DNA of 57,972 nt, the filler included, from Ionaspis alba (taxonomy: Eukaryota): assembly GCA_964255285.1 (NCBI GenBank). It is 3 parts of 3 records of this genome, joined end to end, with 100 filler letters (N's around TTAATTAATTAA, not from the genome) between each part and the next. Parts side by side here need not be neighbours in the genome. Positions count along the whole stretch, not along the records: positions 1 to 19,266 come from CAXUUL010000269.1; 2 more parts are not named here. One strand, 5' to 3'. The stretch's first letter is position 1. Each line of letters opens with the position of its first letter. Shown here in pieces: positions 1 to 57,972 of the stretch. Under the pieces are notes generated by a model. The model had not been told where the DNA came from. It worked only from the letters and a program-made list of their open reading frames with translations, and made no database searches. The position numbers and the translations under genes are program-made.

Positions 1-434
1 CGAGACGCAATGCCATCGGTGCAGGCGTGGCAACTAATACTCTCAGGGGTCCTACCACGGTCACCATCAAATACACGGGTTCCAGCGTTACCAAATTCGA
101 CATCAAGAGCTTGTATATTGCTTGCGCTTTCAATACGGAAGTAGGAACTACCAATCCCCAGGCTTGCACTCAGCAGTTTACGGGCACCACGGTGACAGGT
201 CAAACTGTCGTGGCGTTCGGCGCTTATCGACCTACAAGTCTGCTCAACGCACGAATGCAGAAAGTGATCCTTCCTTCATCCTTTGTTAATCTGCAAAAGC
301 TTGTGACCACTGTGGGCGGATCTAGCACTCTGCCGACTACCACTATTCTTGTTCAGGACGATCTTGAAGTGATGTTGTACAGCACAGCACCTGTTGTGAA
401 GCCTCGTGCTCCTGCTATTGATCAGACATCCTAG
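1..434 (+). CDS. Small putative secreted protein, paralogue 1 of tandem array (5' end outside window)
   Basis: Reading frame is open from the window edge. It aligns by eye with 1284-1993 and 3230-3947 (FD...QFTGTTVTGQTVV...MQKVILPSSFVNL...DDLEV motifs). Confidence 0.75.
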   Translation, partial: RRNAIGAGVATNTLRGPTTVTIKYTGSSVTKFDIKSLYIACAFNTEVGTTNPQACTQQFTGTTVTGQTVVAFGAYRPTSLLNARMQKVILPSSFVNLQKLVTTVGGSSTLPTTTILVQDDLEVMLYSTAPVVKPRAPAIDQTS

Positions 435-492
435 TCAAAAACAACTGCTCGAGTAAGTCTCTTTTCAAGCAGCAACGACTACCCTGAGCAAG

Positions 493-583
493 TCTGACGA
501 TCTCCCAGGCCGTCCGTTGGGCCTTGCCCAATGTTTTCAACCCGCTCCCGACACCCTGCGAAGGTTTTAACCAGTTCAACTTG
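493..583 (+). pseudogene. Truncated relic of exon 2 of the same secreted-protein family
   Basis: Translates as SDDLPGRPLG(+1 frameshift)LPNVFNPLPTPCEGFNQFNL versus FDDLTSRPLGLPALLNPPPTPYRFLAFPSFNV in paralogue 2. Similarity is lost afterwards. Confidence 0.6.
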
Positions 584-1283
584 TCGATTTATTGTTGCGT
601 GGCACAGATAAAAGATCGAGTCATTCGGTGTTGCTGGCTCGATGGACATTCACTTGCACTTTCACTTACAATGCGATTGTCTTACATCAGTATGTACGTA
701 ATGAAGCTCAAACGCCACTATCATTGATCGAGGCTTTTTTGAGTGCAATGTGCCTGAGGGAGGGTGTCGATTGTATTGAGATCGTGGACATCGATCGAGA
801 TCATATTGAATGAAACCCTTTGTTGCTCGGACTGCAGACACGAGGGCGATGGGATGGCTGCGTAGGATATGGTGCTAGCATCTCCTCTGGTTCGAGTGGA
901 TCGGCTTCATCAAAACTCGATCCTAATTGGCCAGGTTCGAAGTAGTGGCGGCAGTGCTTTATATTTGTTGCCCGAGGAAGATGGTGTGGAGAAAGATGCA
1001 TGTGGTTCCGGTAGGACAGAGCATCGAGCAGGGCTATCGTGTCGACACGACCGAGATCGGCTATGTTCTTGAGGGGAAAGCCCGCTGATGATATCACAAT
1101 TGTGTCGGGGAGACTCACCATAAGAACCCGCCATGTTCCACTACGAGAATGGAAAATGTAGAGGCAGAAAGACTCTCTAGCAACCTCGACATTTGAACAG
1201 CCCTGCCTATCAGTGCCAGATTGACCCTGAGCTCGTCAGTGATACACCAAGCTCCTTGACGACAAACCCACGACCTTCGAGCC

Positions 1284-1993
1284 ATGGCTAAGCTCCCACT
1301 CCTGGTCGTGTTCGCAGTGCTTTCGGCGGTGTCCCGAGTCATGGCAGTACCCGCAGCGCCTGTCGCGGACCTGGCCGTAAACCTACGCGAAATCATTGGA
1401 GTTTGTATCCTATCGACCGTTCATCTTCCGCAATCCTGACTGACGGGCGTACGTAGTTCGACGATCTAACCAGTCGCCCGCTAGGTCTGCCTGCCCTTCT
1501 CAATCCGCCACCGACGCCTTATCGTTTCCTCGCTTTTCCTAGCTTCAACGTCATCAATCTCACCCAAACCGTACAGCTCGGTCCACGCGCGCATTCACCC
1601 GACAATGCAATCGGCAGTGGAGTAGTTGCGTCCACCACTATGGGCCCAGCGATGATAACCGCTCAGTATGCGGGGTCGAGAATTGCCAGATTTGATCTGT
1701 TTTCTGTCTATATTCTCGGCGCAGTGAACACCGTCGGCGCGGCAGTAGAAACGCCGCAATCGATCACGCTTCAGTTCACCGGGAAGACAACTACTGGCAA
1801 AACAGTGGTCACAACGGGTTCGTATAATGCTGGAAACATTGTCCCCGCTCCACCCATGCAGAAGGTCCCTTTCCCATCGTCGTTTCGCAACCTGACCAGT
1901 GTGACCGTCGCGGTTCAGGCAGCAGCCTCAGTGCCGCAAGCGGCAGAATTCTTTCTTGATGACGTGGAGGTTCAGGTCTACAGCTTTGCGTGA
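1284..1993 (+). CDS. Small secreted protein, paralogue 2 (possibly DUF7371-like; family name not verified)
   Basis: ATG at 1284 with a signal-peptide-like MAKLPLLVVFAVLSAVSRVMAVP. Phase-0 intron 1401-1456 (GTTTGT..CTGAC..TAG). Exon 2 starts FDDL and is in frame with ORF 1640-1993. Confidence 0.8.
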
Positions 1994-3229
1994 GCAGAAC
2001 TTCAGAGAGAGGGTGGTATGGTGGCTTTCGTGGCGAGGGTTAGAGGATGCAGGGAGGCGGCCGGGCAATCGGAGTAGTCTGGTATTTGGGGAAAGGGCCT
2101 TCCAACTGCTCGTCGCTCGTTAGCTTGCTTGTTTGTATATCTCACACTCATTTGTCAGGAGGTGCTTCATTTCCAGGCTACGGAGCCGTAGTCATGTCAT
2201 CTATATTGCCAATGAGTAGACCTCTTTAATTGAATGTAGCCCATCGTGGAGGTCTGAATGCATGATGATGTAAGATCCTGCACTTGCGAAAGTGTGATCG
2301 TAAACCATTAAGGAGGGAATCGCCGTTGGCACCATATTCTTCTTTCTGGCGACGGCACAGAAGTTGTTTCCTGTTCCCGCACCAATCCGTGAAGGCATTC
2401 CGAGATGGTGGGTTCGCATACGGCCAACCTTTGTCGTGAGATTAAGGAGTTCTTGAGGAAGAGAATTTTCTTGCTTGATTCGGTTGTTGATAGATGCATC
2501 GATCGACACCCCACGCCTTAGCGTCATGCATGCTGTGCCTATTTTGACCACGAGTCCCCGAAGCCCGAAGCCGTGCTTTCCCTCCTAGCGTCATCTGCGC
2601 GCCATCCTGTTCTTACACCGTGGACGGATCTGAAAAGAGAATGTGGTACTCACCACGACATCCACGCGAGGTTCCAGATGATCCAGATCGTTCGGCGCTG
2701 ATAGCCAATCATGAGCCGTTGCAAGCTCTGATCGACATAATTCCTTCATCATCCATTCTCGTAATATATGATCGCCCTGCGCCGATAAAGGGGTTCGGGC
2801 GCGAGCATGACACCATAAAATCCTGGTCTTTCCTCATAGATGCAGTAGGTGGTGTGAGAGACTTGAGTTCTGACAGATTGAGTGAAGTCCGTGAATAGCA
2901 GGGTTCGAGCAGTCTGGAATCCTTCAGGCAAGGGACTCGGGCTGAATATGCAGTGAATGACGACCGGTGATTAGCATGGCGAGTATGCCAGCATTTCTTC
3001 GCCTTCTACAGCCGAGCAGACCATGGGGAAGCTGGCCTGCTGCCGCTCCTTTGAGAGTCGAAGGAAAGGGCAGGATTCGTGGCGTAACTCAACGTAGGAG
3101 ATTATAGAACAGAACTCTTCGACCAGCCCTGTTGCGCTTCATCAAGTCCTTCATCCTCCCAGCTTGCCAGCGCGAATAAAACTTTGCAATCAGCCTCATC
3201 GGGTGTTCTTAGTCAACAACCTCGTCAGG

Positions 3230-3947
3230 ATGGTAAGACTCTCCTTGTTCTTTGCTCTTGCAGCATGCCTGCTGCTCATTCGAGTTCGAGCGATACCCAC
3301 AACAGGAACCACTACCACCACCCATGTCATCTGCAATTTGAGTTGAGCCTCCCTCTCATGTCGAAATTCCCTCTGAGTCTTTCCAGTTTGATGACCTGAC
3401 GGCCAACCCTCCTGGTGTTCCAAATGTCGCCAATCTACCTCCTGTGCCATACAGCAAGATTGCCTTCCAGGCCTTCTCTGTAACGAACGTCAGCGGTCCT
3501 CTGTCCTTACCAGCTCACAGTCCCACCAACGTCATCACCTCTGGCATACGTTCCTCGGTGACCTCGGGGCAGGCAACCATAACTCGTGATTATGTCAATT
3601 CTCGAGTCACCAATTTCGACCTCTTGACGGCCTTCATCGCTTGCAAGGTCGCCACCTCTGGAACAGGAAATTTCGCGCAACCATGCACATTGCGTTTCAT
3701 TGCTACAGCAGTCACTGGAAGAACAGTGATCTTCATAGCGCCGGCATACCGACCCGGAAGCCTGTTCGCTCCAATGCAGAAGATTGTGTTTCCGACGACC
3801 TTCAGGCAGCTTGTTAAGTTCGTTGTAGTAATTCAAGATTCTTCCACTATGCCCGTCGCAACATCATTTGCATTAAATGATGTGGAATTCCAGATCTATA
3901 GCACCCAAACAGAAATATTAGATTTCGGAAGAGTAGGGCCATTGTGA
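3230..3947 (+). CDS. Small secreted protein, paralogue 3 (intron donor reads TTGAGT; may be damaged)
   Basis: Signal peptide MVRLSLFFALAACLLLIRVRA. Acceptor CAG at 3386, then FDDL in frame with ORF 3444-3947, homologous to paralogues 1 and 2. Confidence 0.7.
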
Positions 3948-4454
3948 AGATGACCCAGAGGTAAGACGACGTCTTGGGAAATTGGGATCGCGATTTTCGA
4001 GGAATCGAAGCTTGGTAAATTGGATTGTCCCTTACTTCAGAGCCTTGATTGCGCGTCTTTTCTGCGTGACAGACTGTCACCGGTGTTCCACTGTACATTC
4101 ACTAGAAGATCAGGTTCTTGAGATAGCACTTCAGAACTGCTATCCCATTCTCACCCAGCAAGTAACTTCTTATCCATATTTCAAACACCATATATTCTTT
4201 ACCAGCAAGTGGTTGTCCTAAGAACAACGAAACCGGGAGAGATCAAGAGGCGCAATGAAGTTCAATTTCACTTCCCAAAAACACACACATGAGAACATCG
4301 TTCGGCCGGAATTTTGGCACCCGAGTTCTAAACCCCTTATCCGCTCAAGTCCGTCTACTGAAGTATTTGATGGTATGAGTCTCTTTGTGGAGCTGATGGA
4401 ATGGAACATCCACAGCAATTAAACTTATAAGGCTTCGGCAGATTCTCCTAAGTC

Positions 4455-5478
4455 TCATTTTTCGAGACCCTTTGCCTTGACGAATCGAGCTATCTGATCT
4501 TTGCACGTTTTGTCGCTGTATTGCTCCCACACCTCGTAGAGGGAAATGATCTCTTGCGTGGCTTCGATAACTGCCCTGATATCAACCTCGCCCTCGGCAA
4601 GCCACTTGACAAGATGTTGCACTTTCCCTTGCGCTTTAGTCGACGGAATTTCATCAGAAGATATGCCATCCTTGGCGCCTTGGACCGCATTCGCTAGTGT
4701 TGTGGCGGTCGTTGCAGCAGCTTGGAGTCCTGATTGCGTGGGTTTGAGCACTAATGTCATAAAGATGGCTGTAACAGCAATTACGTGAGGAGCGAAGAGA
4801 AGCCCAAGATCTGTGAGAAAGCTATCGTTGATAATGGACCAAGCTAGAGCGACCTCATCTTGCGTCATGTCCAGCGTGCTTTGCAGTGCTAGGAGCGTAC
4901 GATATGGATGATGCACAATGAGTTGGCAGTTCATGGCCGATATAAGGAAGAATTCGCACTCCCCAATCTTTGAGATATCGGACACGATGAAGTCTAGAAT
5001 TATCTCTAGTCAATCACTTCGGTCTGTAAATGGAAAATCTTACCTGGCCACATATTCCGAGCCTCGCTAACAACCACCCGGATATGTTGAGGACATTCCT
5101 CCATTTTGCAGGCAAGATAGAATGCAGTTGCTATGACGAGATACGGATTGGTATTGCGAATCTCAACTTTGATATAGAAGCGTCGGATGTAGACCTGAGC
5201 CGTGGCGAGTGCCTGCTGCCTGACGCCGAGACGACGTCCCAATTTTGCCAATTCTGGCACGAGCTTCTCTCAGTATTTCGTAGACTGTCGGCAGAAGGTT
5301 CCAGTGCGGCGAACTTACGTTGGCTAAAGAATATGCTCAATAACCTTCGATCAGAGAGTCCATATTGCTGCACAAGTGTAGAATCACCCTTCTCAAGTGC
5401 TGCTCTAATATCTGAGAGGTTTTCTCGACTGAACAGCCAATGTTGACGCTGTGTCGAAGCCCAATAGTTCGCAGCCAT
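4455..5478 (-). CDS. SSN8: Cyclin C, Mediator CDK8-module subunit (Ssn8/Srb11)
   Basis: [32 protein letters not shown]...[13 protein letters not shown] and [10 protein letters not shown] across three ORFs joined by two introns. Confidence 0.95.
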
Positions 5479-5953
5479 GGCAGAGAAAGAACAAATTGTA
5501 TTGCAAACGGTTTTCTTCTCCTTTAACGGAAATCAGAATTGTGCTCCGTATTAGCGACAATGGCAAGTACTCTAGCCATGAGTGGACTAACTGACTGGAG
5601 TCACCGTAGACCCAATGAGACAGAATTCCTAAACATAATATGAATTCGCTCGGAGGAAAACAACTTCTCAGTCATCGGTAATGCTGGTGTTGTTGGGAGA
5701 AAGTACCAGGCGGGATAATGGATCATAAGGCTGATGAACGACATCCTTGTCCCCAGACCCAGAGCCTGGATCGACGACCGAAAGCAATTGCACTGGACGC
5801 TCAACCACAATCCTCTGGGTGCGCCAATCAGTCTTCCTGCCGAGTCACTGTATCTGGAAGCTGTTGCAACAAGCCAGCTAATTTGGTTGCGTGTCTCTCC
5901 GGAGAGTAGAGCGATGAAGGATCATAGATAACGCGGGGACGGCGCGCTTTCTG

Positions 5954-8093
5954 ATGGAAGGGGAGTCGTTAAGCACACTGGATGCTAGGATTGAGAAACT
6001 ATGGAGGACTCTGGATACTCGGAACGAGGGGGAGCTAGATCTCAAGGCTTTGAAGAAGGGTCTACAGAAGATGGATCACCGTGGGTCAAATGCTTCACGG
6101 GCCTGTATTGGAGGCTACAGATTGCTGATCGGGCCTGTAGCTCTCAAAAATGCCGATGAACTGCTCAAAGATGTTCTACAAGTCGTTGACACCAGTGGCG
6201 ATGAGCGAATACAATACTCCGGTAGCATGAATACTCCGAGCCATCTTGGCCAGTGCTAATATGGCGGCTCAGAATTCCGTACTTTCGTGGCGCAGACAGA
6301 GAAAGAGCTTTGGCAGCTATTCCAGAGCATAGACCGAGATCATAATGGTCAGCTCGATAAGGAAGAGTTACAGGCAGCATTCAAGAGAGCTGGTCTCAGG
6401 ATACCTAATTCAAAGCTCGACCAATTCTTTGAAGAAGTGGATACCAACCATGATGGAGTTATCAGCTTCGACGAATGGAGGTCTGTTATGAGTTGCTTTA
6501 CATACTATATATGATGTCTCTGACGGAGACAGAGACTTTCTTCTTTTCCTTCCCACTGAGGTCCCAAGTCTAAGAGCTGTGTTTTCATATTACTCGTCAG
6601 CAACGATTGTCAATCCCGAGGGTGATGTGCATATAGCAGATGAGACAATACAAGGCCTAGGTAGAATCCCCTTCCTTCAAAGCATGTTTGGTGCTATCAT
6701 TGCAATTGCGCGACCGCCTACCGGAGTCCAGCAACCCTATGGCGCCCGTCCCGCCGCACAACAAACATTTCCACCAATACTACACTCGACCCTCCCAATA
6801 ACAGCCCAGGACTCGAAACCAAGGTCTTTTCCCTGGGACCCAGGAGAATCATCAACGCTACAAGAAATGACGCTCCCAGACCCTAAAGATAGTTCTGGCA
6901 ACAAAAAGAAAGTCCTCTCGCTGACAGAGCTGTTGCCTGCTCCAGGATATTTCCTCGCGGGAGGGATCGCCGGTGTCGTTTCTCGCACAGCAACAGCGCC
7001 TCTGGATCGGCTGAAAGTTTACCTTATCGCACAGACAGGCACTGTCAAGAAAGAGACGGCTGAAGCAGTCAAGTCTGGTGCTCCTATCCAAGCAACTAAG
7101 GTTGTGACGCGACCGCTGATTGACGCGACCAAGACGCTATGGAGGATGGGAGGAATGCGAAGTCTGTTTGCTGGTAAATTTCAGCATCTACTGAGCTTGA
7201 AGACATTTACTGATTGTACAGGTAACGGCCTGAACGTCGTAAAAGTCATGCCAGAGTCGGCAATCAAGTTTGGGTCATACGAGGTAGAGATGTGACCGTC
7301 GTTTTTGGATATCTGTTAATTAGCACTCAGGGGTCTAAGCTAGTCCTGGCAAGACTTGAAGGACATAACGACAAACAGGCGCTTCATCCCTGGTCTCAAT
7401 TTCTCGCTGCAGGCATGGGCGGCATCATTTCTCAGTAAATTAGCCACAATCAATTCAGTACGTCTTGCTGACAGCAGCCAGATTCTGTATCTACCCTCTC
7501 GATACCCTTAAATTGTCAGTAATGATATCTTTTGACACTCACTTGTCTCAGTCAAAGCTGATATATCTTGTAGCCGAATGCAGTGCGAGACCATTCAAGG
7601 CGGACTTCGAGGTAACGCTCTCATAATTGATACCGCTCGTAAGATGTGGACCAAGTCAGGCGTACGCTCTTTTTACCGCGGCTTACCGATGGGACTTGTT
7701 GGAATGTTCCCCTACAGCGCAATCGACCTAACGACATTCGAGTATTTGAAGCGCTTTGTCGCCTCCCGCAACGCCAAGAGTCGCCGATGCCATGAGGAGG
7801 ATGCCGCGCCCGGAAACGTCATGACTGCAGGAATAGGAGCATTCAGTGGAGCATTGGGAGCGTCTGCCGTCTATCCGATCAATTTGCTGAGAACAAGACT
7901 ACAGAGTCAAGGGACTGCGATCCATCCACCCACCTATACCGGAATCTGGGATGTGACAGTGAAGACGATCAAGGGGGAAGGCGTCCGGGGTTTGTTCAAG
8001 GGCATCACGCCTAATTTGCTGAAGGTCGTTCCTGCGGTGAGCATTACTTACGTGATTTATGATAACTCGAAGAAAGTCCTCGGATTAAGATGA
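5954..8093 (+). CDS. SAL1: Ca2+-binding mitochondrial ATP-Mg/Pi carrier (SCaMC family)
   Basis: Four EF-hand-like loops ([36 protein letters not shown]) plus carrier signatures TAPLDRLKV and [12 protein letters not shown]; multiple introns. Confidence 0.93.
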
Positions 8094-8395
8094 AAGATGG
8101 GTGGCCGACGACTTCCGATACATTCCATATGTACGGAGTCTGAGATTGTCTTCCGGCAGTCTGGTGTGGCACATGTAAGATGACCACGATCACGTGGACG
8201 CCTTTGTTCATTTCAATACAGTGAGCAAGCATTTCAAGAAGTGTTTCACTATCAGCATAACTGATACTACCTGTACGCGATTTACCGCCGTGGCCTCTTT
8301 GTACATAGTAACGAAGATAGCATTCCGATAGAATGTCACGCACTCAATGATCAGGTGAAATTCTTTAGAGCTCTATCATTTTCAGCTCCAAAACT

Positions 8396-10204
8396 CTATT
8401 CATTGTATTTCTCCTTCAAATTCTCTGCTTTCACAGTATCCGCGCGGTCCCTGTCCTGAATCTCATCAACCCTGTTCAATACAGCGACCCCCTCTACATG
8501 CCCTGTCTGAGGGAAGAAGTCAAATCCCCTCAAACTTTCCACATTATAACGCCACCCTCCTTTGCCCTGCACCAAGACGCCAACGTCCCTCGCTTGCGTA
8601 TGCACGTTACAGCTCACATATACCACTCTCTTTGGCCCATAGCTCAGCAATTGCTTCAAGAAATGATCATCGCACCCCTTCCTCGGTGGATCGATAATGA
8701 CCGCTGTCTCCTCGGCAGGAAACTTGACCTCTTTGAACAGTGCCGAGGCGTCAGCTTCCATAAAGGTGGTGTTGGCGATGTTATTTCTTTTGGCATTCTC
8801 ACGAGCAGAGACGATGGAGGCGCCGGCAATGTCGATGCCCATCGAGGATATAAAGAGAGAGGAGAGAGTCACGGTGAAGAGCCCAGAACCACAGTAGGCG
8901 TCGATGAGATGCTTGATTGGCTTCTCAGAAGAATCGGACTTGGTAGGAAAGACATTGTCGCGAATGTAGGCGGTGAAGCGGGATAGTATGGAGTTATTGT
9001 TCTGGAAGAAAGCCCCCGCTTTATTGGTGAGGATGTAATCGTCGATGTATTCGACTGAGGTAGCGTTGGAGTCGGTGATGCATGTCTTGGTCTCGTAGTA
9101 CTCAGGGTGTGACGTCGTTGTCTCAGCTTCCGTAACGTGAACTGCGAGAAATGTGTGTTTGTGGAAGCCTGCCTCGTTCTTCTCATCAGCGTCGGCACCG
9201 ACGTACTCAGGATCACGCTCGCTTGTGCCTCTTGCTCTTGCCGTTTCGGGTTCCCTGGGTTTCCTAGCTGTAGATTCCCTCAATAGAATAGTCGCTCCCT
9301 TCTTGTACTTTGATAGCTCGGATACGACTCTACTTCTCTCCCTCTTCATCCCTAAATTGAGGACCTGGGTACCAATGGGACATTCTTCGATGTCAATGGT
9401 CCATCTTGTGTTTTTCTGCATGAAGCCTATTGGAGGGACTTCGGCGAATCCACGCCTTCCAGCGCCTGCTCGTCTGGCTACTCGTCCCATCATACCAGGA
9501 GGTCCGTCAAAGTGTGGTGTCAACTTGGTCCTGTAACTGTACTGTAGAGGCGATCCAATGGTATCTCCGATCACGGGGACAAGCTCCGGAAGGAGCATCG
9601 AGAAGTTCTTGTAGGCTCGTTCAATGATAGTCTTTTTGTGAGAAAGCTGATCCTCGTACGATAGCATCTGCAATTGACATCCTGAGCACTTGGCGAAATA
9701 TTTGCAGCCAATCCTGGTATCATCCCTTTGTGGAGAGGGTTTTATGACTTTAATCAAATCCGTGAGGGTATAGTTGTCTTCCGCAACATGATTTATAACC
9801 TTAGCCTGAACAACATCTCCAGGTGCAGTAAAAGGTACAACATAGACATGACTCGAGCTGGACGACAGGCCGAGACCATCTCCGGTCGAAGACAATTCAG
9901 ATATCTGTACCTCAATCTCGCTGAATCTCTCCGGGGGAGTATAGGTCGCGTCAGACGTTTCTTCGCTGCTCTCCCTTTTCAATGAAAGACTTGATAGTAA
10001 TCTTTGTACATCTACTCGCAGAACTTCCTCGTTAGTGCCTTTTATCAGGCCTCCGTTCACGGATGTTAATCTTTTCTGTCGCTTCGTGGAGAATTTGTTT
10101 TTCTTAGTTCCTGCCATTGTCTGCACATAGAGGCTTGATCTGAGCACAAGTCTGCACGCTCTCAGACTTCTTAATGTTAAAAATATGCTTGGGAAACGCC
10201 ACAT
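8396..10204 (-). CDS. TRM2: tRNA (uracil-54-C5)-methyltransferase
   Basis: TRAM region, CKYFAKCSGCQ Fe-S motif, AFFQNN, IDAYCGSGLF, DPPRKG, YVSCN, FDFFPQTGHVE. Confidence 0.93.
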   Translation of the reverse strand: MWRFPSIFLTLRSLRACRLVLRSSLYVQTMAGTKKNKFSTKRQKRLTSVNGGLIKGTNEEVLRVDVQRLLSSLSLKRESSEETSDATYTPPERFSEIEVQISELSSTGDGLGLSSSSSHVYVVPFTAPGDVVQAKVINHVAEDNYTLTDLIKVIKPSPQRDDTRIGCKYFAKCSGCQLQMLSYEDQLSHKKTIIERAYKNFSMLLPELVPVIGDTIGSPLQYSYRTKLTPHFDGPPGMMGRVARRAGAGRRGFAEVPPIGFMQKNTRWTIDIEECPIGTQVLNLGMKRERSRVVSELSKYKKGATILLRESTARKPREPETARARGTSERDPEYVGADADEKNEAGFHKHTFLAVHVTEAETTTSHPEYYETKTCITDSNATSVEYIDDYILTNKAGAFFQNNNSILSRFTAYIRDNVFPTKSDSSEKPIKHLIDAYCGSGLFTVTLSSLFISSMGIDIAGASIVSARENAKRNNIANTTFMEADASALFKEVKFPAEETAVIIDPPRKGCDDHFLKQLLSYGPKRVVYVSCNVHTQARDVGVLVQGKGGWRYNVESLRGFDFFPQTGHVEGVAVLNRVDEIQDRDRADTVKAENLKEKYNE

Positions 10205-10416
10205 AAGGACGGCATTGCAGATTCGGCAATAAGGGCGCTTCTACAGCATGCGGAATTTGGAGACCGCAAGCACATATTTGATAGGGCTGTCGGAGTTTCC
10301 CGGTGATTTTCGCCGTGATTTAACTCCTAGATATTCCCGAAATTCTTTTCCATGGGTTCCGAGTTCCAAGTCACTACTAGATATAGAAGCCCACTTGTAG
10401 TTTGACTGTTTCCAAG

Positions 10417-10895
10417 ATGAGCGTGAGTCCATTCCGATCTACGGCCAACGGTCGCAATATCTCTGCTGACCTTGATTCACGTAGTTCGCGCCCAAGAATC
10501 CGCGGCCCATGCTGCAAGATCTGTACGCCAGACCATCTACGCACTGTCTTTCCCTACTGATATCTCTTTCCACTTTAGAATCAACGAGGAAGTGATTGTC
10601 CGCCTAAAGTGGGGGCAAACAGAATACAAAGGCCGTCTGATCAGTGTGGACTCCTACATGAACATCCAATTATCGAATACGGAAGAATTCATTGATATGA
10701 AGAGCACTGGAAGCTTGGGTCAGGTCTTGATACGGTGAGCTCGATGAGGTGGTGGAATGTCTCTTGACAACAAAGAAGTCTACCTCTTAGAGTGACGGAG
10801 CTTAGCTGACATACTGGGTCATGGACAGGTGTAATAATGTTTTGTGGATATCAGGCGCGAAAGGAGCAGAACAGGACACAAAGATGGAAGGGTAA
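10417..10895 (+). CDS. SMX3: Small nuclear ribonucleoprotein F (SmF)
   Basis: Spliced product [54 protein letters not shown]...[15 protein letters not shown]; three introns. Confidence 0.93.
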
Positions 10896-11098
10896 GAGGA
10901 GGGACAAGGGAATGGCAGGGCCTCAGAGTGGTATCAGAGGCTTAGAATGGAGTAGCAGGCTCATCACAGCTACAGCTAAGCCACTGGAGCAGGAGTGGGT
11001 GTTGAAAAGGATCGGGAAAGCATGAAATACTACTGGCGCAGATTTCGAGAATTGAGATACCCAATCCATTGAACCAGATCTCTCCAACCTCGAGAAAA

Positions 11099-14000
11099 TC
11101 ATTCCACCTCCTCAATGCGAGGTCTGGCCATGGGTTCTACATCCAAGCTTACATCCAGTCCTTTCAGCTTTCCCTCGAGTCCAAGCCTTATTTCCCCTTC
11201 TTGCTCTCTCCGTCTTCGACCCCCAAATAGACTGTTCTCTCGCCAGGTTTCCATTCCTTCCAGCACTTCTCCGAGATGACCCCTCACGATTTCGTCCGGG
11301 TCGTCCCGAAGTAGGCGATGCAAAACCTCAATCACATCTTCCAGGCTCCCCCCGGCTAGCCCAAACCCCAGCTCTCTCCCCTCTTCCTCCGCTCGATCCA
11401 AGGCTTTGATAAGGCTCATGAAGACTAACACAGCTGATCGCCTCAAGATAGCCTTCTCGGGCGTCTGCTCGAATCTCAGTATCGAAATCGCCAGATCAAC
11501 TGCGGTGGAAACAAGGGGAGCTCCCATTGCTGCAATATTCGTCTCAATCGTCGATCCCAGAACCGAAAGCGCAGAAGCTCGAATTCGAATATCCTCTTCT
11601 CCAGCTTTACCCTCCCAGCTCTCGAGGACTTTCGACAGTCTCGCACTAGCTTCGTCAAGTTCCTCGCCATCGGAGCCAAATTGCGGAACACTACCACCCC
11701 ACTCCCTCTCCGCCTCACGCTTCTTTCGTTCGTGGGCTTTGATCTGCTTATTTTTGTTCTCGACCTCTTTGGGACGATGGCCCCTTCGACCCGCTACCAG
11801 AATCATACCCTCGCCTACTGACGTCGCCGCATGCCGTGGTAGCGCCTGTCCAAGTGCTTCAACAGTCGTCTTCAAGGCTTCGCCGATTCGTAATCTTATA
11901 TCCAGTCCACTCTCCTCATCCCGGTCGGCATATCGGTCCACAAGCATACGAGTTACGGTGTTGCTGTGACGGTGAGCGAGCAGACCGAGGGCTTTGATAG
12001 CAGCGAGGTAAATGAATTCCTCATCGTCTTGAAGGACGGATAAGAGTAGTACGGTTGTTGTTGGTACATCGATGACGGGCGACGAGTTGTCTATGAGCTT
12101 TGAAAGGAGTGAAAGACCTTCGGCACGAATTGGCGGCAGCGGAGAAGTGAGGTGCTGCAGGGCCAGGGTATGATTGGCCCGAGCCGCGGTAGATTCGGCC
12201 GACGGACCTGTTGCGGAAGAGCTGGATGCTGCAGACAGTAAAGAAGATATTTGAGCAGAGATGTTTGCAATTGAGAGGCGTACGGAGTACGGAACATTTA
12301 CTTGCGTGCAGACAATATCGAGAATTATCTTCTGAATAGATTTGAGTGTCGAGGTTGTCGTGGGCTTAGGTGTGAAACCCGGGGTGGCAAGAACAGCGGT
12401 CAAGATGCTAAGGGACAGTGACACTAGTTCATTCGATTCCTCGATAGCAAGAGACGTTTTTCTTGCGGTATCGTCTTGAACAATGGTGCCAAATTCATTC
12501 AAAGACAATACTGGCGAATCCGTTGATCTTTTGGGACGTCTCTGGTTGTGAGTCAGGCTGTTCTCAAGAACTTGCTGTACCAGGTCAAGAATTCCGTCTG
12601 GCTGGGAAGTGATTGTCTCCCTGTGTTCCGCCAACATGGTCTGGGCCATCTTGGCGTATGCCAGACTAGAAAGAGGGTTGTCCTCCAGTTTATTCCCGCT
12701 TCCAAATTCGAGCTGGCCTTGCTCATTTTGAGCAGGAAGCAACCATTTTCTGGTGATGTGCAAGAAGACTTCACCGATTTCTGCATTGTCCGCTGCTTCC
12801 CGAAGCAGGAGAATGAAAGTTTGGACATGTACATCCACAGTATGCATTATCTTTGTGATATCATTTTCCGTATGAAGCGGATAATCCCGAGCACGAATCT
12901 CAACATTTTTCATGTCACCTGTTAGACAGAGTTGAGAGCTATCGTCGTCCCAGATTAGATTATCTGCTAATCGAGCCAGACCGTCCGTGCCAGCAGATAG
13001 CTTCAAGTATGTCGAAAGAAGCTGTAAAGTCTTCGTACGCCAGATTGCTTGCGCTCCAGTATCATTGGCGAAACATAGGAGACGCCACAATGGGAGCAGC
13101 AAAGGAGCTATAAGCCTCTTTACAAGGCCAGGATTTGGATGAAGCAGTGTCAGGGCAGTAAGCCGCTGCAGAGCTCGAGCTAGCTCTGTAGCAGAGACGA
13201 TTCTATCCTGAGGTGGTTTTGAGAACTGAGCTTCCCTGGGTGATTGCTCCTTAGAGTTGGGGCGCAAGGATTGAATGATCGGCTCTGCAAAAAGTTTCCA
13301 ACCCACAGCCCCGGGTGCGCCATAAACCTGACGACCAAGTATACCATTACCAATGATGTATGCAGCCGTCCGTTGCATGCTAAGGTCATTGTCGTCGAGA
13401 AGGCTGAAGAGCTGCGGCGCCAGAGCTTCAAAGTACTCGTCTGCAGTCAGCTTGCTAGGGACAGACGTCAACAACTTCGATATATGATTCAGAATTTCCA
13501 GAGACAGAGCAGGTCCTGAAGATGCTGCCGGCATAGAATCCCCAGCTTGTGTTTGGGGACCAGTACTTGCTATGAAATCAATGGTGTCACGAACGCCACC
13601 AGCGCGAATAGGAAGAAGGGACAAGCCTGTGGAAAGAGGCGGACGGAGCCAGGGCGGAGTAGAAGGGTGTAACAGGGAGGTCAGAGACGAGAGGAGGATT
13701 GGGGTTGGAGTTCTATCACAGCTCTCAGCTCTTGAAAAGCTCTGTATATTTCCAAGGGGGACATGTAAAGGGACCACAAAGGCGGAATACCGTTCCCATG
13801 CAAGAAGGGGACGCATACCCCTGCAGAAGCAAATCAAAGTCACTGCTTCGAGTTTGAAATTGAGTTGCAAATGGAGAAAAGACAAGCTGGCCCATTGCAG
13901 CGATAAGATCGACCAGCGTTCGATCTAAAAGTATGCTGCACAACCCTTGCCCTGAATCGAGAGCAATAGACTTGAGTTGCCCAATGATTTCCGATAGCAG

Positions 14001-14478
14001 GCTCTCCGATCCCGCAGAGCTGCTTTTCACATCAGCTGACCTCAAGGTAACACCGCCCTGAAGTACGGATTTCACCCTTCGTTCTATTGGCACTCCGACG
14101 CCGGGGAGAAGATTTGGATAGATTCCTTCCAGCGAAATCAAGTCAAGTAATGCATCAATGATTCGTCGCGACTTCGAATTGTACAAAAGCTCCTTGATAC
14201 AATTTGGATCTGATGAAGCTCTTAGAGCAGTGTGAATACTCGATAGAAGAGCCAGAGCCTGTCGAATAACCCACGCTCTGGAATCTTCCTCGCTCTGAAC
14301 ATGAGTGTCAGCACCACACATCAGCTGCTCAACAACAGACTGGCCCCGAGCTTTGACAAGAGATTCTGATTTGATATTAGTAGCATAATCCCAAAACGTG
14401 GGTCAAATGAAATTCACCTCGCCGTAGGACTGGGCCGAGGAAGGAGCCCGCCGCTCTGAGCTCGGCTTCTGCTATCAT
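11099..14478 (-). CDS. RTP1: RNA polymerase II nuclear import/assembly factor, Rtp1/TANGO6 family
   Basis: HEAT-like protein with LTSPLPPIRAEGL, LLSVLQDDEEFIYLAAIKAL and EDIRIRASALSVLG. Upstream exons lie in 13725-14321 with a short first exon from ATG 14478. Confidence 0.85.
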
Positions 14479-15168
14479 ATTGATAGATTAGAAAGCACGA
14501 ATAGGACGACCTCCTGTACTAGTGTCACAGAATCTAGAGAGCGGTCAAGTCTACAGGCTCACTGGTTCGAACTCGAGAGAAAACGAGTCGCCAGGAGAAA
14601 CAAGCAATTCGACTCGGCCACAGAGACAAGATGTAGGGTCGGAGCACGCGCCCAGTGTGCTTGTCGGGTCTGTAATCGACCTACGACTAAAGGGATCTCC
14701 TTGCAGAACGGGTACGATCTGACCACGGCTGGTGCGTCCTCTATTCTTCCCAAATCATTGAAATAAGCTTTGGGTTCTGTCAGCCCTCGGCGTAAGAGGC
14801 GAAAAATTTGGTCATCAGCAACTTCCAATGTTTGTGATATTCCATAAGCAACACTGAGAGAACATGATTAAATTTGAAATAGTTTGAGCGTCTTTGATAC
14901 GATTTATCATAAACTCTTGGCATGGACATATAGCTCAGCCTTACAAGCCAAGTGTGCTAGCGTGATCTTACTTGGCGCGTCGAACAACAGTCGCGTCTCT
15001 AGAGAAACTCCTTTTCTATTTTCTACCTTAACTTCAGCAACTTTCATTACCATCGCTCATCGAACTCATAGAAGTAGCGAACGCATCTCATATCTCTCTG
15101 GATCATCGATCATATCATCATTGCCCTCAATTGCAGCAATTACGCGTCAAAGCCCCAGTTCATCGAAG

Positions 15169-17627
15169 CGTCCCGTCCACAAGAGTCTCACTTCCAACAA
15201 ATCTCTCGCTCCAAAGGAGCAACACAAAACACAAGCAGCGCACCTTCCCCACAGTCCCCCGTCTCTCATCTTCCAGCCTTGAGCAAGGAAAGTCTAAACG
15301 CCCCTCGCATCCACCTGCACAACTTGTTCCAAGCACTGCTTCCCGAGCCTCGCAGCACGGTCTCACATGGGTCACTGTGCCTTGGGCAGCGCGTGCTGCA
15401 GTCGCCAGACTGTAAAGGGTATTGCGGGGAGGATGAGTTTCGGAACTTAACCCTAAGTATTCGTCGGTCGTCTTGCGGTCATAGTTGTCTACTCTCTGAT
15501 TACCTTTTTCGAAGTCTTTGTTCGGGTTGGTTGCGAAACTGATCTGGGTCGGGATGGAAGGAAGTGAAAGGAGTGCTAGACGTCCAGAGCCTTTCGGGCA
15601 GCAAATGGATTTGCCATGCGTCTTATTTGGTAAGATTCCCTCAAGGGGACGCGCTACGGTATTTCCTGCTGGACATCACACTCTGGTCATCTGGGATGTT
15701 CCGTTGGATGTGTAGCGTGAGATGAAGATCTGGAAGAGATTAGGTGGGACTGGTCGGATGCCTCCTAACATCGAGGTCGTCTTATGGATCTTCACTAGCC
15801 GCCTCTGGTTCTGCCTAGGCTCTTTGACTTTCTGCGGTTTCATGCACTTTCTCCGAAGGCCAAATACCTGGGTACTCGTGACCATGGAGGCAAGTGTCAT
15901 CACTTTCTCACCATTGCCTTCGATTCTGTCAATGGCGTTCGGATCTCAGGCGACGTCTTTACGTCTTTTGAAGAGACTACGAGCACATCTGCAAATTGCC
16001 TGCAAACGAGCTTCAAGTTAAGCGTGTATCATCTCATTGTCAAGAGATCCACTCGTCAGAATCGTGCATGTCGAAAGCTCGTCGAGCTATCATTCATTCT
16101 AAATATGCATGTAGCGAGGTCTCTAGTCTACAGACAGAAACACGCTTGACTTGCGGCTGCTCTCGGTATGATTACTGACAACGGTGTCATCTTTGTTGAG
16201 CTTATGGCCTGATGTCACGCTCCGGGTAGTCTTGGAAATGATGAAAGCCTAGCCTGAGTGAGGAGCGTCAATGTATGGCATTGGGGTGACGAGACGTCGA
16301 GGCACTTGGGGTACTCCATGGTAACAGCACTAATACCCACCGGCTGGATGAGGATTGTGTGATCTGCCGCGGTCACATTGCTGTGAAGGGACTTGAGACG
16401 GTGAAGACGTCCCGTACCACTCCCCTCTTGGCATGAGAATCTTGTATTCTAAGCCATCCCTAACCTCCACTTCACCTTCAGCATCACATCGTTTCCAACA
16501 ACGAAGCTCGCTCGCGGAGTCTACACTACAGCACCAGCTACCAGTGTAGTTGTCATTACGACAAATCCTGACCAGCCGCATCAGTCACCTCCTCATGTGT
16601 TCTTCACAAGGGTCGACTGGTGAGCGCCGACATTATCGTCCACCGAGTCTTCACCGACTCCATGGACACATACCTCTTTCGAGAGATGGAAGCGGTTTTT
16701 GGCGATGTCCTTTGTCCGTTTATCAATTGCCCTCCTCGGATGTTCTTCCGACTCCTTGGAGAGGAAACAAAGACTTGTCGTTGAGGGTACTGCACCACAA
16801 AACGGAGAGATCCTCCCGTCCTGGGGTCTTGGATTTGAGATTCGGACGAGATGTGGAGTGTTCTTGGTTTCTATGATCGCTAGAGGCTGCAATTGGTGAT
16901 GATGCTGGTCGATGGGATGAAGGACAAGATATTGAGGAGTGCCGACTGCTCTTGATTTCGTTGTTCGAGATGTATGAGATATTGTTTATGGTGGTAGGAT
17001 ATCCGGTCTCCTTGTCAACTTCGTGGCATACCAAACTCTACCAACTTGTGGAGATCCAGCGGAACCATCTCTGTTGCAGACCCCAGGGATTTTAATCTCG
17101 CTATTTGACAAGATTGTCCAGTCACGACTATAACACAACGCTACCACCATCGACCCCAGAGATTGCTACCTCTTCTGATTCAATGTATGGCTGATGCAGA
17201 AGCGAGAATTAGGTCTGTTGGAACAAAGGGAGCAGCGGATACATGGACGGGACCTCTCTCGAGTGAGGATCAAAGCTTAGTGCTTGTCTGCTCCTTGGAT
17301 CTGCCCTTTGCAACCCGGGCTCTGTCTCTCGTCATGTTCGGTCATGGATTTGTGAGGAAGAAGTCAGTGGTATCCGGGCAGGATGGCAGCTATTGTGGTG
17401 TTCGGGGCAGTGAAGGCAGCTTGCTCGCGGCTGAGAGGAGGACGTTACGGAGTTGGGGTTGCTGGGTTGAAATGAGCTATGTGGGGAATGGGACGTCGGG
17501 GATGTCGATAATCGAGAGGTATCTGGGGCGGGGAAGAAGTGGTGGGACGGCCGAGGAGGCTCACTGTCGTCCTCCTCACGCGTTCCCTTGGGGGTAAGCG
17601 GGGAGGGGACGACGACCATCTTTTTTT
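15169..17627 (+). ncRNA. TER: Telomerase RNA (TER); 5' end approximate
   Basis: Template TAACCCTAA at 15448-15456 after hairpin AGTT-TCGG-AACT. Pseudoknot at 16685-16782 and CR4/5-like junction at 17227-17296. Nested 5'/3' helices (15245-15253 with 17480-17488; 15274-15287 with 17420-17433). ATCTTTTTTT + ATAAGT + GCTAAC at the 3' end. No credible CDS in the region. Confidence 0.88.
15448..15456 (+). other. TER template (1.5 repeats complementary to TTAGGG)
   Basis: TAACCCTAA, the 9-nt template permutation reported for Neurospora-type TERs. Confidence 0.85.
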
Positions 17628-17681
17628 ATAAGTCCATCGGATCTCAAGAGCAAGGTTGCAATGGCTAACTACCAAGATTAG
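17618..17681 (+). other. TER 3'-end processing signals: Sm-like site, AUAAGU 5' splice site, branch point, 3' AG
   Basis: ATCTTTTTTT at 17618-17627, ATAAGT at 17628-17633, GCTAAC at 17664-17669, AG at 17675-17676 and TAG at 17679-17681. Confidence 0.82.
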
Positions 17682-18265
17682 ATTCTTGGGGCTCAACTCT
17701 CCAGCCGCGCCCCACCAATAGTCACCGAACTGCTCAGATCGTCTCGAAATTAGCACGTTTGGATTTTCCGTGCTCCAATTTTCAAACCATATGATCATTT
17801 TGAAATAGCCCTATCCAGGGCAAGAACAGTTGGCGCGAACAGTGGGAAGGACAGTAGTTGGTATACGTAAGTTCAGAGTAGTGAAAGATACGATTCAGCA
17901 TTCTGCGGTATGGGATTTTCGTCCGCCCTTATAGTGTACTATCAGTCATAGCAATTCAGATATGACAGCTACGAGAACAGTGAATGAAGACAATTAATCT
18001 ATAGGTTTATGAGCCATATCCTCGCACTTTGGCGTTTGGCTGTGTCTATATCTGTAGTCCCGGTCTCAACAAAAGAAAAGCACCCATAGCACTGGGTATT
18101 AGGCATCGGGTATCCAAAACCCTTCAACTGCAAAAGCATCACCGTATAAAGACAATCATAAATGCCGCTCGCTATGCCGCAACAAGGAATGACTGATATG
18201 ATCCACGAAATTATGAACACGTAAAAATTGATAATCTGCACAATAGCATCCACCTCACAAGCTTC

Positions 18266-19266
18266 TCACCGTCTGAACCGCAATCGCGGCACCGCACTCA
18301 CCACTGCCGTCGTAGTCGTCGTACTGGCAGCCGTAGTCGTGGCACTTCCTGCGGACGTAGTCGTTACCGCCGCAGCACCACTAGCAGACGGACTACTGGC
18401 AGCGGGCGCGGCCGTATTCGGGCTGACAGTGGCCGAATTGGGCGCATTCACACTCGAGCTCGCAGCCGCAGGCTCGTAGTGATAAACGTCCAAAAGACTG
18501 CCGGCGCCACAGAACTCGCGCTTGTCGCCCGTGCACAGCATGTTGCAGTTTGAGATATCCACGGTTGTGGCAGTAGTCGGCAGGGATGCGGCACAGTAGC
18601 ATTCTCTGCCATACTCAACGCCTGCGTATGCTTGACTGGGCGAAGCGGAAGAACAGAAGGAGACGCAGGACTCGACGGTCATGCCTGTGGAGTTGCTGTA
18701 GCTAGGACCAGTGAGAAGTCGACCGGCGACCTCCTTGTAGCAGCCTTTGTTGACGTAGTTGCCCGCTGCTTTCACAGTCGTGGGCGGGACGTAAAGCGTA
18801 TTGTTGTACACACTGAGGCGGGAAGATCCACCGCATATCTCGGACGAGTTGCCGGTGCAGAGCATGTTGCACCCGGTCTGACCGACGGCAGAATAGCTGC
18901 CCAAGCCGTTACCGCAGAAACATTCTTGGGCATATTCAACGCCAGCAAGTCCATAATTATTCTTTGTGCAGAATGCTTGACAGGCTTCGATGGTCATGCC
19001 CGTTGCGTTGGCATATGCGGCGCCGGAGAGTGCGCGAGGTTGGGTCTCGTTTGCGCAGCCGAGATATGCCCAGTTGTTGATGATTTGCCCGGGAGTAGGG
19101 AGATAGGTTTGCGCAGAAGTGGTGGTGGTGGACGTGGTGGTAGAAAGAGGGGCGGTCGTTGTTGTTGTTGTTGCAGGCGTGGATGTCGAGGCCGAGGAGG
19201 CGGTAGCGGCTGTCGTAGAACCACTGGTGGCTGTGTTGGTGGTTGTCGTAGAACCACTGACTGTTG
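18266..19266 (-). CDS. WSC-domain protein (two C-terminal WSC domains after a Ser/Thr-rich linker), 5'-truncated by gap
   Basis: WAYLGC...MTIEACQAFC...AGVEYAQECFCG...CNMLCTGNSSEICGG and a second copy AGVEYGRECYC...CGAGSLLDVY. The frame is open to the N-gap. Confidence 0.88.
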
Positions 19267-19366
19267 NNNNNNNNNNNNNNNNNNNNNNNNNNNNNNNNNN
19301 NNNNNNNNNNTTAATTAATTAANNNNNNNNNNNNNNNNNNNNNNNNNNNNNNNNNNNNNNNNNNNN
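19267..19366. other. Assembly spacer (N44-TTAATTAATTAA-N44)
   Basis: Exactly 100 bp with the six-frame-stop linker; an identical element is at 38625-38724. Confidence 0.97.
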
Positions 19367-21739
19367 CCCCAGCACCGCGACCGCGACTCTCACGACAGCC
19401 GCATCCCCCTCAAAGACAAGGACGTCCCAGATTCTTTGGACGAGGTCAAGAGACATGTCCCCGTTTGTTATCCGCGTTGGCGAGGACGATGCCGACGCCG
19501 GAATCTCTGCCGGAATCACACCCGAATAACTGGTACCACCACCAAGCCCACAACACCCCTCCAAAAACCACCCACGGATTGACCCCTCCAGCACCTCGTC
19601 CGGGCTTAGTCCCACCCCACCCGCCTGTGGCTTATCAAAAAGGTGTCTATGCAGCGACGGAAATTTTCTCTTCAACAGCTGCAGAATGAGCGCGTAGGTC
19701 TGGGCAATGTTGGCGGGGTCTTTGGTGAGGAAGGCGAGAGGGAGTGGGCGATTGAGGAGGTTGGCGAGGGCTGTAAAGGCTGAGCTGGGCGTGGGAAGGG
19801 TGAGGAGGAGGAGGGCGGTTGGGAGCTGTTGTATGTATTAGCCGGCGTTAATGGAGAGAACTCGATGACGGGGTAGGATGCGGGAGAGATGGGGGGTGGC
19901 GAATAGACACTTACGTGCGTGCCAGAGACATATCCCACATCAGGGCGATACATAGCATAGGCCATCAAAACATCCTTCAACCCCTCATGTAATCGTCCCC
20001 CCTTCTGAAAAAGCTTGAGATCCGGCATCGTCCCCTCGACATCCCTCTCAATCGCCCCAAACCACTCTCTCTCCCTGCCCTCTTCCTTCCCCTGCACCTC
20101 CCTCGCCCTCTCCGACGCCTTCACAAACGTCGCTTCCGTAATCGCCAACTCGTTCCCAATCGCCCTTGTCCAGACTTCGGCTCTAGCAGTGGGAGAAACA
20201 CCGCGCCACCATAGCTCGCGCGTGCGGGGTTCGCGAATAGCGGTCGACCAGTTGGGAAGGACGTGTTCGTGCCAGATGCGGGACAGGGTTTGGGCGGTGG
20301 TGTCGTGGGCGCAGCGCGCTGTGGCGGCTTGAGCGGCGCGTTTCTTGTCTAGCAATAGGGAATCAGATGAGCCGTTTGGTGTCGCGGTTTACGATGGTGG
20401 GGAAGATTTAGGCTGCTTGTGGCTTTTGGTGGGTCTTACCGGCTTCGAGACTGAGCTCCATCATGCGCTGGTACTCTTTCAGATGCTTCTTTTCCTCCTT
20501 ACGGTTTTTGGGCGGGAGCCAGCTGGGGCGGGTGCGGCTAAGCACTTTTTCCTTCTCTTTGCTGATGGGCAGGGGATCGATCATAACGTTATTTTTCCGC
20601 AGTGGAGGGAGCTCAACGAGAGCGGTCTTTGATCTTCGCAGTTTGTCGAAACTGGTTTTAGGGACAGTGGTGCTGGGTTGGGAAGGGTCTTCTTGCCGCT
20701 TGAGGTCGGAGCCTGCAGCATGCGCTTCAAGGGCTTCGGTCAGAGATTTGGCTTCTTCGGAGAGGTCGGAAATGGCAATAACCCAGGATTTGGCGCGGGC
20801 ACGGGGGTAGCCGAAGTGGTCGGGGAAGCCGCTCATGGAGGTGCCGCGGAGGAGGTCGGTTTTGTGTGGTGAGGTGGGCACGGAACCCAATCTGCGTGGG
20901 AAAGGTTGACTTGTTAAGGGCGCTGTTTGGGGAGATCGAACATCTCGTCTATTAGAGGATGCTTCCATGTGATTGGGTCGTTCTGGACTGGTGCTTGCGG
21001 AAGCATTGGCGGAGGAAACAGCTGTTGAGGCAGTCCTGTAGAGACCCGGTGATAGAGGCACATTCCACAGACTTGCGTCATCAGGAAGATCCTCATCCGA
21101 GTCATGGTATTCATCTTCCAATTCCTTGGCTGTCTTTCGACTTGGTTGCCATGATCCTCTTCGACTCGGTACTCTCTTAATGACAGGCTGGAAGCCAGGA
21201 CGCAATGCAGAGGCACTCCCAGGAACGGACCTCGGCGACGCTGGAGGTCGAGTATTCTTCGGAGAAGGAGATCGTGAAACACTGCGATTCCGCATGGCTA
21301 CCATAGCGAGAGATGACATTGTCGGGCTCGACATGCCTCGTCGCGGCGGCTGACCATTTGGAGGACCAAGCGAATGAATGGCACTGTGGTGATTAACAGC
21401 GCTGTTGACTTGTCCCTGCAACGACGGATACATTGGCCTGCTTGTACCGTTTACCAGCTCCCTCATACCCGGCATCACTGGACCATTGCTTCTGGCTCCA
21501 TTGACATTCGTCGAAGACTTCCGGTACGAGGGAGGTCTTGCGTTGTACCTGCCGTGTCCGTACAAATCTGGAAGGGAAGAGGGATGGTCGTCGCTAAGAC
21601 CAATATCTTCGAAGTGCGAAAGATCAGGTGAGATACCATCTGCGCCGGAGAAGGAGGAAGAGTGGTACGAGGATGATTTGGAAGATTTGGAACTCGAGAG
21701 TTCCGGGGGTGATGCAGGTGCCGGTGCGAAGGAAGTCAT
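19367..21739 (-). CDS. TBC (Rab-GAP) domain protein, TBC1D12/14-like, 3'-truncated by gap
   Basis: VLSRTRPSWLPPK, ELWWRGVSPTARAEVWTRAIGNEL, IERDVEGTMPDL, AYAMYRPDVGYVSG, LVQRIWDVLVFEGD. Start taken at MTSFAPAPASPP; the ORF is open further upstream to 22081. Confidence 0.88.
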
Positions 21740-22618
21740 CTCATCGTAAGAGACCGGCTTCGGGTCTGTCAGAGCTCGTAGTCGCAGTGGAGATGGCGGG
21801 ATGCTGGTTCTTGTATTAGAGAATTTTGGTACGTGTTGTTGCTTGGTGAAAGAATGGTTGTTGATGCGTGGGAATAGTGAATAATGCTGCTGAAGACTGT
21901 CGAGTTGTGGATAAGGAACGTGTATGTGCAAAGAGTGTGGATTGACGTTGTCGTCTAAACATGTACCATTCCCAGTATGTACAGAGTAGCAATGGTAGTC
22001 CGTGTCGTGTACTAAGTCGGGGGCATCGTGGTTGTTGTCGAGGTCGACCTTGACGATACTCGGAGCATTTGGTGGATACATTCTTTTGCACCCCCGCCCG
22101 GTTGGCCAATCCTGCTCGCTGACTCTCTGTGTTCAGGGGTTCCAGTGCCAAGGCTTTACCGCCCGCTACCTCGTTGACGTCGGCGGCCCTGTCTTTCTTC
22201 AACGGCGTCTTCGAGTCACCTCCTCCTCGTCGAGCAGGAGAACCAGATATCAAAGAGCCAAAGGTAGCATGGGAAGCATTGTAGACTGAACAACTTTATC
22301 ACAGACGGTAAACTCCTCTGGGGCAGTTTCGCATGCTGGCATAACATCCCGGTGGGCTTATGCCAGCTTTCACTCAATTACCCTCCGCCCGGGGGGGTTG
22401 GTTTCGGGCTTTTCGGGAGGCTGGGGACGAGGAGTTTGTTGTTCGCTCACCACACCACCATCTATCTATTGTACTGTATTCTAAATCCTATCTCCTATCA
22501 TGCGCCCGGAATCATACACGTCCGCGACGCTCTCGAGGGACGCGCGCGCATTGGTTTGCTCACACAATGAGACCTTCTCGAAAGCGAAACCCCTGACAAT
22601 CGTCTGACATTCTGTTAC

Positions 22619-25600
22619 TCAGAACTTGTAGCCTCTAAAAACCTCGTTTCCCCTTCGATAGATCGCTTCCATCCACTCCGTCTGCACTGTGCCTCTCGGT
22701 CGCGATTCTTCGATCTGGTTATCAAGCCATTTGATTGCATCCCCAAACTTAGTCTGTTTGATGCCCAACACATGTCGGAAAGCCATGGCCGCCATCCTGC
22801 GAGTCATCCAACATGTTAGCCAAACTGTGTTCTTCTTCTTCCGCGCTTAGCCTCTTCCAAAAGTGGATTCGTCTCCGGTCTCAAGATCGCCAAGACAGCA
22901 ATGTGATATCCGTTGATTGTGTATGCTTACCATTGCATCTGAGCCTTTGTCACCGCACACCGGTAATCTAGCAGCTTGCCGTTCTTCTGTTTACTCTTTA
23001 CAAGGACAAAGGATAGGTCGATCACATCCTGGATCGTTCCTGTAGCATCAAAGTAGACATCAGTTCGAATGCGAGCAAGACTCCAATGCTGCCTCAGAAG
23101 CGAAGGAATTCTCGAGAATTACATACGTCTAAGCAAAGTGCTTGGAGGTTGCTGTGCTCCCCCCATCGACTTAGCATATCGATAGAACTTCATCGCCGAC
23201 TCCATAAAATTTTGATAAATGGTCACCAAAACTGTACTCGGAGAATTGAATGACGTGTCTATGAACATCGCATGTGTCTGTATCTTGATCGCACTGTCGC
23301 GAGAAGACGATCAGTAGCTTTTTCGAAGATGCCATGTTGTGCTCCACTTACTTCATAGCTTTGCGATGAAAAGACCTGCCCGGCACTTTCGATATCTCCA
23401 CTGTAAGTGAATCGGCAAGCACTGTCATGACGCGGTCAGCTTAGTCGATTTCTCCTCCTTGTCCCAGACATACCTGTATCAATGCGCCGATCTCTGTCCT
23501 TGGTGAGATCTAGGGTTGCAGTGTCGATCATAGTGCCACAATAGGGGAACGCTTTATCTCCGGATAGACGTGGGATTCGTAGACCTCGAAAGGTGTAGTC
23601 GAAGTTCGTGAGAGTCTTTTCCGGCTTGACTTGAATGCCATAACTTTCGTTCCCAGCATGCATGATGTCGAGGAACTTGGTAGCATGCCTCTTATTTGTA
23701 GAGATGAATAGAAAGTCGTCAATGAGTCTTAGCAGCACATTGTCTCCTTCATCGATGAATTCTAGGCACTCTCGCTCGAACTCTGCGTAGAAAAAATTGC
23801 ACAGGATGCTCGAAAGCACTGATCCTTGCGGAATTCCTTGCTTCTGTCGGAAGAACTTCTTCCCAATCTTGACAATATTCCTCTGCACATGCTCCCGTAG
23901 AAGGTTGAGTAGCTGTTCCCTTTTCAGGCAAGTTTGCACAACCGAGTCCACAAAAACCGTGCCTTTCTTTCCAACCGCTAAAGTCTGATCCAGGACCTCT
24001 TCAAAGGCCGCAAAGTCCTCGCTTGCTCGGGCTGTGGCGATGAACTTCCTCGTTGGCTTGCACTGTCTAATGGCACGAGTCGATTGGTAGCCGTGAGATT
24101 CGCTCGATCTGATTTCAGCATGTCGAGTGATGCGATACTCTTCCTCCGAACAAAGCTCTTCTATCAACTTTACCGCTCGGCATTGAGGAATGGTATCGAA
24201 ACAGGATTGTACGTCAACTTTTGCAAAGTAAAGGGTTCTGCTCGTTCCATCTCTGATATCGAGGCGTGATCGAAAGGCTTTCAATCTCGGATAAATGTCT
24301 CCAACCGAGAAGAGTGCAGACCCAAGGCGATCCGGCTGTTGCAGTCTTTCATAGCTGAGCATATTGAAGACCGGTGCCATTACAGCGTTAATGCTTCTTC
24401 CCAAAACTGCTTTCCCACTCTGCAACTTCGTGACTCGGCGCCGTAAATTCATGATGGGTCGTACGCCACGTGCTTTAGGAAGCAGCCGGATCTGACTGAA
24501 TCCTATGGTTCTAGCATCAAGCACCTTCCTTGCTTGGGTTGTGGACATCTCCTCGAACATGGAGAGCTTGATTGTCGCCAAAGATGGTTCCGTCAGCGCT
24601 CGCCAAAGGTCGTGGCGGAAGTAGAAGATGCGGTTTCCGTGGGCGTTGGATTCGGTGACGTGGAAATTGGATCGAATGAGTGGGATGAGTATTGAATCGA
24701 AGACGTAGTAGAGAAACTCGAGGAACAGCTCTTTGCGCTTGTCCATGTCGGACTTAGAAGTCTTAGAGCTCATGAGGGTGTTTGGGGGTATCAGCCATGG
24801 TATGTGACATATCTATGCCTGAGCTTAGTATACCAAGTGTATGTCTTTCATTAAGAGTCTGTCACCTTCATTTTCTGAAACACGTTGTGCAGCGTCAAGC
24901 TCTCAAATCTTCTCAGTCGCACAAACTGGTTGACGGAGTGCAGGACAGTACTTCGGTTGCTTTCACCCTCTAAGCCTTCACCCCATAAATCATTCGGTAG
25001 GAGGTTCAGAAGAACGGCTCGACAGAATGCTGATACATGTTCAGGTGGAGTGGCAGTGTCCACAATGGAGCCTTTCTGAATCTGATCGTGTTCAGAAACT
25101 GTTTGGTCCTCTATTTGTTTATGCTGAGACCGATTAGTAGATCTACGTTTGCCTGTCCTTCGTTGGCGTCGGCTCGTGTTGTCAAGTCGCTAGACGAGCA
25201 ATATCAGCGGGTGCACCATAAGGAACGCACTCTGATCGTACTTCAACAGGACAGTAGTGCTTCAGCAGTTCCGAGTAAGAGCATCGACCGTTGAGCTGCT
25301 GCATACGCTTAACCAATTGCAGGACCTGTCCTCGCAATCTCTTTGGAAGGCTTGATTCGTGGAATTGAGACTTAGTACCACGCCTGAACTGATCACCCCG
25401 AGCATTCGAGAGAATCTCCTGCTCTCGAAGTGTGTAGTCTTTGAAAGGATGGGTGGTTTCTCTGCTATTCACGGATGTTGTGAAGACGTTGTGTAGGCCA
25501 AACTGTCTTGGGAAGATGTACTTCAGAAGATGACGAGTATGGCCCGGATTCTTGTGATCTGGAAATCGGTTCAAGGCGTCTGGAATCTTAAGTTAGGGAA

Positions 25601-26805
25601 GCATTCCATTGGGTACAGGACGACATACGAATGTGACGCAGGCCAAATCGAACTTCTCCTTTTGCGTTCAGCGCCGCACGTGCATACATCATTCGGCTTC
25701 GAACAAAAGTAATATGGGTAGGCTTATGGAGTACTGAAGACACAGCCTTGCTCCGTCCCGAAGAGGTGGCGTTGTGAATCGATGGATGAGGTTTAGAGGG
25801 CTTTGATTTGTCTATCAGTGGCAAATCTGACATTGGTATGCCTAATAAAGACACGTGAGATCAAGCTAAGATCGTAATGGCAATAATGGTTTACCGGATA
25901 ATTGATAAAAGTTATCCCTTCCTTGATCCACAGGAATGAAAATGCCACAATCTAGGATTAGTCCAAGCATGATCATCTCTCCCTCTCTACCCATGATATT
26001 GAGAAGATCGGTCCAAGTAGCTCCTTTGATGTGAGACACATGGGTGTTAGGGTAAATGGAAGTCAAGCCTGGGATGCCGGCAAAAGGACAGCAATCCTCA
26101 ATACTGTATTTCGGTGGACCTGCGCGCTGGTATCCATGACACAACATATGTGGTGGCTTGTGTTCGCTTCGATGCATTTTGTTGAACAGCAGCCATATGG
26201 CGAAGTCGACTACCTGAGCTAGAGTCAGAAGAGAGCAGAATCGTCAACCATCATATCAAGCAAGCGCGCATTAGGCCACAAGTCCTTGGCATCAACCACT
26301 CTTGTGGTTTCAAGAAAGTGTTCATACTGACCTCTGACTGCGACGAATTACCTTCTCCGAGACTGCTCCGCATGGTTGACCCAGTCTGCTGGGAGAAAGC
26401 CTCGAAGTCTCTTCTCCGTGAAGAATCGGTTCCTTTGAGCTCTGTACTGTGAAGGCCAACCAGTGTAGCGCTCAATAGCTTGGCCAGCCTTAAACTGGGG
26501 TCCTCATTATTTCGCTGCAATCCTCCTCCAGCATCCTGAGCTGCTTGAGCATTGACAATCTGGCTTCGCGTAGATGCATCAGATGATGGTTTAACAAGAG
26601 CACTGATCTTCCTCCTGCGAGATTTTGATGTTTTTGGAAGCCTTGATAAGGCATATTCACCAAGTGTCATGACTTCAGGGTAGTACAAAGTAACAAGAGA
26701 CCTCGTCGGGCCAAATGAATGACATGTGACCGCTTCATCAATCTTGAGACGCTTGCAAGGACCAGCGTGGCGATCGCCTTGCGAACGTTTCCTCTTCCGA
26801 GCCAT
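22619..26805 (-). CDS. EST2: Telomerase reverse transcriptase (TERT)
   Basis: TRBD (KYIFPRQFGLHNVFT), T motif (FHVTES..NRIFYFRHDLW), motifs 1/2 (IRLLPK, RPIMNL), A (FAKVDVQSCFD), B' (GIPQGSVLSSILC), C (LLRLIDDFLFIS) and E (FPYCG); about 9 introns. Confidence 0.97.
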
Positions 26806-28057
26806 GTCCGGCTTATGAGAGAGAACATGAACAGAGACAAAACTCTTGTAGCATGAATGGCTTTTGACGTTATATGATCACATATAGGTGAAGAGTGCTA
26901 AGCTCATCCTCATCCATATTTGGTGCTTAGATTGGGTGCAAACGAATCGCGTTCTGTATGCCATCTGACGCGACCTGCAGCTCGCTAAACCTCGCGTCGG
27001 TGCAACCAACGATGACATGGTGGGGCAGGGATGTAACATTAGTCGAAAACGAAACCTTCCGCACTAAACAGACAGAATACAACAAAGGTAATCTGGACGC
27101 AGACGTGAAATAAATCGAAATCTCACTTGCATCCCTTGATCACTGGGTGACTCGAGCGTTACCTTGAAGTTTTAAGTAGGGAGACCTTTCCCGGTTCAAC
27201 CTCCCTTTGGTTCTGCCCCTCTCGTTGGCGTTCAAACCAGGTTCGGGGCGCCGGATTTGGGGGTACCCTTGTGATTAGTACAACGGTGGAACCCGGAAAT
27301 TGGGGAGTAAATTGGTGTGAAAAGAGAATAACATGACGACACAGAAAAGTGCCACCATTCAGGAAATTATAGTAGAATCGGGCATATTACAGCAGCGTTG
27401 ACGAAAACCTCAAGTTTCGGGACAGAGTTGTTGTGTGAAGACGTTCTAGACACCAGGCTCTACCCGATACTGCTTTTGTAGCACATATCGGATGTGCAAG
27501 AGCAGATACTTTCATAATCTCGATTGGCCGATCGGTCATATCAACCCTTTTCCGTAGGAAAGCTGCGGGGATTGAATTCGAATGACAGTATCTGACATGA
27601 ATCGCTCGGGTCAGATTCGTCCTGACCTGCAATAGCTCGGAAGACGTGGTTCCGATGTAAGAACGTTCAACAGAAGGAGGTCTCCAGGATGGTCGATGAT
27701 ATCAAATCCCGCCTGCACTACCTCCTGTTGGCAGGATGAAGAGCGTGACGAAAGGGGAGATTTGGTAAAGAAATGGAAGGTATGAATTCGACACTAGTGT
27801 CAGCTTTGAGGTAGATTTCCCAGCCACACAACCCCAGGCTTTCCGTGGCTCCCTAGCTTCCTCGCTGTCTCGCCGAAGGACCCTACGGCTGTCCTTGTCG
27901 CACAAAGAGAGGTCATCCCAACAGCTGATGCCGTCGTTGATAACAAGAAATCAAACAAGTCCGTGGATCGAGAGTCTGCACATCCTTCTTGTTCTAACTT
28001 CCAGTCGGGCAGCGAATCCATCAGGCGAGTTGTATTGTACAGCCGGTTGTTCAGAAA

Positions 28058-28092
28058 TGATGGTCTCCCGTTGATGGTCTCCCGTTGATGGT
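28058..28092 (+). repeat. 14-bp tandem repeat x2.5 (TGATGGTCTCCCGT)
   Basis: Directly visible upstream of the RhoGEF start codon. Confidence 0.8.
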
Positions 28093-28487
28093 GCGGGCGC
28101 CCCAGCTGCTGCATCCAATCGTCCGGCAGGCCCTGAAGCTTCTCCACCGGGCGAGCCTGCAAGAATAAGCGCAAAGTAAATCCCGCGCCTCTACAACGGT
28201 CCGACCTACTGAGCAAGTACCGTCCCTTTGGACAACGACACTCTCTACCGAACTCCAAATCGCCAGCAAGAAGTGCCTTCCATTGCGACTCCCAAACCCT
28301 GGAGACGAGTAGAACGATCGCCAGGAAGAAGGAAGCCGGCCAGCTAGGGTCCAGCTCAGCAGGGTGACTGGCCTTGGAATAGCGCTCGCTGGGGAGGTAG
28401 TTGATTGGAAACACTCTCCTGATTGGTACCCACGTTGCCGCACGGATTACGTTTCGAAGCACAATTCGTTGACCTGATGAGAACACC

Positions 28488-31400
28488 ATGGACAACGATG
28501 ATCACAATTTTTACAACGCACATCCACCACCGACTGCCCTCTCGGCAGGCTACGAACCCTCCTCCGACTACATTCTAGACGACGACGACGACCACGACCA
28601 CGACCACTACCACAATTCCCACGCGCAAGACCACGACTTTCCTTCCACGACCAGCAGACAATCGCCTCATCTCCACAATCTTTCAACTTCCTTCGAGCAG
28701 TACGCGTCAAATGCCAGTGTTAACGGCTTTACGAGCGAACCGCCGGATATCGCCAACTCGCCGGATCCGCACGACTTCTATCGGCAGTATCGCGATCCCT
28801 ATCGAAGAGGATTGGAGGAAGATCTCGCTTATTCAGACAGCAACTTCGGAGACGGAGATGACGAGATGACGACTTCGCGGGCTCACAGGTCAATTCCCAC
28901 AAATGGTCGTCCCAAAGGCTACACATCTTCTCCTCTCTCATCACGCTACAACAACCGGTCCGAACCTCACACTACCTCATCTCCTCTCGCCGAAAGAGTC
29001 ACGAAGGCAGTCGATCCCTCCAATCCACAACTACCACGAACGACGCGAAATCGTCAGACTTCCCTACAAGCTCTCGTAAACAAATTTAATCAAAATCTGG
29101 ATGAAGTTCCACCAATACCTAGCAAGCCTGGCTCGAGGTCAACATCTGCAAATGCCAGTCCTGCGACGATCCATGGGCCAAAAACTTTCAGGAGCCGCGT
29201 TCCGTCGGAGACTCCTGGGTCTGGACACAAGATGTTCATGCGAGCTACACCATCAGCCAGCGATCGCTCGGAACCTATGACACTTCAATCACCGAGAAAG
29301 AGAATAGCAAAGGAAGCCCCAAACTCCAACCCGATGACAATCCCTAGTCCCAGGAACTCACGCAAGCCTCCTTCAGTATCCAGCACTTCCTATGCTTCTC
29401 AGTCGATGACAGACCTGAACGTTAAGAAACCAGAAATACCTCAAAGACCGCTCTTTGGTGAGGTTTTGGCAGTAAATACCGCCTCTGTCGATCCCGGATA
29501 TAGGATACCTGTGCCTCGGCGACGAAGGGGCTCGGAGGGCAGTATGCACACTCCCAATCCCATGTTCAGCGAAGATCGAAGTACATCAGTTTCTCGAGTT
29601 TCGCCATCGTCACCAACCGCTTGGTACCTTGGCGTTACACCTAGCTTGGAAGGAATCAATTTAGACAAACCTATACCCGCTAGACCATCTGGTGGTATGC
29701 ACCGTCGATCGAGGAGTGACTTTGCTGGCACCATATCGAAACCGCCCCACTCAAGTTGCTTCGGAAAGTCCGTTACTATTATGTCACCTCCGCAAGAACA
29801 AAGCTCTCCACTTACATCCCCCCTCACAGCTAAGCGCAACTCGCAATCGAGAATTCCTATCAGCACCCGACGCATGAGTGTAACCTCTGATTCTGGGAAC
29901 TCCTCCCAATCTACTCGATCCAATTCCATTGTCAACCAATCTGCAATACATCGCCGACCATCTGCGAAAGCCGGCAGTGTCTTGGCGAATCCAAGGTCAA
30001 GTACGAAGCTTTCAAACCCCGATCGCAAAGCCACTGCGAGCCCATCGAAGAGATCTCCCAGGCATCGGAACCTTAGCCCATTAAGACAACAGACCGGAAC
30101 GAGCCCTCGGCTCAAGGCCTATATATCCGAACCCCAACCAATGAAATCCCCTCCTCTGCGCAGCTCCAGGCCTAGACAACCCGTTTCGACGGCTACTACG
30201 TCCGCGTCACGAGCACGAGCGGCAGAGCGAGCTGCAATGAACGCAAGCAGAAATTCTAGTGGATCCCGAGATGCAAAGCAGAAGAAATTACCGGAACTGG
30301 GAGGTGTCGATTTTGCAGCTAGAAGACAAAGGATACAGCAAGCGTTCACTAAGACTATGGAGGAGAATAAACGGAAGACAGAGATCGAAGCTGAGAAGCA
30401 GCGTGAGGCGCCTTCGCAGGAACCACACCAGGAACAGGATGCAGAGAAAGAAAGCATGGAGACCAGACCTGAGACCGATACGGAGCTACCCGGCAAACGA
30501 GACCTCGAAACTCCTATGATTAAGGGCAGCCTATCAGAGAAAAGTCCTCTTGAGAAGACCCCCAAGTCAGAGCGTGACTTGACAATCAATACCGCTCCTC
30601 TATTCGAAAGATCAGTCCTAGACTTAAGTCAGGAAGATTCGCCAACCTTGGGTGTGGCAAACAGGTTTCTCAGTTCGAGGCAATTCCAATATGACAGTCC
30701 GACTCCGCCGTCAGAAGACGAGCCCATGTCAGCCGTGACTGCAGGGACTGCTGAGACCTTTTTCGACAATGAGCCACAAGAGGAAACGCCAGCACCTAAC
30801 AGGGACCATAGAACTCTTTTGAGCCAAGTCATGGGCCTACGAGAGCCTAGCCCTGCGGAGCTCGACGACTCGGTAAATGCAAAGCAGCTATCAGTGCAAG
30901 TGGACGATTCGGCCTCGGACAGAGACGACAGGGAGTCCATTCAGATAATGCTCGGAGCAACACCTATCAACGAGACAGCGGCCGATAGGAGCGCTTTGCA
31001 GGTAGACGAGACGAGGAATGAGACCTGTAACCCAGATAGTAGATGGAGCACGAACTCTTGGACATCAATGGAGGGTTCCAGTCATCGACCATCTCTGGAT
31101 CAAGCTCGCGAAGCAAACGCATCCATGGATCGCATCGACGAGCTTACTCCACCTCGGCAAGAAGGATCTGGTCATGTGTCTATGTCAACGAACGCAAGCA
31201 CCTATAGTCAGCCTATGTGGTCTCCTGACTCTATGAGCTCTCTACTTTCTGGCCGAACAACACTTGATAGCGACTCCTATAATACTATCAATCGTGTCCT
31301 GGATTCCTATCACGACTCCAATCAGATGACGCCAGAAACTATCAGTGACATACAACAACGGCTCTTCTCGCAATCTCCTGACATAGCTCGCAGAGGTGGA

Positions 31401-34400
31401 TGGGATACTCAAAAGGTGACAAAGCTATATCTACAAGCCCTTGGGAAGACCAGTTACGCACAGCCGAGTGTCGTTCCAGAGCCTCTAAATGTCCCCGGAA
31501 GGACATCGGGCGACTCAGCCCGGCCTCCACCTCCGGCTCAGCGAGATCACGCGGATATGCAGACAGCTGATATTGATCGAGAGAAAGGAAGCGACACGGG
31601 TGGTGACCGTTGCGATGAGAGCGACAGTCACGAACCGTTAGTCGCGGAGGGGCTGGAAGTCGTCGATCGTCCAAATCCGCAACGTGCAAGTTTGAATCAC
31701 CCAGATGACTTCACGAACACTTCTCCGTCATTGTTAGATTGGATGCATCGGGCAGAGGCCGAAACTCCCACAGAGGACAATACTTTGCTATCACCCAGGA
31801 AGTATAGGGGTCCCGGAGGAACTCCTGTATATGAGCAGTCCGATGCCGTCGAGCCCGATCGTTCCAGGACACCTCGAGTACGTCCTGAAGATTCTCAAGT
31901 AGGATTACCAGACATACCTCGAACCGGTGGTGGACTGGGAATCCTCGATATCAATGTCGAGTCACCCCATGATGAAAGTTTTCCACCTGAGCCACATCCA
32001 CCAATTCCAGGTGAATCAACCTCGTCACCTATTCACTCAAGTACAATACGCAAAAACCTTCCTTCGTCTCCTAGCAGGAAATCCCCGCCTCCACCGCCCA
32101 TCATATACAGCAGACATCAACTTCCTGGCATGAGCGCGACTCCAGATTCATCGGTCCCACAACCCGGTACTGCGAAGATATTTCCGTCGAGCTCAGAGGC
32201 ACTCTCGACATCTAAAGAAGTATCGAATGGAGAGGGAGCATCAGTATCAACGGAGCCAGCATCCAAATCTACGTCTCCGCCGCCTGATCAGAAACGCTTG
32301 ACAAGAAGGAGGCATATCATCAAGGAGCTCGTGGATACAGAATCGTCCTTTGGACAGGATATGAAAGTCGTGGATGATATTTACAAAGGCACTTCGAATA
32401 TCATTGTCATATCTCAAGAAGATGTCAAGATCTTGTTCGGAAACTCGGAGCAGATCGTGGCCTTCTCGACCTCCTTCCTTGACGCACTCAAGCAGGCAGT
32501 CAAAAGTGTTTATGTCCTCCCAAAATCCCGTCGATGGAGAAGTCAAAGGGATAGTGCGGCGACTTCTACGAGTGGCAATACGGACGATCAATCTTCGCTA
32601 AATGGAGCGATGGACCTGAGCGATGACGAGATGGATCGCAAGACCACTATTGGGGAGGCGTTCGGCAATCACATGACGCAAATGGAGAAGGTCTACGCAG
32701 AGTATCTGAAGAACCATGATTCCGCGAATCAGAAGCTAGTAGCATTGCAAAAGAACGATAAGGTCAAGATCTGGCTCAAAGAATGTCAGCTCTATGCCAG
32801 TGATCTTACTACCGCATGGGACCTTGACTCTTTGCTTGTCAAACCTGTCCAACGGATTCTCAAATATCCCCTACTCTTGAAAGAGCTCCTGGAAGTCACG
32901 CCTGTCAATCATCCTGACTTCGCTGCATTGGACAATGCTGCTCGCGAGATGGTCGGCGTTTCGGTTAGAATCAACGAGATGAAGAAACGCGCGGAGCAAT
33001 TCGAGCAGGCTACGAACTCTGGTCGGAAACGCAAGGACTTCGATCCATCAAAGAAGCTCAAGATCAAGTTCCCAACTAAGGTACCGGAGAATGTCCAAGA
33101 TAAGGAGTACGACAAGCTTGCAGAGAAGTTTGGCTCGCAGTTCTTCCAGTTGCAGCTCGTTATGAGGGATGTCGATGACTACTCGAGGGTTTGGTTAATT
33201 CGATGGACCAACAGTTGGGGTGAGATGGTGGCCGCCATAGAAGCATATATCGATGTCAAACAGTCGCCTTATCCGGAAGTTGAGAGCAAATATCGGAATC
33301 TGAGGATGTCCACCAGGGAAATCATGAACACCGCCCTGACTGATCATGTAAGTTTGAGCATTCAACAGAGCGACATTCAGTCCAGACTGACATCGTGCAG
33401 ATCAGCGCAGTTCGCAAAAGCGTTCTCGAGCCAATGACTCTACTGATGAAAATTTATGAAGGACCTCAGAGACTCGTAAACAAACGCAAGAAGCGGATGG
33501 CAGATTTCGCTCGCTACAAGGCCATTAGAGACCGAGGCGACAAGCTGGACAAGAAGACCACCGAACAAGGCGAGCAGTTTATTGCTCTGAACGACACACT
33601 GAAAGACGAACTTCCCAAACTGTTCGCTCTTACGGGAAAATTGGTCGAAGCGTGTCTTCAGAATTTCGTTCATTTGCAGCAGAAGTGGCAGATTATATGG
33701 AAAAGGAAACTGCTGCATTCACTGGATATGGAACAGACGCCTCAAGTTGACAATATATTGACTTCGTTTTGGGGTGACTTCACTTACGGACGTGATGAAG
33801 CACATGCTTTGGGGATTATCAATGGGTCATTGATTGCTGATGCAGGTGCAAATTTCCTCAATACCATTTCGCCGTCGATGACGCTCAATGGGGACGACTC
33901 ATCGTCTTCACTCAGGCGACCTTCCACAAATACCGTGGATTCTCGGAGCCGAGGCTTCTCCAACAGCAGTGACGTCTCCCCCATGCTACCTCAACCTGAC
34001 TTTGGTGGTCGACCCGACGATACACTCGGTCTGGGTCATCTCGGTAGCAGTGGAGCATACATGACAAACGGCTACCAGCCAGGCACCGCTCGACGCGCCC
34101 GAGCCAGCTCCGCAGTCTCAAGCCGAAGTCCCAACACTCCCGAGATATCCAGTCCGTATCGAATACCAACGAGCAGCACAATGCCCGCGAGTCTCCACTC
34201 CAACCGACCATCCACTTCAACGGGAAGGAGCACCGACTCGCCCTCGCACCTGCGCCTGAGTGTTGACAACAACGCTAGCCGAACGCGCCTTAGTGCCGAC
34301 TCGACCTTAAACCAACCGCCGTCCAACTCAACCGCCTCAACTTACTACAACCCATCCCGAGACCCCGCACCCGCACGTCCCTCCTCACCATCCTACAGAA

Positions 34401-34778
34401 ACTCCAACCTCTTCTCTTCCGCGATGCCAATGTCCGACTCACCTCGTGCTCAGTCGCCCACAGGCTCCGACCAGGCGGGTCGTGAGTTCAATGTCTTGTT
34501 CTTAGCTGCCAGTGTCTATGAGTTCAACATCGATCGTGCAAGACGCGAAGCTGGCTATCCTTATCTGACTTATGTCGCGGGAGAGGTACTTCACCCACAA
34601 TCACCCGATTCATCCTTTGATTAGAAGAGTGTATGGCTAACAGATCGTTCTTTTCTCTTTCAAGATCTTCGATGTCATTGGCGAAAAGGGCGAGCTCTGG
34701 CTTGCTAAGAACCAGGATGACAGGACGAATACGGTGGGCTGGATCTGGAACAAGCATTTTGCCAAACTGGCTTCTTAG
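28488..34778 (+). CDS. Rho guanine-nucleotide exchange factor with DH, BAR and C-terminal SH3-like domains (Tuba/dynamin-binding-protein-like)
   Basis: RRHIIKELVDTESSF and LDSLLVKPVQRILKYPLLLKELL (DH); LNDTLKDELPKL (BAR); FLAASVYEF..YPYLTYVAGE/IFDVIGEKGELWLA..GWIWNKHFAKL (SH3); two introns. Confidence 0.92.
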
Positions 34779-35744
34779 TCGCCGATGTCGACGACAAGAT
34801 CTCTCAATTCTCACTTCGGTCGAGAATGTCACATCACTACCTACCTCTCTGTACTACGACAACAACACATCAGACACTCCCATCCACTTCTCGTATGTTC
34901 TGCCACTTTCCCATCAAGCGACCGGCGTTCCTAGCACCTCTGTTCGCTTTTTCACACGCACGTGTGGCGCTCCAGTCAGCATCCTCGCAACGAACGAATT
35001 AATGTCTCTGTACGAACTACGGGGAGAGACCAACAACCACGCAATGGAGTTTATCATCTCCTTTTCGATTTTTTTTTCAAGTGTTAAGTGTTACTGCATA
35101 CGTTATTTTCGATCTTATGAATCTCGCTTTGGGATAATAGTGCGTTGGAGCTTGCATCAGACGGGATCTGACGGCGCTGAGGGTCCTTGAGGGTGGGATT
35201 CTACGTCGTTGCGTCGATAGGACGCGATGGGTTGTAGGTTGGGGCAGCTGTTTTATTAGGGCTTGTTGTGAGGGATCGGAAGTGCTATAAGGCATCTGGA
35301 AGATCCTGTTAGGGTTGGCGGCGTAGATGTCTTTGATGTACGCGGCTGTCAGTGATATGCTGTAAGAAATCAACAATTCAATCAATACGCTTGATTAAAT
35401 GATCTTGAGATATATTGTGACTGAGTGAATTACTTGATCTCGAGATTGATTATTCCTGCCATCAATATCGGTCTCTTTGATACATGCCTCCAAGAATCCA
35501 TACTTTTACAGGATTCCAGCATCACTTATAGATGTCTGCTAAATAGTCAAGTCATGCCGACGAGAAATCCATCCAAGAGACGCTACATTTGTCACTGTTT
35601 CGGCTCAGCCCTACGAGGGCTATTTCCATATCGGTCTCTCCAAATGCCGACATCTCAAAATAATCTTCAACAGCAACGTCGAAGAGCTGGACGCGCTCAA
35701 CGCCAGAAACCCAAGCATCGTCAGTCAATCGTACCGAGGCCATC

Positions 35745-37964
35745 ATGGCGACGTCCGGTACAGCTTCACCGCAAAGGGGCAAACGCTCACGCGATGAGCT
35801 CGAGGCACAAGATGCTCCTGCCGGCGCAAGCACCACTGCAAAGCAAGACCAAGGCACTCCACATCCTTCTTCGTTGCCTCTACAAACACTGATAGAACTC
35901 CTCTAGATACGTCCTCCGACGATGATATCGGTCCCGCGCTCCCTTCCACCGCTCCTGCAAAAAAGAAGCGCAAACTCCCTTACGAGAAACTCTACATTTC
36001 TGCCCTCCCCTCTTCGCCGCGCTATTCCAAATCGTTGATGCACAAAGAGCAGCTGGCTTTCGTGACCATAACGCCCTTCGCCGATTTCTTGATTACGAGC
36101 TCTGTCGACGGGGTGGTCAAGTTCTGGAAGAAAGTCGCGGTGGGGATTGAGTTCGTCAAGGAGTTCAAAACTCATTCGGGCGAGATCAGGGCTGTGGGGG
36201 TGAGTGCTGATGGGAGGAGTTTTGCAAGTGCGGGGGCGGATGGAGTGGTGGCGATTTTTGATGTGGTTACTTTCGGTGAGTTGTGGCTCCTCGAAAAAGA
36301 AGGAGAAACATGATGCTGACTAGTATTAGATCTGCTGGCCATTATACAGTTGAGAGGTAGTCCAAAGTCTTTATGTTGGGTCCATAAGCGAGGAGCCTCA
36401 ATGCCTCTGCTAGCAGTATCAGAGGAGGCCGGCAACGACATCAAGATCTACGACGGCCGAGGCGAATCTCAAGAGCCAGTTGAAACGATATCCGACATCC
36501 ACCACAGCCCCGTCATCCTCATGTCCTACAACAATACCTACGACTGCGTAATCTCTGCGGACTCGAACGGCATGATCGAATACTGGCGCCCCACGGGCAC
36601 CCACGAGAAACCCCCCAACGTTTTCCAATACAAAAGCTCAACCAACCTTTTCGAGTTCAAAAAAGCCAAATCCCTCCCCTCCTCCCTCACCATCTCCCCC
36701 ACAGGCACCCACTTCGCCACCTTCTCCTTCCCCGACCGCAAAGTCCGGATCTTCGACTTCGCAACAGGCAAACTCCACCGCACCTACGACGAATCCCTCT
36801 CCACCCTCACAGACATGCAAACAGCGGGAACCGCCCTGCAAAAACTCGACGACGTCGAATTCGGCCGACGGCTAGCCATCGAACGCGACCTGGACAACCC
36901 CACGCAGCGGAACAAACCGACCATCATCTTCGACGAATCAGGCCACTTCATCCTCTACGGCTCCCTCCCCGGCATCAAAGTCCTCAACACCCACACCAAC
37001 CGCGTCGTAAAAGTCTATGGCGCTACCGAGCCCTTCCGCGCTCTGAATCTCGCTCTATACCAAGGCGCGCCGCAGCGCAAGGGGGTCGTGACCGCGCAAA
37101 TGGCCGCGAGCGCCAATCCCCTCTTGCAAGAAGCCGAAGAGCGGGACCCCATGCTCGTGGCCACGGGCGCGGGAAAAGTCCGCTTCTACATCTTCACAAA
37201 CGAGGAGGAAATCAGCAAAGCGGAGCGGGACGTGCAGAATGAGAAGCCGCGGCATTTGGGAACGGGGGCGGGAAAGGCGGTGGAGGCGAGAGCGGCGGAG
37301 ATGGGGTCTGCGGCGGTGTTGCATACGACGATGGGGGATATTCATTTGAGATTGTTTCCGGAAGCGGCGCCGAAGACAGTGGAGAATTTTGTCGGGTTGG
37401 CGAGGAGGGGTTATTATAATGGGACGATTTTCCATCGGGTTATAAGGAAGTTTATGATTCAGGTGAGTGTTGGTCGTTGTGTCTGCACCAGCCTTTTTGT
37501 CGATTCTCCTTGTACCCCCTTTTTGATCTTGCTTCTCTTTGCTATTCGACTCCCCAATACGATCTCTTATTGCCCCTTTCCTGCTCTCTTGCTGTCACTC
37601 CTGCCGTCCCGTCCTCTGTCCTCGGTCGCTCACTTTAAGGTATTTGCTGACGGCCTCACAGGGTGGCGACCCTCTTGGCGATGGTACTGGAGGCACCAGT
37701 ATATGGGGCCACGAGTTCGCGGACGAGTTCTCAACATTGAAACATGACAAGCCGTATACGGTCAGCATGGCAAATGCAGGTCCGAACACCAATGGATCTC
37801 AGTTCTTCATCACAACAGAGAAAGCGCCTTGGCTAGATAAAAAGCACACGATTTTTGGTCGGGCGGTTCAGGGATTGGATGTTGTGCATAAGATTGAGAA
37901 TGTGAGAGTATACAAGGAGAAGCCGGAGGAGGATATCAAGATTGTGAGCATTTCTGTCGTGTAG
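35745..37964 (+). CDS. cyp15: WD40-repeat cyclophilin peptidyl-prolyl isomerase (PPWD1/Cyp15)
   Basis: [88 protein letters not shown]. Confidence 0.95.
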
Positions 37965-38624
37965 GGTGTGGAGCCGGGTTCCTATGACAATAGTGGCAAA
38001 GCTAGGAGGAGTGAATGTGCCGGAAGTAGTAGATACATGGTGAATGAAAGCTCGAGGAGCCTTCCATGCTCTTCACTGGATCACACAGTAGGTGTGCTGC
38101 AATGTATCTATATTGGTCGAGCCATCAAACGGGAACTCATTGGACTAGTCTGACCTTTCTGGTCGTGGCAGTCGCCTTCGCTGTAAAGGGTGGTTACCGC
38201 ATATATCCTCTTCTTGCTGTGTCATCGTGAGGCTCTCGAAGGCTTGCTGCCTGCGGAGGGCCGTCTTCTCGAGAACTGTTGTATGTTCCAATGGCCCAGG
38301 ACGATTGTTGGTAAGGTGGATCTTGACCTGGTCAGGTTGTCGTAATATCTCGTTCTGAAGAGGGCAGTGTTTGTAGTCTTCACGTGGCATCATCGCCGAG
38401 CGGAACTCGTGAATCGTCAGATCGTGCTTGTTGCCCGATTGTGTAGAGACTTGAGAAGATCCTTCGTTTGAGCCACTCATCCCATGTGTGCTAGGGTCCC
38501 GTGCCACAGGTTTTGCTGGCCCTTGCATTGGCCTGCACGGGCCATTGCACGGCGGCCTTGCTTTGCCAAATATGACTGCTCCATTTTCTTGTAGCGGGCC
38601 AGGTGGGTTAGCGTCTGAGCTTAC

Positions 38625-38724
38625 NNNNNNNNNNNNNNNNNNNNNNNNNNNNNNNNNNNNNNNNNNNNTTAATTAATTAANNNNNNNNNNNNNNNNNNNN
38701 NNNNNNNNNNNNNNNNNNNNNNNN
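38625..38724. other. Assembly spacer (N44-TTAATTAATTAA-N44)
   Basis: Same 100-bp linker as at 19267. Confidence 0.97.
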
Positions 38725-40705
38725 CCATTTCAAGCAAATGGTGGCGAAATCAGACAAGACCTTCCTATCGAGATACGTCAATATTATGCTGGAATCGGGA
38801 GCTGGTCCAACGGTGCAGGAGGCCTTGAAGAACCCAGCCCTTCTCTCAATGGTCATTCAGATTTCTGCGCTGGCTTTTGCACATAAAGATGAATCACTTG
38901 CCAATGGTATCATGACGGCCGTTGAGAACATCATACGCGATGCTGGAACTGCTCATCTAGAAGGGCCTGATTATGTGTCGTTGCTGGGAACTATCAGGGC
39001 TTGTCAGGAGCAGACTGTCGCCTTCAAATGGTCGTTCCTTTATGAATCAGTTGAGCGCAAAATCGCGAAAGTTAGCATGCTCCGGGGGGTTCCTACGAGA
39101 AGTCTGCCATTAGCAGTTCTTCAGTCTCTGATGATGTGGTTGCAATCCCTACAGAGCTTTCCAGAGGACCGGATTCTCCATCTCAAATGCAACACTGGAA
39201 TAAGTACTATTGTGGTATGGTGCCATCATATATTAGGACTAAATGTCACCATCCGCCAATACGGTATCGCCATCAAGTTTGGGGAGGGAAACAGCAACAT
39301 CTATGTGGAAAATAGTGGTGAAGCACAAGTACGCGTATCCTTGATGGATGCCGTAGATAAGCATGAGGTGCTTTTCTCCATATCAAGCACCGACGAGGAC
39401 CCTGTGTTGGAGTCTGAGAGCCGAATAGATGCTTACGGTTACGGTACGAAGGTTCTAGAATATATGCGGCTGGGTGATGCAGACATGAACGAATGTTTAC
39501 ACCATGTGGTCGCTGGTGCTATCAAGATCATTAGAAGCTCGGCCGGCTTTGATAGATCAGAGAAGAAAGGTCTGGCCTCATACTCGGGTGAAGTCACGGA
39601 AAACACCATTCTTGACGCTGCGAGATTCCTTTTCGCTACAGACCAACTCGACATAGAGATGCTCCTAAGCGACCGAGTACCGAGGTGGCGTAGTGCGAGT
39701 CGCTCCGGTCTCGACATCTCTGTACTCTCTGCCATACTACTTACCTTCGCTCGAATCAAGGAGTTGGATCGGTGCAAGAATATGCCACTTTCAACAATAG
39801 GTCTTTCTCAGCTCAAAGAGGACTTTCCTGAGCTCGAGGGGTTCATTAGCAAGTCCCACGATGGTATGCCAAATTTACTGTGGTCGTTTAGGTTGTTGTC
39901 TCGTCTCCTGCTGGGCCGGACGTATTCGGAAGAAAAGGTCGCGTCTGCCGTCTTGACGAGTGCTCAGGGCTGGAGCATTTTTCTGGATTCTATCGACGCT
40001 GCCGACCCTCTGGAGATCTCCAGAGACTTCATGCATATCGCGCTTGGCGTCCCGTCCCGTAAGGGCCAACGTAGAACACGAATTATTGATGGGCCTGTCG
40101 ATACCCTTTTACCGCTTATCAAAGATACGATAACAGTGCCGGAAGTGACGCTCCGATACTGCTACTCAATCGGAGGTGCTAGATGGCGCTCTACTTTGGT
40201 CGGCCACTATGGCGTTGACGCTTTTTCTGTCACACAACTCTTCCAATGGGACCACACTTCTGGTCACTCCGTCAAGCACAAATCCGGCTTACGACAAATA
40301 GTCGACGCCTGTGTATTGTCAAGTTTCTTGCCTAAATGTCAGTGTCAGCATGGCATCAAGGACATGAGGACTTGGATAGACGAAAGGCTTGGCATGGCCA
40401 ATTCTTCCGGTTTCAAATACGAAACGCACATGTCCTTGGCTTCCGAGGAAAGCTCAACCTCGGAACGACTCTTTTCCAGAATTTCGTCATCCAAATCAGT
40501 CCGCTCACCTTTGACTGATAAGAGAGTGTGGTTCTTCTTCGTCGGGGAGAGTCCAGCAGCAAGATGGTTGCAATTGGTAGATTTGAACGCCCAGTGCCAA
40601 GATCGGAAACCCTCTGTTGTCGTACGCGGTAACGATTGCTGCCTTGCCTGCGCTGTGGGCGCAGATCTGACCGAGAACCTCGGTGACGTATTGGTGTTGC
40701 TGTAA
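38725..40705 (+). CDS. Uncharacterised fungal protein, probably 5'-truncated by gap; C-terminal CxC and CCxxC motifs
   Basis: Intronless 655-aa ORF starting next to the gap and ending ...RGNDCCLACAVG...; no recognisable domain. Confidence 0.7.
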
Positions 40706-40942
40706 AGTCGCAGGCATTAAGCAATGTTGACGAGGGAAAAGATCACAATTCAGATCTATGTCCACATGGGAACCTAGATAGATGCAAATTCAATGCAAAG
40801 ACGACTGTTGCAAGCAACCGGTTGGAGTCATGTACGTGTGTTGAAAGGAAATGCAATACTTTGAGAGATCGTGGATTTAGCAGAATGTTTTGTCGTCGAA
40901 GCACTAATACCAACCACCATGAACGAGAAATATTGGTCATGC

Positions 40943-41833
40943 TCAACTCCCCTTCTCCTTCACCGCCTCCTCCTTGCTCCTCCTCTCCAATATCTCATCC
41001 ACAATACCCATCTCCAGCGCTTCCTCCGCCCCCATAAACTTATCCCTCTCCATCAACCGCTCGATCTTCTCCATTGACCAATCGCCCCTGGACAAATGCT
41101 TCTTATAAATCCCATTCAGTTGCTCCCTGACCCTCAAAATCTCTTTGGCATGAATAGCAATATCGCTAGCCTGACCGAAATAGCCTCCGCTGGGCTGATG
41201 TACCATAATGCTCGAATGTGGTAGAGCGAAGCGTTTCCCCGGCGTGCCTCCACAAAGTAGCAGGGAGCCCATAGAGGCTGCTTGACCCACGCAGATAGTT
41301 GTTACGGGGGAGGCGATGTAGGTCATTGTGTCGTAGATAGCGAGGCCGGCCGTGACAGAGCCGCCAGGTGTATTTATGTAGAGGGATATGGGTTTGGAGG
41401 GGGCGTCCGCTTCGAGGAAGAGGAGTTGAGCGACTATGGATGCAGAGACGGTCTCGTCGACTTGGCCATTGAGACAAACGATTCGCTCCTAGGGCAAGGA
41501 TAAGCTTGGGAGACTTAGTGGTGGGAGCTGGTGTCGTACCTTTAATAGGCGGGAGAATATGTCGTCTGAGAGAGTTGATCAGCCTGACAATGGAGAGACT
41601 CAGAACAGAAAGGTCATACATGTGTGCCAACCACCTCCCTACGCAGTCAGTCTAAAATTCCGGTCCTCCAGGAAGTCGATCGGACATACCACTGTCTCCG
41701 TCACGTACGGTGTGGGCGTCCACCCTTGAGATGCTTGCCCCTTAGGTATACCGGACAAGGCTCTGAACTGAAGTTTTGAGGCATTGTGTAATGCGGCTGC
41801 ACTGAGCACCCGCGGTCTACAGAGCCCGAGCAT
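40943..41833 (-). CDS. clpP: Mitochondrial ATP-dependent Clp protease proteolytic subunit
   Basis: [66 protein letters not shown]-terminal presequence and short exons. Confidence 0.95.
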
Positions 41834-41982
41834 TGCCTTTTCAGAATAGCTGTAGATGTGTTTGATAGCTGGCGCAAAACATGGTGACAAAAACCTTGGC
41901 TCGGAGCTTCCTCGCCGCATAACCCTAATCAGTTCTCGTCACCTCTCTACTCTACTTGCCCCCATCAAGCGTCACGAATGTG

Positions 41983-43438
41983 ATGATAAGAAGCATATCG
42001 AAGGCACGTAATCCCTTACCTCACACTCTGAAGAACCATGTCAAGCGAGCTCTATCAACCGGCAATACCTCCAGCGAAGTGGAGGCATCGGACTCTCTTC
42101 CAGAAGCAACTACAAAGATACACAAACAAATCTACTCAGGGCCAAAGCGAAGCCTAGGAAAGCTGAAATCGCCCAGCAATGAAGATGTCTTTGGTCTGCT
42201 CCAAGACATCCAGCATGATCTTGCAGCTACTTCCAACCTGGGAGAGGAAGGGGGGCCAGATATGGCCAGCTCCAAGCCCTCGTCCTCTCCCTCGATAGAA
42301 GATATGCCGCTCTCTCCTTTGATGCACCCCAAGCTCGTGGCAGCACGAAGGCGACATCTCGAAGCAAAGCCACTACCCAGCAAGGACCTAACGGACTTTG
42401 AAACACTACTTGCGAAAAACCCTTTTGGTATATTTGTCCTTTCCCTTCCCTTTCCCGGTTCACCCAAGTAGTGCCGGAGTCACTACGAGCTAATCACAAT
42501 GCACTTTGTCAGCCAATATGCTTACCTCCCCCGTTCGCCGCTGTATCCTGACTGGCAACCGGCTTCCCACCTCTCTCCTCCTATCCCTCTCCATTCGCAA
42601 CCACCCCCGAACCAACGATCCCTGGCTGGTGCCCCTCGGCTTCGCCGTAACAAAAGATGAGCTAGCCCGGGAGGCCGCCGAGCTGGCGCGACAATCTCCC
42701 CCGCCTCCTGCTCAGCCTTCAATGGACGACGAAGAGCCCTCGAGTGAGATCAATGAGACCGAGGCCACGGTCCCGCCTGGCGCGAGCAAATACTATGTCC
42801 CGAAGGCCTCGGCTGCCCTTCCCTCTCTACCTAGCCCAAAACCACCGACGCTCTACATCACCGCGTCATATTCGTCCTTGGTTTACCTAACGTCTCTCCG
42901 CAAGCGGCCCCTCCAGCTGATGCTCCCCATAGCCTTCAGAGCGGCCATGGGTGCGAAAGCCAGCGCCCTTGTCGTCCGAGAGGACATGCCTGACTTCGTG
43001 CTCGGTCTTTATCGAGCCAAGATAACACGCTTGTTACGCTACCTAGCCGACTCGACGGCAAAAGGCAAGGGCTACTTGCGGGGAAGCAACGATGTCGAAT
43101 CCGTGGGATCTGTGCTCCAAATTGGCGCTATCGTGGTACTGAGCGGGCAGGAGCTGAGTGCGAGGGTGTGGGAAGAGATGAAAGCTGTGAGGGCTATGGA
43201 AGGGAGGGAAGGCGGAGAAGTGCCAGTTTTTGACCTTGTCGAGATACTGGGGAAGGAAGGGGTGACGGAGCTAAGGGAACGGCGGACAGTGGATGAGCAG
43301 CGGAAGGGAAGTGTGCTGAGGTTTGATGTGGTGGTTATTAAGAGAAAGAAGTTGACAAGAGAGGTGGTGGAGTGGTTGTGGAGGTTAAAGGGATATATGG
43401 AGGGTATGCATAACGGGAATGCAAACGGAAACGAGTGA
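41983..43438 (+). CDS. Putative mitochondrial Rrg8-like protein
   Basis: Spliced motif LAKNPF/ANMLTSPVRRCILTGNRLP resembles Rrg8-family N-P-F-A-x-x-L-x-S/T-P-x-R; one intron at ~42428-42511. Family assignment is from memory. Confidence 0.6.
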
Positions 43439-43787
43439 GCAAGTCTGGGAATGAACTGAAGCTAAGTGGAATGAATGTCTCCGCTTTGTGGCGCACGAAG
43501 AGCTGTGTTTTGGGCGACGACATGCACATTTTGTGATACCCCATTCAGCTCTCTGTATAAACATCGACCAGGACAAGTGTGTCTATATAGTGGAAGCCGA
43601 TTACGTCTGTCAATAGATTAAATGCGATTCTTTTCATACTATCCTGTGATAGGATGAACACCAGAGATCCAAGATGGGTATTCACGCCAACTCCACGAGC
43701 CATCCTGATCCATGCCTGTAACGAGCAAAGCCACGCTCCAGAGCCACATCCCGGACCTCGATATCCTCGGCACCACCAGCCCTGGGT

Positions 43788-46700
43788 TCAAGGCAGATAC
43801 GCCCCACTAGCCAAAACAAGATTCATCCTCGTAAACCTAACCTTATACACCGGACTCTTCTTCGTCGGGAACGCACTAATCTGATCGGGCGTAACCACAA
43901 CCTCCTTCCCCTTCTTCTTCCCGCCACCGGCTCCACCAGCCTGACCTGCACCGTCGATCTTTGCGCCTGTTCCACCTTCTCCCACTATTTTGCCCTGACC
44001 CGGTGCATCGCTTGGTCCAGCAACGTCCCATACCCGTACAGTACCGTCCATACCACCGGAGACAAGGACGGTGGACTCCGCACTCCAGCTCAACGACCAT
44101 ATGCCGCCCTTGCCGTGTCCACGCATGCGCTTAAGCAGGCGACCAGGTCCCAGATCCCAGAGGACGATTGTGCCCGCATCGTCTGCCGAAGCAAGGATCT
44201 TCCCGCTAGGCGAACAAGCCAAGGCGGTTATGTTACCAGTATGTCCCGTAAACATACGAACAGGATACCCATTCGTGACAGCCCACATGCGGACATGCTT
44301 GTCGCTGCTGCCGGTAAAGACATAGGCACTATTCGGATGGAATGCGACGGTATCGACGTCCTGGTCGTGGCCGACGAAGAGCCGAAGATAGGAGATATTA
44401 TCTGTGGTCCACAAGCGAGCGGTGCGATCTGCACCTCCAGTCAGGAAGTAGTGGCCGAAAGGACCCCAAGTGACGTCCCAAACAGGACCATCGTGGCCCT
44501 TGTAGACGACGAGACAGGCCCAGGCATCAAGAGACCAGAGACGGACGCTTTTATCTGCGGAGCAGGAAAGGAGATATTTGGAAGAGGTCGATGGGACTGT
44601 AGGATCTGCAGGTGCAGAGGGATCGGCCGGGGCGATTGCGGGTGAGAAGGAAACGTTGTAGACGGGCCCGGAATGGCCGACTAGGCGGCGAGATGCTTGG
44701 GGTTGCTGGCCGGGCATTGCGGATGGGAGAGCTTTGCCGTCGAGACTCCAGACGCGGATGTAGGATTCGGCCATGCCGGCTGCGATGAGGAGGTTGTCTT
44801 GGGAGATGTCGAGGCAATTAATACTAAATGTGAGACCATGATATTAGTCTAATTATTCATTGGGCTAAAAGACTCGAGACTTACCCGTCGTAAGTATTGT
44901 GGAAGGTGTACATGACAACGCTGACTGCAGGGCCAACACCGCCTGTACGACCTTCGATTCGAAATCGATCACGATTCTCCTTAACTTTTTGGACTTCCAT
45001 CAAGACATCTCGTTGGAGAGACGGCGGTAGAGGAACATCGGTCCGACTCGGAGCATCATCACTTTCCTCACGCTTGATATGTTGATCAAATTCCTGCATC
45101 AGCGAATTCTGGCCTTCCGCTGGGGGGTTCTTGGCGTCTTCATCCTCGAGTTCCGCTTGAACGTCGGCAAGAAGCTCAGGTTCCATAGGTAATGGACCAA
45201 GCTTGAGTCGTGTCAGAACATTCGAACCAGCGTTACGGTCTGTGTTTGCTGAGCCAGCATTGTGTCCAGGAATACCTTCGTCTTCGGCTGGGAAATCCTC
45301 CACCGTCTTGGCTCTCCCCAGCATTTTGGCCAGGCTGTATTTGTCATCTGCGACTCGATCGACAGTAACAATGTTGAGGTGAGTTTGAAGCACACTGATC
45401 ATCACCGAGCCGCCTTCTCGTTCCCTGCTCTCGAGGAATTGAACGAGATTGAAGAATGCTACAGAGCTTAGGGTGAGTCGGTATTTTGAGCCACGATATA
45501 TCTTGGCAATGGGATTTTCTTGGACATGTTCGGGAAGGCTGACAGGTTCCAGGGCACGGATATCGTCAGAGTGCTCGCGTTCAAAGCGTCCTTTAAAGGT
45601 ATTGAAGAAGGTCTTGCTCTGTTGGGTATAGTATTCGCAGACGGCATTGAGGAATGAGTACACAAACAAGGGCCAGAGTATCCGACGGAGTTCGGGCTAT
45701 GACTTTGTCAGCTGAAATAAACTATGTCCAGGAATAGCCAGACTTTGTATATATCTAAATTCTCCTCAATCCACCGGGCTGTCATATCTGCACTCCCAAG
45801 TCAGATCATCAAGCTCCTGGGTGCATTCACATGGGGCTCAAAGCCATACCAAATCCTCTCGCGTACTTTGCACCGCCGGCATCCTCAGCTCTGGAGGCGA
45901 TTGGTCGGCCTTCATGATCTTGAGTTGCGGCTTCGGCACGCAGCATAGCCTCGGTGCGGCTGTAGCCTTTCTTCGAGAGGTATTCTATGACCTGCTTCTT
46001 ATCAGTATAAGCCATTTTACGAGCCCTTGAATAATGTGAAATGAAGAGGAAGAAGAGAGATATCGAAAATGGATAGAGAAATGGAAATCGAATGCTGTGT
46101 AACTGAGAGGTGAGTGAATTAAATGGTGTGTAAGAAAGCCAGAACCGCACAGATGAAACCTCAGTACGCCCAATGCACTCGATTCCACATTTTCCAGAGA
46201 ACATGGCCCGCTTTGATGCACCACATCCGTGTAGTTTGCATGGAGTAATCGTTGTGACCACCGACAGCGGATGCTGAGCACGCGGTTGAGGATGCCGCTG
46301 AGCCTGGAGCTTAGAGTGGGAGCAGAGATCCACCATCTTATTCAACTTGCCTGGGGTATTATGATATTCGGGTGGACGATGCATTGTTGAGGCATTTCCA
46401 GATATTAGAGCTCGTCTCCTCTTTTCTCATGCAGACTGTGGTGCTTTCAGATCTGCTGGAATCGATGCCTGTAATGTTTATGCGCTAAATTCGCGTCTCG
46501 TTGAAGGACATTATCGTGGCGTAGCCAGACGTTTCCGCCCGACACAACCAACACATGCATGGCTCTTTCCTGGACGGCTTACTCTGCCTGGCGGAGAAGT
46601 GCATCACCCTATGGAAGGCGCACAACACAGTTTCAAAACTGGTGGGCAGCCTCCCACAATCCTTTACAGGTGTCCCAAGACCTTGGCCCAGAATAGAACG

Positions 46701-47001
46701 CATATTTGTCTCGACGAAAGTCCTCCATTCTCGAGCGCTACGCAAGTTCATTCCCGGGCAGATTATACACAAACAACGCATTCGAGAAAGAAGGACCGCA
46801 AAATGCAAGAGACTATCTTCAGAGAGATATTCGAAGCCTTACAATTTGATTCAAATTCTGCTGTGACATAGTTCCTCCCACCACAGCATTCTCATTTCCC
46901 CTCGATTGAGGAGGTAAAGTCATCCCCCCATTAACACCACCACCACCACCTGGAGGTCGAGAGGTAGAGCCTGAAGCGCTGTTGGGGGCCTGCGCAGCCA
47001 T
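43788..47001 (-). CDS. TAF5: TFIID/SAGA subunit TAF5
   Basis: LisH (NQI/VIEYLSKKGYSRTEAMLRAE), NTD2 and WD40 repeats (GHSGPVY, GHDGPVWDV, GHDQDV, FPTKKSPVYKVRFTRMNLVLA). Confidence 0.96.
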
Positions 47002-47369
47002 TGTCGAAGAATCTCCAGCTATTCTGGATGTTTGCTAAAGGAGCATAACAACATTATCGCAACCTGTCTGGAATCAGGGAAGGTGCATTGCAGAGTCGTC
47101 AAGTCTGATATGCGGCTCATATAGAGTTTCCGAGCCCATGGTCAAGATCCTTGCTTGGCCTTCTCGGATCGGCCCGAAATGTAGGGGTCCTCAACCTTGA
47201 AGTCACGCATCACCCACCAGTCAACTACACGACATCTACGCAGAATAATAAACTCGTAGCTTTTCTGAGTGTCTACGCTAGGAAACTTGGGGCTCGCGTT
47301 GCGTCAACTTATACATATATATGCCACTAAGTTAGGTGGCATCTCGTTTTCGCCACTACAGTTTACAAC

Positions 47370-48032
47370 ATGGCTGGAGAAGTCGCAAATGTCGTAGAAT
47401 TCACAAGCAGCGATCGCATCAAGCAATTGAATGATATTGATAGAGTTTGTTCTCAGGGGAGGATAATCAGTATAACTTACAGGCTGACAACTGTTTAGGA
47501 TGTGACTAGACTGCTTCACTCCGCAGGTCTTGCTATCAAAGCATTAACTGGCCAGACATCCACTCCCGAAGCTGGCAGCGCATCCGTTTCCAAGCAGAAA
47601 GAATCCTTTACAGCAGCTACTTCGCAATACTTCTCTCTCCTCTCGTCGATCGACGTCCGTCTACGACGACAAGTCTATGCACTAGAAGAAGCAAAGATCA
47701 TCCAAGCAGAAACCGCAAGCAAGGACTCCCATACCAACCACAGTCAGTCACAGACCCTCGCCGTACCTGGAGGAGGAATCACCGGTCCCAATTCGCAGAC
47801 AAGCAAAGAGAGATCAGCTCCCACCAATGGCGGAATGGGCCACCTAGATGTAGGATGGCTGAACAGTCGAAATGATAAGGTTGGGAAGGAGATGGAGGCT
47901 GAGTTATGGGAGAAGGCTAAAGATTTAGTGGAGGTTCTGGTCAGTGAAGAAGAGGGTAGGGGTGGAGGAGAAGACAACACAGACGATATCGACATGGATC
48001 ATGATGAAGTTGTGCAGGTATCAACGCCTTGA
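47370..48032 (+). CDS. MED11: Mediator subunit 11
   Basis: FTSSDRIKQLNDIDR/DVTRLLHSAGLAI...YFSLLSSIDVRLRRQVYALEEA...LDVGWLNSRNDKVGKEMEAELW. Confidence 0.9.
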
Positions 48033-49334
48033 AGATGTTCACTTTCGGACCAAAGATACTAGTCTCCTCGACCCAGTCGAGAAAGCCATTTGAAGAAGCT
48101 AATGTCAATGAAGCTCTCTGCGGTGAGAAGTGCATACTGCATAGCCAATCAGTTCCCGTTTATAGCCAATATGGGATGGTGCCGACCATAAAAGATGTCT
48201 CCGCAAATCCGGTAGCAAAGAAAACTGCACCGACCAAGACAGGTTATGCCAAATAGGCTCTCCAGCCGTTCATTCCAGCTACGCACTTATGGACCCCTCA
48301 TGCGAGTAGGCCACTCGACTATTAAGTTCGGCCTGGCCTCCAGACCCAGCCTTAGCAAGCACCCGTGTCAAACGTAAAAGTCAGTGTCAAGGTCAATATC
48401 TTGATCCTCAGCCTCTTTCCGACCTCTACATGCGGCCTAAGATTTGCTTCAGCCTCGTATCCTGTATGCTCTGTGGTTGGATCTCATTTGCTATGTTATG
48501 CTGGTCTCGTCTCGTGCCGTGATAATAATGGAAGACCATCTTGACAAATTGGCTAGCCTCCGCCTAAAGCTACCTCCTCGTCCCCCATTCCCAGACAACA
48601 GCACCTACTCTGGTAATGATCGAACGATGATCCGCGAATCGTATCAGTCGTGCAACTTGGAGAATAAAAGAAGGTTCGAATGAGGGTGGAAGGCCATTTG
48701 GCTGGCTTCAATATCCATTGGGTTGTCTCGGCATGAGATGAAAACACGGAATTTCCCCACGCCAATTCTACAGCTCGCGAGTCCGTATAAATCAGATGAT
48801 GGTGTACGGACCCAAATTGAGATTCTTTTCCTGCACGTTCATATTATGGAGCTAGGCGAGTATCGGTGTGATGTCGCACCTCGTACAGTGTGGCGATTGC
48901 ATAAGTAGCTCGACCGTAGACGATGCGTCTCTCATGCATAGACTCTAGATATAACAGTCAAGGACTAAGACTCAAAATTCACAGTGGGTTTCCACAAAAA
49001 CACAAGACGCATCACATGCTACAAGAAACCTTGGAGGGTAAAGCCCGGTTCTAGCTGGGCAAATTTCGTTGTGTTATCGATCAACGAATCAAGATACTCA
49101 TGATTTGATAATTCGAAGTAGGCAAAATCCGACAGAGGATGATGATGCCCCAAGTCTGGCGGGCTTGAAGTGCTGAACTCTATTGGACCTGGGAGAGCTG
49201 CAGATCGTGCCAAGCGAGGTTGGGATATGCAGCCGGAGAACCTACAGGCTCCACGGGCAGCTTCACCCCACTGGTCTATAACGACGGTCAAAAGTCTCGA
49301 CATTAGCTCCAACATACCTCGAGTGACTATCGCT

Positions 49335-51406
49335 ATGGACACCGAGGACTCCCCTTGGGGAGGTGAGACGCCTATGACATCAAGTAATGTTCTCTGACTG
49401 ATCAGGAAATTCAGATGTCCCGTCGAGATCAAGTTCTCATACCAATCTCCCTAAAGCCTCCGAGCCTGAAGAACAAGGTATACGATCTAGGAAATATCTT
49501 GACGCCGTATGGACTCTAATCTGCTTCATAGATAGTTCGAAGAGCAAGCCCACTCCCAGCACTCTTTCCGCATCCACTGCCCCAAAATCTCCCAGTAGTC
49601 GAGGACCCCGGACACCTAGAACACCCCGGCGAGTCGAAGCGCAACCAACACGACTTGAAGCTCTAGATGATTCCTTCGACCCCCTTGGCCCGCTGGGAGA
49701 GAGCACTACTCTACAAACCGAACCCTCTCCCTCACCCGCACCTACTCCACCATCGAAAGAACAATCGCTGCCTAATCGAAATGCCCGGCCTACCTCCTCG
49801 GCTGCGAATTCCAGGATGAGCAGTAGCATGATGGACTCGGTAGACTTAGGGGATGATGTACAGACACAAGGACCAAGGGCACGGCATCCACCGCCTGTAC
49901 AGCCGCCGCCTAGTGGAATAGAAAACCAGAGGAGGCAGAACCAACCGAGTGTCAGTATTGAGCAAGCTGCGAAGCCAAGATTTGATATTACGGTGGGAGA
50001 TCCGCACAAAGTGGGAGACTTGACAAGCAGTCATATCGTGTATCAGGTGCGGACTTTGGTAAGTCATAACCCAAGTCTACACCATTACCGCACCCGAGAT
50101 TGACAATTGCCTGCAGACAACCTCGAAAGCCTACAAACAACCCGAGTTCGCTGTCAGTCGGCGCTATCGCGACTTCCTCTGGCTCTATACCTCTCTACAC
50201 AACAACAATCCCGGCGTCGTGGTACCCCCACCTCCCGAAAAACAAGCCGTTGGCCGGTTCGACACCAATTTCGTCGAGTCGCGCAGATCGGCACTGGAGA
50301 AAATGCTCAACAAAACGGCCGCACACCCGATATTGCAACATGACAGTGATCTGAAGATCTTCCTTGAGAGCGACGCCTTCAACATGGATGTCAAGCACCG
50401 GGAACATCGCGAACCAGGGCTTGGGGAGAGCAAGGGCATGTTCAGCGCTATCGGGTTTGGGAGCAGCACTAGTGGCAAATTTATCGAGCACGACGATTGG
50501 TTCCACGACCGCAAGATCTACCTCGATGCACTGGAGATACAGCTGAAAGGCCTGCTCAAATCGATCGACTCTGTCGTTACGCAGCGCAAAGCCCTAGCCG
50601 AAGCAGCCGGCGACTTTTCAGCTTCGTTACACGCGCTGGCCGCTGTGGAGCTCTCGCCTTCACTTTCCGCTCCACTGGTCGGCCTGTCAGACCTTCAGCT
50701 GCGCATTCGCGAGCTCTATGAGCGACAAGCTCAGCAAGATGTTCTGACACTCGGCATCACGGTCGACGAGTACATCAGGCTGATATCCTCGATCAAAACA
50801 GCATTCACGCAGCGTCAGAAATCCTTCCACACATGGCATGCGGCTGAAGCGGAGCTGCAGAAGCGGAAATCAACGCAGGAGAAGGTGCTTCGGCAGGGGA
50901 AGACGCAGCAGGATCGATTGAACCAGCTGCAGGCGGATGTGAGTGATGGGGAGCGGCGATGTCATCAAGCGAGGTTGCTGTTCGAGGATATGGGACGATT
51001 GATGAGGGCGGAGCTGGAAAGGTTCGAGCGGGAGAAGGTGGAGGATTTCAAGAGTGGAGTCGAGACTTTCTTGGAAGGGGCTGTGGAGGCGCAGAAGGAG
51101 GTTCGTTCTCACCTCCCGATGAAATTTGGCAAGGTAGTCGTGGATCCGTCATGCTGACTTCTGTTGTAGCTTATCGAGCTCTGGGAAACCTTCCTCATGC
51201 AACTGGATGCTGATGAAGACGATGACGCCCCTTTCTTCAAGCCTGCTGTGGTGCATACGGAACCTCTTATACCTAAAGGACGAGATGTGCAACCTACGGC
51301 TGCAAAAGGCGAGCAGGCGGAGGAACGGCCGAGGACGGAGGCTGGAGATGCTTCACATGAAGCTGCCGTCGCAGCGGCGACGACTACGGTGGAGGAAGAG
51401 GAGTAG
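49335..51406 (+). CDS. VPS5: Retromer sorting nexin (PX-BAR)
   Basis: ITVGDPHKVGDLTSSHIVYQV, VSRRYRDFLWLY, PPPPEKQAVGRF; BAR region ending ERFEREKVEDFKSGVETFLE...LIELWETFL. Confidence 0.94.
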
Positions 51407-51805
51407 GATTACCGAACTAGTCTAGTTGATAGTATCTGAGGCGGAAAAACCTATAGCATGGTATGGGAAGATCTGCTAAGGTGACGGATGGAATCACTGG
51501 GTACGGGTGTACGAGGTTCGCAGTGTATATATTCACCTTGGTATTGATAACCCTGAGGGGTGCGGAGAGCTGTTCCAAGGAGGCCAGAGGGAGCATTTCC
51601 TCCCGAGAAAGGGACATTTGTGGTTACGTAAAAGTATTATTTACATGGTAATTGTGAACCTACTCCACGAGACTTCCTTTTCACTCCGAAAGCGCGCTCA
51701 TGGCGACGACCTGCTCTAAATAGTCGTACTTAACCCTCATTGGTGCTACCACTTCCAGTGCAAGGGCGTAGTTCGATCCAAGCAGAAAATGAGATACATT
51801 ATAAT

Positions 51806-52814
51806 TTATAGTACAAGTCTGCCAGGATCAACTTGCAATATCGTCTTCACCCTCTCCAGAAACACTCTCGCCCTCTTCTCCTCTCCCTTTGGCGCGCTGA
51901 CGCTGAAGACATTCGTTGCAGGTGCCGAACTCGATCCAGCCACAGCACCTTGTGGCGGGACCCTGAGATCCAGTCTTGGTGCCGAAGACTTCTTGCTTGT
52001 GAGCATGTCTATGATATCCGGTTTTCTCGACGGTTCTTTCCGCACTGGAGGATTGGCTAAAGGGAGCGCAACAATTTGAGGTGTGAAGCTCCCATTCGCC
52101 GTGCTCGAAACCTTATGAAGGCCAAGGACTTGATTAAACAGCTCATCTGCGGTGGGTTTTGCGGTTTGTGACCTCGGAAGGCCGAGATTGGAGACTTCAA
52201 TGGCGCGGCTTATGAAGGTTTCGAGAGGGACATCGATGCCTAGGGTGTTGTATATACGGTCCTGGACTTCTTTGACGGCTTTAAAGGAGATGGAAACCGC
52301 GATCTCCGTGTCAACTTCCGCTATGGGGAGTGGAGCTTCTGCTACGGCTGCTTTTGTGGCTGGGCTAGTACTGGGAGGTGCTGGTGGTGCGATCTTGATG
52401 TTGCTGAGGTCGAGGTGTTCGAGTTTCGAGATTCGAGCTGTCTGCTCGGAAGGATAGGATTTACTGATTGTACCAAGGTAAGCGAGGACATCACCTTTCA
52501 GGAGACGGCCTTTCGGGCCGCTGGCAGGGATTTTGTCCGCATCGCTGGTTGGGATGTTGTGTTCGTGGAGGAGTTGGGCAACGGAGGGGTAGAGAGGGTA
52601 CGTCTGTTTCGAGGGCTGGCCGGCGGACTGAGATGAGACATCTGCTAAAAGCCTGGTTTGGCTTTGGAAGCCTGTAGAAGTCCATGTGTTAGTGGGCCCT
52701 TCAATGGGAATTTGGGTCGAGGGATTGCTGGGCACCTGTGGAAGCTCCATAGCGGCCGAATTGCCTGCTCGATATTCTGGCCAATTCTTTGTAAGTAGTA
52801 GTTAACGACGCCAT
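51806..52814 (-). CDS. PDX1: Pyruvate dehydrogenase protein X / E3-binding protein, lacking a lipoyl domain
   Basis: Exon 1 is a presequence (MASLTTTYKELARISSRQFGRYGAST). After one intron come the PSBD LYPSVAQLL..IPASGPKGRLLKGDVLAYLG and the fungal core-binding region PTADELFNQVLG...FLERVKTILQVDPGRLVL. Confidence 0.85.
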
Positions 52815-53051
52815 CATCGATCTTCAAACGCAGTCCAGGACCTCCCTTTTTACTGCTGGACGACTTTGGGATGCTGTGCACAATCAGCGGAGCTTGAGGA
52901 AATGTTGGGGGGCAGGAAGGAAGTCAATCAAGAGCTAAGGCATGCTTAATCATAGGGCTTAGCCCCGAAAGTTGACTTTCTATTGACTCCAAGCAAATTT
53001 TAACAGCATGATCGGTCGTCTGCAGAACGTTTTCTCGAGCAACTGACAAAT

Positions 53052-54007
53052 ATGTGGTCCTTGCGGTGGCTACAGCCTGCTGCTGGCTCACAGCACCAAG
53101 CTCGTCAGCTTTTCTATGGATTCAAAATACAATGGCCACGACCCCGAACTTTTGCCTTAAGTACTCGTCGGTTGGCAAACAAAAGACCTCCACAACCTGC
53201 GAAGAAAGCCAACGCAGTTATGCAGAAGAGCTCGCGAACAGCTCCTGCAGGCAGAAGCTCTGGAGGGGGATACAAATCCTTTTCTGATGTACTCGCAGCG
53301 CGTCCGTCACCAACACTGCTCTATCAATCAAGTTCCCCAATCCTTTACATAACCGGCTGCTATATCCTGAGTGGATTCTGCTTCGGATATGCTGGCTGGA
53401 ATTTCTATAGCACATATCTACACCCGCCAGAAATGATTGGGTATTGGATACCAATTATGGTCGGCGGAGTCTGCGTTGCGATGGCGTTCTTTGGGACTTG
53501 GCTGTTCTTTGGAGTAAGGTTCCTGTCTCAATTGGTCGTGATCTTCTAACGTTCGGTTAGGCTTATCGGATCGTACGTACAATTGTCGCTGTTCCACCGT
53601 CGTCGCAGAGTAGTGGACCGAGACGTCTCATGGTTCAGATCGATAGTGCAGAAATGCTTCCGAGAATCAAGCCTAGAACAGTGATGGCACCATATGATGA
53701 TATCTTCTTGTCGGAGCACATTTTCATACCTCCGGTGGTGCTTTCACCTGCTGAGAAGGCCGAAGTTCGAGCTCAGGAAGATCGCATGCGTGAGATTGAA
53801 AGATCGAAGATATTGACTCTACCTTTTCGTCAAGCTAGCTACTGGACCTGGAGAGGCTTCAAAAACGTACAAAATATCTTGTTCAAGGATAGCTTTGTGT
53901 ACATGCAAGTAAAAGGCAAAAATGCCACATTCAAGCTTGATCGTAATGCGGCTTGGGCTCTGGACGAAGGACGTGCATTGGATAGGCTTCTGCAACACAG
54001 GCTCTAA
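53052..54007 (+). CDS. Uncharacterised predicted mitochondrial two-TM membrane protein
   Basis: Arg-rich presequence-like N-terminus and two hydrophobic segments; intron GTAAGG..CTAAC..TAG at ~53514-53560 joins ORFs 53052 and 53630. Confidence 0.75.
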
Positions 54008-54305
54008 GTGCCATCTTCAATACTTGCCCCGGCTCCCTGTCAGTTCTTTGATTTTCGCTAAGCGTGAATGTATGTTCCCTTCAACGTCTATCATATTCGC
54101 ATTTCTTATCTCGCAGACCAAAATACACTGGGAGAGTTGTACGTGATTGCACGTTGTATCATCGTACAGCACTGCAACTACTGTCTCGATATTATTGCTA
54201 CAGCATCTGCTTTGTGGACTCGTCGACATAAGAATGCCACTTGGGCGACATAGAGAACCGGGCTACAAGTCATCCAGAAATGGTCCAGGTAGTCTGACCG
54301 AATAG

Positions 54306-55898
54306 GATCCGCAATCGGCACCACCTCAGGCACCTGTATTCCCTTCTCTGGCCGTTCCGTTCATCGCCGTTGCCAATGTCGCCCAGACTGGTCACGGCCT
54401 CTCGAACTCAAACGCGACCAACCCTCCTGGGACCCTCGCTTCATCTAATACCGGAAATTCATTCAGTACTGCTGCGAGCCACACCTCGACGTTTGGTATC
54501 GTCCCTTCTGTGTCTAGTTCTGGTGGCCCTTTTGGAAGCACTTTGAGTGGTAGCATCTTCTCAGGCTGAGGTACTGCTGGTGCTGGAAGCCTGTTCGGTG
54601 ACCCTAGGCCTAGACCACTTTTTGGCACCTGGAGCACAACTGGCTCTGCAAACATGTTTGACATTGCAAATACAGGCAGAATGCTTGTTGACTCCAACAC
54701 CGCCAGAAATGCAAATGGCTTCAACACCGGAGCTACCGGAGGGAACGGTGGCCTCTTTAACAATACAAACGGGGGGTGGACTGGCGGTCTCTTTGGTACC
54801 AGTAACTCCAATGCAACTGGGCCTAGGAATCTCTATCCGCTCTTGGGTCCCTACCATAGTGGCAACACAGGCGCAGCAGGTGGCATCTTCGGCGGCCCAC
54901 CTCCTGTGACAGTAACAAACGGTAGCCTCTTTGTGCCAGGAGGGCGCTCGAGTAACCCTACCGCCACCGCGCCTAGGAGTCTGTTTTCGAACTCAAGTAC
55001 TAGTGGGCTTGTAGGTAGATTTGGCAGCGGCAACAATGGGGCTGGAAATCTTTTCGGTAACGCCAACACGAATACAGCCGGTTGTGGAAGCGTCTTCGGG
55101 TCGGGAAGTCTATTTAACAACGGGAGCACACCTCGGTACGATAACCTATTCATTCATACGAATTTTGTTCCACCGCTCTTCCCACCGCTTCCTAATCCAG
55201 TGAATCACAACTCGCTCGTCAACGTATATGCTACAATTACAGCCATGGCAACCACCGCGCCGATTGGCGGACTTAATAATTTCCTCGGTCCATATCTTAG
55301 TGCTCTTTTCAACATCGCTAACGGGCAATATTCAGCAGGACCCCTCATGCCACAACACAGCGATAAAAGCTATGAAGAACTAGAGCTGGAACGTCGGACA
55401 AGCTTGTTAGTCCTATCTTTAGCGCTTACCCCTCTACACATTCCAAACTGATTTATACAAGGCCAGATTGCCGACCCGTGGTGATAGTTCCGCAGCGCCA
55501 CTGCAGTTGACACGATCAAGGCATACTGTTTAGCAGACAAGCTGGAGGTTTCCCGAACCGAAAAACGCAATTATCGATAAGCTTTACTCTCCTCATGTCG
55601 ACAATCCTTTCCATACCATCCTCACTCCAAGTGTGTCACCTACGCCTTCGGAAATTCTATGCTTGGCTCTCCACTGCAGATACTGATGACGGATCTTTGT
55701 GCACAGGTGGTTATGCATGGAGGGATCAAAGAAGACGAGAAAGGCGAGTGAGAGGCTCTTTTCGAGGAAGATGGTGATCTTGTTAGGAAAGTAATGGCTC
55801 GAGTGGAACAAGGAGAATTGGGACTTGCGACAGGCCCTCAAAAGCTTGCTGAGTACTTGGAAGATGAGAGCAAGGCTGGAAGTCGGAAATCATGGTAG
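54306..55898 (+). pseudogene. Decayed gene: FG/GLFG-like repeats + GLEBS-like motif + C-terminal half of a BTB protein
   Basis: In-frame TGA at 54567 within the FG frame, TGA TAG at 55482-55487, two frameshifts, and TGA at 55749 where the neighbour has Trp. IKAYCLADKL and DGDLVRKVMARV match TYCLATKF and GGDLVVQLMARI of the adjacent BTB gene. Confidence 0.72.
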
Positions 55899-56250
55899 CA
55901 TGCATCTCACAGAAATATGCGCCACTGAGACGGCCCAACGTTTAGGTTGCTCCTGCAGTGATGAAAGACGATGCAGAGATCAGAAGTGTGATATGATGGG
56001 TTTGATGACAGGTGGTGGGCTTCATGCTTCTCTTCTGTGAGCTTCATATATCTCTTACATTAGTGGAGTTGTTTGGAACGAAGTTGAATTAAGGCTGTAA
56101 CTTCCCATCATGCGTCACATCCGTGTTGTGTGTCTAGCCGAGACCGAAACAAACGTTCATTTAGATTTGATAAACACGCATTACACCACGTTATTGTGTA
56201 AGGCCACTCTCCCAACATCTTTTATTGTGACGGATAAGACAATACCACTT

Positions 56251-57130
56251 ATGGAGGAATACACTGATGATGACGAACAGTTGGAGTACGTAGTGTATAA
56301 ATTCTGGAGTGAATGTCAATAACTATACTGATTAGAGAAGACTGTATGAGGAGGCTCAAGACAGCGACGAGGAGCTTCATTCACCGAGAACTAGCATACC
56401 CGCATCAATGTATGGCCTAATCCTAACACCACTCGCGCTCTGTCGCCAACTAATGATTCGAATTACTAGTCTGTCAGGCTGTGATTCTACAGTCAAGGTA
56501 GTCGTTGGTGATCATGCTTGGGGGTCGACATGGCACCTCCATCGTGCGCTCCTCACGAATCGTTCCTTGTTCTTTCGTGCAGCTTTATCGGGCAATTTCC
56601 TGGAGAGCAGTACGAATACAGTCAATCTTCCGGATGAGGACAGCGAGATCTTTGAAATCTTCGTTCAGTGGCTATACTCCACACTTCAAGAAAACAAGTT
56701 TGACATCAAGAGCATCGACTGCAACGTCACTATCGACACTTTGGTCAAGACGTATTGCCTCGCTACTAAGTTTGATTCGCTACCACTTGTCGACTCTGTC
56801 CTGGCCACACTCCACGAGAAACCTGATCTGAGCAAAAGACTGAAGCCCGAAACCCTTCGCTATGCATGGAACAACGTTCACTCGGGAGCTGCACTGCTGG
56901 AGCTGTTGTTAGATACCGTATCTTATGCCATCGCTAAGCGAGAGATTCGTATTGTAGCGGAGGGCGATAGACTTGCGAAAATGAAGGGTGCTACTGAATG
57001 GAGGCAGTTAATAGCTGGTGGCGGGGATTTGGTAGTCCAACTGATGGCACGCATCAATGCCGGCTGTCCAGGAAACGGGAGACGATCGCTCGTCACATAT
57101 CTGCTCAGGGACAAGCCAAAACCCAGGTAA
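56251..57130 (+). CDS. BTB/POZ-domain protein (exon boundaries approximate; may continue past a donor at 57127)
   Basis: VKVVVG..WHLHRALLTNRSLFFRAALSGNFLES..VNLPDEDSEIFEIFVQWLY; short upstream exon MEEYTDDDEQLE. Confidence 0.85.
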
Positions 57131-57972
57131 GCTAACAGTTACTCAACGTCTTTACCCTCGCTGAACTGACGCCTGCGTGACCAGTAAACTAGACAGCAGG
57201 TGAGATTTCACTCCAACTGTTTTCGAATGTGTTCTCGAGCACCATTCTACATGCCCGAGTCAGCTGCTTGTTGTTCTCATCTCTGGCCGTGTGTTGGAGT
57301 AGTTGCAATGACTATCAAACACTCCAGGAAAAATCTGATACAATCACACGTGTGCCCGTCAATGATTTTGCAGAACAGCTGACAAGGTGCCTCCGTAGCG
57401 ATCACCGCCCAAACCCGAACTTTCAAGACTACATGGGACCCTGCACTGCTAGGCCACTGTCGGCAATCGGCAGCAGGACTCAAAGAGACACCCGTCATTT
57501 TGAGGAGACAGATGAGGAGAGCTTGTAGGGATCGGTAGGATTATGGGCCTCTAAACTCTTCAACAATGGCAATTGGGGTGCCGGGTCTGCGTACTTCGAT
57601 CTGGTCGGAAGACAAAGCACGATAGATATTAGTTGAAATATCAATCGTGTTACACCAGAAATGTGGTTCAAGCATTTTTTTCCGACATCTCGGAGCTACA
57701 TTGGCCATTCTCTTGTAATGACTCTCTAACAAGCAGGAATTGCGCAAGCGAGGCAGCTTCACATGCTTGGCAAGTCTTGGAGAAGTTTGAAGTCAATGAC
57801 ATTCCAATTTAAGCTAACAAACCAAGGCGTGCAAACACAAAGAACAAAATCCTATCACATGAATAGCCAATCAATCTATTTGATAACCTATTTACACTGG
57901 CGAAGCTGTCAACCAACAAAGAATCTCGCCCAAAGCAACCCGTCCATCCAGAAACAGACTCCACACCCTATC

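Follow-up and report, generated by a model that had tools for sequence, protein, structure and literature searches.

Telomerase RNA (TER), a long non-coding RNA of a known kind, is often missed in routine annotation. In Schizosaccharomyces pombe, TER1 is a long Pol II RNA whose 3' end arises by spliceosomal cleavage, as is proposed for the locus described here, the second splicing step being blocked in fission yeast by other means than those considered below. In both S. pombe TER1 and the budding-yeast TLC1 a long arm arises from pairing between the 5' region and a 3' region far away from it; the template and the telomere repeat of these two RNAs differ from those of the present candidate, and the junction of TLC1 is long and dispensable.

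Published TERs number 74 (Qi 2013, PMC3592445) and may include that of this species; in the Neurospora crassa TER the template lies near nt 440, the pseudoknot at nt 1289-1515 and P6/6.1 at nt 1826-1864, and the Mycosphaerella graminicola TER (2425 nt) is described there as the largest then known. The 3'-end signals of the Aspergillus TERs are a U tract, AUAAGU and GCUAACU (Kuprys 2013, PMC3603654; Kannan 2015, PMC4299874), and the TER of Aspergillus oryzae has a CRCGDCGCG box 39-48 nt upstream (Kuprys 2013, PMC3603654).

The gap between RTP1 and a WSC gene, judged from its sequence, very probably holds a plus-strand gene for a Pezizomycotina-type TER that would be transcribed divergently from RTP1. 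The candidate has in common with the N. crassa TER the 9-nt template UAACCCUAA, a P6.1 whose 4-bp stem carries an NUNGN loop, and template-pseudoknot and pseudoknot-P6.1 distances of the same order, and with the Pezizomycotina TERs the element order, the long variable arm, the inserted PK2.1 and the position of P5/P6/P6.1 after the pseudoknot (PMC3592445). Like the Aspergillus TERs, it is intergenic with conserved synteny, and it has a yeast-like boundary helix by the template, a U/A-tract pseudoknot, a compact junction and a U-rich Sm-like tract followed by AUAAGU and GCUAACU (PMC3603654, PMC4299874). Nevertheless, its sequence beyond the cores cannot be aligned with that of the known Pezizomycotina TERs, and ~340 nt follow P6.1 here, whereas ~185 nt do so in N. 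crassa (PMC3592445). In contrast to the Aspergillus TERs, the U7 tract directly abuts the splice site and has neither a CGGC3-5 prefix nor a GGAGG spacer as in three metagenome relatives (L001-L003). The downstream genes are WSC, RabGAP/SBE2 and TERT, and not Zpr1 as stated for A. oryzae (PMC3603654). With a length of 2.46-2.6 kb the RNA would equal or exceed the TER of M. graminicola with its 2425 nt.

Identification of the locus

A TER gene between RTP1 and the WSC gene had been proposed in the first-pass annotation, and both flanking genes could be confirmed. A coding signal is absent from the gap: its ORFs are only short, as had been said, the longest being 144 aa with a TTG start, and a Pfam scan of nine longer ORFs (94-144 aa, both strands) yielded no match at E<=0.1 bar one, which at E 0.097 remained under its cut-off. 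The window, i.e. the whole stretch of 57,972 bases that was analysed, was searched with Rfam covariance models, as the annotation had advised for TER. The sole family above its gathering score was RF02462, with 38.4 bits against a gathering score of 30 (E 7.8e-8), in a match that is local and covers model positions 1285-1381, that is 97 of 1858.

The comparison set consisted of four distinct metagenome TERs (L001-L004) and contigs of two related organisms. RF02462 matches L001-L003 at full length and L004 locally, like the window, at 47.4 bits. The elements outside the Rfam match were assigned by comparison with the four distinct relatives, three of which are mutually close. The elements, several of which the annotation had named without coordinates, were all found on the plus strand in the order of the family, namely core-enclosing helix, boundary helix, template, pseudoknot, three-way junction and 3' signals:

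14974-14999, plus strand: CGCG-containing boxes GGCGCGTCG and GTCGCGTC, a possible promoter element
15040-15232, plus strand: probable C/A-rich 5' leader (C 32%, G 14%), with the 5' end between ~15020 and ~15185
15235-15244, plus strand: core-enclosing helix, 5' strand (GCAG, 3-nt loop, ACC), partner 16786-16793
15245-15252, plus strand: conserved junction UUCCCCAC between core-enclosing and boundary helices, fitting the consensus UCCCCcAC
15253-15447, plus strand: template-boundary helix with a 179-nt arm, directly 5' of the template
15448-15456, plus strand: template 5'-UAACCCUAA-3', 1.5 repeats, which would specify TTAGGG
15457-16689, plus strand: variable region from template to pseudoknot, with little similarity to relatives
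15512-15519, plus strand: conserved AAGUCUU box, fitting the consensus AAGUCUUGCGC
16690-16779, plus strand: pseudoknot, the RF02462 match
16786-16793, plus strand: core-enclosing helix, 3' strand (GGU, A, CUGC)
16794-16990, plus strand: probable partner of the leader by cofold statistics, which would extend the core-enclosing arm
17228-17293, plus strand: three-way junction P5/P6/P6.1, the CR4/5 homologue, homologous to model positions 1656-1690
17376-17560, plus strand: G-rich (47% G) 3' extension, containing the 3' arms of four claimed closing helices
17566-17613, plus strand: terminal hairpin, immediately before the U tract
17621-17627, plus strand: U7 tract, Sm-like site, with the mature 3' end expected within it or at its end
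17628-17681, plus strand: predicted cleavage-only intron (AUAAGU 17628-33, GCUAACU 17664-70, AG 17675-76 and 17680-81)

The gene for TERT lies ~5-6 kb from the TER. We know of no other linked telomerase core locus (TER + TERT), and no report of such a linkage was found in the literature searched; at six relative loci there was no match to TERT, WSC, RabGAP or SBE2 in the 2.5 kb downstream flank (E<=1e-3). A telomeric array was not found in the window.

Template, boundary helix and core-enclosing helix

The sequence TAACCCTAA is present at 15448-15456 as claimed, and the window holds two matches in total versus 0.19 expected from shuffles, the second one, at 41920, being devoid of every other TER element. 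Together with its flanks the template reads CGGAACU-UAACCCUAA-GU, which equals the family consensus without a mismatch. The template itself recurs in all four loci long enough to include it, at a distance of 809-982 nt before the pseudoknot. The boundary helix pairs AGU 15253-55 with ACU 15445-47 and CCG 15259-61 with CGG 15441-43, and is extended by 10 bp (15265-74 with 15428-37). Its 3' strand UCGGAACU, which abuts the template, is exactly the Rfam consensus, and the spacing of its strands is similar in all four sequences (174-194 nt). CUCAUCUUCC/GGAGGAUGAG in the window is replaced by CCAAUU/AAUUGG in relatives; the structure of helix and extension is conserved though the sequence differs.

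The core-enclosing helix has the geometry of model positions 208-219 with 1388-1397 and differs from that of L001 (GCAC/GUGC, GCC/GGC) by two double compensatory changes. Counterparts of the junction UUCCCCAC exist in L001, L002 and L004; the core-enclosing and boundary helices of L004 fit only partially. Within the variable region, the AAGUCUU box shows an 11-nt perfect complementarity to 16766-16776.

Pseudoknot and three-way junction

The pseudoknot lies ~1.25 kb downstream of the template region, to which it is tied by the core-enclosing helix. It consists of PK1 (16690-95/16716-21), PK2 (16704-15/16767-79) and an inserted PK2.1 (16730-35/16758-64), with a U5 third strand at 16696-16700, and its U and A tracts have the potential for U-A.U triples and may form a triple helix. 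Over five sequences, 95.7% of 115 cells are compatible with pairing, versus 41.7-53.0% when the partner is slid, and three pairs are altered on both sides. As an assignment of the Rfam match, the P6/P6.1 junction was considered for 16692-16779 and rejected: the structure lines of the model (L002) identify this segment as the pseudoknot, and the junction is a third island.

That island is a vertebrate-like P5/P6/P6.1 junction ~500 nt beyond the pseudoknot, at model positions that Rfam annotates as two hairpins. P5 is formed by 17247-49/17287-89 plus GGAG 17228-31/CUCC 17290-93, P6 by 17250-55 with 17264-70, and P6.1 by AAGC-UUAGU-GCUU (17272-84). Pairing holds in 89.5% of 95 cells versus 30.9-47.4% when slid, nine pairs are altered on both sides, and the junction is conserved in both related organisms.

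Ends of the RNA and proposed maturation

The 5' end had been placed at 15169, which is doubtful: the Rfam model can be followed upstream to ~15184 (15184-15212 resembles model positions 186-207), and further complementarity is present at 15040-15168. The 5' end is probably upstream of 15169, perhaps near 15025-15040. In cofold tests the leader gains -60.2 kcal/mol with 16794-16990 versus -28.9 +/- 5.5 for shuffles (0/100 as good), and the corresponding pairing is matched by 1/50 shuffles in L001 and by 0/50 in L002; a weaker test gave 15/200 as good, and 14900-15039 gave no signal in the cofold test. Boxes of the type TCGCGT/GCGCGT occur in L001 and L002 9-53 nt upstream of model position 1; in 14400-15300 of the window there is no exact match to CRCGDCGCG, only the looser CGCG boxes. 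The mature RNA would accordingly measure ~2.46 kb with a start at 15169 or ~2.6 kb with a start at 15025-15040, the latter being in our opinion the more likely.

The 3' end had been set at 17627, which is indeed the base directly before ATAAGT. AUAAGU stands at the last model position in three of the four distinct metagenome TERs (L001, L002 and L003), and was not found in L004 in the 690 nt after its pseudoknot; its distance to GCUAACU is 36 nt here and that to GCUAAC is 33-36 nt in L001-L003, which carry a small GAGGG..CCCUC hairpin at the position of the terminal hairpin. The tail past P6.1 is longer here (~340 nt versus ~160 nt in L001 and L002) because of the G-rich extension, which was not found in Eurotiales-like relatives. 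A pairing of the tail as an extension of P5 (16998-17227/17296-17525) was no better than shuffles, 14/60 being as good, and was discarded.

From what has been published for Neurospora, Aspergillus and fission yeast, one would expect TERT to bind the template-pseudoknot core and P6/P6.1, and the template to be copied into TTAGGG repeats, copying being halted at 15448 by the boundary helix. The same work suggests that the precursor would be cut at 17627/17628 by the first splicing step, that the second step would be blocked because of the A at intron position 1, and that cleavage would yield an RNA that ends in the U tract and is not polyadenylated.

Pairing between the 5' and 3' regions

Four nested helices between the 5' and 3' regions had been proposed to close the molecule. 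Their complementarity is genuine, with the 3' coordinates given for them corresponding to the last bases of the arms, but they are not established as structure. The minimum-energy fold of 15169-17627, computed without constraints, contains all four, and the 5'/3' complementarity exceeds that of dinucleotide shuffles only moderately (3/200 as good, and 0/100 in a second test); each helix singly is unremarkable, there being 58 inverted pairs within 2.7 kb. Closing helix 2 takes up the first base of the boundary helix as well as the junction UUCCCCAC, and helices 3 and 4 fall within the boundary arm and therefore cross the boundary and core-enclosing helices.

One way to accommodate the complementarity is a long-range pseudoknot, or an alternative conformer, peculiar to this lineage (15263-15330/17375-17452) that joins the boundary arm to the G-rich extension atop the conserved core. 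The segments 15169-15330 and 17376-17560 gain -79.2 kcal/mol versus -59.8 +/- 5.7 for shuffles (0/100 as good), and the best duplex partner of 15263-15330 within 15448-17620 is 17375-17443, with 1/200 block shuffles as good; the extension is specific to the lineage, and the partner that the constrained fold offers to the tail, 16998-17227, is the one that did no better than chance (14/60). We consider this arrangement unlikely all the same, since the segment pair was chosen post hoc from the fold, a strong local 10-bp partner that overlaps it exists for the base of the arm (15265-74), and nothing of the kind is seen in L001 and L002. It is quite unlikely, too, that the TER has gained a ~180-nt G-rich 3' extension that forms ~40 bp with the boundary arm in its 5' half, as a long-range pseudoknot or a switch through which the template boundary is coupled to the region of the 3' end, and that TER and TERT have come to lie within ~6 kb; if true, the extension pairing, the linkage to TERT and the length of ~2.6 kb would make for an unusual TER architecture.

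That the native fold consists of at least four nested helices (15169-15330/17376-17549) enclosing template, pseudoknot and CR4/5, as first proposed, appears decidedly improbable, even though the energy gain and the duplex partner just described speak for it as well, the four helices are among ~16 collinear ones in the minimum-energy fold, and a C-rich 5' part faces a G-rich 3' part. Against it, helices 2-4 share bases with, or cross, the boundary and core-enclosing helices, which are conserved in sequence, spacing and covariation, and the arrangement therefore cannot be nested. In addition, arm-to-tail pairing in L001 and L002 is no better than in shuffles (47/50 and 29/50 as good), their arms pairing with themselves instead (0/50 each); helices 1 and 2 are paired otherwise once folding is begun at 15040; enforcing the conserved helices from there costs only 10.6 kcal/mol (~1%); and the energy is largely a matter of base composition, shuffles alone reaching ~-55 to -60 kcal/mol.

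Conservation, synteny and alternatives to a TER gene

The conserved islands are common to the four metagenome TERs and the two related organisms, in the same order. In the latter (one contig each) there are three collinear islands, i.e. template, pseudoknot and P6/P6.1, and the DNA between them has diverged; the conservation of template and P6.1, which the first-pass annotation had expected in relatives, was thus looked for and found in both. The covariation that it had proposed to look for is likewise borne out, by compensatory changes in the core-enclosing helix, the pseudoknot and the junction, and the divergent arrangement with RTP1 extends to relatives, a homologue lying divergently upstream in all three loci with enough flank. 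The identity as a TER is thereby supported by all defining elements, the Rfam score, islands and compensatory changes in relatives, and the synteny with RTP1.

A TER pseudogene or second copy, with the working TER elsewhere in the genome, is highly improbable as an account of the locus: every element is intact, the place beside RTP1 is conserved as in relatives, and in two related organisms the functional islands have been kept while the spacers have diverged. That ordinary intergenic DNA (promoters, UTRs) carries these motifs by chance has a practically negligible probability, for although a 9-mer and short helices can arise randomly, as the second TAACCCTAA at 41920 illustrates, it is contradicted by the E-value of the Rfam match (7.8e-8) and by six independent elements that are correctly ordered and spaced and come with covariation, synteny and conservation in relatives.

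Implications

A plus-strand TER gene beside RTP1 provides the organism with a TER annotation in which template, pseudoknot, P6/P6.1 and cleavage site have usable coordinates and, with TERT in the same window, makes reconstitution of telomerase or marking of the template possible. What is known of how fungal telomerase RNA works is unchanged by it. It does bring a divergent lineage into a family in which little is understood about the variable arms, and the RTP1-TER neighbourhood, being conserved across distant Pezizomycotina, aids the finding of TERs where sequence search fails.

The locus and its relatives

The telomerase RNA (TER) that the first-pass annotation had placed on the plus strand lies in fungal DNA, between an RTP1/TANGO6 gene and a gene with a WSC domain. 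The gap between these two genes holds no open reading frame of more than 144 aa, and when nine of its longer frames, drawn from the two strands, were compared with Pfam, nothing reached E<=0.1 except one match of 0.097 that stayed below its cut-off. When the complete window was scanned with Rfam at gathering thresholds, the sole match in 57,972 bases was to RF02462, the family of Ascomycota telomerase RNAs, and lies at plus-strand positions 16692-16779 (38.4 bits, E 7.8e-8; threshold 30 bits).

Features of the locus (window coordinates)
11099-14321, with the first exon beyond, minus strand: RTP1/TANGO6 (Pfam)
17621-17627, plus strand: U7, directly 5' of AUAAGU
17628-33, plus strand: AUAAGU
17664-70, plus strand: GCUAACU
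17675-76 and 17680-81, plus strand: AG
18266-18997, minus strand: WSC-domain gene (Pfam)
within 22600-26300, minus strand: TERT (TEN 25866-26243; RBD 24851-25189 and 23436-24812; RT in 23436-24812)

To find relatives, a pattern derived from the RF02462 match was run against metagenome contigs. It yielded six loci (L001-L006) but four distinct sequences, as L001 is 99.86% identical to L005 and L006 is contained in L002. RF02462 matches L002 (1212.7 bits), L003 (876.9 bits) and L001 (676.8 bits) along its full length, and L004 only locally (47.4 bits), as it does the window. L004 (1-2057) represents a second divergent TER lineage, matched by Rfam at the pseudoknot only, like the window, with which it has variants in common: CCUUUGU/ACAAAG in PK2 and GACCU..GAGGAUC in P6.

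In L001, L005 and L002, which are the three loci with enough flank (the other three being too short), the opposite strand upstream of TER carries an RTP1 homologue, and the divergent arrangement of RTP1 and TER, as proposed at first pass, is therefore old. On the other side, TERT is convergent with TER, ~5-6 kb separating it from the 3' end of the latter, so that both telomerase core subunits are encoded in one 11-kb stretch. TERT is absent from the downstream flanks of the relatives, as far as those short flanks reach, and a literature search gave no report of TER-TERT linkage. At 36350-37747, ~19 kb from TER, lies a gene for a peptidyl-prolyl isomerase of the cyclophilin type that has WD40 repeats; a peptidyl-prolyl isomerase is listed among the genes syntenic with Aspergillus TERs (Kuprys 2013, PMC3603654).

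Conserved islands

Two related organisms each provided one contig with three collinear islands that match the window, separated by DNA that can not be aligned to it at 80% identity. Conserved islands amid fast-evolving spacers are the pattern described for these RNAs (Qi 2013, PMC3592445). The islands were named by aligning L002 with the Rfam model and reading off the model's structure annotation, by which a reading of island 2 as the junction was rejected in favour of the pseudoknot.

Conserved islands (organism 1; organism 2)
15334-15506; 15412-15468: island 1, template boundary and template
16570-16801; 16683-16715: island 2, pseudoknot
17248-17291; 17245-17280: island 3, P5/P6/P6.1 junction

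At 14923-16527, one of the underlying sequencing runs, X2, contributes the diverged contig of its own organism (depth 38) and also short contigs, at a depth of 2-6, with 99-100% identity to the window. The latter look as if material had been carried over from one sample to another within the same study.

In island 1 the window sequence UCGGAACU-UAACCCUAA-GUAU is identical to the consensus. The 5' strand of the boundary helix, ACAGU-CCC-CCG (15251-15261), matches the consensus ACAGU-UCU-CCGA, and its pairs AGU/ACU and CCG/CGG run up to the base directly before the template. Past a 3x3 internal loop the helix extends by 10 bp (15265-74 with 15428-37); in the relatives this place is taken by 6 bp of different sequence, CCAAUU/AAUUGG. 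The boundary strands are 174-194 nt apart in the four of four sequences containing both, close to the 178 nt for which a tetraloop can substitute in N. crassa (Qi 2013, PMC3592445). The core-enclosing helix is formed by GCAG-CGC-ACC (15235-44) and GGU-A-CUGC (16786-93), the 3' strand lying seven bases past the pseudoknot; its counterpart in L001 (GCAC-GUC-GCC with GGC-A-GUGC) has the same geometry, with two pairs changed on both sides.

A 15-nt, 87% complementary pair (15432-15446/15530-15544) would make the template part of a hairpin loop, in competition with the boundary helix; by eye, it is not evident in the relatives. A second TAACCCTAA at 41920-41928 (plus strand), whose TAA bounds a 180-aa open frame, has neither a boundary-helix flank nor an Rfam match and looks like a chance occurrence.

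In the pseudoknot, PK1 (16690-95 with 16716-21) encloses the U5 tract and a CUUUGU strand that pairs with the downstream ACAAAG, with PK2.1 between them. The junction (17228-17293) includes P6.1, AAGC-UUAGU-GCUU, whose stem of 4 bp carries the NUNGN loop shown to be essential (Qi 2013, PMC3592445), and a P6 in which two double changes set it apart from the consensus. In a set of just five sequences, of which three are closely related, 95.7% of 115 pseudoknot cells are standard pairs, against 41.7-53.0% with the partner slid by 1-3 columns, and three pairs have changed on both sides (covariation score reached by 0/500 shuffles); for the junction, the structure of which was derived from the very alignment used for counting, the figures are 89.5% of 95 cells against 30.9-47.4%, with nine such double-sided changes. 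An 11-nt perfect complement, AAGTCTTTGTT/AACAAAGACTT at 15512-15522/16766-16776, connects a conserved box ~57 nt 3' of the template to the pseudoknot A-strand, a possible alternative pairing that would compete with the annotated PK2 5' strand.

Ends of the RNA

The similarity to the Rfam model reaches back to ~15184 (GUCU...CGCUCC, model positions 186-207), and the RNA should therefore start upstream of that point. In L001 and L002, ~200 nt separate the beginning of the model from the core-enclosing helix, which would put the equivalent start near 15030. The leader 15040-15232 is complementary to 16794-16990, just past the core-enclosing helix (z -5.7, 0/100 shuffles as good), also when the part upstream of the first-pass start at 15169 is taken alone (15040-15168; z -4.0, 0/60). 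This pairing recurs in L002 (z -9.6, 0/50) and L001 (z -2.4, 1/50), and the signal is gone for 14900-15039. In a stricter duplex test with block shuffles it was weak (15/200 as good), the best leader partner falling where it would be expected. Boxes containing CGCG occur at 14974-14999, and similar ones stand a short way ahead of the model's first position in L001 and L002. Our best guess from the sequence, held with low confidence, is a 5' end at ~15025-15040.

The 3' end had been put at 17627, and this coordinate proved right: U7 ends there, followed by AUAAGU, GCUAACU and AG, in agreement with the relatives and with published work. AUAAGU starts at the base following the last model position in L001, L002 and L003, with GCUAAC 33-36 nt later (L004 has no AUAAGU in the 690 nt examined); 3' signals of this type are described for Aspergilli (Kuprys 2013, PMC3603654), and an A at intron position 1 is required for spliceosomal cleavage without exon ligation (Kannan 2015, PMC4299874). 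Trimming may move the mature end back into the U tract.

The proposed closing helices

The molecule had also been thought to be closed by four nested helices (1-4: 15169/17549, 15245/17488, 15274/17433 and 15300/17408). The complementarity is present: in an unconstrained fold of 15169-17627 all four sit in a run of ~16 collinear helices. With a C-rich 5' segment and 47% G in the 3' segment, shuffles already pair strongly and the excess of pairing over them is moderate; for the core, 15263-15330 with 17375-17443, 1/200 was as good (any partner in the RNA allowed, local composition kept). The complementarity could, as a minor possibility, represent a lineage-specific long-range contact. We do not accept nested closure, since helix 2 occupies the conserved junction and boundary helix, both conserved helices are crossed by helices 3 and 4, L001 and L002 lack an equivalent pairing (their arm self-pairs), starting the fold at 15040 gives helices 1 and 2 other partners, and enforcing the conserved helices makes the fold just 10.6 kcal/mol (~1%) worse.

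Conclusion

The Rfam match, the islands in relatives, the compensatory changes and the 3' signals bear out the original interpretation: judged from its sequence, the locus is a real telomerase RNA gene. This TER belongs to a well-described family and is already flagged by a standard Rfam scan.
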